Source: Piromyces finnis finn (taxonomy: Eukaryota > Fungi > Neocallimastigomycota). Taken from it: a stretch of DNA of 64,000 nt. This document shows, one piece after another, positions 1-64,000 of the stretch. The translations under genes and the position numbers were made by a program. Within the stretch, counting starts at the first letter, position 1; the number at the start of each line of letters is the position of its first letter. The notes beneath the pieces are model-generated. The model saw only the letters and a list, made by a program, of their open reading frames with translations. It did not search any database and was not told where the DNA came from. The stretch is from NCBI GenBank assembly GCA_002104945.1, contig MCFH01000055.1, positions 310,001 through 374,000 of the forward strand, written 5' to 3'.

Positions 1-3000
1 CTTTCTTTTTCATCAGAAATATTTTTAAATTTGGACTTTTCTTCAGGAATATTGATATTTTCTTTATTCAAATTTCTTCTTATTTCATTCTCATTAATAG
101 GTATGTAATTTTTCTTATAATATTCTTCATTCTTATAATTTACTTTTACATTTGAATAATTATTTTCTATTTCTTTTCTATTATTTTTATTTATATTATT
201 TTTGACACTCTCAATATTTTCAAAATCAATTTTCTTTCTTGTTCCTAAATCAATGTCAGGACTCAGGATATTTAAAAAATCATTATTGTCAATTTCTCCA
301 GTTAAATCATTTATCTCCATTTCTGATGGTGTTTTTAATACTTCTTCAATTAATTCATTTTTATTTACAATGTCTGAATTTTCTTCTATAAAATAAACAT
401 TTCCTTTTGCATTCAGGTATTTATTATTCCTTTTATTATCCTTTGATATATTTGAATTGTCTTTACTGTTTATATTTTTATTTTTCTTGTCGTCATTTCT
501 CTTTATATTCACTTCTTTAATTTCACAAATTTCAGTTTCGTCAGCACTATTATATTTTAAATTATTATATTTTAAATTATTTTCTTCCAAGGTAAAGTTA
601 TTTATATTGCCGTCGTTACTTCCTGAAATGTCATTATTGTTTTCTTTTTCTTTATTGGTTTCACTTACAGATTCCATTGAAGTACTTATTTTAATTTCTT
701 TATTTTCTTCCATTTCTTCAATTTTCTGGTAATTATTTTTGTTCAAACGTTCTTTTTTCTTTTCTTTTAGTTTAATATAGTCTAAGAGATTTAAGTCTTC
801 TTCTTCTGAGTCTTCTATACTCATATTACTATCATTAGTGTCCTCGCAGACTTGCATAAAACTTTCAGAACTATTATTTTTTTCTTTATTTAATAGTGAC
901 GTGAGCTTATCCAGCTTTTCTTCTATATTTCTAAATTTTTCTTCATAATTTACTTCTTTTAAGTCTTCTTTATTACTAGTTTTATCATTGAGTGTTTCTA
1001 GGTTTTCATTCATTAATTTATCATTTTCATTTGAAATGTCCTTTTCTTTTTTGTCTTTATTGTTATTGTTTTCATTTTCTTTATCATACATATAATTAAA
1101 GTTCCTTACTTGAAAAGTTTCTGTATCTTGACTATATGTTTCATTATTATTTTCTTTTTCTAAATTATAATTGTAGTCACCAGGTTCTTCTTCTAAAAAA
1201 CCTACGACTCTTTTCACTTTAATTTTCCTTGATTTTATGTCGAATATTCTGTATCCTACTGAAGATTCATCATATCCGATAAAGATTCCCTCCTTAGTTT
1301 TGTCTTGAAATTTTGGAATGTTACTGTCATCTAAATAATACACTTTACATCCAAATACTCTTAAATTTTTATAATCAACTTTTCTGTTGTACATTAATTC
1401 AAATGGTATTTCACCATTAATTCCACTGTGCGGAACTCGATTATGAACATAGTTCGCTGTTTTCACAGCATCTTCCCAAAAGCGACGACATAACCTTGCG
1501 TCCATTAACATTGCAGTAGCAGTTTTTATTAACTTTCCATTGAATCTTTCTGCTCTTCCATTCTGCTCCGGATTTCCAGGGACGGTGAATTGTTGAGTTA
1601 TTCCATATTCGTTACATAACTCCTTGAAGTTATTAGAAGTGAATTCAGTTCCATTATCGCTTCTAAGATATTTTACTTTGGATGATAATTCATTAGTAGT
1701 TTTATTCAGCCAATTTCCAAATTCTTTGAAAACATCACTTTTATTCTTGACAAATATTACCCATCCATATCGACTGTAATCATCTAAGATACTTAAAAAG
1801 TATACGTTGTCATGAATTGATGGTGTGATTGGACCTACCAAATCGATGTGTACTAGTTCCAAAACACTTGATGCTCTACTATCTGACCTTTTATGAGGGA
1901 TTTCTTTCATTTTGCTTCTCATGCATATTGTACAATTGTGAATATTGTTCTTTTCATCATTATTGTTGAAATTCAGATGCCCTATTCTTCTATGCCAGTA
2001 TTCACCATTGTTTCGTACATTATCGCACATTGAGTAATTATTAACTACATTACCTTCTTTGATGTACAAATTGAATACATCATATTCATTTGCTTTAACT
2101 TCGTATACATTATCTGTTTTCTTATCTTTTATATATGCAAATACATTATTGTTCTTCTCATCAAAGATTATTTGGTAGCCACTTTTAACTAACTTGGCAA
2201 CAGAAATTAAATTTCGTTTTACATCTGGGATGTACATTACATCTTCTAATTTTATTGGTTCTTCATTAATAGATCCATTTACTTCACCCATATGTGTTGA
2301 CTTTGTAGTCGCTCCATTTGCATAATTGATTGGTTCTACATGTTCAAAAACATTTTTGAGAATTCCTATATCTTTGGTAATATGATTAGAAGCACCAGAA
2401 TCTAAAGTCCATGTAGTAAAACTTGTAGGTACATTTTCACAAGATACGTAATTGCATGATTTATTATTACATTCATCATTGTTATTGTCAAATAATGCAT
2501 TGTAATCAACTGTAAACAAATCTTGATATCCAACTTCTGGTTCAAAGTCTTCAGTGGTTTGTTTATTTACTATTTCACCTGTTGCTAAAAATGCTTCCTT
2601 GCCTTTATTTTTCTCTTTTCTTAGCCTTCTTGTAACTTCTTCTGAAAGTTCTTTTTGAATACGACATTGTTTTACAGTATGTCCTTTTTGATGACAAAAA
2701 TAACATGTAATGTTTTGTTTATTTTTGTTATTCCAATTTCTTTCTTCATTGGACTTTTCTTTTCCTTTATTTGTATTTTTATTATGATTATTACTTTGTT
2801 TGTTGCGGTAGTATTTAGTACTTTCCTTTCTTTTATCACCTTTGTAACTACCTTCAACACTAAAGATATGTCTAATTCCGAAGGTTTCAGATTTCTCTTT
2901 CGGATCAAATTTGTTCATCTTATCTATCATTCTTGCTGTGTCCTTTTTGCATTCTTCCCAGTCTTCATGCTTAAGGACTGTGACTTTCCTATATTTTTCT

Positions 3001-3587
3001 GGTAAGGCTTGATACAGTAAACCAATTTTTTCTTCATCATCTATTTTCACATTTAGTTGTTCTAACTTATTAAAGTTGGAATTTAACTTATTTACAAATC
3101 TTGAGAAACTTTCTTTCGGGTCGTATTTTAAGGAGTTTGTTTCCTTAATAAGCCTATTCTTTCTTTCTATTTTATCCCCTAAATAAATGTCTTCTAATAG
3201 TTTCCACATTTCGTAGCTTGTTAAAGACCTATCTTGGATATCTTGTTGGCAGTTTGGGCCTAAAGTATACCTAATTAAAAATTGGATATTCCTATCTGTT
3301 TTTAAGTCATCTTCGGTTACGTTCTTATCATAGTAGGTATTGATTTCAAAAGGTGCCTTTAGATATTCTTCTCCGTCGATATCCATTCCTTCGTCACTTT
3401 TGATCTTTGGGGTTTTGTTTTCATCAACCCAATCTTCAAGACCATAATAATTTAAAATATTCCTCATAAACATTTGCCACGTTATGAAATTTTTATTGTT
3501 CAATTCATAAGTGACCTTTCCTAGCATAACGGTAGGATCGAATATAGGAATTGATCCAGTATCTCCGTTAGATTTTCTTTTTGACAT
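1..3587 (-). CDS. copia Gag-Pol polyprotein, partial (open to the window edge)
   Basis: ATG at 3587 (MSKRKSNGDTGSIPIFDP...LNNKNFITW). Gag motif LLYQALPEKY ~3000; zinc knuckle CYFCHQKGHTVKQC ~2665-2705; protease WTLDSGASNH ~2385-2412; pre-integrase WHRRIGHLN ~1970-1998; integrase LVHIDLVGP, LRSDNGTEF, PEQNGRAER, FWEDAVKTANYVHNR, VFGC, GIFIGY. Spot-checked motifs share one frame. The ORF is absent from the track, consistent with no stop codon before the edge. Confidence 0.93.
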   Translation of the reverse strand, partial: MSKRKSNGDTGSIPIFDPTVMLGKVTYELNNKNFITWQMFMRNILNYYGLEDWVDENKTPKIKSDEGMDIDGEEYLKAPFEINTYYDKNVTEDDLKTDRNIQFLIRYTLGPNCQQDIQDRSLTSYEMWKLLEDIYLGDKIERKNRLIKETNSLKYDPKESFSRFVNKLNSNFNKLEQLNVKIDDEEKIGLLYQALPEKYRKVTVLKHEDWEECKKDTARMIDKMNKFDPKEKSETFGIRHIFSVEGSYKGDKRKESTKYYRNKQSNNHNKNTNKGKEKSNEERNWNNKNKQNITCYFCHQKGHTVKQCRIQKELSEEVTRRLRKEKNKGKEAFLATGEIVNKQTTEDFEPEVGYQDLFTVDYNALFDNNNDECNNKSCNYVSCENVPTSFTTWTLDSGASNHITKDIGILKNVFEHVEPINYANGATTKSTHMGEVNGSINEEPIKLEDVMYIPDVKRNLISVAKLVKSGYQIIFDEKNNNVFAYIKDKKTDNVYEVKANEYDVFNLYIKEGNVVNNYSMCDNVRNNGEYWHRRIGHLNFNNNDEKNNIHNCTICMRSKMKEIPHKRSDSRASSVLELVHIDLVGPITPSIHDNVYFLSILDDYSRYGWVIFVKNKSDVFKEFGNWLNKTTNELSSKVKYLRSDNGTEFTSNNFKELCNEYGITQQFTVPGNPEQNGRAERFNGKLIKTATAMLMDARLCRRFWEDAVKTANYVHNRVPHSGINGEIPFELMYNRKVDYKNLRVFGCKVYYLDDSNIPKFQDKTKEGIFIGYDESSVGYRIFDIKSRKIKVKRVVGFLEEEPGDYNYNLEKENNNETYSQDTETFQVRNFNYMYDKENENNNNKDKKEKDISNENDKLMNENLETLNDKTSNKEDLKEVNYEEKFRNIEEKLDKLTSLLNKEKNNSSESFMQVCEDTNDSNMSIEDSEEEDLNLLDYIKLKEKKKERLNKNNYQKIEEMEENKEIKISTSMESVSETNKEKENNNDISGSNDGNINNFTLEENNLKYNNLKYNSADETEICEIKEVNIKRNDDKKNKNINSKDNSNISKDNKRNNKYLNAKGNVYFIEENSDIVNKNELIEEVLKTPSEMEINDLTGEIDNNDFLNILSPDIDLGTRKKIDFENIESVKNNINKNNRKEIENNYSNVKVNYKNEEYYKKNYIPINENEIRRNLNKENINIPEEKSKFKNISDEKE

Positions 3588-3613
3588 ATTAAAAAAAAAC
3601 TTACTTAAATATA

Positions 3614-3635
3614 AGAGCAATTGAGACTCTTAATC
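3614..3635 (-). other. Primer-binding site complementary to the anticodon arm of tRNA-Lys(CUU)
   Basis: The minus strand reads ...TCTGACA|GATTAAGAGTCTCAATTGCTCT. The plus strand TGAGACTCTTAATC (3622-3635) equals eukaryotic tRNA-Lys(CUU) positions ~27-40, and AGAGC (3614-3618) matches the 3' D-stem. Confidence 0.8.
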
Positions 3636-3870
3636 TGTCAGATAAATTTAGTTTACACTTAAATTTATTTATAAAACTATTTGGGTTTTTATAATCTTTT
3701 ATTTATTTATATTTATTTTATAATATAAATATTGTAACTTTCTTAAAATCTTTTTATTAAAAAATAACCAAAGAATAAAAATGTAGTACAATATTAATTT
3801 ATAATTTTATAAAATACAAATACATAAAAAATACATAAAATATTATTTTGGAATGTATTTTATTTTCACA
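3636..3870 (-). repeat. Putative 5' LTR (inner end at 3636 supported; outer end unresolved)
   Basis: Ends in ...TGACA directly before the PBS on the minus strand. There is no partner LTR in the window to define its length. Confidence 0.4.
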
Positions 3871-3912
3871 ATTTTTGAATAATATGTATTATTATTTAAT
3901 GTATATTATTAT

Positions 3913-3919
3913 CCAATCA
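3913..3919 (+). promoter_or_regulatory. CCAAT box (CCAATCA) upstream of ADE2
   Basis: Exact CCAATCA 190 bp before the ADE2 ATG; the same heptamer recurs before other housekeeping genes in the window. Confidence 0.5.
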
Positions 3920-4102
3920 ATAATCAAATCAAGATACATTTTGTTTAAAAATTATAATTAAATTAAATACAAAAAAAAAATATCATTATTCTTTACTTTA
4001 AAAAAAAAAAAAGAGTATCATTACTAAATTATTATTTTAAAAATAAATTGATAAATTTATATTTTTTCTTTTTTTCAATTTTTTAAATAATAATAAATAA
4101 AC

Positions 4103-6238
4103 ATGGATAAGAAGGTTATTGGTATGAATAATTTATTTTATATTTTTATTTAATTTTCTAAAAAAGAATAAAATAAATGAAAATTAAATATCAACATATC
4201 AATATGAATACTTAATCAAGGAATAAAAAAAAATATGAACTTATATATTAATTATTTTAAATATAAATAGGAGTTCTTGGTGGCGGTCAATTAGGTCGTA
4301 TGATGATGGAACCAGCCAACAATTTAAATTTAAAGGTTTGCATTCTTGATGCTAATGATGCCCCAGCTACTCAAGTTCAAGTTTCCGACCACGTTGATGG
4401 TGATTTCAAAGATGAAGCTAAGATTCAAGAATTAGCCAAGAAATGTGATGTTTTAACTATGGAAATCGAACATGTTAACTGTGATGCTCTTGAACGTATT
4501 GCTAAGGAAAATCCAAATATCGATATTCAACCAACTCCACAAACCGTTAGAATCATTCAAGATAAATTCCTTCAAAAGGAACACCTTAAACAATTCAATA
4601 TTCCACTTCCAGAATATGCTAGTGTTACTGATAAGCAATCAATTTTAGATATTGCCAACAATCAAGGCTTTGGTTTCCCAATTATGTTAAAATCCAGAAA
4701 GTTAGCTTATGATGGTAGAGGTAATGCTGTTATTAATAACGAAAATGAAATTGATGATGCTATTAAGGCCTTAAACCCATCAGGTGCAAATGATGCTTTA
4801 TATGTTGAAAAGTGGGTTCCATATGCTAAGGAATTAGCTGTTATGGTTGCTCGTAGTAAATCTGGTAACACTGTTTCTTACGAAGCTGTTGAAACTATTC
4901 AAAAAGACAATATTTGTCATATCGTATTCGCTCCAGCCCAAATTGATGGTTTAATTCAAAAGAATGCAAAGGCTATTGCTGAAAAGGCTATTGCTTGCTT
5001 ATATGGCGCTGGTATTTTTGGTGTTGAAATGTTCTATCTTGAAAATGGTAATATAAATTATATATATATATATAACTTATTATTTAAATATTTATATTAT
5101 AAAAACTAAAATAAAATAAAACATCTGTTTATTAGAAATTATGAATTAATTTTTTTTTTATATATTATTATATATTAATAATTATTTTAAAATAAAAAAA
5201 GGTGAAATTCTCGTTAACGAAATTGCTCCACGTCCACATAATTCTGGTCATTACACTATTGAATCTTGTGAAACTTCACAATTTGAACAACATATTCGTG
5301 CTATTTTAGATATGCCATTAGGTTCTACTAAGATGAGAGTCGGTGCCGCTGCTATGGTTAACATTCTCGGTACTGGAAATGGTGAAGAAGGTTTAGCTGA
5401 TACTCTTCGTCCTTGCCAAGCTTCTATGACTATTCCTGGTGCTACTGTTCATTTATACGGTAAACGTGAATGCCGTAAAGGTAGAAAGATGGGTCACATC
5501 ACTGTAACCGCCGATACCATGCCAGAAGTTGTTGAAAAGGTTGAAAAACTTTTAGAACATATGCCAAATGGTAAGAAATATAACTTCAGCATTTCACCAA
5601 TGGTTGCTATTATTATGGGTAGTGATTCCGATTTACCAACTATGAAGCCATGTGCTCAAATCTTAAAGGACTTTGATGTTCCATTTGAACTTTCTATTGT
5701 TTCTGCTCACCGTACCCCAGAAAGAATGGTTGAATATGCAAAGAATGCTCATAAGAGAGGTATTAAGTTAATTATTGCTGCCGCTGGTGGTGCTGCTCAC
5801 CTTCCAGGTATGGTTGCTGCTATTACTCCACTTCCAGTTATTGGTTGTCCAGTTGCCTTAAGAGTTCTTGATGGTGTTGATTCTTTATACTCTATTGTTC
5901 AAATGCCAGTAAGTATAATAACATTTATTTTTAATAGTTTTATGATTAGAAAGCTATTTTTTTTTTTATTAATAAAAATAAAATTTAACTAATGATGATA
6001 ACTTCTTAAAAAATTATTTTATTTATACTCTATATAAATTATATAGCGTGGTGTCCCAGTTGCTACTGTTGCTATCAATAACTCCACCAATGCTGCTTTA
6101 TTAGCTGTTCGTATTCTTGGTTCTTCTATTCCAAAATACTTAGATAAAATGGTTAAATACCAAACTAATATGAATGAAGAAGTTTTAGTTAAAGTTGATA
6201 AATTAGAAAAGGTCGGATGGGAAAACTACCAAAAGTAA
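4103..6238 (+). CDS. ADE2: Phosphoribosylaminoimidazole carboxylase (PurK-PurE fusion), 4 exons
   Basis: Exons ~4103-4121, 4271-5047, 5202-5908, 6047-6238, all GT-AG. Motifs [67 protein letters not shown]. Confidence 0.97.
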
Positions 6239-6742
6239 ATTGAGTAATTTCTTATTTCTTTTCAATAGCATTAAACTAATAACAATAAATAAAGCAGTTG
6301 ATTAAAAATAATAATGAACTTCAACTTCCCAAAAAAAAAAAAAAAAAAAAAAACAATACTTATATTGTTGCATAAAAAATCTATTATTAAAATGAAATAA
6401 ATCGCTAATAAGTATTTATAAAAAAAAATAATAACAATAATACTAATTTAAATTATAGATAACTGTATTCATTATATTTTTAAAAATAAAAAATAATAAA
6501 AAAAATATTAATAATAAAATATATATATATACATTTAAATATATGTAAATATAAGTATTTTATAATAAATAGTTTAATTATAATAAAAATGACCTTTTAT
6601 TTATTCTATTATATTTATAAGTATTTGAATTTATTTAATTTGTAAAAATGGTTTTTAATTTCTATTTTTAAGCATTTATTTACATTCAAATGTCATTACA
6701 AAAATTATTTAGCAAATTATATTTAAATCAAAATTTATTCAT

Positions 6743-10397
<3,655 letters not shown>

Positions 10398-10671
10398 ATT
10401 AGTTTAATATTGATCTGAATATAATGTATTATCTATAATAAATTCTCTATTCTTTTATCATATTTATATATTAAATTTTATATTATTAAAAATTGATATT
10501 ATAACAAATAATTCTATTATTTAATTAATAATAATTAAAATTTTGTATTTAATTTTTATTCTTAATATTAATTTATGATTTATATACATATTTAGTTATT
10601 CAAAATGTATTTTTTTTTTTATAATTATATATTATATAATATAATATAATATATTTAAATATAAATTACAT

Positions 10672-10678
10672 CCAATCA
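10672..10678 (+). promoter_or_regulatory. CCAAT box in the divergent DHX35/LeuRS promoter
   Basis: CCAATCA within the 420-bp head-to-head interval. Confidence 0.5.
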
Positions 10679-10817
10679 TTTATGTCTATTATTGAAGATT
10701 TAAATTTAATAAAATGTTTTTTTTTTTTTTTGATACTACACTACAATACTGTTATTATTAAATCAACACATAATCTTTTTTTTTCTACTTTATTAATAAT
10801 AAAAGTATAAAAAAAAA

Positions 10818-13800
10818 ATGGCAACTGAAAAAAGAGAACCAAAAGGAGTAAGAGAAAAATAAAAAATAATAATAAAAGGCTTTTATAAAAAAAATAATAA
10901 TGAATTTAATTTTTAAAAATGAATTTATATTTTATTTTATTTTATTTTATTTTACTGTTATGCAATGATTCAATAATAATAAGATAAATTTGGATTTATT
11001 TTTATTTACTAAAAATAAAAATAAAAATATAATTAGTTGAATATAAATATATTAATAGTAAATGTTTATATAAATTAAATGAAATTTAGACAGCTAAAAG
11101 AGATACACTTCGTGATATCGAAGTTGAAATGCAAAAATATTGGTATGAAAACAAGATTTTCGAAGCCAATGCTCCAAAAGAAGGTGAAGAAAAGCAACCA
11201 AAGTTTATGGCAACTTTCCCATTCCCATATATGAATGGTCGTCTTCACTTAGGTCATTCTTTCTCTTTATCTAAGGTTGAATTTGCCATTGGTTATGAAA
11301 GATTAAAGGGTAAACGTACTCTTTTCCCATTTGGTTTCCACTGTACTGGTATGCCAATTAAGGTAATAATATTTATTAAACATTTTCTATTTAATATTTA
11401 ATATTTATTTTTAAGAAAATCAAAATTTGAAAATTTTGAAAGATATAATTATTACAAATAATTAATATAATATAAAATTTTATTAATAAAGGCTTGTGCT
11501 GATAAACTTAAAAATGAAATCGAATTATTCGGTCAAAACTTCGAAAAGTTCTACGGTAAATGTTACATAATTATTTAATATGTTTTTATATTTTTATATT
11601 TTACATTTAAATGTTAATCAAAAAATATATTATAAATAATGATAAAAAAAATAATAAAAAGAACAACAAAAAGAAGAAGCTGAAGAACAAGCTAAAGAAG
11701 AATCTGGTAACAAGCCAAAGGTATGAAATTAAAATAGTAAAAATTTAAATCCATGGAATTTACATTAAAGTTTGTGTATTACATCTATTTTATATATATA
11801 TATATGTATTAATAGCATAGTAAAGTTGCTGCTAAGTCTGGTAGTTACAAATATCAATTCCAAACTATGTTATCCTTAGGTATTCCAATTGAAGAAATTC
11901 ACAAGTTCGCTGATCCAGTTTATTGGTTATACTACTTCCCACCACGCGCTATTGTAAGTTTTTAAATAATAAAATTATATTTTCAATAAAAGTAAAATCT
12001 TATTGAAGAGAAAATTAAATTATATCCTTAAAAAAAATAGGATGATCTTAAAGACTTTGGTGTTAAGGTTGACTGGCGTCGTTCCTTCATCACAACTGAT
12101 GTTAACCCATACTACGATTCCTTTGTCAGATGGCAATTCAATAGACTTAAGAACCACGAAAAGCCAAAGATTAAGTTCGGTGAAAGATACACTATTTACT
12201 CTATAAAGGATGGCCAAGCTTGTATGGATCATGATCGTAGTACTGGTGAAGGTGTTGGTGTTCAAGAATACACTGGTATTAAGCTTGAAATTATTCAAGA
12301 TGAAATTACAAAGCCAGCTAGTGAAAAGGATACTTATGATGGTGTTCCAGTTGGTGATCTTCTTTCTAAGAACATTAATAAATTCGGTGGCCGTAAGCTT
12401 TATATGGTTGCTGCTACTTTAAGACCAGAAACTATGTATGGTCAAACTAACTGTTTCGTTGGTGTTGATATTGAATACGGTGTTTACCAAGTTAACGATA
12501 AGGAATGCTGGATTTGTACTGAACGTGCTGCTAAAAACATGGCTTACCAAGGTTTATTCGAAAAGAGAGGTGAAATTATTAAGTTATTAGACTTAAAGGG
12601 TAGTGACTTAGTTGGTATCCCATTAAAGGCTCCATTAACCTCTTATGAAAAAGTTTACACTTTACCTATGGAAGGTGTCTCTCCAAAGAAGGTAATAAAA
12701 ATTATTGAATACTATATTAATTTTTTTTTAAGTTTATAAAATAAATTCTAATAATATTATAATATTTTAAAAAAAAAATTACTATTATTAAAAATGAAAT
12801 GATTTATAGGGTACTGGTGTTGTTACTTCTGTTCCATCAGATGCTCCAGCTGATTACATTACTTTACAAGACTTAAAGAAAAAGCATGAATACTACAAAA
12901 TTGATCTTAAGTGGGTTGAAGGTTTTGAACCAATTCCAATTATTAAAACTCCAAACTTTGGTGATTTAGCCGCTAAAACTGCTTGTGAAAACTTAAAGAT
13001 TAGAAGTCAAAAAGATAAACAACAATTAGAAACAGCTAAGGAACAAGTTTACAAAGAAGGTTTCTACTCTGGTTCTTTAATTGTTGGTAAATACGCTGGT
13101 AAATCAGTTCAAGAAGCTAAAAATATTATTAAAAAGGAAATGGTTGAAGAAGGTTTAGCTATTACCTACTGTGAACCAGAAGGTCTCGTCATCAGTCGTA
13201 GTGGTGATGAATGTATTGTTAGTTTAATGGACCAATGGTTCTTAGATTATGGAGAAGCAACCTGGAAGTCTCAAGCTGAAAAGTGTTTAGCTCAAATGAA
13301 TACTTTCAGTGAAGAAACTAGAAATGCTTTCCAAAAGACTCTTGACTGGCTCAACCAATGGGCTTGTTCAAGAAGCTTTGGTTTAGGTTCTCGTTTACCA
13401 TGGGATCCACAATATTTAATTGAAAGTTTAAGTGATTCTACCATTTACATGGCTTATTACACTGTTGCTCATATGCTTCAACATGGAGCTCTTGATGGCT
13501 CTAAGGTTGGTCTTGCTGGAATTAAGGCTGAAGAACTTACTGAATCAGTTTGGGATTACATATTTATGGATGATGCTCCATTCCCAGAAACTTCTATCCC
13601 AAAGGAAAAATTAGATTCTATTCGTCGTGAATTCCAATACTTCTATCCATTAGATTTACGTTGTTCCGGTAAGGATTTGGTTACCAATCACTTAACTTTC
13701 TTCATTTACAACCACGTTGCTTTATTCCCAGAAAAATACTGGCCAAAGGGTGTCCGTTCTAATGGTCACTTACTTCTTAACTCTGAAAAGATGTCTAAGA

Positions 13801-14846
13801 GTACTGGTAACTTCATTACTCTTAGTCAAGCTATTCAAAAATTCGGTGCTGATGCTACTCGTATTGCCCTTGCTGATGCTGGTGACACTATGGATGATGC
13901 TAACTTCGTTGAAGATAATGCCAATGCCGCCATTCTTCGTCTTTACACTCAAAAAGAATGGATGGAAGAAGTTATTAAGGGTATTGAAGAAGGTAAATTC
14001 CGTGAAGGTGAATACAACTTCAATGATCATGTATTCGAAAACGAAATCAATAAATTCATCCTCGCAGCCGATTCAGCTTACTCTAATATGTACTATCGTG
14101 ATGCCTTAAAGTACAGTTTCTTCGAATTACAAAGTTCTCGTGACCGTTACCGTGATGCTTGTGCTGATGAAAATATGCACAAGGATCTCCTTATGCGCTT
14201 TATTGAAGTTCAAGCTCTTTTATTAGAACCAATTGCTACTCACTTTGCTGAATACATTTGGAGAGTTCTTCTTAAGAAGGAAGGTACTATTACTACCGCT
14301 AAATATCCAGAAATTACTAAGCCAGTTGATGAAGGAGTTTTACATGCTTCAGCTTACATCCGTGATTTAATTCGTGATATTCGTGTTGATGAACAAAATG
14401 CTCAAAAGAAAAAGAAGAAGGGACCAGCTGTTAACTTAACTTCTAAGAATGCTAAATTATTTGTTGCTCTTAAGTACCCAGACTGGCAAGAAGAAAGTGT
14501 TGCCATTCTCAAGGAATGTTGGGATGAAGAATCAAAGTCTTTCACTAAGAACGAAAAGGAAGCTTTAGCTAAAAAGGGATTATTAAAAAACAAAAAGGTT
14601 ATGCCATTCATTGCTGCTTTAAAGAAAAACGTCATCAACAACGGTTCTCATGCCTTTGATCGTAGACTTGACTTTGAAGAAATGGAAGTTTTAGAAGAAA
14701 ATAAAAAGCTTATTCTTCGTTCTCTTAACCTTGAAAATATTACCATTGTTAATAATGGTGAAGTTACTGAAGAAAACTCCACTCAAGACGAAGTTAGAAA
14801 AGCTTCTATGGCTGTTCCAGGAAAACCAATGTTCATTCGTGTTTAA
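10818..14846 (+). CDS. LARS1: Cytosolic leucyl-tRNA synthetase, multi-exon
   Basis: ATG 10818 ([10 protein letters not shown]|TAKRDTL). HIGH-like MNGRLHLGH; [10 protein letters not shown]; editing domain [11 protein letters not shown] and [13 protein letters not shown]; [10 protein letters not shown]; GKDLVTNHL; KMSKS. Confidence 0.98.
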
Positions 14847-15245
14847 ATTCTATAATTAAAAAAAAAAAAAAAAAAGACATAATATTTATAGAAATATAAA
14901 CAATTTTCATTGAATTTAGTTCAAAAAGAAAGAAGAAGAAAAAAAAAGAAAAGAAAAATATTGATTTTTTAATTTATAATAAAAATAATATTAATAAAGC
15001 AATCATAAAAGCATATATACATATAAAACAACATAATCATTATTGTTGTATTTATATATATATATTCAAATTGTATTTTAAAGAAACAACAACAAAAAAA
15101 AATAAAAAAAAATAAATAAATAAATATGCAAGTAAATCAATAAAAAATATATATAATATAAAATAAGTAATAATTATTAAGAATTGTGTGTTAATTCTAA
15201 TGTTAAATAATTTGTTTGTGTTGTAATATTATCTGTATTATATAG

Positions 15246-15282
<37 letters not shown>

Positions 15283-16510
15283 TTATTTATTTTATTAAGA
15301 AATTATTCTTAAATATAATTTTTAATTATAATAATTGAATTTTTACATATTTAAATTTTTTGGTTTATTCTAAATAAACAGTAGTCTGTGCAACTAATAG
15401 AAATTATATTTTTAACTAATAATTAAATAATTAAATTTAATCTTTGAGACTTAGTTTCATTGGAAATCATATACAATTATTATACTGAAGTGTGTTATAG
15501 TAGCCTTCTTACTTTAATTAAAATTACTAGAATATATTTTACTTTTTTTTTTTTTTATTCATTTGTGTTTAATTAAATTTACTTTTAAATACATATGTAT
15601 TATAATTTTAATTAAAATAATAATAATAATAAAGCTTTAAAATGGTTGTAACTATTAATTTTTTTTTGTTTTTTTGATTTTATTAATGTTATTTACGAAG
15701 TCTTATATTTCATACATAAAGGTTTTTACAGCTTTTTTATAGGTTCAATAAAACACTTTACGTACTAAATATATATATTCCATACAAAAAAATCGGATGG
15801 TTAAAAATTCAACAAATAATAAAACCGTTAAGGTTTTATTTTATTTATTTTTATTTTTATATATTTGTTATTTTTATTTATTAACATTTATTATCTAATG
15901 CAATGTAATATTAAAATATAAATCAAATTAATTCAAAAGATATATTTAAACCTTCCATAAATAAATAATAATAATACTAATCAAGTATTTTATAAATTTA
16001 TTCAATTATTTGTAATCATTTTTATTATATTACAATAAATATTTTGTAAATTTTATCATTTATAGAGTTTAAATTGTATTAATTATTATTTAATGTTAAT
16101 TTCATAATATATTTTAAAATAAACCAAATGAATAATTATTTTATTATAATAATTGTAATAATTGAGTAAAAATGAGAAATATGAGAAAAAAAAAAAATTA
16201 TTAAAATATAATCTAACCATCAAAATATTATTACCTAACCTTTCAAAAATAAAGTATATAATGTGGAATAAGTTACACAAACTAATGAATGAAATTTTTA
16301 ACTTAATTTTTAAAAAAAGGATAAATAAATATTTATTAATTATTTTTAAATATAATATTAATATATTTTTTAAATATATTAATTATATTGTGTAATAATC
16401 TTTAATCTCTTTTTATAAAATATTTAAAATCTTTAATTCAAAATTGAGTATATTTATTTATTTTATATTTTTATTTGTAAAATTTTAATAATAAAAATAA
16501 AAATTACGAA

Positions 16511-18365
16511 ATGAATAATAAGAGGATTCAAAATTTTTTAAATGAAAATATTCCTGAATGGTTTGAAGAAGAGCGTATGCAGACTCTATTTACTGCTTTT
16601 CGTGAAGTTAAAGATGAAAATTATGATAAATTGTTTATTGATTCTAATAATGATAAAGTATTTTTTTGGAAAAATTTAATTTTTTTGCTGCAACAAGAAA
16701 AATTATTAAATCAAAATGACAATTTATTAACTTTTCCAGGAAAAAATTTAGATCAAATTTTTGTTCGTAATGGTTTAACCCCTTCATGTATTGGTTCTGT
16801 TATCGTTAAGTGATATATTATATATTTTTTAATTATATATTTTTAGTGTTATTATTTTTATTATATATTTTAATGTTAAATTGTAAATGACTATTTATAT
16901 TTTTTTTTTATTAGAATGAATTACAAAAAAATGGTGAAATAATGGAATTAAATAATTATAATAGTCTTACTGATTGGAAACTTATTAAGTTGATATTTAG
17001 TCCGATTACTTGGGGATTTTCAAAAATACTTGGAGTTAATGATAGTAGTAATTCTGAATTAAAAGATGTTATTTATCTTAACATTACAATTTTAAAGGTA
17101 TTAGGAAGAATGTTAATTTTAATATCTATTATTAATTTTATATAATATTAATTATTTGTTGTTATTATTATTATTAATTTTAATAGCAAATATGTGAAGA
17201 AATTTTAAATTCACATTATAATTTAAATTTTTATAAAATTGATAATTTAATAACTAAAAATAATTTTATAAATAAATACAAAACAATTAATTTAAATGAC
17301 AAAATTTTAACATTATCAGAATTTGATATTGAAATAATATTAAATCAATTACAAAGGGATAATAACATAAGTTTAATGATTCAAGATGATATAACTGTAA
17401 GTATGAATATTTTTATTTTTATTATTACTATTTTCTAATATATTTTTCTAATATAAATATGTGATTAATTGTTTATTGTTATTGTTAATATATATATTAT
17501 ATAATAAATTCAGATGTTAAAATTTAAAGAAAAGAATTCTAAAAATAAAAATATTGAATTCAGTAGTAGTGATATAAATATTTTAAAATTAAAAAATCAA
17601 ATTGAAATGATTTCAAATCAAGTTAAACAAGATGAAGATAAAAAAGATAGGTAAATATAAATATACATAAGTTGATAAACATTTATATTATACTTAAATT
17701 TATTATATAATTATTCTTTTGAATTAGCATCCAGGCTAGGGTTATGAAATGTATTGTAAATAAACAAAAAGTTCAGGCTTTATATTTATTAAAGGAAAAG
17801 AAAATAATACAATTATTCATTGAAAAGAAAATGTCTTCTTATAACACCTTACAAGATATTTTATTAAAGATTCAATCTTGTGAAAGCAATAATGACGTAA
17901 GTATTATTAAAATTGACAATATGATAATATATTATATAAAGCCATTAAACTTTTGTAGCTAAATAATCATATATATTTTTATAAAAGATTTTGAATGCTA
18001 TGAAACTGGGTTCAGATACATTAAAGCAATTTATTGAAGAGAAGAATTTATCTGTTGATAGAATTGATGATGTTTTTACTTATATTGAAAATACTTTAAT
18101 GGACTTTGATGAAATTGAGTCTTCTATTAAACAAAATCAATCAGTAATTAATAATAGTGATGAAGAATTTGAAGAAGAACTTGATAAATTACTTAAAGAA
18201 GAAATCGCTAAAAAGAATAATACATTGAATATTATAAAATCTCAACATGAAGAAAATAAAATTGAAAATAAAATTGAATCAACTGATACATCTATTGACT
18301 TTATTCAAAATAATAATGAAAGTTTAGAAAAATTAAAAGAAAAAATATCAGCAATAGCAATATAA
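16511..18365 (+). CDS. CHMP7: CHMP7/Chm7-like ESCRT-II/III hybrid protein, 6 exons
   Basis: N-terminal winged-helix-type segment (RMQTLFTAF, FWKNLI, FVRNGLTPSCIGSVI) and C-terminal Snf7 helices (QALYLLKEKK, LQDILLKIQSCESN, ILNAMKLGSDTLK, LSVDRIDDV). GT-AG introns. Confidence 0.8.
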
Positions 18366-18779
18366 TATATAAATCACTACAATATTTAATTTTCATTATA
18401 TAAAATAGTTTATAATATTTATATATATATATAATTAAGTAAATAAATATTCATTTATAGATATATTTCAAATATTTTTTTAATATGTAAATCATAAATA
18501 TTAATAATTTAATATAACTATTTATTTTTTTTTTCTTCATAATCATTAATAAATATTTTTCATAACTATAAATTAAACTAAAAAAAAAAAAAAAGGAAAA
18601 AAAAATTACATGAAAAATAAATGTTGAATTTTTGTAAAAAGGAAAATAAGTGTATATTTTATATATAATAATAATAATATTATTTTTTTTGATATTTAAA
18701 TTTAACTGAAAATTAAACATAAATAATAATATAATACGAGAGCATATTTAAATATTTTTGAATACTTAGTTTCTAATGA

Positions 18780-19263
18780 TTATTTATTGTGACAACATTT
18801 ACCCTTTTTTTTGTATTTTGGTTGTCTTTCATATGCATTTGGTTTATTATCATCATCAGAACTCGAACTTGATTCTGAGGAAGAATCATCAAAGTTTCTT
18901 GGTTTAAAATAGATACAGCAAACTATATATTATTTTTATCAAATAAGAGGTTAATAAATATATATATATTTTATTTTATTTCTTATTTAAAATAGTAATA
19001 TTATTTTATATTATATGTATATTTTATTTTTAATAAAAAGTTATATTATATATATATAAACTATAAAAATATATACTTTTTGATTTTTTCTTTCCCATAT
19101 TTTCATTATCTATAGTTTCATTTGTCCAACGAACATGTCTTTCATTTTCATTTTCTCCATGTAATATTAATGTTCCTGTAATTTGATTATTAGTTGATGT
19201 TGATTGCTCAATTATAATAGTTTCTGTTGCTATCTGATTTTGAATATTATTTTCTTCTTCCAT
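18780..19263 (-). CDS. YPI1: Protein phosphatase 1 inhibitor-3 (Ypi1/PPP1R11), 2 exons
   Basis: RVxF/W-type motif RHVRW, then TIDNENMGKKKSK|ICCIYFKPR, a Ser/Asp tract and KPNAYERQPKY. Confidence 0.93.
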
Positions 19264-19901
19264 TTTTAATTTTATAATGCTTGCATTATTTTAATTTTTA
19301 GAAATGTTATATTAATTAACGAATAAGTTAGAAATATCTTTATTTCAAATATATATAATATAGTATTTACTTTATTTCTCCGTATACATATATATAATTA
19401 ATACAGGTTTAATTATTGAATAAATTTGAAATGTATTTATTTTTAAAATAATATATATTTTATTATTTTATATATTTTATATACAAGGAAACTTTCAAAA
19501 TATATAAAAATAAAGAAATACAATTTTAATATCTGTTATTTAAATGTGTTATTAAATATCAAAATTTTAAATATAAAAACTTTAAATTAATAAAATTATT
19601 TCAAAAGGATTAGGAAAAAAAAGTGGATAAGGTTCCATTTATTTTTTATATAGAGATATTATTAATTAAAATAATTAATTAATTATATAATTATATATAA
19701 ATTCGTTTATTTTCTTACTTTATATACAATATTCCATTTCTTTGTATTAAAACATTTCATTATTTTTTAATTTATCTTATTTTTATTCAAAAATGCAATC
19801 GAATTAAATTTGATAGCGTAATACTTTAAAAAAAGCAAATAAAATATATATATATTTTTTTAATAAAATATTTAAGAGTAGGAAAATTTTGATTTTTAGA
19901 A

Positions 19902-22900
19902 ATGTCTGATATTATATATAAATGCGTTTTACAACATGATATCGATCAATTGCGTTCATTGTTGAAGAAACAACCTAATTCAAAGGATATTAATTATTAT
20001 TCATCTTTTACTGGACAAACACCATTATTATTGGCATGTTCTCTTGATCATAGAGATAGTTTATTAGCATTAATTCAATGTCCATTGGTTAATGTAAATC
20101 TTCAAGACTTAGAGAGTAAATATATATTTATATATATATATATTATTAAAGATGTATTATTATTATCATCATCATTATTATAATATTTAACATAATTTTA
20201 TTTATTATATGAAAATATATAATAAATTAATATTTTTATGAAGGTGGTTATACGGCACTTCATTATTGTCTTTATCATGGAAAATTACAATTTACAATTG
20301 ACATTCTAAAATTACGTAGAGCTGATTGCAATTTAGCTTTAAAAGATAAAGAAGGAATGACATGCTTTGATTTATTAAATTCTTCTTTTAAGGCACTCCA
20401 AAAAGTTAAAATAGAAAATGAAAAAATAAATATTGTTAAAAATGGCTCAAGCTTTGATGTTTTAAATACTGAAATAATTAATTCTGATATAGATACTGAT
20501 TTAGAAGACAAAAAAAATCATTTAAGTAATAATTCAGATGACAATAATTCTGATAATGATTATAGTTTTTCAGATGATTCTGACATAAATAAAGAAAATA
20601 CCGATTCTTTAAAATGTCAACCTTCAATGAGTTTATGGACTTGGGGTTCAAATTCAAATTATGTATTGGGTCATAATAATACTGATAACAGAACCTCACC
20701 TGAAAGTGTTCGTCTTGATTTACCATTAAGAAATAATGATAAAGGAATACATTCAATACAATTATTTACACCATTAATTCATAAAACTACAATGTCAAAA
20801 TTTCATACTGTTGTTAAAGTAGGAAATGAAGTACAATTGTGTGGTAAAATATTACAAAAACGAATATCTCATCGCTTTTTTATTGTTTAAATATTATTAT
20901 TATTATTATTATTATTATTATCATTATTTTATTATATTAATTTTATATATTTTATATATTTATTAAATAATAAAATTATAATTTGAAGGTCATGGAAAAA
21001 TAGGAAGACTTGGTTTTGGAAATGAAGCTACTCAATTTAACTTAAAAACATTAAGAATTGATAATTGTCAAATTCAAAATTTCTCGGTAGGTTACAATCA
21101 TACTTTATTTATAGGAAGTAATGGTGAATTATTTACTTGTGGAGATAATACTTTTGGTCAATTAGGTATGATAGCGGTAGCTATATGATTGTTTATCTAA
21201 AATCAAAATATTAAAATTAAAAATTAAAACTATATTGAATAATTATAAATTATAAAATATTATAAATATATATTAAAGGTTATGAAACTGAAAATTCTGT
21301 AATGGAAACAATGCCTAAGGAAGTTCAAAGTTTAAAAAATATTCCAATTATTAAGGCATCATCATGTAAATACCATAATCTTGCATTAGCAAGAAATGGA
21401 ACTCTTTATTCATGGGGTTTAAATTTAGGTATCTAATAAATTATTTATATACAATATACAATTATTATATATAAAAAATATAATATTAATTACTAATTGA
21501 TTTATGTCAATATTAACTAAAGGTCAATTAGGACATCCAGCTAAATATGATACAATAAAAACACCAAAAAGAGTATCATTAATTATTCAGCAAGATATTA
21601 TTGATATAAAGACATGTGTAACGGCGTCAGCATGCTTATTATCTTCATATAGTGTTATTATTTTAGTAAATTATACTACTCAAAAATTAAATTTTGTTAT
21701 TCCACCAAAACCTTTATATCAATTAACAGCTCAAAATTTTGAGGTATCAAATAGAAAGTCATATTTGAAGAAGAAAAATGTTCAAAAAACAAAAATAACA
21801 GCAATCGAATCAAATCAAAATAATAATTTTATAGCTTTATCAGAATCTGGTGATATTTATACATGGAAGGTTGATATACCAAAGAGTAAAAGCAATAATG
21901 ATGAAAAGAAAATTCCAGGAGAGAAATTAAAGCAAAAATCATCAATAAGTAATATTGCAGTAAATATAGGAAGAGCTGCAATTCCTGGTGAAATTGCATA
22001 TATTTTGAATTCTAAAGAAACTGATCTTGTAAGTGTATCTGATGCTTATTTAGTATATTCTACAGAAAGAAATTATATGAAGCCTTTAAAAATTGCTATT
22101 GGTATTGATGGCAATATCTTATATTCTACTAAATTTGGAGATGCATATTTTGGTGTTCTAAAAAATAAAAGCGACTTTAAAGATATTGCTTTAAAATCAA
22201 ATAGTAAATTTTATAAATTTAAAAAAATTCCTGCTTTGCAACATATTGTAGATGTATTTGCTAATTCATCAGGTGCGTATGGTGCAATTAGATCAGATTA
22301 TCGTCCGAAGTTGATACCAATAATTAAGGGAACTCTAAGTGAAGATATATCTGATTTATATCAAACAACAGCTAATTTTATTGATAAAAAATTAATATAC
22401 GATGGTATATATGATGTTATTTTTGAAACTTCAGACAACATTTATCATTATGCAAATAGTGCTATATTAGCTGCTAGATCAAACTATTTTTATGAATTAT
22501 TTGTTTTGCAACAATATAAGAATAATGCATCCAGGATTGTTAATGCTAACAGTAATTATATCATTAAAGAATTAGATAATAATGATAAAAGTATTAAAAC
22601 TGAAGTATTACATGAAGAAATTATTGATGATATTATTACATTATTTGTTACTAAATTAATGTCATCTAAAAATAATTCCTTGGATAATATATATCGAAAT
22701 AATCTTTTTATTTTTAGCTTAAAAGATATTCATTCTCAGTCTCTTAGTGTTTTATTGAAATTTATATATTCTGACGTCTTTGATAATATGATTATGAAAC
22801 AAAGGTATATTAATAAAAATAGTAGAAAGCTTTATGAAGACTTTATTACACTTGCAAAACTTTTTGAATGCTATGATTCTCATAATAAATTACCGACAAC

Positions 22901-24649
22901 AACATATAAACCGACGACTAATATATATATGTCAGAAGAGTTAACTCAAATTAATAATGTTGTTCAATTTGATTATTCCAAACAACTTGAACGTATGTGG
23001 CATGATACAGGCTTGTTAAAATTATCAGATGTTATATTAAAATTGGATTGTAATGTCAGTCTTCCAGTTCATCGTTCTATATTATCAAAACGTAGTAAAT
23101 TTTTTGAAGTTATTCTAGCTATGGATTCAATATGGATCCATCGTGATAAAGATTTTGATAATAAAATTATTATTGACTTTTCTCATGTGAAAATGGAATA
23201 TATGTCATTTATATTACGTTATATATATGGTGATTTTGGCGTTGAACAATTTGAGAATAAATTCCAAAAGCATGTTGAAGAAAAATATAAAATCCCATGT
23301 AATAAATTGGATAATTATATTGATTTAATTGTTGAAATAATAATTTTAGCGGATGAATTGATGCTTGATGAATTTATTGATATATGTAGTAGAATACTTG
23401 GCTCTGTATTGGATATAAATAATGTTGTTAATATTCTTCAAATTTCTGAAAAATACAATGCTTTCAAGTTAAAAGCTTCATGTATTCAATTCATATGCTC
23501 AAATCTTATTACATTAATTGAAAATGGAAAAATAGATATTCTTGATCATGATGTTTTATATGAAATACAAGAATCTCTACAACAATTGCAAAATAAAAAA
23601 TTCAAATTTACAAGAGGTGAAAACTCGTATTATAAGCGTATTAAAACTATGGCAGAAGAAGAAACTAATCAAAAGAAACTTAGAGAAAAAAGTAAACGCC
23701 AAGAAAAGAAAAATAGAAAGAATAGTACCAATAAAGAAAAGGAGAAAGGAAAAGAAATTAAAATTGAAGAAGAATTGTGGCAGCCCTCACAAGAAGATAT
23801 TCAGGAACAAATTTTAATATATCAATTAGCGATGGCAGAACAGGAAGCTCGAAAAAATAATAATAATTCTTCAAATAATACTAACGGAAAAAAGAAAAAA
23901 AAGAATGCTAAAGGAAAAGATAGCGATAGTAGCAATGGTAATAATAAAAATAGTAACAACTATTCCAAGATAAAAGAGAATAAAGATTTATATGATTTAT
24001 CATTTATTGCTGAAATACAAGATGAAATAGCGTCGAATTCCAATAATTTTGCTTCCTCCTCATCATCTTTGAATCTTCAAACCGAAAATAAAAATGTAAA
24101 TGATTCAAATAGTTCAATTAATAATAATAAATCATCAAAATCTAAAAAGGTAAAATATTCTAAATTAGATATATTTTCACCTGAATCTACAAGGAAAAAT
24201 GCATGGGAAATTACTTCTCCTACTAATTTGGATACTAAAAAAACTATTTCAAATGTTGTTAGTGCAAGTCCAAAGAATACAACAACTTGGAATACATCAT
24301 CTTTAACTTCTAATGCAAATAGTCAATCAAGTACTACTGTTAGTGGTTTGGCATCTAAAGGTTGGGCTAATACAGTTCCAAATAAAAATAATAATGATAA
24401 TAATAACAGCAATAATAAAAAGTTGATTGAAAAAAGTGAAAAGTAAATTTTATTTAATATTATATTTGATATAAAAATCTTATATATAATGAATTTTATT
24501 TATATATATTAATCTATTTTCTATATAATTAGCAATAATAACGTTTTATCATTTAAAGAAATAATGAAGCTAGAACAAGAAAAGGTAAATTTTATTTTAT
24601 TTTTTTTTATTTTTTTTTTTATGGTTACGGTTAAATATAGTTTTATTCT

Positions 24650-24691
<42 letters not shown>

Positions 24692-25153
24692 CATGTATAT
24701 ATAATAAAACAGGAAAATAATTCATCAACTTCTAGTATCAACAAACCATCTAATTCATTTAAAGGTTTCCAAAAATTATCTCAAAAAGAACGTATAAAAG
24801 CATCAAAATTATTAGCGGCTGAAACTAGTGAGCCAACTGAGAAGGTAGCATGGGGTGGTGCTGGAATGATTAACAAAAATAAAGGACCGTCTATATTAGC
24901 ATTACAACATAATAATGAAACTATAAATGGTTCATCGAAAAAATCTGCTACTAAAAATAATGCTTGGTCTAATAGATCCTTTTTAAATATTCAACAAGAA
25001 CAACTTAAAACTCAAAAAGCACAGCAAAAGAAATTAAATAAATCTTTAATGCAAATCCAGACAGAAGAAAAAGCTATTGAAGCTATTTTATCATTTTATA
25101 AGCAAACAAGTAATCTTGAAAATGGTGAATGGTTCTCTGTTTCAACACTCTAA
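19902..25153 (+). CDS. Ankyrin-RCC1-BTB protein (IBTK / S. pombe Btb1-like)
   Basis: Ankyrin repeats (GQTPLLLAC, GYTALHY); RCC1 repeats (WTWGSNSNYVLGH, GHGKIGRLGFG, CGDNTFGQLG, SWGLNLGQLGH); two BTB domains (HYANSAILAARSNYF, VHRSILSKRSKFF) with a BACK-like helix; C-terminal KLSQKER and SLMQIQTEEKA. Confidence 0.85.
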
Positions 25154-25892
25154 TTGCTTAATATCTTAATGATATTATATTATTTTTATATGAAACTAAT
25201 ACATATATTTCATATTTTCATATTTTAATATATATAAATATGCTATCTAAATTTTTTTATTTTTTATTTTTTATTTATTATAAGTATTTATACCTTTTTT
25301 TTTTTTTTTTTTTGAATTTTGAAAATAATTTCTAAATGTATAATGAACTTTGAAATAAATACATAATTAATTTATAAATTAATTTATTATATTATTATTA
25401 TGCATGTTTAATAATAATATACGAATAATGATATACACATATATATAAATGATGCATCGTTTTTTTAAATAAGGATTATTTATTAGCTATTTTTATTTAT
25501 TAAAAAATATTTTTTATTATTGTAATTTATTCTTGTTATAATTTATTTCAACTTTTATTTTAATATTATTAATATTTATGAATTGAATATTTTTTGTTTA
25601 TATTTATTACAAAAAATAAACTATTTTAAAAAAGAAATATACTTTTGTTAATAGCTATGTGTTGATAATTTAAGATTGTGTTTATGTTTTATACTTTCAG
25701 TTATTTGAATAATTTAATAATTTAATTATATTATTATTATTATTATTATTAAATGATATTTTTACAATTTTTATTATTTTAATATTTTATTACTAAATTT
25801 ATATATTTGATTTTTGTTTAATAACAATATCAATTTTATTATATTTGTATTATATATATATATATATTATTTTTTATATTTTAGATATATAA

Positions 25893-26746
25893 CTATGATA
25901 AATATATTTTTCTTATATTTTCTTGTGTGAGTTTCACAAGTGTTATTGGACATCTTTGATTTTCTTCAATATAATTAAATATACAAGGATAACAAAAGGC
26001 ATAACCTGTTGATGTTACTGCAGTATTTGTTCTTTTGTGATGACATAATGGGCAAATAGTTACATCGTCTGGAATTGGTAAGCCATCAGGATGTTGCTAT
26101 TTTATGATTATTAATATTAATAATATGAACAATAATTAAAAATTTATTTATTGTAATAAAAAAATATAGTAATCATTGATAACAATTATATATATAATAA
26201 TTTAGCAACTATATGTGTTATACCTCTAAAGCTTCAGGTGGTGTTGGAATATTAGATTGGTCTACAACTGTATTCGATTTAACTTGATTTGTCCACCATT
26301 CCATAAATTTAAAAGTTAGAACAAAAATAGGTAATGCATATTTTAAAAGTTCAAATCCCCTTGATGATACAGTTTTCATTATTTCTAAAAATTTTCTAGT
26401 GAACTTTACATCAGAGTTTTGAAGAATATTTCTTATAATTTCCATTATTTTTTCTTTATTTTCATGATTCTTTTTCTATAATGTTTTATTAAACTTAATT
26501 ATTATTTATATATTTTATTTATATATTATATTTATATATTACTTAGAAATTATACACACATAATCTTCCATATTCATTCTTTGTATTTTTAATCCTATTA
26601 ATTGAAGCCATGGGTTAAAATAATCAGTTTTATCATATAGATAACAGATTCTTTGTATAAAGAATGTTGTATTGAAAAGCATATTAACTAATGGATAATA
26701 TTTTAAGAATTTTTTCTTCATATTTTCTTTTATTTTACTTTTTAAC

Positions 26747-26777
<31 letters not shown>

Positions 26778-27691
26778 TTATATTATATTATAATAGAGAA
26801 TTAACAATTTTAAATAATTTAAATTACTGCATATAATTTGATACTTTTTTTGAATAATATTTTATTAAATTTCTTACATTTTTTTCTTCATTAAAATCAT
26901 ATTGTTCTGTATAATTAGAGATTCCTCCTCCTAAATCTTCATATAATATATTTAACTTTTTTCTTAAATATGGTAATCCAATCTTTTAAATGTAGATTAT
27001 ATACGAATATTAAAATATGAAATTATAATTGTTTGAATATAATTAATTTAAATTATTTTAAATATAAATTCATTAAAAATATAGTGTTAAAATATTTATA
27101 TATATATATTTTAAAAATTACTAGAAATAATAAAGAATAATTTATTTGTTTTTGATTTAGGTCGGATTTTAAATATTTTTGTTTTGTTGGTGATATATTA
27201 TTACTTAAACATGGTACTCTTTTAAATGAATAATAACTTTCTGTAAATGAAGCATCTTTATATATAATAAAAATTTATAAGTTAATAATTATAATAAAAA
27301 TAAAAATATTTAATTAAATTTTATTATCTCTTTTTTGAAATTTACTATATTTTTTTAAGTAATATCTTTCAATGAAAAACATAATTAATGAATAAATTTC
27401 CTGACTTCTATTAGCAATTCTAAGAAGATATCTAGGGTATCTTTGGGCATAAATCTTTTATTTTATTAATGAAATATAAAAATAAAGATATTTATTATTA
27501 TTATTTAATTTGTTAATAGAGGACTGATGAAGTTTAGGAATAATAAATTTTCAATTGTTAATTTTAATTACAGATAATATGTATTCTATTGCTGGTTCAA
27601 TAAGCTCATCCATTTTTTCCTGATTAATTAATTCAAAAAAAGAAGGCTTATTGGGATCGAAAAAAAATAAATTGAGGGAATTAACATTCAT
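25893..27691 (-). CDS. PEX12: Peroxin 12 (peroxisomal RING peroxin), multi-exon
   Basis: N-terminal PSFFELINQ...PAIEYIL|IYAQRYPRYLL; ASFTESYYSFKR; GLPYLRKKL; YFNPWLQLIG; LPIFVLTFKFMEWW; IPTPP; C-terminal CPLC...NTAVTSTGYAFCYPCIFNYI...CPIT. Confidence 0.92.
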
Positions 27692-28344
27692 TTTCTAAAA
27701 ATTATTAATCTAAATCCTATATACTAATTTATACAGAAAAAATATAATAGCAAAATAAAAATAAAAATAAAATAAATAAAAAAAAATTATTTGAAATAGT
27801 TAAAATACTTATTTCTCTTGTAATTTGCGAATAATTTCAATTCAACCCATTTAATAAAACCAACTAAATATTGCGAAAAACAAATATAAATTCATTATAT
27901 ACAATACATAGTATTTATAAATATTCTTGAGATAAAATAAAAACTTCCTCAACATTCACTAAAAAAAAATTAATATTTAAAAACTCCATAAACAAAAAAT
28001 AATTTTCTTTTTGTATTTTATTACATAATAATTATAAAAATTATCCTCATAATTCCTCTAAACTTCCAAATATATTTTTCTCATTTTGTTAAATTCCTTT
28101 AAAAATTAAAAACAACCATTGAATTAAATATTTTCTTTAATAAATATTTTTATTGCAATTTATTATTTACTTTTATATTTCTTGTCTATATTATATATTC
28201 TCATTATAAATTCCAAATTTACTGACGCTTCACTTTATTTATTAATTTATAACACAAATTGAAATAATATGCTGTTTTTTTGAAACACAAAATATATCTT
28301 TATTTCCTTTAAATTAATGTAATTTTATATTCAATTTAATACAT

Positions 28345-29034
28345 TTATTGGACGTAAGACCAGGTGCTATAAAAAAAATTATAAAAAATTTATTTAATAA
28401 TTTATTACATTTATTATATATATTCATATAAGTAATAAAAATAAAAATCGATATTTACTTCTTAAGGTAACCAGATTGAGTGGCTAATCTGTCAAGAGAA
28501 TCGTTAGATTCACCTTGGGATCTGACATTACCAGAGAAGGCAAAGGTAGTGAAAGTCTTGGTGTAGACACCAGTTTCTGGGTCAACATCACCAATGTTGA
28601 TTTGGACGGAAGCGTGGTCCTTAGCAGTGATAAGACGACCAGTGGCAGAGCTATATTTTATTTTAAATAATATATTATTATTATCTATTTTATAATTTCA
28701 TATTCCATTATCATTTTATTATATCTACTTGAAGTTAATACTAACCACTTTCTTGGGATGTAAAGATCAACGAGTTTTCCCTTATCGTTTTGCTATTAAT
28801 TATTATAATTATAATTAAGTACAAATTAGTAATTAATCCATTGAGTAATTTAATTTTCATTTCAATTTTTTAAAAATAGAAACAAAACAAACACACATAT
28901 TCATCAATAATTAATCATCTTTCAAAATAAGAATATACTTTTTTCATAATATCATTCATCATCAAAAATATAAAAACTCATAACATTAACATCATTTAAA
29001 AAAAAAATAAAGCATTCAAAATAATATATACCAT
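28345..29034 (-). CDS. RPS21: 40S ribosomal protein S21 (eS21), 4 exons, first coding exon is ATG only
   Basis: M|[16 protein letters not shown]|[19 protein letters not shown]...[18 protein letters not shown]...K|NTWSYVQ. Confidence 0.96.
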
Positions 29035-29152
29035 TTTGTGTTCTTATTCCTTATTTAAAATAAATTAAATAATTTACTGAGAAAGAGGGAAATTAAGTTT
29101 TATTATTTTGCATTTCTTTTTTTTTTCGTGATAATTTTTTTCCACCTATCAT

Positions 29153-29159
29153 CCAATCA
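29153..29159 (+). promoter_or_regulatory. CCAAT box upstream of RPS21
   Basis: CCAATCA about 120 bp upstream of the RPS21 ATG. Confidence 0.5.
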
Positions 29160-29513
29160 TTAATCAACAATATATCATGTGTATTTATGTATATATATAT
29201 ATTCATGAATCTTCATTTAAGAAAACATAAATTTATGAAAATTTGATTTATATTTTATTTTTTATTTATTGTAATTCTTTAGTATAAATTATTTTATTTT
29301 AATATTTACTATTTTATTATTTTATTATTATTATTATTTAATATCTAATTTATTTTATTTTAAATTTATGTGTTTTAGCAATTATTTCGGGGTTATTTAT
29401 TTTATATTATTTATATTTTTACATTATAAATAAAAATGTATGTATATGTAAAATTTTAATTCGTTTTTTTTAATAATGTTTCTAGTGTACTACTAGTTAA
29501 TATTTAATTACTT

Positions 29514-30284
29514 TTATTTTTCAAAAGCATCAATAATAGCTTGGTACATTTCCATTGCAATCTTTATTCTAACTCTATCCTCATCTGAATTTTCTGGTAA
29601 TTGTCTTTCAGCTTCAATTAAATTTTGTTTAGTGGCAGATAAATCAATATAATCCAATGGATAAGCTTCAGCAGCGGAAATACTCATTGATTTATCTGGA
29701 TTAATAATTGCAAAACCTCCACTTACTATTTTTTTAAAAAAACAATAAGTTATTAATTAGATAACAAATTTTTACTTTAAATTAATTACAATACAATATT
29801 ACCAATAAATTTTTTAATTTCTTTATTTTGTTCAACTTCAACAAGTCCACCAAGAATACGTTGAGCAAAAGCATCTTGTCCAGCTTTAATTTCAACAGGT
29901 CCTTTTTCTGTTGTAAATTTTACTCTTTCAACTTGTTCATTGTTGAAAAGGCTCTTTATAAAAATGACATTTCAAATTACATTTGTTAATATATTTTAAT
30001 TTTTCTTTATTCTTTATTATTATATTAATACATTAATAATTTGATTATTACTTTTTTTGGGGCAGAGAAATTTAAAGAAAATTGTTGTAAAGAGCGAGTA
30101 GCTATGACATGGGTAACTGTATATTTGATATATATAATTTTATTGATTAAAACAACAAATTAATTATTTTTTCAATAAAAAATGAAACTTTAATTACTAT
30201 GATAAATTAAGATGATATTTTATTACGGTTTGGTATTAATTTTGTTTTATTTAATAATTTTAAAGAACTGTTAAATAAAGCCAT
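29514..30284 (-). CDS. ATP16: Divergent F1-ATPase delta subunit (ATP16/ATP5F1D-like), 4 exons, with putative organellar presequence
   Basis: MALFNSSLKLLNKTKLIPNLTHVIATRS (basic, no acidic residues), then FSLNFSAP, GGLVEV, VSGGFAIINPDKSMSISAAEAYPLD and a C-terminal helical hairpin ending IKIAMEMYQAIIDAFEK. Confidence 0.82.
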
Positions 30285-30934
30285 TTGATGAAAGGATATT
30301 TGACTAATTTTATAGATAAAAATAAAAAAGGAAGTATATTATGAATTTATTATAAGAAATATTTTTTTTTAAAAAGATAGATGAATTTAATAGAAATTTA
30401 CTCTTTCATTTATTAAAGTTTATTACAATATATTAATAATTTTAAGTGAATTTATCCACATAATTTATATTTTCAAAAATTTTATTTTCGTTATTTAAAT
30501 TAATATATTATAGAGTTTTATAATATATAGATTTAATATTTTATCTTTCTTATGTAGAAGTAGAAAAAAAAATAACTATATAATAATTATAAAAATTTAA
30601 AAACAAAAACAAAAGCAAACACAGAAAAGGCAATTTAAATTTACTTTATATATGTTTTTAGTATTCTTGCTTCTTTTTTTAATAACTAAATATCGAAGCA
30701 ACATAAATTATAAATACTTAAATTATTAACGGACTATATATAACAAGTAAAATAAAAAAATGCAGATAAACAAAAATAACAATTATTTTCTTTATTTATC
30801 AAATTTATTATATTTTAAATTTTTATATAAACTGATCATATATTTTAAATATATACAAAATTATGAATACTATCAATGAAATTTTTTTCAGTAGTAGCTT
30901 TTGATAAACTTTAAATATAGAGTGCATAATTTAA

Positions 30935-33054
30935 TTATGAATTTCCCATAATTTGTGCTTTCTACAATTGAATATATATGTATAAAGTATATTATTATTT
31001 AATTATTATTAAATTAAAAATAAAAATAGCATTGATAATGCCATTTTAATTGATATAATAAACTTACTAATGCCATGATATTTTCTCGTTGATCTGGTGG
31101 AAGACTACTTAATTGGTCTGGAGTTAAACTCATTACTTGCATTAATAATTGCTGAAAATTTATTAATTAATTAATTAATTATTATTAACTATCAACTGTT
31201 TTATATTATATAGTATTAAAAATATTTAGTACTTACTTTTTGTTGTTCTTGTAACATATCACCACCTAAATTTATAATATTATTTTAATATTAATTTTTA
31301 TATATTAGAAAAATGTAATATATTCTTACTACCATTAAATTGAGACAAAGTCTTGTTAACAGCATTCATATTCATATTTTGATTATTCATTCCTTGATTC
31401 TGTGTCATATTGGACATTTGATTTTGTTGTGACATTTGTTGATTTTGCATTGAAGCATTTGAATCATTCATATGAACTTGTAATATTCTCTTCATTATAT
31501 TATTAATTATTGAATGTTAATTAATGCATTTATTCCATATATTTATAATTTATAAACTTAGTAAAAATATTAACAAACAAACAAAAAAATCTACCTGTAT
31601 TACATTTGGATCGACTATATTTAATGTTAATAGGGCCTTTATTTATATTATTAATTATAATTAAGCTTAAATAAGTATATAAACAAATGAATAAATTAAT
31701 TTATTAATATATTACTTGAAAAACTGCATATGATAATTGTGGATTCATTGTTAATAAGTTTCTTGCTGCAACTGGATTGGTTTCGATAAGTGTCTTGTGG
31801 TAAACATAAATTAAATATTAAATATAAAATTAATATTCATATTATTATTAAATTAGTATATTAACTTTATCTGTCATACTTTTATTTGTGACATTAATTC
31901 AAGTAATTCTCTTTGTGGAAGCATATTAACTGTATTTTGAATATTTTCTACAATAGATTGATTTTGTTGATTTTGATTTTGATTTTGTTGTACATTTTGT
32001 GAAGTATTTTGCATGTTATTTGTTCTATTATTAAAATTCTTTCTATTCTGATTATTAATAGTAAAAAATAATATTAGAATGAGAAAATAATAAAAAAAAG
32101 AAAATAATTGTTACAATTTCTGATTTTTTTAAAGGGTATGCTAATATGCTTAATAATTAAAAAAAATATAAAAAAATATTATTTTATATATTACGTCATC
32201 ATGTTGGAAATTATTATTTCCTGAATTGTTATTTACTCTATTACTATTATTATTAATACTATTATTGTTATTGTTATTATTATTATCATGATTATCTTCC
32301 TTGTCATTATCAGCATAATCAACTCTTAATTCTCTTCCCCCAACTTCATAGGAATTCAGTATTTATTTAAAATTATTTATATATAAATTTATAAATATAT
32401 CACAAAAAATAATATAGGGTAGGAAACAACTTAATTTTAAATGGTATTAAGCTTTCCTCCAGTTATCTAAATTATTATTATTAATAATGATAATTTATCT
32501 TATCATTATTAAGAATTTTAAATCTTTAATAAATTACATTATTAATAATAAGTTATTTCATTCTTGCCAAGAGAAATACTGATATTCTCAACATTTTAGG
32601 GAAACATTAATGATTAAATATAATTTTATAAAATATTCCCTTTATTATGTTTATAGTTTCTAACAGCACTTGCTGCAGTTTCAGCATCTTGATATTCACA
32701 AAAACCTATTTTTTATTGATGTATGATATTACTGAAATGAATTTTTATTGCTTTTAAAAAGTTTATATCATTTAATTTATATTTTAAAATACCATAACCA
32801 CGAGGTTTTCCTGATTCTCTATCAAACACTAATCTTTTTATTATTGTTACAATTGTTACAATATAATTGAATTAAATGAAAACGTTTTTTTTTTAAAAAA
32901 ATTATTAAATTTTTGAAGTTTGAAATTTATATTGACATTTTTGTCCTTTGTTTTAATTTTTAATAAGTACCTAAATGAAACTACAGGACCAACTTCCTTA
33001 AAAATTTCAGTAAGTTGCTCTTCAGTGTAATCATCTTGAAACAACAATAATAGC

Positions 33055-33087
<33 letters not shown>

Positions 33088-33310
33088 TTAATAAAAATAA
33101 TTTAATTTAAAAAATCGTGATAAATTGCTTAATTTTTATTCTTACATGGTATATTTCCAACTTTATTATATAATTATTATATAATTTGTATGGTAAAGAA
33201 AAAATTTGATATCATGAAAAGAGTGTTAAATATTATTTATAAAAACATTTATAAATATAGTATAGTATAATTATACCAAAAACCACTCTAGTTGAACGTT
33301 GATGACTCAT
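30935..33310 (-). CDS. CSTF2: Cleavage stimulation factor 64 kDa subunit (CstF-64/Rna15), multi-exon
   Basis: RRM: RVVFVGNIPYD...[26 protein letters not shown]...SAVRNLNSYEVGGRELRVD. Hinge: LPQRELLELMSQIK...NPQLSYAVFQALL. C-terminal LLMQVMSLTPDQLSSLPPDQRENI. Confidence 0.95.
32359..32654 (-). other. AT-AC intron in CSTF2
   Basis: AGA AAC T|ATAAACAT...AAATAAATAC|TG AAT TCC TAT. This is the only junction I found that restores the conserved RNLN in RRM helix 2. Confidence 0.85.
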
Positions 33311-33502
33311 TTTTATCTTTAGTAATTAAAATTTTATTTAGAGTGAATTTGAAATAAAAAAAAAATAAATACTTATAATTTATGTATTTAAAATATTAAT
33401 ATGAATAAATATGTAAAATATTAAAATTCATTTAATCTAACCTAACCCTAATGAAATTGTATTTTATATTAAAAATCTTTCTTTATTATACAATCATTTT
33501 AG

Positions 33503-33509
33503 CCAATCA
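33503..33509 (+). promoter_or_regulatory. CCAAT box in the divergent CSTF2/ArgRS promoter
   Basis: AGCCAATCA near the middle of the ~390-bp head-to-head interval. Confidence 0.5.
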
Positions 33510-33702
33510 TATATAAAATACAAAAATTTTTTTATGTATTAATTATTCTTTTTTTAAATATTTTTTTTTCTTTGCACAAATAAATAATAAAAAATATATA
33601 TATAATAAAAGTATTATAATATTTTTTTTATTTATAATTTACAATTATTGTTTTTATATATATATTTAAAATATATTCATAAAAGTGATAATTTAATACA
33701 AA

Positions 33703-36143
33703 ATGTTTTTAGTATTTGAACAATCTATTTTACCATACGCTGAAGTATTAACTTATCTTTTAGCTAATGTTGAAAAGAAATTAAAGGTTGGTTTAGCTGC
33801 TTATGATGCTGACAATTCAGTTGTTCTTCATATTTTACCAACCGAAGAAGATGCCAATAAAAAGATGTTAATTGGCAAATGCAGTGTTTCTAGATATTTC
33901 GCTAGAATTGCTTCAAAGCCATTATATTCTTCATTAACTTTACAAAATCAAATTATTGTTGATGATGTTTTAGATAATATTAGAAATGGTCGTGTTTCTG
34001 AAGTTTTAAAGGTTATTAATGCTGCAAATGGTAATTTCATTCTTGGTAATGATATTTCATTAGCTGATATTGTTTCCTATGATTTCTTTAAGGTTAAACC
34101 ACAAAAGAAATCCTCTGAAGCTTTCAACAATTGGTTTAATAAGATTGACTCCTTACCAGAAGCTGTTGAAACTGAAAAGATTATTAAAGATGCCCTCAGT
34201 ACTGCTGATGTTAATGATATTTTCAAGTTAAAGATTGCTGAACAACTTTCAGAATTATCTGGTGCTGAAAAGAAAGTTATTTTCAATTTATTAACACCAC
34301 CAGCTAAGCCAGAATATGGAGATTACTCAATCCCAGTTGCTAGATTACGTCTTCAAGGTAATCCAGTTGCCTTAGCTAAAGAATTCAGTGAAAAAGTAAA
34401 TATTATTTTTATTATATAATTTTTAAATAGTAATTAAATTTAAATCGAGTGATTATAGTAATGAAAAATATTTATATATGTTTACGTATACCTTTTTTAA
34501 TATAATATTAATATTAATTATTTTTCTTCGAATTTTTAATAATTTTACTTATAAATCAATATATAATATCAATATAAAAAAAATTAAACAATATCTCGTT
34601 ATTAAAATCCTAATAATCATAGTTCCAAACCAATGAATTCATTACTGCTACTAATTCAATTGGTATGTTCTTAAACTTCTCTATTTCTAGAGACACTCTT
34701 CGTGATGTTTTAATTCCAAGAGTTTTATCTTTAAAGGATAACTATGGTACTAACGCTACTGGTGCTGGTAAGGTTTCAGTTGTTGAATTCAGTAGTCCAA
34801 ACATTGCTAAACCATTCCATGCTGGTCATTTAAGAAGTACTATTATTGGTAACTTTGTACAAAATGTCTTAAAGGCCAACGGTCATAAAACTATTGGAAT
34901 TAACTACTTAGGTGATTGGGGTAAACAATATGGTTTATTAGCTGTTGGTTACAAGAAATATGGTAATGATGAAGAATTAGAAAAGGATCCAATTAAGCAT
35001 TTATTCCATGTATATGTTAATGTTAACAGAGATGCTTCTGAAAACCCAGCTGTTCATGATGAAGCTAGAGCTTACTTCAAAAAGATGGAAGATGGTGATG
35101 AAGAAGCTCTTGCTTTATGGTCTAAATTTAGAAGCTTATCTATTGTTAAGTACAAGGAAATTTACGCTCGTTTAAATGTCAATTTCGATGTTTACTCTGG
35201 TGAATCTATGTATTCTGAAGGTATGGTTGAAGTATTAAATCAATTAAAGGAATTAAATTTATTAGAATTATCCGAAGGTGCTCAAATTGTTAACTTAAAG
35301 CCATACAAACTTGGCGGTGCTATCATTGCTAAGACTGATGGTACTACTTTATACATTACTCGTGATATTGCTGCTGCTATTGAACGTTATCGTACTTACA
35401 AGTTCGATTCTATGTACTATATTGTTGGTGCTCAACAAGATCACCACTTCCGTCAATTATTCAAGATTCTTGAATTAATGGGTATGCCATGGGCTAGCCA
35501 ATGTCACCACATCAATTTCGGTTTAGTTAAGAGTAAGGATGGTCAAATGAGTACTCGTAAGGGTACTGTTGTCTTCTTAGAAGAAATTCTTGATGCCACT
35601 AAGAATGAAATGCATGATGTAATGAAGAAGAATGAAAACAAGTACAAGCAAATTGAAGATCCAGAATATGTTTCTGATGTTGTTGGTATGTCTGCTGTTA
35701 TGACTCAAGATATGATGGCTCGTCGTGTTAAGGATTACGAACTTGACTGGAACAGAATGTTATCTTTCGAAGGTGATACTGGACCATACTTACAATATGC
35801 TCACGCTCGTCTTTGTTCTATTGCTCGTAACCAAAGTCAATATGTTATTGACGAAAACACTGATATCTCTTGCTTAACTGAAAAGGAAGCTAAGGATCTT
35901 ATCAACATCATTTCTCAATACCCAGAATTAGTTAAGTCTATTCCAGCTCAATTAGAACCATGTATGGTTGTTTCATACTGTATGAAATTAGCTCATGCCG
36001 TTTCTCAAGCCTTAGAAGCCTTATGGGTCCAAGGTCAAGAAGAAAATGTTGCTAAGGCTAGATTAGCTTTATACGCCTGTGCAAGAATTACCTTACACAA
36101 TGCTTTAAGTATTTTAGGTATTCGTCCATTAGAAAAGATGTAA
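33703..36143 (+). CDS. RARS: Arginyl-tRNA synthetase with N-terminal GST-like domain, 2 exons
   Basis: Exons ~33703-34395 and 34624-36143. YGDYSIP; SSPNIAKPFHAGHLRSTIIGN; NYLGDWGKQ; KTDGTTLYITRD; MSTRKG; GDTGPYLQYAHARL. Confidence 0.96.
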
Positions 36144-39100
36144 GAAGGGTTTTAATTTATATCTAGTGTGTATTTTATTATTAAGATAATGATCATATCA
36201 CCATTATCACAGTAAGAAATAAAATAAAATATAAAAAAAAACACCCTTTTCCATAAAGATATATTTATATATATATATATTTAGAAAACAATACCACTAT
36301 AATTTTTTCTTACAACATTGAATCCTATTTATATTTCACTAGGATCATTTGTATTAAGAAGTATTAATTAATGTATCAAATCATTTTTTTAAAGAAAAAA
36401 AAAATAAATAAATCGAATAATATTAATAAAAATTAAAAATAAACTAAAATCCTCTTCTTTATTTAATGTATTTATAATATATTATAAAATTTAAATGTTT
36501 CAATTTTCCAATTTTTCATTTATCAAGTATTTTTGAAATATTTTTTTATATAAAACTGTTGAAAAGTTCTTTTCTAATTATTTGTTTAAAAGATAAAAAT
36601 TTATTATTTTTATAGGAAAATATATGCATATATATAAATTAAAAAATAAAAGTGGAGCGTATTAATAAATATAAAAAAGAGATCATTATAAATTCTATTT
36701 TTGGTCAATTTTTTAATTTTTTAATTTTTTTTTTTTTTTACCAAATTTAATATATTTAGTATACATTTAATTTTAATTAAAAAAATTTTTTTTTAAAGTG
36801 TTATTTATTCACCTTTATTATAGTTATTTATTTATTTATTTAATCCTTAATATTTATCTACTTTTAGGTTATTGTATAATGTTTTATAATATTTCTTTAA
36901 TATATAAATATTTCATTTTTTTACTACATAGTTCATTATTTAACTTATTTATTTATATTCTAATTATTATTATTATTATTTACTTAAATATTAATTATAT
37001 ATTCATTTACTTTTTAATGAAAATTGATTTTCATAATAATTAAGGTTATTGTAGTGATTAATTAATATCATTTAAAGTTTATGATTTAATAAAAATATAT
37101 TTGAAAGATTTGATGAATTACCTCTTTCTTTTGCTATTTTTTATTTAAAAAAAATCTTTAAATTTTATTTATTATAAATTATGAAAAAATATTAATTAAA
37201 AATATATATATATATATAAAATTTTTATAAAATTTTTGGGTAGTTAGTATTTTTTTATTGCTATTTTTCCATATTTTTTTCCATATTTAATAAATAAGAA
37301 TTAATAATAAAGATGATAAACGAATAATTTTTCTTCATTATGTTATAATATCTTTTTTATATAAAAGGAAATTTAGTCATATTTTCCATTTACACAATAT
37401 TTCTCCTGTATAAAAATGAGTATAAACAAGTTTTTGAACAATTTAATTATATTTAAATTACCATATATATTATGAATATATCAACATAATAAAAAATATT
37501 TAATAATTATTTTAGGATTTATTAACTATATGCATTTAATAGTATTATTTTACATATATTTTCATTTTCATTATTCCTGATTATTGTTTTTATCTTTATA
37601 AGATATAAATAATATCAATAATGCAATGTTAAACATTTTTATTCTTTTAAATATTCATAAAATATTTGTTAATAATTTTTATTTAAAGAATATCGGGGGG
37701 GTTTATGTTATATAATAATGCAAAGGGAAAATTTTTTAGATAAAATAATTCGAAAAAAAAAGCTAGATGATTATGAAATATCCAATCGTTTGATAATGAA
37801 GTAATAACATTTTATATATTTATTTATTATTAAATTTTCCAAATAATAATAAATTTTTTAACATAAAACAATCATAAAAAATATTAAATATATTAATAGT
37901 GTATAAGATTATTAATATATTTCGTATATAAGATTTGTACCATTACCACATTTTTTTTAAGTATTGTGATAATAAATTTAAAAAAAAAATTAATGGTTAA
38001 AATTTATTAATACAAAACAAATAATTATTCCTATTTGATGTTTCAAATATTGTTATATAATCATATATTATATAAACTTTATATAACATGATGATAAGAT
38101 ATACCAGAGCGGAATCAATAGAAACTTTATTGTAGAAACAATATTATTAATTGAATGGAATATAAGGTATTAAATAAAATTAATAATGGGATAATAATAT
38201 TAAAGGATTACAATAGAATTGAAAAAAATTATTGTGTATGTCTCATCATGATGTAAAATAGATTAATATAAGAATTTTTTTTCATTTTTTATAAAAGCCT
38301 GTTCAATTATATTTGATATATATAGTTAAAATTATATTTACTTTTCTATAATAATTGTAAAAATTAAAAATGTATATATATAATAGAAATAGATATTAAC
38401 AAAAAATGAGTTTTACTAAAACTATTAAATATTTAGTTATTAATATTTTATGATAATAGCTAAATATTATTGCTTTTTTTTTTTTTAAATTAATAATAGC
38501 AATAGTTTAATATTATTATTTAGAATGATATAATATTACTATTACTTTTCTTTTATTTATAATTAATAAAATTATAAATAATAATAGTGTTGTTCAAAAA
38601 TTAATTTAAAAAAGGGAGATGTCACATAAAATTTCCAAACTATTGATTAAAAAAAAAAAAAGAAAGCATTTTGAAGTGTATAAATTAATAGGATTAATTA
38701 AATAAACATTATATATAGAAAGTAAATGATGAATGAAGTAATGACAACATTATGGAATATTAAAATTTTAATAAACAATATTATATATATTTAAAAACTT
38801 TTAATTAATTAGGATAAGATGTAGGTTAATGATATTATTACAAAATTATTCTATTATGTTATTACAATCCTTAAATACTTTTTCGGTGTACGTGTTGTTC
38901 CAATTTGGAATGGATGTGATGAAAATAGAGAAATATATTATTTATAATTTATATTAATAATAACTATTAATATTTAGTATCTAGTATAATATGTATATAA
39001 TAAAAATATAATATTAAATATATATTTATTATAAATACTAATTATAATTGGTAAAATAAATATTTTATTATTATTATTATTGTTTTATTTTATTTTTATT

Positions 39101-39887
39101 TTTATTTTTTTTTAATAATCATATAGTTTTTTACACTTTTTTATTATAATTTTTATGTTAATTTTTTGTCAATTACTATTATTCATTATAATATTCCTGA
39201 AAATATTTTCATTATATTAATTTTTATATTTGTGTTATTGCATTATATTTTTTGTTCAATAATATATGATTAAAATGTATTAATAATATATGTTGTATAT
39301 ACTATTCAAAAAAAGATCAAATTTAATATTTATTTTGTATATATCATTTCTTTTAATTATTAAACTTTAAATTTCGGTGTTACATTATTCTGAAATTTTT
39401 TTGATTGGCGTAAATAAATTAAATGATTTTTATATATGTAATATTTTAATTAATATATTAATAAATAAACTTTTATGGAAAATAGATGTAATAATATTAA
39501 CACATTAAAATATATTAAATAAACTATGGTATAGTATAAATGATTTCAAACTTTATTTAAAAAAAAATACAATGTTAATTAATATTATTTTATTAATTTA
39601 ATATTTTTATATAGGCTAAAATTCTTATATATTATTTTTATTGCATTGAATTAATTTATTAATACAAATAAACGTTAATAAATAAGAAAGATTAATATTA
39701 TTAATTTTGAGGTGATAATAAAATAAAAAATAATTTAAATTAAATTCCATAATAGTATTTTAAACATCAATAATATTAAAAAGTTAATAATATTTAACTT
39801 GGAAATAATAAAGATTAAAAATTAATAAACGTGCTGTATCATAAAATATCTTAATATTATCATAAATAAAAATTTATTTAAGGGTTG

Positions 39888-39928
<41 letters not shown>

Positions 39929-40266
39929 TTTAAAGTTTATAAAAAAGCAGGAAAATAAAGAGAATAAATATTAAAATGTTTTAAGTATTTAAGGTGCTGA
40001 TTATTCAAAAATAAATGATAATGAAATTCAATATTATTTATACAAATAAAAAATAATAAATAAAATTTTTGAAACAAATTAACTATTGTAAAAATCATAA
40101 AGTTGTTTCTTACAATTTTCAATATTTTTTTATCTATAATGCAGTTATAAATAATAATAATAATAATAATAATACTAAATACTAATGTATATTGTATATT
40201 ATATTAAAAAAAAAAAAAGAATTAATCCTATAATTTTACAAGTTAATTAAATTATAAAATTGGAAA

Positions 40267-42724
40267 ATGCCTAAACAGACAGGTTCTAAAAGTTACACAG
40301 ATATTGAATTATGCTTGATATTTAAAGAAATAATATATTTATTACCATATAAAAAGAGTGAATGGGAAAATATATATGAACCATGTAAACGAGCAGTTGA
40401 AATGTATAATAAAACCCATAGGGACCAATTAATAATACGAAAAGCAAAAGCAATAGCAAGAAAGTTTGAAGATATGACATATTCGTCAAAGAAAATTGCT
40501 ACAAATGAAATAGGAAATGATAGTAAGTTTTTTAAAAAAAATTAATTCAAATAATTCAAATATATAAATAGGTTAAATATAAATATAATTATCTCTTTAT
40601 TATGTATTATATAATATATAATATAATTTAAATTAACTTAATTATATTATTCATTATTATCCTTTATTAATTATTTAATTTATTTATGAAAAAAAATAAA
40701 CATTATAATATGCAACTTAATTATTTTATCATAAATATTACCCTTAAAAGATAATTATAATACTTATACTCAGCTTTGCCATATTGCAACTCAAATAAAA
40801 GCATTATGTAAAATTAATTATTTATTTAAAGAAGGTCAGAAAAACTATAACTTAAATAAAATAGTTATAAAACGTAGAAAAAGAATACTACAATCTATAA
40901 ATTCAATTGAAAGGAATTATTATGATAAAAAATATAGTGAAGATATTGAAGACAATTCAAGTGAAAATGAAAACTCACCAATTTTGAAAAATTCAAAGTT
41001 TATTATAAATACTGTTAATAACAATAATTTTAATAATTCAAAGAATTTGAAAGAAAATGAGGTATTGATTATCATATTTATTTAAGAGAAAAAAATCAAT
41101 AAAAGCAAAAAACTAATAATAAAATATATTATTATTTGAAATATTTTAATATTTTTATAGAGCTATAATGTAGGTTGCTTGGATGAAAAACAAAACAGTG
41201 TAAAATGTAATGTTTCTCTACAAAAAATGGAAGATATAAAATATATAAAGTCAGGTAATAATACTTTTATTTCCTTCTACTTTTAAGTATTCTCTTTTCT
41301 TTTATGCTAATTATATATATAAATATGTAAATGTTATTATATATGATTTAGTCATGAATGATATCAAAGAAAATGTTTGTAAGATTAATGAGAAAGATGA
41401 TTATGATAAAATTATTGAACAAAGCTTAACTACTATGAAAACTATAAGTAAAATATTGGATGATGCTATAATATTTTGTAATATGATTGCAAATAGATCA
41501 AAAAAGGATGAAGAAATTATTGAAGATGGTATTCTTATTTTCTTTTTTATTTATTATTTTTTTCCTGTAAATATATTGAAGATTATTAAATAATTTATTT
41601 TATAATATCTTTTTTTTTTATTATTTTTATTTATTATTTCTATTTTTTATTTTTTTTTTTATTTTTTTTTTTTAAAAAAAAAATAAAAATAAAAATAAAA
41701 AGACTTTTCGGATGATGTTTCAGTATTTTCAGATAATGAAGATACTTATACTAATAGTAAAGATACTATCGATAAAGATTTAAATGATGCATTTCGAATT
41801 ATTAATGAAGATGAAAAATCTTGTGAAACTGTTTATGATAAAAGCTTTTCAAGTGATTATATCAATGATGTTGAAAATGAATATTCAGTATCAAGTGTAC
41901 AACAAAATAAGAAGCGTAAATATAAGAATGCTGATTCTGATGAAAAAATATCAAATAATAATAATCATATTGATAATAATATGACAAAGATTAATAATAC
42001 TAATAATATTAGCATTAATAATAATTTCAATAGTAATATAAATATTAACAATGATAACAATAATATCAATAGCAATAATATTAATACCATAAATCATAAT
42101 GCAAATGGAAATCTGAATATTAATGATAATATAAATAATCAAAATCAAAATAGCAATGTTAATGATACTCTTAATTATAATTATAATAATTTTGATATAA
42201 GGAATAACAATATTAATGTTAATACTAATAATAATACATTCTATGAACAAAATTCAGCGAACTTAAATAATTCAAATGCAAGTAAGAATATAATGTATAA
42301 TTCTCCTAATGGCAATAGTAATAACTCAGGCGGATATAATATCCAACAAAAAAACAATTATAATAATAATAACCTTAATAATATAACTAATAGTACTAAT
42401 AATGGAAATAATAATTATAATTATAATAATAATATTATTAGTAATCAGGCAAACATTAATAATAATGTTCATAATTTTTATAATCAAAATTATATTAATA
42501 ATTATAATAACAATGGTAATAATCCTAATATTAACCCCAACTTAAATAATAACAGTATTAATAACTATAACAATAACAATAATTATAATTATAATATTAA
42601 TAATATGAATACTGGTTATATTCAAAACAATAATATTATTTATAATAACATGAACACATATAATAATAACCCTACTAACAATTATGCCAATTCAAATATG
42701 AATAATTCTTATTTTAATAAGTAA
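40267..42724 (+). CDS. Hypothetical protein: Myb/SANT-like (DUF6818-like) N-terminus, KKRK putative NLS, Asn-rich C-terminal domain, 5 exons
   Basis: Exons can be joined in frame by GT-AG introns (~40267-40522, 40751-41061, 41161-41255, 41352-41529, 41703-42724). The domain call is by pattern recall only. Confidence 0.65.
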
Positions 42725-43783
42725 ACCAAACTTTATTGTACATATTAGAAAGATATATTTTTCATATTATAAAATATTATAAATACTTTAATTTTTTTAA
42801 TAACAAAAACTTTAAAAAATAGAAATAGAAATGTAAATAATAATTAATATTAATATGCAACAATTTAAAAAATGTATTAATTATTATATTTAAATAAGTG
42901 AGAATATAATATAAAATAGAATTTACAGTGAATATATAGAACTAGACTTTTTATAGATTTTTAAATATCAATATATTTTGTCCTACAAAGATTTATCTAT
43001 ATTCATTAATAGTATATTTAAGAATAAATTTAATATATAATCTTTATTCACGTTTTTTTTTTTTTTTTTATTTTATTTTATTTTTTATTTTGTTTTAATT
43101 TTATTAGTGTTACAATGTTACACTTATTACTTTTTTAAACACACGTGATTTTAATATTTAATTAAATATTAAAAGAAAATAATAATTATTTAAAAAATAG
43201 ATGTATCATTTAATCCTTAATAATATTATATTGATTATAATATTGTTATAATTATATTAATAATATATATATTAGAATATTTATTAATTTTATATATATA
43301 TATATAAAAATTAAAATGGAATAAAGGAATATTAAAGTTTTTTTTTTAAAATAAAAAAAAAAATATAATATAAATTTCAGAATATTTTTAATTAATTTAT
43401 ATTATAGTGATAATTTACAACATATAATATGTTAGAAATTATATATATTTAAAATTTTTATTTTCATTAAATATTAAATATAATAAATATTAACTATAAT
43501 CTTTATTATTTATTTATTTTTTAAATATTGAAATTATTATTATTAACTTGTAAATTTATGTATTAGGAAATTACAAAATAATTAAAAAAAAAAAAAAAAA
43601 AATAATTAAAGTAGCTAATTTATGTAAATTTAATTAGTATAATTAAAATTGGTTAGAGTATATAACAATAATGAAAAAGAAAAAGGAAAAAATATATATA
43701 TATATATTAATAATAATTATTAAATAATAAAAATAAAAATAAAATGAAAGACAAGAAAATCTAGGTAATCACAATCATTATTT

Positions 43784-46687
43784 TTAAAGAGCTGGTTCTA
43801 CATAATTCTTTACTAATTCCCAGTAATGTGCTGCGTTGAATTTTTCAAGAGTTTCTTGTACCTTATATTCTGTTGGACATGGTTTAAATTTAAAGCCATT
43901 TTTAAATAATCTTTCTTTAATACTTCCTTCCCATACAAGGAAACATTTATTTTCTTTCTTTTCTTTTGGTTGTCCATCGCTTCCTTTTTCGTCATTTCCT
44001 TCATCCTCACCAGTATCCATCTTTTTGGAATCAGACCAATCAATTCTACGTAACATTAATTTTTTATATTGCTTAATACCTTTAGGTCCTCCTTCAACAA
44101 CAACCATACATTGAGTCGGACAAACAATAACTATACCTGTAAGATAAAGTTGTTGAGCATTAATATCCACTTTATATCTTTTTTGTCCATCAGACAAATC
44201 ATTCACCCTTTTAGGAGTGAAAAATAAAATAATAATAACAATAATAATAATAATAATAATAATAGTAATAATAATAATATAATATAAAATTAGAATATAT
44301 CATTATTATGATGGCATTATATTTAACTATTTAAATTTATATACACATTTTTTTTATTTTACATTTAAAAATTAACTTACTTAAATACAGCAACTTGAAC
44401 TACTTTACTTGTATCCTCCATAAGTTTTTTTTTTAACTTTTCACGTTTTTCTTCCTTGGTTAATTTCTTTTCTTCATTATGTTTTTTATGAGCATCTTGT
44501 CTACTCTTCATTTGTTCACGAACTTGAGCTTCTACCTTGGTTGGATCTAAAATGGCTTCATTACCCAAGACTCTCATTAAATTAGAAATCTTAACCTTTG
44601 GTTGATCGGGTGGTAATAATCCCATACGAATCTTATCTTGTTTATCACGTTGTTCTTCTAAACGACGTTGACGGCGAAGCTTCTTTCTTTCCTGTTACAG
44701 ACATAATACAGATTATAATGATGGGAGAAAATAAACAAATAAAAAAGATAATTAATTTATCATATAAATAATATTTTTATTCATTCATTTAATTTTTTTA
44801 ATATAACAATTCGTATTTATTGATTATATCAATATTTCATTTTTACCTTTTTAGTTAACATTAATGGTTTTGGTGGTGGTGGGCCATTATCTACTGGAGG
44901 ACTTATTTGTACTGGGTGTTGAATATATAAAGTAATAATTGAACCATTATCGGTATCAAAATTAATATTTTCTTCAATAGGTTCTACAATTTCTGGATTC
45001 TTCATAAGAGGAGCATCCCACCATTCAATATTTGGAGGAGCTTCTTTCTGTTATTCGTTAAAGAAAATAAATAATGAAAATAAATTAGAAAAAAAAGAAG
45101 TTACTATTATTTATACTAATAATATTATTTACTACTTTTCTTTTATTGCTATTATTATTAGTAGTAGTAGTAGTAGTAGTAGTAGTTAAATTTAAAACTT
45201 TTTATCTTTGAATTTTTTTTTTTTTTTTACCTTGACACTCATATCAGATACTAAATCCAATTCAACATCCATACCTGTCTTTTTTACAGAATCTGCAATT
45301 TCTTGCTTTAACTTTTCTAAACGAGCTTGAGTTCTCATTTGATTAGCTTGTTCTATATATTTACCTTTTGCATTAAAACGTAATGAACGAGATACTCTAG
45401 ATTTTGGAGCAATAGATTCTACTGCAAGATTTGGATCATAATATGGGTTTTTAGAAGGATCAGCAAATGATTCAATATTTGGCTTTTCTACTTTCATTTG
45501 TTTCTTTTTGTTGGCTGCTTGTGCTACACGTTGATTTGCTTTTGTTGTAGCAAAGTTAGCTTTCGGAATTAAATTAAACGGTATTTTACTGGTATCTGTT
45601 TTATCATTTTTTTCAAAAAGATGTTGTAAGGAAGGGTGAGCTTCAACTTTAAGACCTAAACCTTTTCTGCCTTGGTCACGTTCAGGCTAATAAAACATAT
45701 ATATTATAAATTATAATATTAAAATATTAAGGAAATCTTTTAGTTAATTTAAAAATGAATTTTTTTTTTTTTTTTTTTTTTGAATTATAATAATAAAAAT
45801 AATTACAGCTTGTGTTATATTAGCCTTAATAAAATTCGAGGAATACCGATAATAATATATATATATAATAAAAATTAAATAATTAAAAAAAAATAATAAT
45901 AATAAATTTAGATACTCATTATAGATTTCTTTGATTTCATTTTCAATATTTTTTTACACTTACAAATTGCGGGAAATTACTAAGTCTAGCCATAGCTCTT
46001 TCTTTAGCTTCTTGAATAATACGAGAAGTATTATCTAGTACTGGTCTAGCGCTAGTTCCAACTGGATTCATTGGCATGATGAAACCTCCAGTAGAAGAAG
46101 AAGAAGTATTAAGTTGTGGATTCTTTTTTTCCAAATCCTTTAATCTTTCTGAAATTTGCTTTCTAATTCTAGCAATTTCATCATCTTGCTATTTTTTCAA
46201 TGTAATTATAAAATGTTTGGATTTTATTTTATAAACATTAATATATAAAATAAATAAATTGGTAGAATAAAAAATAAAATAAAAGTGAAAATAAATAAAT
46301 AATTAAATAATAATAATGATAATAATAAAAAAAGTTATATATACTTTATAATATTAAATTTTTAATTTAACATTGAAAAATTAATAATTTAAATTTCATT
46401 TCTATTTTAAAAACAGTTTTAATTATAAAATTGTATTTAAATTTTATATTATCATAGACTATATCAATTTTAAATGTATAAATATTTTATAGTCTTATAG
46501 TCTTATATTTAAATTATTGTGTTATAAATGTAAAATATACTTATATAAGTATAAAAAAAAAAAAAAAAAAAAACATTGAAATTTATTATTAAAAATGTAC
46601 CTCAGACTTTGTTTTTGGAATTCCTGGTTTAAATCTTTTCGCTTCGTTTTCCTGATAATCATAATTTGGTCTCTTTTTTTGATCCAT
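43784..46687 (-). CDS. PRP3: U4/U6 snRNP protein Prp3, multi-exon
   Basis: NPYYDP; SLRFNAKGKYIEQA; PNIEWWD; YIQHP; LTKK|ERKKLRRQRR; MGLLPPDQPKVKISNLMRVLG; KVDINAQQLYLTG; VVVEGG; CFLVWEG. Confidence 0.96.
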
Positions 46688-47433
46688 GTTTTTATTTTTA
46701 TTATTATATAATTTTGAATGATTTTAAAGAATTGATTTATTAAATATATTTATGTATAAATAGGTATAGAATATATTTGATAATAGAATAGAAATAAAAA
46801 TAATCTTGAAAATTGTTTAATTTTTGAATTGAACAAAAAGAAAAGAAATAGTTAAATAAAATAAAAGAGAAAAAAAAAATAAAATAAAACAAAATAAAAT
46901 AAAAATTAATGGTTAGTTAACCTTTTTAGAGTATTATTATTATAAATGATTGATATTAATTATCTTTATTTATTATTACTATCATTATTATTATTATTCC
47001 TTTAAAAGTATATTATTAACCAATTATATTATTAATTCCATATCCAAATTTAAAATTTTACTTTAAATGATAGTTTTTACTATAGTATTAACTAAATGTT
47101 TAAATTGAAATTTCTAAAATTGGTTTTTAACAACTTTTAAAATATTCAAGAAAAAAAAAAAAAAGAAAAAAAGCAACTATTATTTATATGATAAAAATTA
47201 ATTTCTATATTAAATTTAAAGCCACATATTTTTATTTTTTTATTGAATTATAAATATAAAATATTCATCTTTTTAAATTAATAAAAGTTAAGCCATAATA
47301 AATGAAATAGTATTTATGTGTAATCCACCTACAAATTTGACATTCTTTATTCAATATATATAATATATATATTGTAGAATTTTTTTTTGAAATGAACACT
47401 ATATATATAAATCTATTATCATAAATTTTCAAT

Positions 47434-48495
47434 ATGACAGAAGTACTAACATATTTATTAAATCCTTCTAAACTTGATACTAATGAAGTAATGTTATTGT
47501 TAAATACTTATAATTAAATAATAAATATTGTAATAATATGATTATTATTAATACAGAATCAAAAAAAAAAAAAAAAAAAAAGATTTTAAGTTTTTGAAAT
47601 TTCAATTCCATTTTAATTTTATATTATTATTAAAAATAAAATAAGATAAAATGAATAAGTGAATAAATAAAAATAAAAGTAAAAAAGATAAAGAAAGAAA
47701 AGAAAATATTTTAATTATAAACATGATTTTAACTTTTTCATTTTTTTTATAAAATTAAAACTATAATTCTTTAATTCCAAAATTAAAGTTAAGTATTGAG
47801 GATGGTAAATTGCTTTTAAAAACATTTATGAAAAAAGCAAACTTTGTTAGTGAACCTATCAATGATCCTTCAAAATTATCAGAAAGACAAATTTTATACT
47901 TAAAATTGTCCTATAAGGTAAATTGGTTTGATTTATTGGATATATTAATTCCTTTTTAAAAAAGGCCAAAATTTGATTCTGAAATTCTTTTTAATTATGA
48001 ATTTTTTATTTTTAACCTTGTAATAAATTTTAATAATAATAACAATTTAAAACAAAAAGATAATATCAAGATTTAAATATACCATACAAGTAATTGAAGA
48101 AATATTACCAATAGAGTCACAAGCATTTTTATTTATATATTATGTTATTTTGTTAGTACCTATATATCATTGAAATTTTTCACTAATTAATTAGTATATA
48201 ATAAGAAAATATATATTTATTTGTTTTCTTGATTACTTCTTTTTTTTTATTATTATTATTAACAATATTTATATAATAGTTCAAAGGATAAAATTAATGT
48301 CGAAGATGTTTGTAATGATCCGAATATATTATATAAACGTTGGCTAATAAGGAACATATCAAAACCTAATACTCACCCAACAAATTATATTATAAAAGAA
48401 ATTCGAAGCTTAGATGGAACAGACCATCATCTTCAAGACCTAAATGATATAATTGAAAAGAATATTAATTATAATAGTAATCAAGAGGTAAAATT

Positions 48496-48529
<34 letters not shown>

Positions 48530-48578
48530 GCTGTTGTTATTGTTGTAAAATACAAAAATATAAATTTTAAAATAGTTA

Positions 48579-48609
<31 letters not shown>

Positions 48610-51600
48610 GTGACCTAATAAAGCAAATGAAAACATACACAAATTACTAAAAATTTCTTCAAATAAATTGTTTCTTATACATATTAAAAAAAAAAAAAAA
48701 AGGTACTTAGTAATTGGAAATGTCAATATCATATATTTAGTTTTTTATGCCAATTGTCTTATGAAATTGGGAATTATTATATATATAAAGAAGACTTTGC
48801 AAATGCAGAAATTCATTTTAGACGTTGTGATACCCTTCTTCAATTAGGTGATATTTATAATGATAAATTTTGGTAATTAACAACTCTTTATTAATCGCAT
48901 CATTATCATACATATACTTATATATATATAAAATAAAAAAAAAAAAAAAAAAAAAACTAATAATATTTATTTGAATTTATATTTATTAATATATTATTTT
49001 TGTATTATTTATTTGATTATATTTAAACTAAAAATACATATAGTGATGTTGAAAAAACCCAAGTAGACGATTTATTATATGTATGTGAATTATTCAATAA
49101 TTCATTAGATAATAAAATTAATAAAATACAAAAATTTATTGATGAAGAAACATACAATGAAGATTTAATTAATGTATTAATGGAAGATAATAATTCTGAA
49201 AAGAAATTGATATCAAAGGAAATACGACAATATTTAGTAGAGCAATCAAAGGAACAACCAGTCATTTCCATAGGCATTGCTGTTGTGAATGCTTTAAACA
49301 ACATTAATATTACTAGCGAACAAGATATATCTAAAGAAAAATTAGATATGATAAATCAACAGAATGGTAACAAGCATTGCTACTTTATTTTGATAATAAA
49401 AAAAAATTAATCATCTATTATTTTATTATTAATAATTTTTCTTATCGATATTGAAATCTCTATTAAATTTACAAATCTTATAATTTAATTTTTAATTATT
49501 TAATTTTAAAAAAAAAAAAAAGGCGAGCTTTTTATTCATATTTTATCAATGATGACTTATTCAATGGATGTTAAGAGTTTATCCAAAGATCTTATATTTA
49601 AAATATTTAAAAAAGCTATGGAAGATAATATTAATAATAATATTGTAAAAGAAAAAATCATTAACTTTGTTTGTCAATTATGTTATTATATCGATAATAC
49701 AGAATATTGGAATGATTTCTTTGAAAATATATCAAGTATAGATTTTATATAAATATTCATATATATTATAAATAATTATTTTTGATAGACCATTAATATT
49801 TTATATATATAAATGAATTATATTTTATTGTAGATAATTATCCACAAGAATGGTCTATATTCCAGAGACTTAAACAAGTAGAAGCAGTAAGTATTCATCA
49901 ACACCAATAATATAAAAAAATAAAAATAAAAATAAAACTAAAAACTCTTATTAATAATATAATTCATTAATAAATAAAATTTATAAATTGATTAGATTAA
50001 TAATTATGTAGTAAACAGTGAAATCTGGGGTTCTATTGGAAATAGTAGTATTGCTGAAGGTGAAACTGATTATATTGAAAATGTTGAAGTAAGTTAATAA
50101 CAATAGATATTTTTAGTAGTTAATAATATGTGAAATTTTATTATTGTTGTTGTTGTTGTATTAATAATAACATGAATAATAATTGAATTACAAATTTTAT
50201 AATATCAGTCATGTAATATAATGAGAAAATTAATGATATATCCAGAATCAGATGATCTTATCAAAGCAACTTCTATTAATAGTGTTGATAAAGTAAAAAT
50301 AATATAAAAAAATTTAATATAACCCTCTATGATACAATGAATACAAAAAGTTGTTAATTAACAGTCTATTATTATTATAATAATTATTTTAGATGGGTGT
50401 AAGTCTTGTTAAAGCTCTTTTACAACATGGTGAAAGATTTTATAACGAGGTTAGTAATAATTTTATTAATACTTAAATAAAGCTTACTTTTAAGTAAAAA
50501 ATATATTAATAATATTAAAATAATAAATATATATACCAATTTTTTTTTCCTAAATTGTAGAGTCAATATGAAAAAGCAATTCAGATATTTAATCGTTATG
50601 GACAATTTTTAGCAAATCAACTGGAAAGTGATAGTATTCATTTTCAACAAATAATTAAAAATACTACTATTGCCCAATCTTTAGAAAAAATTAATCAATT
50701 TTATGATAATAATAAATTTCTTTTGATGATACCCTCAATGCAACAAAAAGACACTGAGCAAGAAGATATTTTATGGAGTGATTTCATGAATATTTTCCAA
50801 TATTCTGGACCAGTAGATTTAGAACTTTTGGTAATTTAATGATTATTAACATTAATTATTTAAAATAAATCATACCTATATTCATCTCAATTAATAGTCA
50901 TATAAAATTAGTATTAAAATAGTTTTGTATTGATTTTTACTGATGATTAACATTTATTAATTTTATCTTTCTAACTCTTAAAAAATTAGAAACGTATTTT
51001 AGGCACTGCTTTAAGAAACGTAAATATAAAATTTATAGAGGGATATATACGGTTTATAAATTCTTGGTATCAAGATAGTAAGTAAAAATATATATTTCTA
51101 TGATTATTATTCTTTAATTATTAACTATTAAATTTATCTTTTAGATGCTGCCATGATACAAGAAGGTTCTCTTCAAGCTGCTTATATAGATCAGCGACTT
51201 TGTAAAATATCGTTAATTATATCTCATCAAATTAAAAATTTAATTGAATCTGGTATTGATTTTTCAAATGATGCTAGTATTAATGGTAAAAATAAAAGAA
51301 AAAGAAATGATACCTATTTTTCATCTAAATCATTATTAAAGTTCAAAAAATAATAACAATTCTGCTCCCTTTTATTATTTAATTTCTAGATGATTCAAAA
51401 TATTCACAACTTCAAGAAAAAACTATAGAAGAATTACGTATATTCTGTTTTAGACTTTTTGATTGTTTATTGCCAAATACTTCTTTATATGATATCAAGG
51501 TAGATGTTATGTTTTTATAATACTTAAATATGTTGTTTATTAATGTTTATTATTAATATTATTATTATTTTATTATTGTGTTTTTATATTTATTTAATAT

Positions 51601-53042
51601 TGTATTAGACTCTTTTAACAGCATTTTCCGATATATTGAAAAATGCAAAAAATATTAATATCTCTACCTTTATTGGAGGATGTATTGCAGGAATTCTTCA
51701 TCGTGTTGGTTTATTGGTAATACTATAGTTAGCTTAAAAATAAATAATGAAGTTTTTATCCAATTTTAACAATATATATAATTTTTGGAATAATATAAAT
51801 AGATTAATCTTGAGTCTTTTGGCATTAATGCAGTAATTTCAGCATCACCCTTAGCACCAGACATTGTTAAATCATGGGCAAAGTAATAATATTGATAATA
51901 TATTATATATTAAAAGTATTTCATATATAAAATATATATTAAGATTTTTCTTTTTTCTAATACTGTTTTCTTAAACAACAAAAGTGCACAATATGTATTG
52001 AAGATTTTAAATTCAAAACCTATTAATGATACTATTTTTAAAGAAAATGTTGAAACTATAAAAGAGTTTATTATACCAATTTTAATGCAAAATATATATT
52101 CCTCGATTCTCTATGAACAAAAGCATGTTGATTGTACAGGTCTTTTTTGTCTTGCTGATTTATATTTTATTAATCAAGACTATGATAATTCTTTGAAGTA
52201 AAAATTATTAATAAATAATAATAATACGCTAAATAAAAATAATAATAATGATAATAACATATTATCTATTTGTATTTCCATTTTTGTAAAATAACAATCA
52301 ATTTTTTTATATCATTAAAGATACTTCTTAAATGCATTATCGTTACTTTCATCTCAATTTACACATATGGAAAAATTAGAAAATATTTGGTATTCAAGAA
52401 TTACTTCACAAATTATACAATGTTGTATAAATAAAAAAGAATGGTTACTAGCATGTATTTTGTATCAATTTAGTTTTAAAATTGATTATATATCAGCCTA
52501 TAATTTAATTCAAAAGTCAATTAATGAAAATCAAATTTACCAAGAAATTAAAATTGGTAATATTTATATAATTGATAATAAGCATGAACCAACTGAACAA
52601 ACGTTTACTTCATTAAATTTCTTTTGGGATCTTTCTCTTATGGAATATTGTATAGGTAATATTAATATCTTTTTTTTTTTTTTTTTTCCATATTATAATA
52701 GTATATATAATTTATTTATTTTTATTTACATAAAAAAAAAAATGAAATATCATTGGCTTATTTTATTTAATAGATTGTTTTCAAAAAAGAGGCATGCTAG
52801 ATGAAACAAATAAAATAGTAAGAATTTTTGAAGATTTTAACTTGAGATAATTCATAAAACAAAAAAATAATAAAGTATTAATAATCTTTTTATTTCAATT
52901 ATATTTTAATAATAATCCGATATTATAGAAAGAGCATATCTCAAATACTTATTCAGTGGACGAATCTACCCGAAAGATTATCATATCCAAAATACAAAAA
53001 ACATTTTTAAGATACTTGACAGAAAAAGTTATTAGCATTTAA
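47434..53042 (+). CDS. INTS8: Integrator complex subunit 8 homologue, about 20 exons
   Basis: Collinear matches to remembered human INTS8: LYKRWLIRNI (LYNRWAIRTI); CQLSYEIGNYY (CQVCYDLGAAY); LMEDN..IRQ (FIEDN..FRQ); LADLYFINQDYDNSLKYFL (QADIYFATNQYSAALHYYL); QIIQCC..ACILYQF..IDYISAYNLIQ (RMIKCC..VAILCQF..IDYKTAFKSLQ); FWDLSLMEY..QKRG (IWDVTILEY..HKRG); KTFLRYL (KKFLQAM). Confidence 0.85.
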
Positions 53043-53903
53043 TATTTTATTAATCACGAAATAAACTTAAAATGTATAATGTAAAATATAAATAATGTAT
53101 ATGCAGTTCAATATAAAAATATATTAATCATAAAAAACAACACTCTTAATAATATTAGAATATTAATATTATATATATCTTTTTTTTTTTAATTCTTTAC
53201 GATTATTAAATTTTATACTTTTATATTTTATATATATTAGCATCTTCAAAATTTAATAAAATTATTAATTATTATATGTTATATACTTGCTTATTTATTC
53301 ATTTATTTTTAATATTCAATTATTCAATTATAAATTATTATAAATTAATTTAATATATTTAGGTTAGGTTTTGAATAAAAATATTTTTTTTAGTAAATAA
53401 TTTTTTCATAGAAATTAAGGTTTATTAAGATCATTAAACTTTTTCAAAAATTTTCTATTTTTAAGATATAGGGAGCAATTAATGGATAGTAATTATAATT
53501 TATTCATATAAAAAATTCCTTATACGTCAATTAATTATTATTATAATTATATAATATTATTAATTATACTTGATAATATATTTCAATCATCTTATAATTA
53601 TTCATTATTTATTATTATTATTATTATTAGTATTACAATTCAAATCATTCTACACAATTAAACAACTTTGTTTTAATCTTCAATATTTAAGGCATTCACA
53701 AGGATTAAAAAATAATAATAATAATAATAATAAATTTTGTTCTATTTTGTTATTATTGTTGATTAATATTAAAATAATTAAAATATTATATTTAGAGGAA
53801 ACGTTTGACAAAAAATAATAAAAATAATAATAATTAAAAAAAAAAAAAAAATTAAAAATAAAAGTATTTCACAATACAAAACGAAGAGAATTAATAGAAT
53901 AAA

Positions 53904-55181
53904 ATGCAATATACAACATCACTGGAAATTGAAATTCCACAATATTCTAAAAGTAATATTGTAAAAAATGAATACGAATCAAATATGAAAATAAAAGATA
54001 AATATGAAAAAGAAATTAAGTTGTTAAAGAATCAAATAGAAATCTTAAATACTAAATTAAAATTTTCGGAAAAACGAAATGCAGAATCAGGAGAGCAATT
54101 AGAAATGGTAAATAAACAAATGAAGGATAACGATGATGAATTAGTTAAATTAAGAAATCAAAATAACTCATTAAAAAGAGAAAATGTTACTTTAAAAGAT
54201 AATAATTTATCTATTAATGTTCAAAATACCCATTTAACTACAGATTTCAATGAAATTGCAACACATTATGCTCATTTGAAAGAAAAATATGAACAACTAT
54301 CGAAAGATAATGAAAAATTAAAAAAAACCAATATTTCTCTTTCCGACAAGTATTCGGAACTAACCAAAGAATACAATCATATTTCTTCTCAATATTTGAA
54401 AATTAAAGATAAAGTAGAACAAATCGTAAAAGAAAATACAAAAATTATTTTTGAAAATAAAAAATTAAATCAACAAATACAAGAATTAATTGAAGAGATT
54501 CAGAAGTTAAATGATAATGCAAAAGATTTAGCCAATACCAATGATAAATTAACTGATGATATTAAAGAAATGACTATAGATATTAAAAATTTAACTATAG
54601 AATTAAAGTCTCTCAAGAATCAAAATCAAACTCTCCAAATAGAGAATTCAGAGTATAGGGAAAGATGCTCACGAAACTCTAAGGAAATTGAAAAATATCG
54701 CTTAGAAAATACAAAATTAGCCAATCAATTAAAATTGGCACTTGAAGAAAATTGCAAACTTCAAAAAATGAATACCAATTTAAATATTGATAATAAGCAA
54801 TTAATGTCGCAAAACGAGACACTTATTCAAGAAAATGATATTATTAATAAAGAGGTTGGACAACTTCGTAAAAAAATACGTGAACTTAAAGAATTAAATG
54901 AAAAGTATTGCGATGAAATTAGTCAACTTCATAGTGAAAATGAGCGTATGTGTGGTGAACGTGCTGTATTAGAAGGAAGAATTAAGAGAGGTCTTAATCA
55001 AATTAATGAAATCCAACGTATGAATAAAAATTTAGAAGATGAATTAAATACCAAACAGCAAGAAAAATATAAATCCCAAATAAGTCAACATTACTTATCT
55101 TCCACAACAAAAAATATAAAAAAAAATAAAAATCCAAATTCGGAATTTAATTTAGAAATTAATTTTAAACCTACAAAATAG
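53904..55181 (+). CDS. Uncharacterised long coiled-coil protein (425 aa ORF)
   Basis: Uninterrupted ORF with heptad L/I/N periodicity, K/E/N/Q-rich. No family recognised; extra exons are possible. Confidence 0.7.
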   Translation: MQYTTSLEIEIPQYSKSNIVKNEYESNMKIKDKYEKEIKLLKNQIEILNTKLKFSEKRNAESGEQLEMVNKQMKDNDDELVKLRNQNNSLKRENVTLKDNNLSINVQNTHLTTDFNEIATHYAHLKEKYEQLSKDNEKLKKTNISLSDKYSELTKEYNHISSQYLKIKDKVEQIVKENTKIIFENKKLNQQIQELIEEIQKLNDNAKDLANTNDKLTDDIKEMTIDIKNLTIELKSLKNQNQTLQIENSEYRERCSRNSKEIEKYRLENTKLANQLKLALEENCKLQKMNTNLNIDNKQLMSQNETLIQENDIINKEVGQLRKKIRELKELNEKYCDEISQLHSENERMCGERAVLEGRIKRGLNQINEIQRMNKNLEDELNTKQQEKYKSQISQHYLSSTTKNIKKNKNPNSEFNLEINFKPTK

Positions 55182-55419
55182 AATTAATACTAAAATTAAC
55201 AACATTAAACCTATATAAACGAAAACAAAATATTGTTTTTTTTTAAAAAAAAATTGATAATTTATTTATTTATTTATTTATTTATTTATTTTAGAGTTGT
55301 AACACATTTTTTCCTACAGATATGGAATAAATTTTTGATTTTATTAATAACTATTCTATATAATTATAATTATACAGAAAAAGTTTATAGTATTTTTGAA
55401 TATTCATATGAAAAAAGTT

Positions 55420-55451
<32 letters not shown>

Positions 55452-58400
55452 GCTAAATGAGAAAGTCAATTTTACTTTTTAAATATTTAATTATATATGT
55501 ATTTTTTACATATATAAATATTTTAATTATATTAATATTCTATACAAGTTTTATAAGAATATTAAATAAATTGAATAAATATTATATATTTCATTTAACA
55601 TTTTTTTTTGTCTTTTAATTTTTTGGTTACCTTTTTCATTTATATATTTAAAAGTAAACATAAGATAGATATGGTGTAAGTAAATATTTTTTTTTCACTA
55701 TTTTAATTATTAAAAATTTTATTTTAAAAATATTAAAGGGTTGGATTTAATATTATATTGAGAAATTATTTAATTTTTAATAATAATAAAAGAAAAAGAA
55801 AAAAGAAACTAATAATAATTATATATTTATATAATACGTGATAATAATAAAACAATTAATTTTAGAATTAAAATTTACATTAGTTATAAGCAACTTTTAA
55901 TATTTAAATATATTTTATATTTTAAAAAATATTATTATTTGAAAAAATTAAAATATTACAAAAATAATATTAATAAAATTAATAACCTTTAAGACATAAT
56001 ATTATACCATAATAATATAAATATTCTAAATATTTTTGAGTAGTTCATTAAAAAAAAGTAATTTTTTAAATCATTTATAATAAATGTTGTGTAAGTATTA
56101 ATAAAATTTATAAAATATTATTATTGTATTAATACTAGTAATTTTAGTATTTGTTAAATTTTATAATAGTGGAATTAAAATTTATACTTTCTACTTTTAA
56201 TGCATTTAAAATTATATAGTTAATTTACGAAAAACTCTTTTTATATTATTATATTCTGTATTATATACTCTTTCTTTTTCTTAACTTTGGTAAGGTTGTT
56301 TCAAATCACTAATATATAACTTATTTATTTACCATAATTTTAAATAAAATAAATATTTAATTTAAATATAATCTATTTTAATAAATGATATTAATAATAT
56401 AAATATAATTTAAAAAATAAATAATTATCTTTAAATTTAATATTTTCATGTTACACAGATATTAATCAGTTTATGTTTTATATTAATTTATGAATTATTA
56501 TAATTTAAATAGATATTTCAAAAAAAAAAAGAAGTTTCGAAAGAAAATGAAGAATAAAAAATATAAAGTTTTAAAAAAGTAAAAATACTACTTTATACTT
56601 TTAAAGTATAAATTTTTACTTAATTATAACTTATTTAATTAAATAATAATAAATAAATAAATAAATAAATAAATTACTATATTATATGTGTAATTTTTCT
56701 TTATTTTTCTTATTAATTTAATTACTTCTATTTATTGTATATATTGCTAAATAACATATATATATAATAAATAACATTTAAACTAAATAATATAATGAAT
56801 TAGTTTTAAGCAAAAAATAATTTTCACATAATATGAATGAATGAATAACAATAAAAAAATATATATTTTTAAGAATATTAGTAATATAGTAATATGCACA
56901 TAATAAATAAATAAAGAAATTTATAATCAATCTTTTTAGATTATATCTCTTAAAAGATATTTAAACTTTTATAGACTTTTTATTACTTTTGTTGTCAATA
57001 ATTATGGCATTATAAAAAGTACGACATAAAATGTAAAGTTAAAAGAAAAAACTACTATTAAGTAATTATTTTTTTTAAAAAAAAAATAGTGTTGATTCTA
57101 AAATAAATAATGAACCTAAACTTATTTTAAGAGAATTTCATAAAAATTCTTATTATATTTTTCTTTATTCTATTTTACTATAACCCTAATTTTATATTTT
57201 ATATTTTTTATAGATTAGGATTTTTTTTTATTTGATAGAACTTTAATTGATATTAAAATATTTAAATTATTATTTTGTAATAATTTAATAGAATATCTAA
57301 TTGTAAAATAAAAATAATATTAAAAAGTTAAAACATTAATATTTTGTTAAAACCAAATCAAATTATTCATATTAATCTCAGTTTCCTTAAAAATATTTAA
57401 GAACTAAAATAATATTCATTGATTTTAAAAAGAAATAAAAATGATCAGTTTATTTACAATTTTTACATCGAAATTTGATGTATAAATAAGGTTCTGATTA
57501 ATATAGTTAATAATTATTATGTTAAAAATATACACATACACAAAAAAAAGGAAATTTTTCTATCTTAAAATTGTAATGAAAATTTATGAAATTATTATTA
57601 TTTTATCATTATACAGTTACATCTGTCTATTTAAAAAGTAAATGTTTAAAAATATTTTATTACTTCAAAAATAATATTTTTTTTTGTATCTTTCTATGTT
57701 ATTATGAAAAAAAAAAAGAATATGAAAAAGATATAATGTAATTTTTTCTTTATTTTATATATTTTAAAATTTAGATTTTATTGGTAAAACTATCTTTTTT
57801 TTGGAATTTTATTAAAAAGGGTATTTAATATAAATAAAAGTTTCATTAGAGATTTTGAAACTTTCTGGTTTATTTTATAGTTTATCAACTCCATATTTTC
57901 ATTTTTTTATTATTTTTTTTCAATTTCAAATTTCATATTTTTTTTAACTTTTTGTATGTTAAACTTTTATTAGACATTTTTATTAATAAAAATTCTATAT
58001 ATAAAAGGAAATTTTATAATTTATTAATAATTAAAATTTAAAACAATTTAAACATTTTATTGGAATACAAAAAAAAAAAAAAATATATATATATATTTTT
58101 TTTTAAAAGAAACCTTTATTATAGTTTTTTCCAAAAAATCAATACATAAAATAAGGAATTATGTAATAAATTGGTTTACCAAAAATAATCTCTTCCAGTC
58201 TAATTGTCTATCATTTATAATAATTTAAATAACTAAAAATTTCATATAAAGTTTGTTAATCCACATTTAAACTTTCAATAGTTACGTAATGCTTTAAAAA
58301 TTCAAACCTGAATAATTTTATACATAGAATATAAAATATATTTAAAAAAATATAAAAACTTGTTATGGCTATAAAATATTTTATATATAAAATCAATATT

Positions 58401-58936
58401 TTATAGTTATAACAAGATAATAATTATAATGAAATATTTGATTGAAACTTTTTTATAACAGGACTATAATCATTAAAAACTATCTTATTAAAATGTTTTT
58501 TTTTTAAATATAATTATAAAACTTTAATAACAAATTTAAATTTAAAATATTTATATTATCCAATAATATTAATTTATTTTATATTGATTTATACTATATC
58601 TTTTATATCTTTTTTTTTTTTTTTTTTAAAGCTTTATAATATTCCTTTGTAATTAAAAGGTACTATAATAATATTATAATGATTCAATTCTTTTAACTAT
58701 GCAAGAATATATTATTGTATTTTAATAAACTTTTTAAAATACACTACAAAATTACTATAAAATTAGTATATGTATTAATACAATATTTATATATTGATTT
58801 AATAAACATTTTTTTTAAACTAAAATTAATTTATTTTTTATTAAAACTTTAATTTTCAAAAAAAAAAAAATAAAATATAATTTATAATGTTATATATGTT
58901 ATATATATAAACATATATATAAATCGAGTATTTTTA

Positions 58937-59119
58937 CCAATCACATATATTTAAATAGCATTCATATATATAACAGAATATAATCATTATCCAATCATCA
59001 ATATATAAATATATTGTGTAACAACTACTAATATAAAATTTATAAATTAAAAATTTAAAAAATATTAGTGGCTTAATAATACTATTTTAATTGATTATTG
59101 TATTTTTTAAAGCCAATCA
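58937..59119 (+). promoter_or_regulatory. Cluster of three CCAAT boxes upstream of eIF5A
   Basis: CCAATCA at 58937, 58991 and 59113. A probable 5'-UTR intron (CAAAG|GTAAAT ~59246 to AATAG| 59417) follows. Confidence 0.55.
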
Positions 59120-59424
59120 TTAATTAGATCTAAAAGCCAGTTCAATTTTGAAAAAAAAAAAATTAGAATAGTAAATACTATATAAATTTCAAAATTTCTT
59201 TAAAATTTAATCCCCACACATAATTTTATATTATTAAATCAAAGGTAAATTTCAAAAATAAATAAAAATAGTTTTTTAAGTATTAGTAAAAAATAAATGA
59301 AAATTTAGAGTGTTAAAGAAATATTTAATAGTTTGAAGTATTGTTAAGATTAAAAAAAAAAAAAAAAGAAGGCAATTGAATCTAATGAAATTATTAAATT
59401 AATAATTTATGAAATAGAATTAAA

Positions 59425-59982
59425 ATGGCTGAAGAACACGATCACACCTTCGAAGAAGCCGATGGTAATATTTAATTAAGCAATTAAAAAATATATGTAA
59501 AAGAAAATAATAAAATATTAATTGTAAAAATTTAATAAAATAAAATAGCCGGAGCTTCCCTTACCTACCCACTCCAATGTTCCGCTCTCCGTAAGAACGG
59601 TTTCGTTTTACTTAAGGGTCGTCCATGCAAGATCGTTGATATGTCTACCTCTAAGACTGGTAAGCACGGTCACGCTAAGGTTAACTTAGTTGGTATTGAT
59701 ATCTTCACTGGTAAGAAGTACGAAGATATGTCTCCATCTACCCACAACATGGAAGTTCCAAACGTCAGACGTACTGAATACACTCTTTTAGATATTGATG
59801 ACGGTTACCTCAGTCTTATGACTTCCGATGGTGATACTAAGGATGATATCAGAAAGCCAGCTGATCCACTTGGTGCTGAAATCGAAGCTGCTTTCGAAGA
59901 AGGTAAGGAAATCATCGTTACCATCATCCAAGCTATGGACGAAGAAGCTTGTATTGCCTGGAAGGAAGCCCCACAATCCTAA
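59425..59982 (+). CDS. EIF5A: Translation factor eIF5A, 2 coding exons
   Basis: [13 protein letters not shown]|[45 protein letters not shown] (hypusine motif). Exons 59425-59464 and 59549-59982. Confidence 0.98.
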
Positions 59983-60406
59983 GCGATTTAATAAAATTAT
60001 CTTTATCGAAGTATTAAGGTAAAAATTCCCTTGATACAGAATAAAATTCTTAACAAGAAAACCAAAATCATATTTATAAATTCATAGAAAAGTTAATTCA
60101 AAATAAAAAAGCAAATATAAAAATAATATTAAATTGTTATTATAAAATATTTAAATAATATAATATAAAAATGATTTAATAAATAAAAAAAATAGAAAAT
60201 TCAAAAAAGAATAATGTCGTTTTTATGAAAGTGTTTATATATATTAGTGTAAATCTTAATACTTGTGAATAAGAATATTTTTAGTAAATATATGATTTAA
60301 TTTAAAAGTATAAATTATGACGTGTTTATTAATTTTTATGGTTAATGAAAAAAAAATGTAAATTTAAAAATGCTTTATATATTTTTAAATAATTATATTA
60401 TCAAAA

Positions 60407-60489
60407 GCCGGGATGGCCGAGTTGGTCTAAGGCGGCGCACTCAAGATGCGTTTTCGAAAGAAGCGCGAGTTCGAATCTCGCTTCCGGCA
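60407..60489 (+). tRNA. tRNA-Leu(CAA), intronless, long variable arm
   Basis: Acceptor stem GCCGGGA/TTCCGGC plus discriminator A; D-arm GCCGAGTTGGTCTAAGGC; anticodon stem GCGCA/TGCGT with loop CT-CAA-GA; variable arm TTC-GAAA-GAA; T-arm GCGAG-TTCGAAT-CTCGC; T-run downstream. Confidence 0.96.
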
Positions 60490-60524
60490 AATTTAATTTT
60501 ATTAAAGTATTGGTCTTTTTCATT

Positions 60525-61005
60525 CCCTCTTGGGAACGTGCCTTCATTTATTTAATAAATGTAATTTCTCAAGGGGGTCTACTCATGCTCATGGTACTGA
60601 GAGAGTAGAAAGAATTAAATCCAAGTATTGCGCAATGGATGCTTGGTGCCCTCTTAGGAATGTGCCTTCATTTATTTAATAAATGTAATTTCTCAAGGGG
60701 GTCTACTCATGCCCCTCTTGGGAACGTGCCTTCATTTATTTAATAAATGTAGTTTCTCAAGGGGGTCTACTCATGCTCATGGTACTGAGAGAGTAGAAAG
60801 AATTAAATCCAAGTATTGCGCAATGGATGCTTGGTGCCCTCTTAGGAATGTGCCTTCATTTATTTAATAAATGTAATTTCTCAAGGGGGTCTACTCATGC
60901 TCATGGTACTGAGAGAGTAGAAAGAATTAAATCCAAGCATTGCGCAATGGATGCTTGGTTAGTCTTCAAGGGAAAATTATTAGGACTAAGCTCATGGTAC
61001 TGAGC
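60525..61005 (+). repeat. Modular tandem array A-B-A'-A-B-A'-B-C (63-bp A and 61-bp B modules)
   Basis: A modules 60525-60587, 60649-60711, 60713-60775, 60837-60899; B modules 60588-60648, 60776-60836, 60900-60959. A final GCTCATGGTACTGAGC lies at 60990-61005. Copies are nearly identical. Confidence 0.95.
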
Positions 61006-61604
61006 GATTAAAAAACATTTTATTCATCAAATTTAAGTATTTGATGAATAAGTGAATGTTTGATTTTTCAGGTAAGTTTGTATAGTATTTAATTAGAAGA
61101 GTAATACATTTTGTTGCTGTATTTTTTCTTTTATTCATGTATTCATGTAGTACTACTCTTCTCTTGTAAGAATCCAATGTAGTCAACTTTAGCATTTGCA
61201 TTGTACTTTTATATTCATGTAGCTATTGTTGTATTGTTTCTTGTAAGAGACTGATTCACTCTACATCATGTAAAAATACTATTCACAAGCTTTCTGGTGT
61301 CGACATTCTTGATTCAAATTTTTTACCAATTTAAATATTTAATGAAAAGTAAAGTCAAACAAGTTTAGTGTCAAAAAGCGATTCGAATTTACTAACAACA
61401 AACCAAAACTAGAATTTTTAAAGAAAATTTACAACTAGAATTCAAAAAATAAGAAACTTTAAACAAAGCATCGTAACAATTTTTGTACTATCCAGTACTT
61501 TTAAGAAGAGAGAGAGAGACAGATTTTTTTCCATATACGTTATATTTGTAATTTTTATTAGTATTTATTTTATATTCAATATTTTTTAATTAGAATTTAT
61601 TATC

Positions 61605-64000
61605 ATGTCAGTCCTTTATATTAAAGATAAGAATTATATCAGACGTGGTACCCGGTCTTATGGTATCCCCTTAGATGATATTCGCTCCTTCTTTATCCGT
61701 GGTATTCGATCATGGTCAGTAAATATGCTATGGGAAAAACTCGAGGTTATTCTAGAAGATAAATTTAATTCAGTTATTAGTGTTAAATATTTTCAAACTT
61801 TCAATGATCACTTTTTCTTAGTCAAGGTTCATGGTTCATCAAAAGATTGTATTAAAATCTTACACATGTTAAAGAAGAAACTTTCAGTTACCTCAATTTC
61901 CTTTTCAGCTCGTAGTAGAAGGAATCACAAATACACTTTTTCCACTCTCAAACGTAAAATTTTAGTTTCTAATAAACATCAACATTCTATTCAACAATCA
62001 TTTCAACAATCAGTTCAACAATCAGTTCAACAATCTCATCAACAATCCGATCTTCAACGAGATCTTCAACAGGATCTTCAACAAGTTTCCCATCATGAAA
62101 ATATTCCAGATCTACAGCAAACACAATTTCAATCTCAACATTCAACAATTAATTCTAATAGTTCTATCAACTCTGATAACAGTTCAATAGTTGATAGTTC
62201 TTCAGTTTCACAGCCATCTAGTAATAGTTCTACTTATTCCTCTGATGCATCATCCATTAATAACGATGACTTTAATAATAATAATAATAGCAACGATTCT
62301 TCCTCATCCAACAAGCCTGATAACTTTTCTTTTTGTCTTAGTTGGAACACCAATGGGTGGAATCATGAAAAGAGAGATAGTATTAGCTATTTCACAGCTA
62401 TTTTCAAACCATTATTCTTATGTTTCCAAGAAACTGGTAATGGTTCTGGATCGAATACAGATTATCCTTGTCGTGTTACTTTGCGAAACTATAGACACTT
62501 TTTCAAGAAAGCTGACGAATCAGTTCCGGGAATGAGAGGTTTATATTTAGGTTTTCACAATTCGTGTCAAGCCTCACTTGAAAACTTCTCTGGAAAGTAT
62601 ATTATTTCTATTTATACTTTTAGTCTCTGGAATAGATTCAAATGCTCGATTGGAAATGTTTATATGCCTCATAGTCATCACAACATCTATGTTGATCATG
62701 CAAAGTTAGAAGTTCGCTTGTGGTTACAAACTCATTCATCCCATCCATCGATTCTTGTTGGTGATTTTAATATGTCTAAAGTAAAATTATCCAACTGGTT
62801 ATCAACTAATGGATTAGGAGATTGGGAAATTCTTCCGCTTAGAGGGTCTACTATCTCTTGGACTCGAGGTGAACAATCTTCCGACATTGACCATGCTCTT
62901 ATCAATTCGAAGATGAAAGATCTTATTCACTCAGGATCATTTATAAATAATTTTTATCCTGTATCAGACCATAAGCCACTTCTTATTAATGGTAAAATTA
63001 TTCCTATGGAAGATTTTTCTAATGACTTTAACGTTCCTAAGAAAATTCTGAAATGGAATAGATTAAAATGTATTGAGGAAAAGGAATCTATTCTCAGTCA
63101 TAATAAATTCCAAATACTTTCAGCAAAATTCAACGATCCTAATGTTTCTACAGATGATCTTTCCAAAGAATTTACTTCAACTGCTTTTTCAATTGCAGAC
63201 GAGCTCAGTATTACCTCAGCAAATAATGTTATAAAGTCTTCATTTCATATTTCACAACAAATTTTTAATCTCCAAAAAATCAAAATGAAGTTGTATAAGA
63301 GATTTAAAAAAGAAAGAATTTATGATATAGATGAATTTATTAAAAGAATTAAAATCTACCGTAAGCTCATTGATTACATCCACAAAAGATGTAATGAATT
63401 TAGGAAACAAGAATATCTTCATTGGATTAAAACAGGATGTGAGTATATGAAGAGTCATAATCCTAAGAAGGCCTGGAAATGGATCAAGAAAACTGCAAAA
63501 ATTGGAAAAGATTCTTTCTTTATTGCTCAACCAATTAAAAATAAAAATGGAGAGTTAGTTGTTGCTACGGAAGAACAACTAGATGTGTGGCATGATCATT
63601 TCGAAAATCTTGCATCAGATCCAAGTGGCGTAAGTCTTGATTTGGAGCATTGGTATGAAGAACCAACGAATAAACGTTTTTCACTCCCTATGCTTGATGA
63701 ATGGGATATCAACCAAGATATTAGTATTGATGAAGTCAAGTCAGCTATCCTCTCTACTCCGAATTATAAAGCATCAGGTCCGGATGGTATTCCAATTGAA
63801 TTTTACAAAGCATTAATTCCATCAAGTAATGATTCTAATAATGCTACAGATAATAATTCTTCCGGTAATACCACTTCAGATAATGATTCTTATGGTTTAA
63901 ATTTTATTCTTAAATTATACAACCGTATTTGGGATGGAGACTTCCCCAACTCATGGAATGAATCCAGTATTGTTTCTATTCCTAAGAAGGGAGATTTGAC
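61605..64000 (+). CDS. LINE polyprotein, partial: RRM-like N-terminus, Q/S/N linker, APE endonuclease, start of RT
   Basis: Translated codon by codon from ATG 61605 with no stop to 64000. APE motifs SWNTNG, FQET, GNVYMP, LVGDFN, DIDHAL, SDHKP; RT-proximal PKKAWKWI, WHDHFENL, KASGPDGIPIEFYK, WNESSIVSIPKKGD. Confidence 0.95.
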   Translation, partial: MSVLYIKDKNYIRRGTRSYGIPLDDIRSFFIRGIRSWSVNMLWEKLEVILEDKFNSVISVKYFQTFNDHFFLVKVHGSSKDCIKILHMLKKKLSVTSISFSARSRRNHKYTFSTLKRKILVSNKHQHSIQQSFQQSVQQSVQQSHQQSDLQRDLQQDLQQVSHHENIPDLQQTQFQSQHSTINSNSSINSDNSSIVDSSSVSQPSSNSSTYSSDASSINNDDFNNNNNSNDSSSSNKPDNFSFCLSWNTNGWNHEKRDSISYFTAIFKPLFLCFQETGNGSGSNTDYPCRVTLRNYRHFFKKADESVPGMRGLYLGFHNSCQASLENFSGKYIISIYTFSLWNRFKCSIGNVYMPHSHHNIYVDHAKLEVRLWLQTHSSHPSILVGDFNMSKVKLSNWLSTNGLGDWEILPLRGSTISWTRGEQSSDIDHALINSKMKDLIHSGSFINNFYPVSDHKPLLINGKIIPMEDFSNDFNVPKKILKWNRLKCIEEKESILSHNKFQILSAKFNDPNVSTDDLSKEFTSTAFSIADELSITSANNVIKSSFHISQQIFNLQKIKMKLYKRFKKERIYDIDEFIKRIKIYRKLIDYIHKRCNEFRKQEYLHWIKTGCEYMKSHNPKKAWKWIKKTAKIGKDSFFIAQPIKNKNGELVVATEEQLDVWHDHFENLASDPSGVSLDLEHWYEEPTNKRFSLPMLDEWDINQDISIDEVKSAILSTPNYKASGPDGIPIEFYKALIPSSNDSNNATDNNSSGNTTSDNDSYGLNFILKLYNRIWDGDFPNSWNESSIVSIPKKGDL

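Follow-up and report, generated by a model that had tools for sequence, protein, structure and literature searches.

The CstF-64/RNA15 gene of Piromyces finnis raises the question of whether one of its introns begins with AT and ends with AC and, if so, which spliceosome removes it. The gene lies on the minus strand of the window analysed here, a stretch of 64,000 nucleotides to which all positions refer (Table 1). The GC content of the window is ~13-35%. Exon-by-exon Pfam searches of the P. finnis gene found RRM_1, CSTF2_hinge (34 bits) and CSTF_C (44 bits), and the natural cDNA of the Neocallimastix lanati orthologue gave RRM_1 (4.7e-24), the hinge (8.9e-24) and CSTF_C (8.7e-14). The CstF-64/RNA15 architecture of an N-terminal RRM, a hinge and a C-terminal helix bundle was thus found in both the exons and the orthologous cDNA. 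Introns 1-4 are GT-AG introns of 87-137 nt. The public P. finnis protein (P0004) equals our exon translation except near the N-terminus, around a missed 15-nt micro-exon that is also present in Anaeromyces robustus (L017:1642-1656); the public annotation is correct at the AT-AC intron and lacks the micro-exon.

Table 1. Features of the CstF-64 locus, in positions of the window
Feature	Position	Strand	Basis or remark
CstF-64/RNA15 orthologue, 13 exons	30935..33310	minus	exon-wise Pfam; public model Piromyces finnis BCR36DRAFT_586827
15-nt micro-exon (VGNIP of RNP2)	33146..33160	minus	absent from public P. finnis model
Exon 5, 17 residues + T, end GCT GTT AGA AAC T	32655..32705	minus	sequence reading
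AT-AC intron (fifth), 296 nt, phase 1, within RRM-coding part	32359..32654	minus	sequence; orthologous introns cDNA-verified
5' splice site ATAAACAT; +4..+8 (AACAU) form 5' strand of hairpin H1	32647..32654	minus	
Block of ~55 nt, nearly invariant over three genera, includes small hairpin UAUUUCUCUUGGCAAGAAUGAAAUA	32550..32605	minus	alignments
H1 3' strand, UUCCCU AAA AUGUU	32590..32603	minus	MFE folds, RNAalifold
GAGAA box directly 3' of H1	32585..32589	minus	GAGAU in two sister genera, GAGAA in Basidiobolus
Hairpin H2, GGAGGAA(AGCUUAAU...AUUAAGUUG)UUUCCU-A-CC, bulged A, 61 nt from 3' splice site	32418..32460	minus	
3' splice site AC	32359..32360	minus	
Exon 6, start TG AAT TCC, later Asn-rich linker	32195..32358	minus	sequence reading

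A genuine AT-AC intron in CstF-64

From 32654 to 32359 the fifth intron of P. finnis reads ATAAACATAA...AAATAAATAC. A preliminary description had proposed AT-AC splicing at exactly these coordinates and had held that GT-AG alternatives fail and that sequencing errors are unlikely; each of these claims was borne out. We enumerated all GT/GC-AG and AT-AC pairs around the gap in the RRM, and only the pair 32654/32359 restored the junction while keeping helix 2 and strand 4. Each GT/GC-AG option deleted at least five RRM residues, and all other AT-AC pairs deleted or inserted RRM residues. By protein logic alone, a TA-TA pair shifted by 1 nt also gives N-L, but it was ruled out by the cDNA of two sister genera, whose transcripts are reproduced by AT-AC alone. 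Read-through from exon 5 ends at an in-frame TAA after 10 codons, and an in-frame TAA also stands 7 nt upstream of exon 6.

Transcripts across the junction came from other gut fungi. A word search with exon 6 found 24 JGI metagenome contigs with a 60-aa ORF. Their sequence (L005) comes from a second species and covers the orthologous locus, with five synonymous differences in exon 5 and an intron that starts with ATAAACATAC and ends with AAAATAC. A metagenome scan yielded a fully spliced 1225-nt cDNA of the same species (L015), which reads GTAAGAAACT/TGAATTCC at the junction and whose coding region matches N. lanati at 100%, P. finnis BCR36DRAFT_586827 at 79% and A. robustus at 75%. The same intron (ATAAACATA...AAATAC) occurs in N. 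lanati and A. robustus; from the genomic locus (L017) and an RNA-seq contig (L018) of the latter, its intron is 335 nt long and reads aagaaact/ATAAACATAAAA...AAATAAATAC/tgaattcc. When the boundaries were slid by -3 to +3 nt, AT-AC alone reproduced the cDNAs L015 and L018 and all shifts failed, showing that the exact AT...AC termini are used in the mRNA of N. lanati and A. robustus. In addition, the RNLNSYEV junction is present in the N. lanati, A. robustus and public P. finnis proteins.

Several other origins of the signal were rejected. A sequencing error is excluded by the A at +1 and the C at -1, which are both kept in three genera despite synonymous changes in the exons; conservation over three genera and the transcripts exclude a pseudogene. 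On reading of the sequence, a poison exon was rejected, with no conserved flanking sites, as was IRE1- or tRNA-endonuclease-type splicing, with neither CNGNNGN loops nor a bulge-helix-bulge. Since cDNA and conservation over three genera agree, these results confirm that the P. finnis CstF-64 intron is a genuine, precisely excised AT-AC intron common to three genera.

Distribution and splice signals of the intron

To place the intron beyond the gut fungi, annotated proteins of nine other species were mapped onto their genomic loci. A phase-1 intron reading ATAGGTC...ATAC lies at the same site (N^L) in Basidiobolus meristosporus (L022, 185 nt) and Basidiobolus ranarum (L027, 214 nt); these boundaries come from annotation and carry a 1-nt ambiguity between AT-AC and CA-TA, with a C flanking both ends. 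No intron was found at this site in Spizellomyces (L020), Phlyctochytrium (L021), Mucor (L024), Podila (L025), Paraglomus (L026), Paraphysoderma (L029) or Nematostella (L028), although several species without it still have the older introns at VF^VG and SFR^L. In every species that has the AT-AC intron, both Basidiobolus species included, it is the longest intron of the CstF-64 gene. The Basidiobolus protein is 43% identical to the gut-fungus protein, and the Mucor and chytrid proteins are at least as close; common descent with repeated loss is therefore the simplest reading of the sharing between Basidiobolus and the gut fungi. As to the earlier suggestion of a relic minor intron, no U12-type intron at this phase-1 position turned up among the sampled fungi and Nematostella: each of them either has no intron there or shares the non-U12 AT-AC intron.

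The preliminary description had also observed that the donor resembles local U2 donors and that U12 motifs are missing, and both motif search and donor comparison agree with it. Neither an ATATCC donor nor TCCTTAAC occurs anywhere in the P. finnis CstF-64 intron. The donor is ATAAACAT in the three gut-fungus genera and ATAGGTC in Basidiobolus, departing from the U12 donor /RTATCCTT, and no TTCCTTRAC branch box was found ~10-26 nt from the 3' splice site. The nearest branch-like sequence in P. finnis is TTTCCTACC, 61 nt from AC; the corresponding box UUUCCUACC, which faintly resembles the U12 branch box, lies inside H2, 60-64 nt from AC in gut fungi; in Basidiobolus the distance is 22-25 nt. 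Except at +1, the donor follows the local U2 pattern (ATAAAC against GTAAAN/GTAAGA in P. finnis; ATAGGT in Basidiobolus). Against CAG/GTAAGTAT, a U1-complementary consensus and not a species-specific matrix, it matches at 5/11 positions; the GT introns of the gene, read in register, match at 5-10/11, and the AT-AC donor equals the weakest of them. Pairing of the P. finnis donor with U1 covers only three contiguous bases, and ATAGGT of Basidiobolus fits the U2 donor consensus better. The Basidiobolus introns have a U7-U8 tract before AC, and no obvious YURAY branch motif was read between H2 and AC in P. finnis.

The minor spliceosome is present in this genome. U12 (66.6 bits, with the canonical branch-binding GAGUAAGGA) and U6atac (52.1 bits) scored over their cut-offs, and U11 (38.2 bits) and U4atac (49.2 bits) fell just under theirs, so that of the four minor snRNAs two were recovered above cut-off and two only as near matches. 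The U6atac and U11 candidates have altered 5' splice site-binding boxes (AGCCGAGAGA; AAGAAAAG). A genome search with the pattern RTATCCTT...TTCCTTRAC found genuine-looking AT-AC introns, against zero matches for the reversed pattern used as a control. These canonical U12 introns have the donor ATATCCTTT and the branch box TTCCTTAAC, with AC typically 10-12 nt further on. In four of them AC joins open reading frames, lengths are 86-120 nt, and the distance from TTCCTTAAC to AC is 10-12 nt in three and 23 nt in the fourth. A fifth has AC 28 nt after the branch box, extending the range of the sample to 10-28 nt, and the branch-box distance rule of U12 introns may be relaxed in the P. finnis genome; little weight is therefore given to the 61 nt between the UUUCCUACC box and AC. 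The minor machinery of P. finnis is one that reads canonical signals. Minor introns of P. finnis have been published, and B. meristosporus has them in abundance (n = 249; PMC10639083); U11, U12, U4atac and U6atac are retained in both P. finnis and Basidiobolus (Larue & Roy 2023, PMC10639083). Because U12 keeps GAGUAAGGA and ATATCCTTT...TTCCTTAAC introns occur in the same genome, the earlier suggestion that U11/U12 pairing has been rewired in the minor spliceosome is not supported.

The local-U2-like donor, the lack of U12 boxes and the U tract in Basidiobolus fit a U2-type (type II) AT-AC intron, and judging from these signals it is probably the major spliceosome that removes the CstF-64 intron. 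Some observations count against type II: the minor spliceosome persists in each of the two lineages that have the intron, U12 introns typically have AT-AC ends, the donor pairs with U1 over a short stretch only and +4..+8, if paired in H1, would be hidden from U1 and U6, no YURAY motif is obvious before AC in P. finnis, and UUUCCUACC has its faint likeness to the U12 branch box. We consider it unlikely that the intron is still U12-dependent, with a degenerate donor, UUUCCUACC as the branch site and hairpins that offset lost U11/U6atac pairing. Its AT-AC ends, phase 1 and deep conservation would suit such an intron, as would its retention only in lineages with a minor spliceosome, the branch-like box 22-25 nt from AC in Basidiobolus and the altered boxes of the U6atac and U11 candidates. 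However, ATAAACAT and ATAGGTC both depart from TCCT at +4 to +7, the U12 positions under the strongest constraint, while other introns of the P. finnis genome have the canonical donor ATATCCTTT. Moreover, UUUCCUACC is locked in H2 and, on reading, forms ~4 bp at most with GUAAGGAU of P. finnis U12. Between the clades, positions +4..+7 were also free to change and were compensated in cis, which argues against their being read by a conserved snRNA.

In AT-AC type II introns, the A at +1 and the C at the last position replace the G...G pair that interacts for the second catalytic step. A single change of A1 or C-1 is harmful and the pair is locked in, which would account for its long persistence. 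In animals, AT-AC introns without U12 signals make up about 1 in 10^4-10^5 introns. Published counts of type II AT-AC introns are 15 in human, 6 in mouse, 3 in fly and 0 in worm and Arabidopsis, and those of SCN4A and SCN5A were proven to be U2-type by experiment (PMC1557818).

Conserved RNA structure in the intron

We compared all 12 introns of the gene between P. finnis and A. robustus by overall identity and by the best 30-column window. The AT-AC intron was 65% identical, with a best window of 29/30, the same as exons, and the other 11 introns were 37-55% identical, with best windows of 19-23 identities. Blocks conserved at the level of exons are thus found in the AT-AC intron alone among the introns of this gene. 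Within them, two hairpins were predicted. Hairpin H1 was predicted in four of five MFE folds and by RNAalifold; its AUGUU pairs with donor positions +4..+8 and its UUCCCU with AGGGAA at intron positions 14-19. A five-way MAFFT alignment misaligned the two clades, whose loop lengths differ, and an anchored comparison was used instead. In this comparison, +4 pairs with the base directly 5' of the GAGAW box in all five species. The three gut fungi have AACAU/AUGUU and, further in, a stem that varies with compensation, and Basidiobolus has GGUC(AAAC...)/(...GUUU)GACC, giving four compensatory pairs between the clades (AACA/UGUU to GGUC/GACC). The strands of H2 (GGAGGAA / UUUCCU-A-CC) are identical in 5/5 species, and the distance from H2 to AC is 60-64 nt in gut fungi, against 22-25 nt in Basidiobolus. 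In P. finnis, the 59-nt tail that follows H2 lacks AG, and its only AC is that of the 3' splice site; the tail is AG-free in all five species, with no extra AC in three and one extra AC in two.

H2 is unique in the 56-Mb P. finnis genome apart from a duplicate contig: a second match (C41) proved to be an indel-ridden duplicate of the same locus and not a paralogue. No GAGA box or donor hairpin was found in the canonical U12 introns of the P. finnis genome, so that the architecture is not general to AT-AC introns here. When nhmmer was run with the Neocallimastigomycota core against other fungal loci, the Basidiobolus core was not found, and the cross-clade alignment of the core, made by eye, is tentative beyond GAGAA-N3-CAG-Y-A. 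Rfam scans of the P. finnis intron and both Basidiobolus introns gave best matches of 11-22 bits, none at the gathering score. In particular, the P. finnis block scored 16 bits for U6atac against a gathering score of 33, below what a U6/U6atac gene or pseudogene would reach, and the Basidiobolus introns gave no U6atac match. Thermodynamic z-scores of the hairpins were modest (+0.15 to -2.4). We conclude that the intron is a putative carrier of selected RNA structure in H1 and H2, with support that is comparative and not thermodynamic.

Possible function and comparison with known systems

We propose that the major spliceosome would remove an AT-AC type II intron from CstF-64 pre-mRNA, that H1 and H2 may present or gate its very weak splice signals at the donor and in the branch region, and that the gated intron would form a slow, regulatable, rate-limiting step in CstF-64 expression. 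Since the intron lies in the gene of a core cleavage/polyadenylation factor, splicing kinetics could set the dosage of this factor, and we speculate that splicing of the intron is coupled to the dosage of CstF-64 as a 3'-end factor. The covariation of donor-proximal bases with a partner that abuts the GAGA box offers a concrete hypothesis for the presentation or gating of a weak donor. An AT-AC intron that is verified by transcripts in fungi and common to two very distant lineages, being as rare as it is, also allows the first/last-nucleotide rule of the second catalytic step to be tested on a natural, long-lived example.

The conserved blocks could serve other ends. They would form a regulatory device, whichever spliceosome acts, if slow splicing of the intron competed with its retention or with polyadenylation at a site inside it that CstF-64 itself senses, as feedback on CstF-64 dosage; we hold this to be quite improbable. 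Consistent with such a device, the AT-AC intron is the sole one with exon-level conservation, hexamers resembling AAUAAA and stretches rich in GU (UGUUG; GUUUGUCUUUGUUUG in Basidiobolus) were read upstream of GAGAW, TAA stops read-through after 10 codons, and in a third species an incompletely processed transcript retains intron 6 and the end of the AT-AC intron with later introns removed. Yet at 16% GC chance alone would yield A-rich and GU-rich motifs, the AAUAAA hexamers do not keep their positions between species, truncated transcripts were not seen, and L016 looks chimeric. It is highly improbable that the intron is kept as the host of an independent small RNA, snoRNA-like or another stable intron-derived RNA: its conserved structured blocks and its length, unsurpassed among the introns of the gene wherever it occurs, would suit such a host, but none of the introns gave an Rfam match at threshold, C/D and H/ACA boxes were not seen on reading, the conserved pairing includes the splice-site nucleotides themselves, and the Neocallimastigomycota core went undetected in Basidiobolus by nhmmer. 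Also very doubtful, if slightly less so, is an intron holding cis surrogates of snRNA elements. Here, a strand like that of U6/U6atac, in which the complement of +4..+8 runs on into GAGAA and, in Basidiobolus, (N4)AGCA, and a U2/U12-like purine strand, GGAGGAA, holding the branch-region pyrimidines with a bulged adenosine would make the presentation of splice site and branch partly self-contained; if true, this would explain why the covariation of the donor bases is with a partner inside the intron and not with an snRNA. Such an arrangement is reminiscent of the domain architecture of group II introns.

In the literature on U2-type AT-AC introns, on fungi and on U12-type introns of CSTF2, we found no description of an AT-AC intron in CstF-64. 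The AT-AC type II class is known; its deep fungal conservation and donor-pairing architecture appear to be new. With the U12-type AT-AC introns of P. finnis and Basidiobolus, the CstF-64 intron shares its ends, a non-zero phase and deep positional conservation, but ATATCCTT and TTCCTTAAC are missing from it, its length is 2-3 times that of the canonical U12 introns here (86-120 nt), and in Basidiobolus a U-rich tract precedes its AC. Like ACAGAGA of U6 and AAGGAGAGA of U6atac, H1 offers a strand that pairs with +4..+8 and continues into GAGA(A/U) in the same register, and GAGAA-N4-AGCA of Basidiobolus matches the snRNA spacing, with AGC being AGU in gut fungi. In contrast to the snRNAs, the CstF-64 element lies in cis, inside the intron, and we regard the likeness as a resemblance only and not as membership.

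Helices in yeast introns are said, in work by Libri and Rosbash in 1995 and by Meyer and colleagues in 2011, to join the 5' splice site and the branch site or to position the 3' splice site. Those introns and the CstF-64 intron both have conserved intramolecular helices near the splice signals of a long intron, whereas the yeast helices exclude donor bases +4..+8 and involve no AT-AC pair. Autoregulation through an intronic poly(A) site is known for CstF-77/su(f), and the sensing by CstF-64 of a poly(A) site in an intron of its own gene would resemble it. A close parallel is the U2-type AT-AC introns, reportedly recognised by Wu and Krainer, for example in human SCN4A and SCN5A; the class was surveyed by Sheth et al. 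(2006, PMC1557818). The termini are the same AT...AC and the donor is U2-like except at +1; in both cases the introns lack a U12 donor and branch box, have long-conserved borders and are extremely rare. The CstF-64 donor (ATAAAC) is weaker, however, and its dependence on U2-type snRNAs is a prediction, whereas U2-type splicing was proven there. Unlike SCN4A and SCN5A, the CstF-64 intron lies in a fungal 3'-end factor gene and has conserved hairpins predicted to pair the donor-proximal bases in cis.

Public gene model and an apparently redundant copy of CstF-64

The public P. finnis CstF-64 protein (P0004) reads VVFGIIILYDY where a different 11-residue stretch is found in our own gene model and in the sister-genus cDNAs (spliced CstF-64 transcripts of Neocallimastix lanati and Anaeromyces robustus); the 15-nt micro-exon encoding the RNP2 motif is absent from the public model. 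The CstF-64 locus is repeated at the end of a 29.5-kb P. finnis contig, C41. This copy differs from the present locus by many single-base indels; it looks like a redundant unpolished contig rather than a paralogue. A transcript-like contig (L016) retains intron 6, with GATTAAATAC directly before exon 6, and lacks every later intron. Upstream it is joined to the beginning of a 288-aa antisense ORF, in which no Pfam match was found, and the contig represents either an assembly chimera or an RNA whose processing was incomplete.

Gene order was common to P. finnis (window 29500-34400) and A. robustus (L017, its genomic CstF-64 locus), with CstF-64 lying between genes for arginyl-tRNA synthetase and an ATP-synthase delta-epsilon N-terminal domain protein; in chytrids and Mucoromycota, a TMEM208/SND2 gene is next to CstF-64.

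Features of the CstF-64 locus and of the minor splicing system
Feature	Location	Strand	Evidence or note
RNP2 micro-exon, 15 nt	window 33146-33160	-	sister-genus cDNAs; own gene model
Duplicate of the P. finnis CstF-64 locus	L030 = G000:C41:26000-29516		contig end
Transcript-like contig	L016 = Ga0138317_1029563		third gut-fungus species
U6atac candidate	L002:1501-1649 = G000:C112:211500-211648		52 bits
U11 candidate	L003:1501-1615 = G000:C152:317514-317628		38.2 bits, slightly below cut-off
Canonical U12 AT-AC intron	L032 = G000:C13:201990-202075

U12-like matches in the P. finnis genome

The U12-like pattern search of the P. finnis genome also returned false matches from a dispersed repeat family of about 27 places (e.g. 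C1:484805-484883) that share an identical 79-nt stretch, ATATCCTTGAGTTCCTTC...TTTTCCTTGAC; the repeat probably represents transposon coding sequence read on its antisense strand. In the canonical U12 intron of L032, an internal AGGAUGU, 24 nt downstream, forms a perfect pairing with the donor AUAUCCU; no comparable donor pairing was found in three other canonical U12 introns of P. finnis.

Candidate minor snRNAs

The U11 candidate begins AAGAAAAGUUUU, the consensus being AAAAAGGGCU. A SNORD14-like box C/D RNA (52 bits against a cut-off of 64) lies ~550 nt downstream on the opposite strand.

The U6atac box AAAGGAGAGAAGG is the partner of the U12-type donor. The P. finnis U6atac candidate carries AGCCGAGAGACAG at this donor-pairing box, and canonical ATATCCTT donors are in use in the genome despite the alteration; to our knowledge, AAAGGAGAGAAGG occupies the same box in all known U6atac.

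What the first reader, a model, noticed from the sequence alone, without database searches (positions are those of the whole stretch)
47434..53042. Full-length Integrator subunit 8 homologue in a fungus
Seen: a ~20-exon gene with at least seven collinear motif matches to human INTS8 from N- to C-terminus (listed in the feature). Known: Integrator is absent from budding and fission yeast and is usually described in animals; INTS8 links the complex to PP2A. Inference: early-diverging fungi keep an Integrator, possibly with its phosphatase arm. This would mean snRNA 3' processing and promoter-proximal termination differ from the Nrd1-Nab3-Sen1 route of yeast.
Basis: partly seen in the sequence, partly recalled or inferred. 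Interest (0 to 1): 0.7.

Follow-up and report, generated by a model that had tools for sequence, protein, structure and literature searches.

The report
Integrator subunit 8 gene, gut fungus
This is a real, intact 21-exon gene of the anaerobic gut fungus Piromyces finnis that encodes a much-diverged relative of Integrator subunit 8, a scaffold of the animal complex that cuts and terminates short RNA polymerase II transcripts. The gene is already called in the public annotation with INTS8 family matches, so it confirms what the databases hold and is not a discovery.

Summary
Window 47434-53042 (+) is exactly one gene call in the public assembly GCA_002104945.1 (MCFH01000055.1). Its product is 992 aa and has precomputed Pfam matches to two INTS8-specific families, TPR_INTS8_3 and TPR_INTS8. 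My own GT-AG model has 21 exons and the same start, stop and length.

Independent support:
- One exon alone matches TPR_INTS8 (E 1.4e-5).
- That exon's only relative among 1.84 billion proteins is a chytrid protein that NCBI names Integrator complex subunit 8.
- A two-sequence fungal profile finds human INTS8 residues 855-920 as the only significant solved structure.
- The exons are collinear with the chytrid INTS8 locus and share three intron positions with it.

The host is a fungus: the nearest named ArgRS relatives are chytrids.

The wider reading is not shown. The PP2A-recruiting WFEF motif is absent from the model, and the catalytic subunits INTS4/9/11 could not be looked for. Direct exon-to-human matches were not detectable.

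The spliced protein was searched exon by exon only; the joined step was left out. Earlier scan notes on other DNA of this genome report INTS13, INTS14 and NELF-A/B.

Verdict: an ordinary member of a known family in a lineage the literature ignores. Modest interest.

The parts
47434..53042 (+). Whole INTS8-like gene, start codon to stop codon; 21 exons, 992 aa
   Evidence: The public gene call has the same ends and a 992-aa product with Pfam TPR_INTS8_3 and TPR_INTS8. The hand model gives 2979 nt with a single terminal stop.
47434..47487 (+). Exon 1 (ATG; 18 codons)
   Evidence: First ATG after an in-frame stop; donor GTAATG. No WFEF motif here.
47789..47917 (+). Exon 2
   Evidence: Open frame; acceptor AAAG, donor GTAAAT.
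48060..48151 (+). Exon 3. I missed it in my first model and added it to reach the public length.
   Evidence: Adding an exon that starts at 48060 brought the model to 991 aa. The unique +3 nt splice alternative (exon end 48151, next exon start 48280) then gave 992 aa. Donor GTTAGT.
48280..48487 (+). Exon 4
   Evidence: Acceptor TAATAG, donor GTAAAA. The best match on the chytrid locus is at L001 370, which is collinear.
48703..48872 (+). Exon 5, holds one canonical TPR motif
   Evidence: Pfam TPR_8 E 9e-4. Matches L001 616-678, z 4.1.
49044..49366 (+). Exon 6
   Evidence: Open frame, GT-AG. Best match at L001 953, collinear.
49523..49735 (+). Exon 7
   Evidence: Open frame, GT-AG.
49834..49886 (+). 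Exon 8
   Evidence: Open frame, donor GTAAGT.
49996..50088 (+). Exon 9
   Evidence: Open frame, donor GTAAGT.
50209..50292 (+). Exon 10
   Evidence: Open frame, GT-AG.
50393..50449 (+). Exon 11
   Evidence: Open frame, donor GTTAGT.
50561..50830 (+). Exon 12
   Evidence: Matches L001 1399-1482, z 2.3, collinear.
50990..51077 (+). Exon 13
   Evidence: Open frame, donor GTAAGT.
51145..51285 (+). Exon 14
   Evidence: Open frame, GT-AG.
51390..51499 (+). Exon 15; ends ...DIK, at the same place as a chytrid exon
   Evidence: Shared intron position with L001 3276.
51609..51716 (+). Exon 16
   Evidence: Matches L001 3389-3472, z 3.4. This stretch is treated as intron in the chytrid annotation.
51803..51882 (+). 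Exon 17; starts INLESFG, at the same place as the chytrid exon IQLEHFG
   Evidence: Matches L001 3583-3648, z 2.9; shared intron position.
51985..52197 (+). Exon 18; its end (CLADLYF...SLK) begins the conserved INTS8 C-terminal block
   Evidence: Matches L001 3815-3925, z 3.4. Its 3' intron is at the same position as in the chytrid gene; the same phase (2) is read from the donor context and is inferred, not computed.
52321..52655 (+). Exon 19, the best-conserved piece
   Evidence: Pfam TPR_INTS8 E 1.4e-5, profile positions 348-413 of 488. Its only hit in 1.84 billion proteins is chytrid INTS8. Match to L001 has z 16. A profile with the chytrid piece hits human INTS8 855-920, E 1.1e-5.
52774..52817 (+). 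Exon 20
   Evidence: Matches L001 4519-4557, z 2.4, collinear.
52929..53042 (+). Exon 21 with the stop codon
   Evidence: Best match L001 4706-4789, collinear, z 1.3.

Best explanation
The locus is the Piromyces finnis orthologue of Integrator subunit 8. It is a 992-residue, all-helical TPR-type scaffold protein encoded by 21 short exons in very AT-rich DNA. Shown here: the gene is intact, it belongs to the INTS8 family, and it is orthologous to a chytrid INTS8 gene. Inferred from what INTS8 does in animals (PMC8091971, PMC9006982): it sits in the 'shoulder' of an Integrator-type complex and holds other subunits in place, so that the INTS11 endonuclease can cut nascent snRNA and promoter-proximal Pol II transcripts. 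Whether it also docks PP2A in this fungus is open, because the animal docking motif is not there.
For: The public gene call at the same coordinates has a 992-aa product with precomputed Pfam TPR_INTS8_3 and TPR_INTS8. One exon alone scores 24.4 bits, E 1.4e-5, on TPR_INTS8. That exon's only hit among 1.84 billion representative proteins is KAJ3083638.1, 'Integrator complex subunit 8, partial' of the chytrid Quaeritorhiza haematococci. The chytrid protein passes TPR_INTS8 at 63.6 bits and hits human INTS8 chain 7cun_H at E 1.5e-9. A profile of the P. finnis exon plus the chytrid piece hits human INTS8 855-920 at E 1.1e-5, and the next hit has E 0.94. The chytrid piece alone gives only E 0.0029, so the P. 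finnis exon adds INTS8-specific signal. Best matches of the 21 exons on the chytrid locus form an increasing chain of 12 (chance about 1.5e-4); the opposite-strand control gives 8. Three intron positions are shared. All introns are GT-AG, with exon GC 25% against intron GC 13%.
Against: No single exon gives a direct match to human INTS8. Two-sequence profiles of the N-terminal exons hit only generic TPR proteins. The exon-level Pfam score is under the whole-protein cut-off of 27 bits. The WFEF motif is absent. No other Integrator subunit was checked here. The structure model of the best exon was too poor to use (pLDDT 48.7).
Confidence: 0.88

Rival explanations
1. It is a true INTS8 descendant, but a relic that now works outside an Integrator complex, for example as a scaffold for something else, because the catalytic module or the PP2A link has been lost in this lineage.
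For: The PP2A-recruiting WFEF motif is absent from the model. The sequence is very diverged, with no direct exon-level match to human INTS8. No catalytic subunit was seen here.
Against: The gene stays intact over 21 exons. It is conserved with a chytrid gene across about 90% of its length, including intron positions. Unchecked scan notes report INTS13, INTS14 and NELF-A/B in the same genome.
Confidence: 0.15
2. It is a generic TPR or helical-repeat protein that resembles INTS8 only by repeat composition.
For: Exon 5 matches only generic TPR families and generic TPR structures. The feature-based Atlas searches returned only generic TPR or unrelated clusters.
Against: Two INTS8-specific Pfam families match the full product. 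The only hit in 1.84 billion proteins is an INTS8. Human INTS8 is the only significant PDB hit of the fungal profile, at the matching C-terminal position. The matched block is not a canonical TPR consensus.
Confidence: 0.03
3. It is an unexpressed or decaying gene copy.
For: Expression was not verified here. No relative was found in JGI metagenome or metatranscriptome contigs.
Against: There is no in-frame stop or frameshift in 2979 nt across 21 exons of 13%-GC-flanked DNA. All splice sites are canonical. Runs from three studies hold an exon-sized share of the locus.
Confidence: 0.04

Closest known systems
Human INTS8 (995 aa; chain H of PDB 7CUN, also 7PKS, 8RBX and others)
   Same: Nearly the same length (992 against 995 aa). 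The helical/TPR C-terminal block at the same relative place (model residues about 830-898 against human 855-920) is recognised by a fungal profile at E 1.1e-5. The same Pfam families match.
   Different: Very low identity: no single exon finds the human protein directly. The WFEF PP2A-recruiting motif is absent. The partners are unknown.
Quaeritorhiza haematococci KAJ3083638.1, 'Integrator complex subunit 8, partial' (Chytridiomycota)
   Same: It is the only sequence relative found. Identity is 39-50% in the C-terminal block. Exons are collinear from window exon 4 to exon 21, and three intron positions are shared.
   Different: Its genome is 51% GC against 21% here. Outside the C-terminal block the similarity is weak (z 2-4). 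The chytrid gene model is partial and seems to skip conserved exons.
Nrd1-Nab3-Sen1 pathway of budding yeast
   Same: Both terminate short non-polyadenylated Pol II transcripts such as snRNAs. This rests on established knowledge and was not tested here.
   Different: The proteins and mechanism are unrelated. Nothing in this window bears on whether P. finnis also has this pathway.

Membership tests
INTS8 (Integrator complex subunit 8; Pfam TPR_INTS8 PF25756 and TPR_INTS8_3 PF26725) | Match to the INTS8-specific profiles | tested here: met
   Precomputed hits of both families on the 992-aa public product at this locus; they are unmarked, meaning E at most 1e-5. Exon 19 alone gives E 1.4e-5 and 24.4 bits, on profile positions 348-413 of 488. 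I did not score the joined protein myself.
INTS8 | The nearest relatives are INTS8 proteins and lead back to animal INTS8 | tested here: met
   The only hit in 1.84 billion proteins is chytrid INTS8. That protein hits human INTS8 at E 1.5e-9. The fungal two-sequence profile hits human INTS8 as the only significant PDB sequence.
INTS8 | Full-length architecture: about 1000 aa, helical repeats throughout, collinear with animal INTS8 from N to C terminus | tested here: inconclusive
   The length of 992 aa fits. Collinearity is shown with the chytrid locus, but not directly with human INTS8 outside residues 855-920. N-terminal exon profiles hit only generic TPR proteins. The AF2 model of one exon is helical but low-confidence.
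INTS8 | WFEF motif that recruits PP2A (defined in Drosophila and human, PMC8091971) | tested here: not met
   The 992-aa hand model has no WFEF and no W-[FYL]-[DE]-[FYLIV]. An in-frame WFDL lies in intron 2 at 47924-47935 and is not coding in this model.
INTS8 | Physical association with INTS5, INTS6 and the Integrator backbone | not testable with these tools
   Needs the rest of the proteome and biochemistry.
Integrator complex present in this fungus | Catalytic module INTS4/INTS9/INTS11 encoded in the genome | not testable with these tools
   Only this 64-kb window can be read. The scan notes hold no INTS11 or CPSF73 entry. INTS13 and INTS14 notes exist but are unchecked.
Fungal origin of the window | Housekeeping genes group with early-diverging fungi | tested here: met
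   The ArgRS of the window is 68% identical to that of Rhizophlyctis rosea, and every named hit is a chytrid, mucoromycete or zoopagomycete. A PurK-PurE fusion is present. The window is identical to MCFH01000055.1 of GCA_002104945.1, which earlier agents call Piromyces finnis.

The most novel reading that the evidence does not exclude
Anaerobic gut fungi and chytrids keep a working Integrator together with NELF. That would mean the Integrator/NELF pause-and-terminate system predates the split of animals and fungi and was lost in Dikarya. In these fungi INTS8 would join the complex without the animal WFEF motif, so PP2A would be docked differently or not at all.
Probability: 0.45. Interest if true: 0.6.

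Novelty: new member of a known kind. Interest (0 to 1): 0.33.

Why it matters
Reviews still call Integrator metazoan-specific or restricted to metazoans (PMC9006982; abstract of 10.1101/2023.03.05.531184). None of my ten full-text searches found a paper that discusses Integrator in early-diverging fungi. A clean INTS8 in Neocallimastigomycota and in a chytrid shows that this subunit was present in the fungal ancestor and was lost later. Together with the NELF and minor-spliceosome genes noted elsewhere in this genome, it makes P. finnis a candidate for asking how snRNA 3' ends and promoter-proximal termination work in a non-yeast fungus. The gene itself is already in public databases, so the value is as a pointer and not as a discovery.

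Tried and rejected
- Pfam on all exon-sized open frames: only exon 19 hit TPR_INTS8.
- phmmer of single exons against PDB sequences: no INTS8.
- Two-sequence profiles of exons 4 and 5 with their chytrid counterparts: only generic TPR or chance hits.
- ESM Atlas feature search with exon 19 and with the chytrid protein: generic TPR or unrelated clusters, recognition low.
- Word search with the chytrid INTS8, whole and by region: only itself. The length window of 253-805 aa shuts out full-length INTS8, so this blank says little.
- Metagenome scan with exon 19: no relative.
- AF2 of exon 19 with a two-row alignment: pLDDT 48.7. No fold search was run on it, because a poor model gives meaningless matches.
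- My first 20-exon model (959 aa) was rejected in favour of the 21-exon model, which reproduces the public length.
- Rfam on the window: only a tRNA, so there is no snRNA gene whose 3' box could be examined.
- The joined (spliced) protein was not sent to any search, family scan or fold tool. It was assembled only inside local scripts for length, stop and motif checks.
Full report
**What is there.** The window is very AT-rich (21% GC). Between 47434 and 53042 the + strand carries a string of short open frames separated by stretches of 10-19% GC.

I built a splice model by hand from GT..AG sites that keep the frame open. The first version had 20 exons and 959 codons. Looking up the neighbouring single-exon gene (window 53904-55178) in the public collections returned locus L002. 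L002 is NCBI GCA_002104945.1, record MCFH01000055.1, positions 353904-375181, and it is identical to the window over the whole overlap.

Its product is 992 aa. Adding one missed exon in the long second intron, and taking the single splice alternative that adds three bases, gives a 21-exon model. That model is 2979 nt and 992 codons, with the same start and stop. All 20 introns are GT-AG and 67-301 nt long. Exons are 25.1% GC and introns 13.0% GC. The model has the public length, but I could not check that it is residue-for-residue the public product.

**What it is.** The public product carries precomputed Pfam matches to TPR_INTS8_3 (PF26725) and TPR_INTS8 (PF25756), both INTS8-specific.

I left out the joined step: no joined protein went to any search, family-scan or fold tool. 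Within that limit:

- Exon 19 (52321-52655) alone matches TPR_INTS8 at E 1.4e-5, 24.4 bits, profile positions 348-413 of 488. No other exon reaches an INTS8 profile.
- The same exon, scored against 1.84 billion representative proteins, has one hit at E 6.5e-4 with 40% identity.
- That hit is KAJ3083638.1, 'Integrator complex subunit 8, partial', of the chytrid Quaeritorhiza haematococci.
- The chytrid protein passes TPR_INTS8 at 63.6 bits and matches human INTS8 (7cun_H, residues 818-919) at E 1.5e-9.
- A profile of the P. finnis exon plus the matching chytrid piece finds human INTS8 residues 855-920 at E 1.1e-5. The next PDB sequence has E 0.94. The chytrid piece alone reaches only E 0.0029, so the P. 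finnis sequence adds INTS8-specific signal.
- In the model this block is residues about 830-898 of 992, the same relative place as in the 995-residue human chain.

**Orthology along the gene.** I fetched the chytrid locus (L001) and aligned each exon translation to its open frames, using shuffled-exon controls. Eight exons have their best match in strictly rising order on L001:

| Window exon | L001 match | z | p |
|---|---|---|---|
| 48703-48870 | 616-678 | 4.1 | <0.01 |
| 50561-50830 | 1399-1482 | 2.3 | about 0.05 |
| 51609-51716 | 3389-3472 | 3.4 | about 0.01 |
| 51803-51880 | 3583-3648 | 2.9 | about 0.02 |
| 51986-52195 | 3815-3925 | 3.4 | about 0.01 |
| 52322-52654 | 4026-4127 | 16 | <0.01 |
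| 52776-52817 | 4519-4557 | 2.4 | about 0.03 |
| 52929-53039 | 4706-4789 | 1.3 | about 0.13 |

With the 21-exon set, the longest increasing chain of best matches is 12 of 21, with a chance of about 1.5e-4. The opposite strand of L001 gives 8 and a rank correlation of zero.

Three intron positions coincide: after ...DIK, before I(N/Q)LE(S/H)FG, and at K|(Y/L)(F/Y)LNA. At the third I read the same phase (2) in both genes from the donor context; this is inferred, not computed. The match therefore runs from exon 4 to the last exon. The chytrid contig starts inside the gene, so exons 1-3 have no counterpart to compare.

**Which organism.** The window's ArgRS exon is 68% identical to that of the chytrid Rhizophlyctis rosea. 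All named hits are Chytridiomycota, Mucoromycota or Zoopagomycota. Unnamed JGI and Logan transcripts are 85-96% identical. A PurK-PurE fusion gene is also present. Earlier follow-up agents of this scan name the genome Piromyces finnis, of the Neocallimastigomycota. I also recall that this assembly accession is P. finnis, but that rests on memory. So 'in a fungus' is right.

**What is not shown.**
- Direct similarity of single exons to human INTS8 is below detection. Profiles of N-terminal exons hit only generic TPR proteins.
- Animal INTS8 recruits PP2A through a WFEF motif (PMC8091971). The 992-aa model has no WFEF or close variant. From my memory of the human N-terminus, exon 1 (…VLTYLLNPSKL…) may be the counterpart. 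That is a lead only.
- The claim that a whole Integrator, with a phosphatase arm, is kept rests on other subunits that I could not search. Notes by other first readers report INTS13 and INTS14 (unchecked). Follow-up agents report NELF-A and NELF-B as real genes in the same genome. I tested none of these.
- Expression is unverified. Four runs from three studies hold 31-42% of the locus's sampled words, close to the 49-50% of the stretch that is exonic, as spliced RNA would.

They lie in intron 1.
- They were included in two local pairwise BLAST runs inside my own scripts, against the single fetched chytrid protein and locus.
- They were also read in local intron-scan, intron-length and GC counts.
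- No conclusion rests on those places.

**Mechanism.** Shown: an intact, conserved gene for an INTS8-family helical scaffold. Inferred from animal work (PMC8091971, PMC9006982): the protein forms part of the shoulder of an Integrator-type complex and positions other modules, so that INTS11 can cleave nascent snRNA and promoter-proximal transcripts. I put about 0.88 on family membership and orthology, and about 0.55-0.6 on a role in a real Integrator complex. PP2A docking is open.

**Novelty.** The gene model and its INTS8 Pfam matches are already public, and NCBI names the chytrid orthologue INTS8. The literature I could search still describes Integrator as metazoan-restricted (PMC9006982; abstract of 10.1101/2023.03.05.531184). 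It holds no paper on Integrator in early-diverging fungi. This is a new member of a known kind, of modest interest.

Noticed in passing
window 47924-47935: Reading on in frame past the exon-2 donor gives ...KVNWFDLLDILIPF and then a stop. It contains WFDL, which looks like the animal PP2A-recruiting WFEF motif that the spliced model lacks. No GT donor lies before the stop. A T5/A6 homopolymer pair follows at about 47951-47963, where a length error would reopen a frame up to a GTAATA at 48020. This may be chance, or the 5' model or the assembly may be imperfect here.
   Followed up: partly
L001 370-700, 3389-3472, 4361-4402, 4519-4557, 4706-4789: The NCBI model of the Quaeritorhiza INTS8 (KAJ3083638.1, partial) seems to miss several stretches that are conserved with the P. 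finnis exons. These are upstream N-terminal exons, one internal exon that it treats as intron, and the true C-terminal exons; its last 31 residues are in other frames.
   Followed up: partly
window 48488-48702, 49367-49522, 47918-48059: Introns 2, 4 and 6 end in a run of A directly before the AG (…AAAAAAAAAAAG) in place of a pyrimidine tract. Intron 4 holds a run of about 30 T and a run of about 22 A.
   Followed up: no
window 47434-53042: The search of 1.84 billion representatives with exon 19 did not return the 992-aa public product of this very gene, nor any other gut-fungus orthologue, although the product is on record in the gene-position collection. I have no explanation.
   Followed up: no
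They lie in intron 1, in A-rich low-complexity DNA.
   Followed up: no
window 53904-55181: The downstream single-exon gene encodes a 425-aa coiled-coil protein with a match to Pfam ATG16 just above its cut-off (36.6 bits against 33.7). It is called in the public annotation without any Pfam family.
   Followed up: partly
window 34665-36140: The ArgRS of the window has unnamed JGI and Logan relatives at 96, 92 and 85% identity on 2.3-2.9 kb contigs, apparently spliced transcripts of sister gut fungi. No such transcript was found for INTS8.
   Followed up: no
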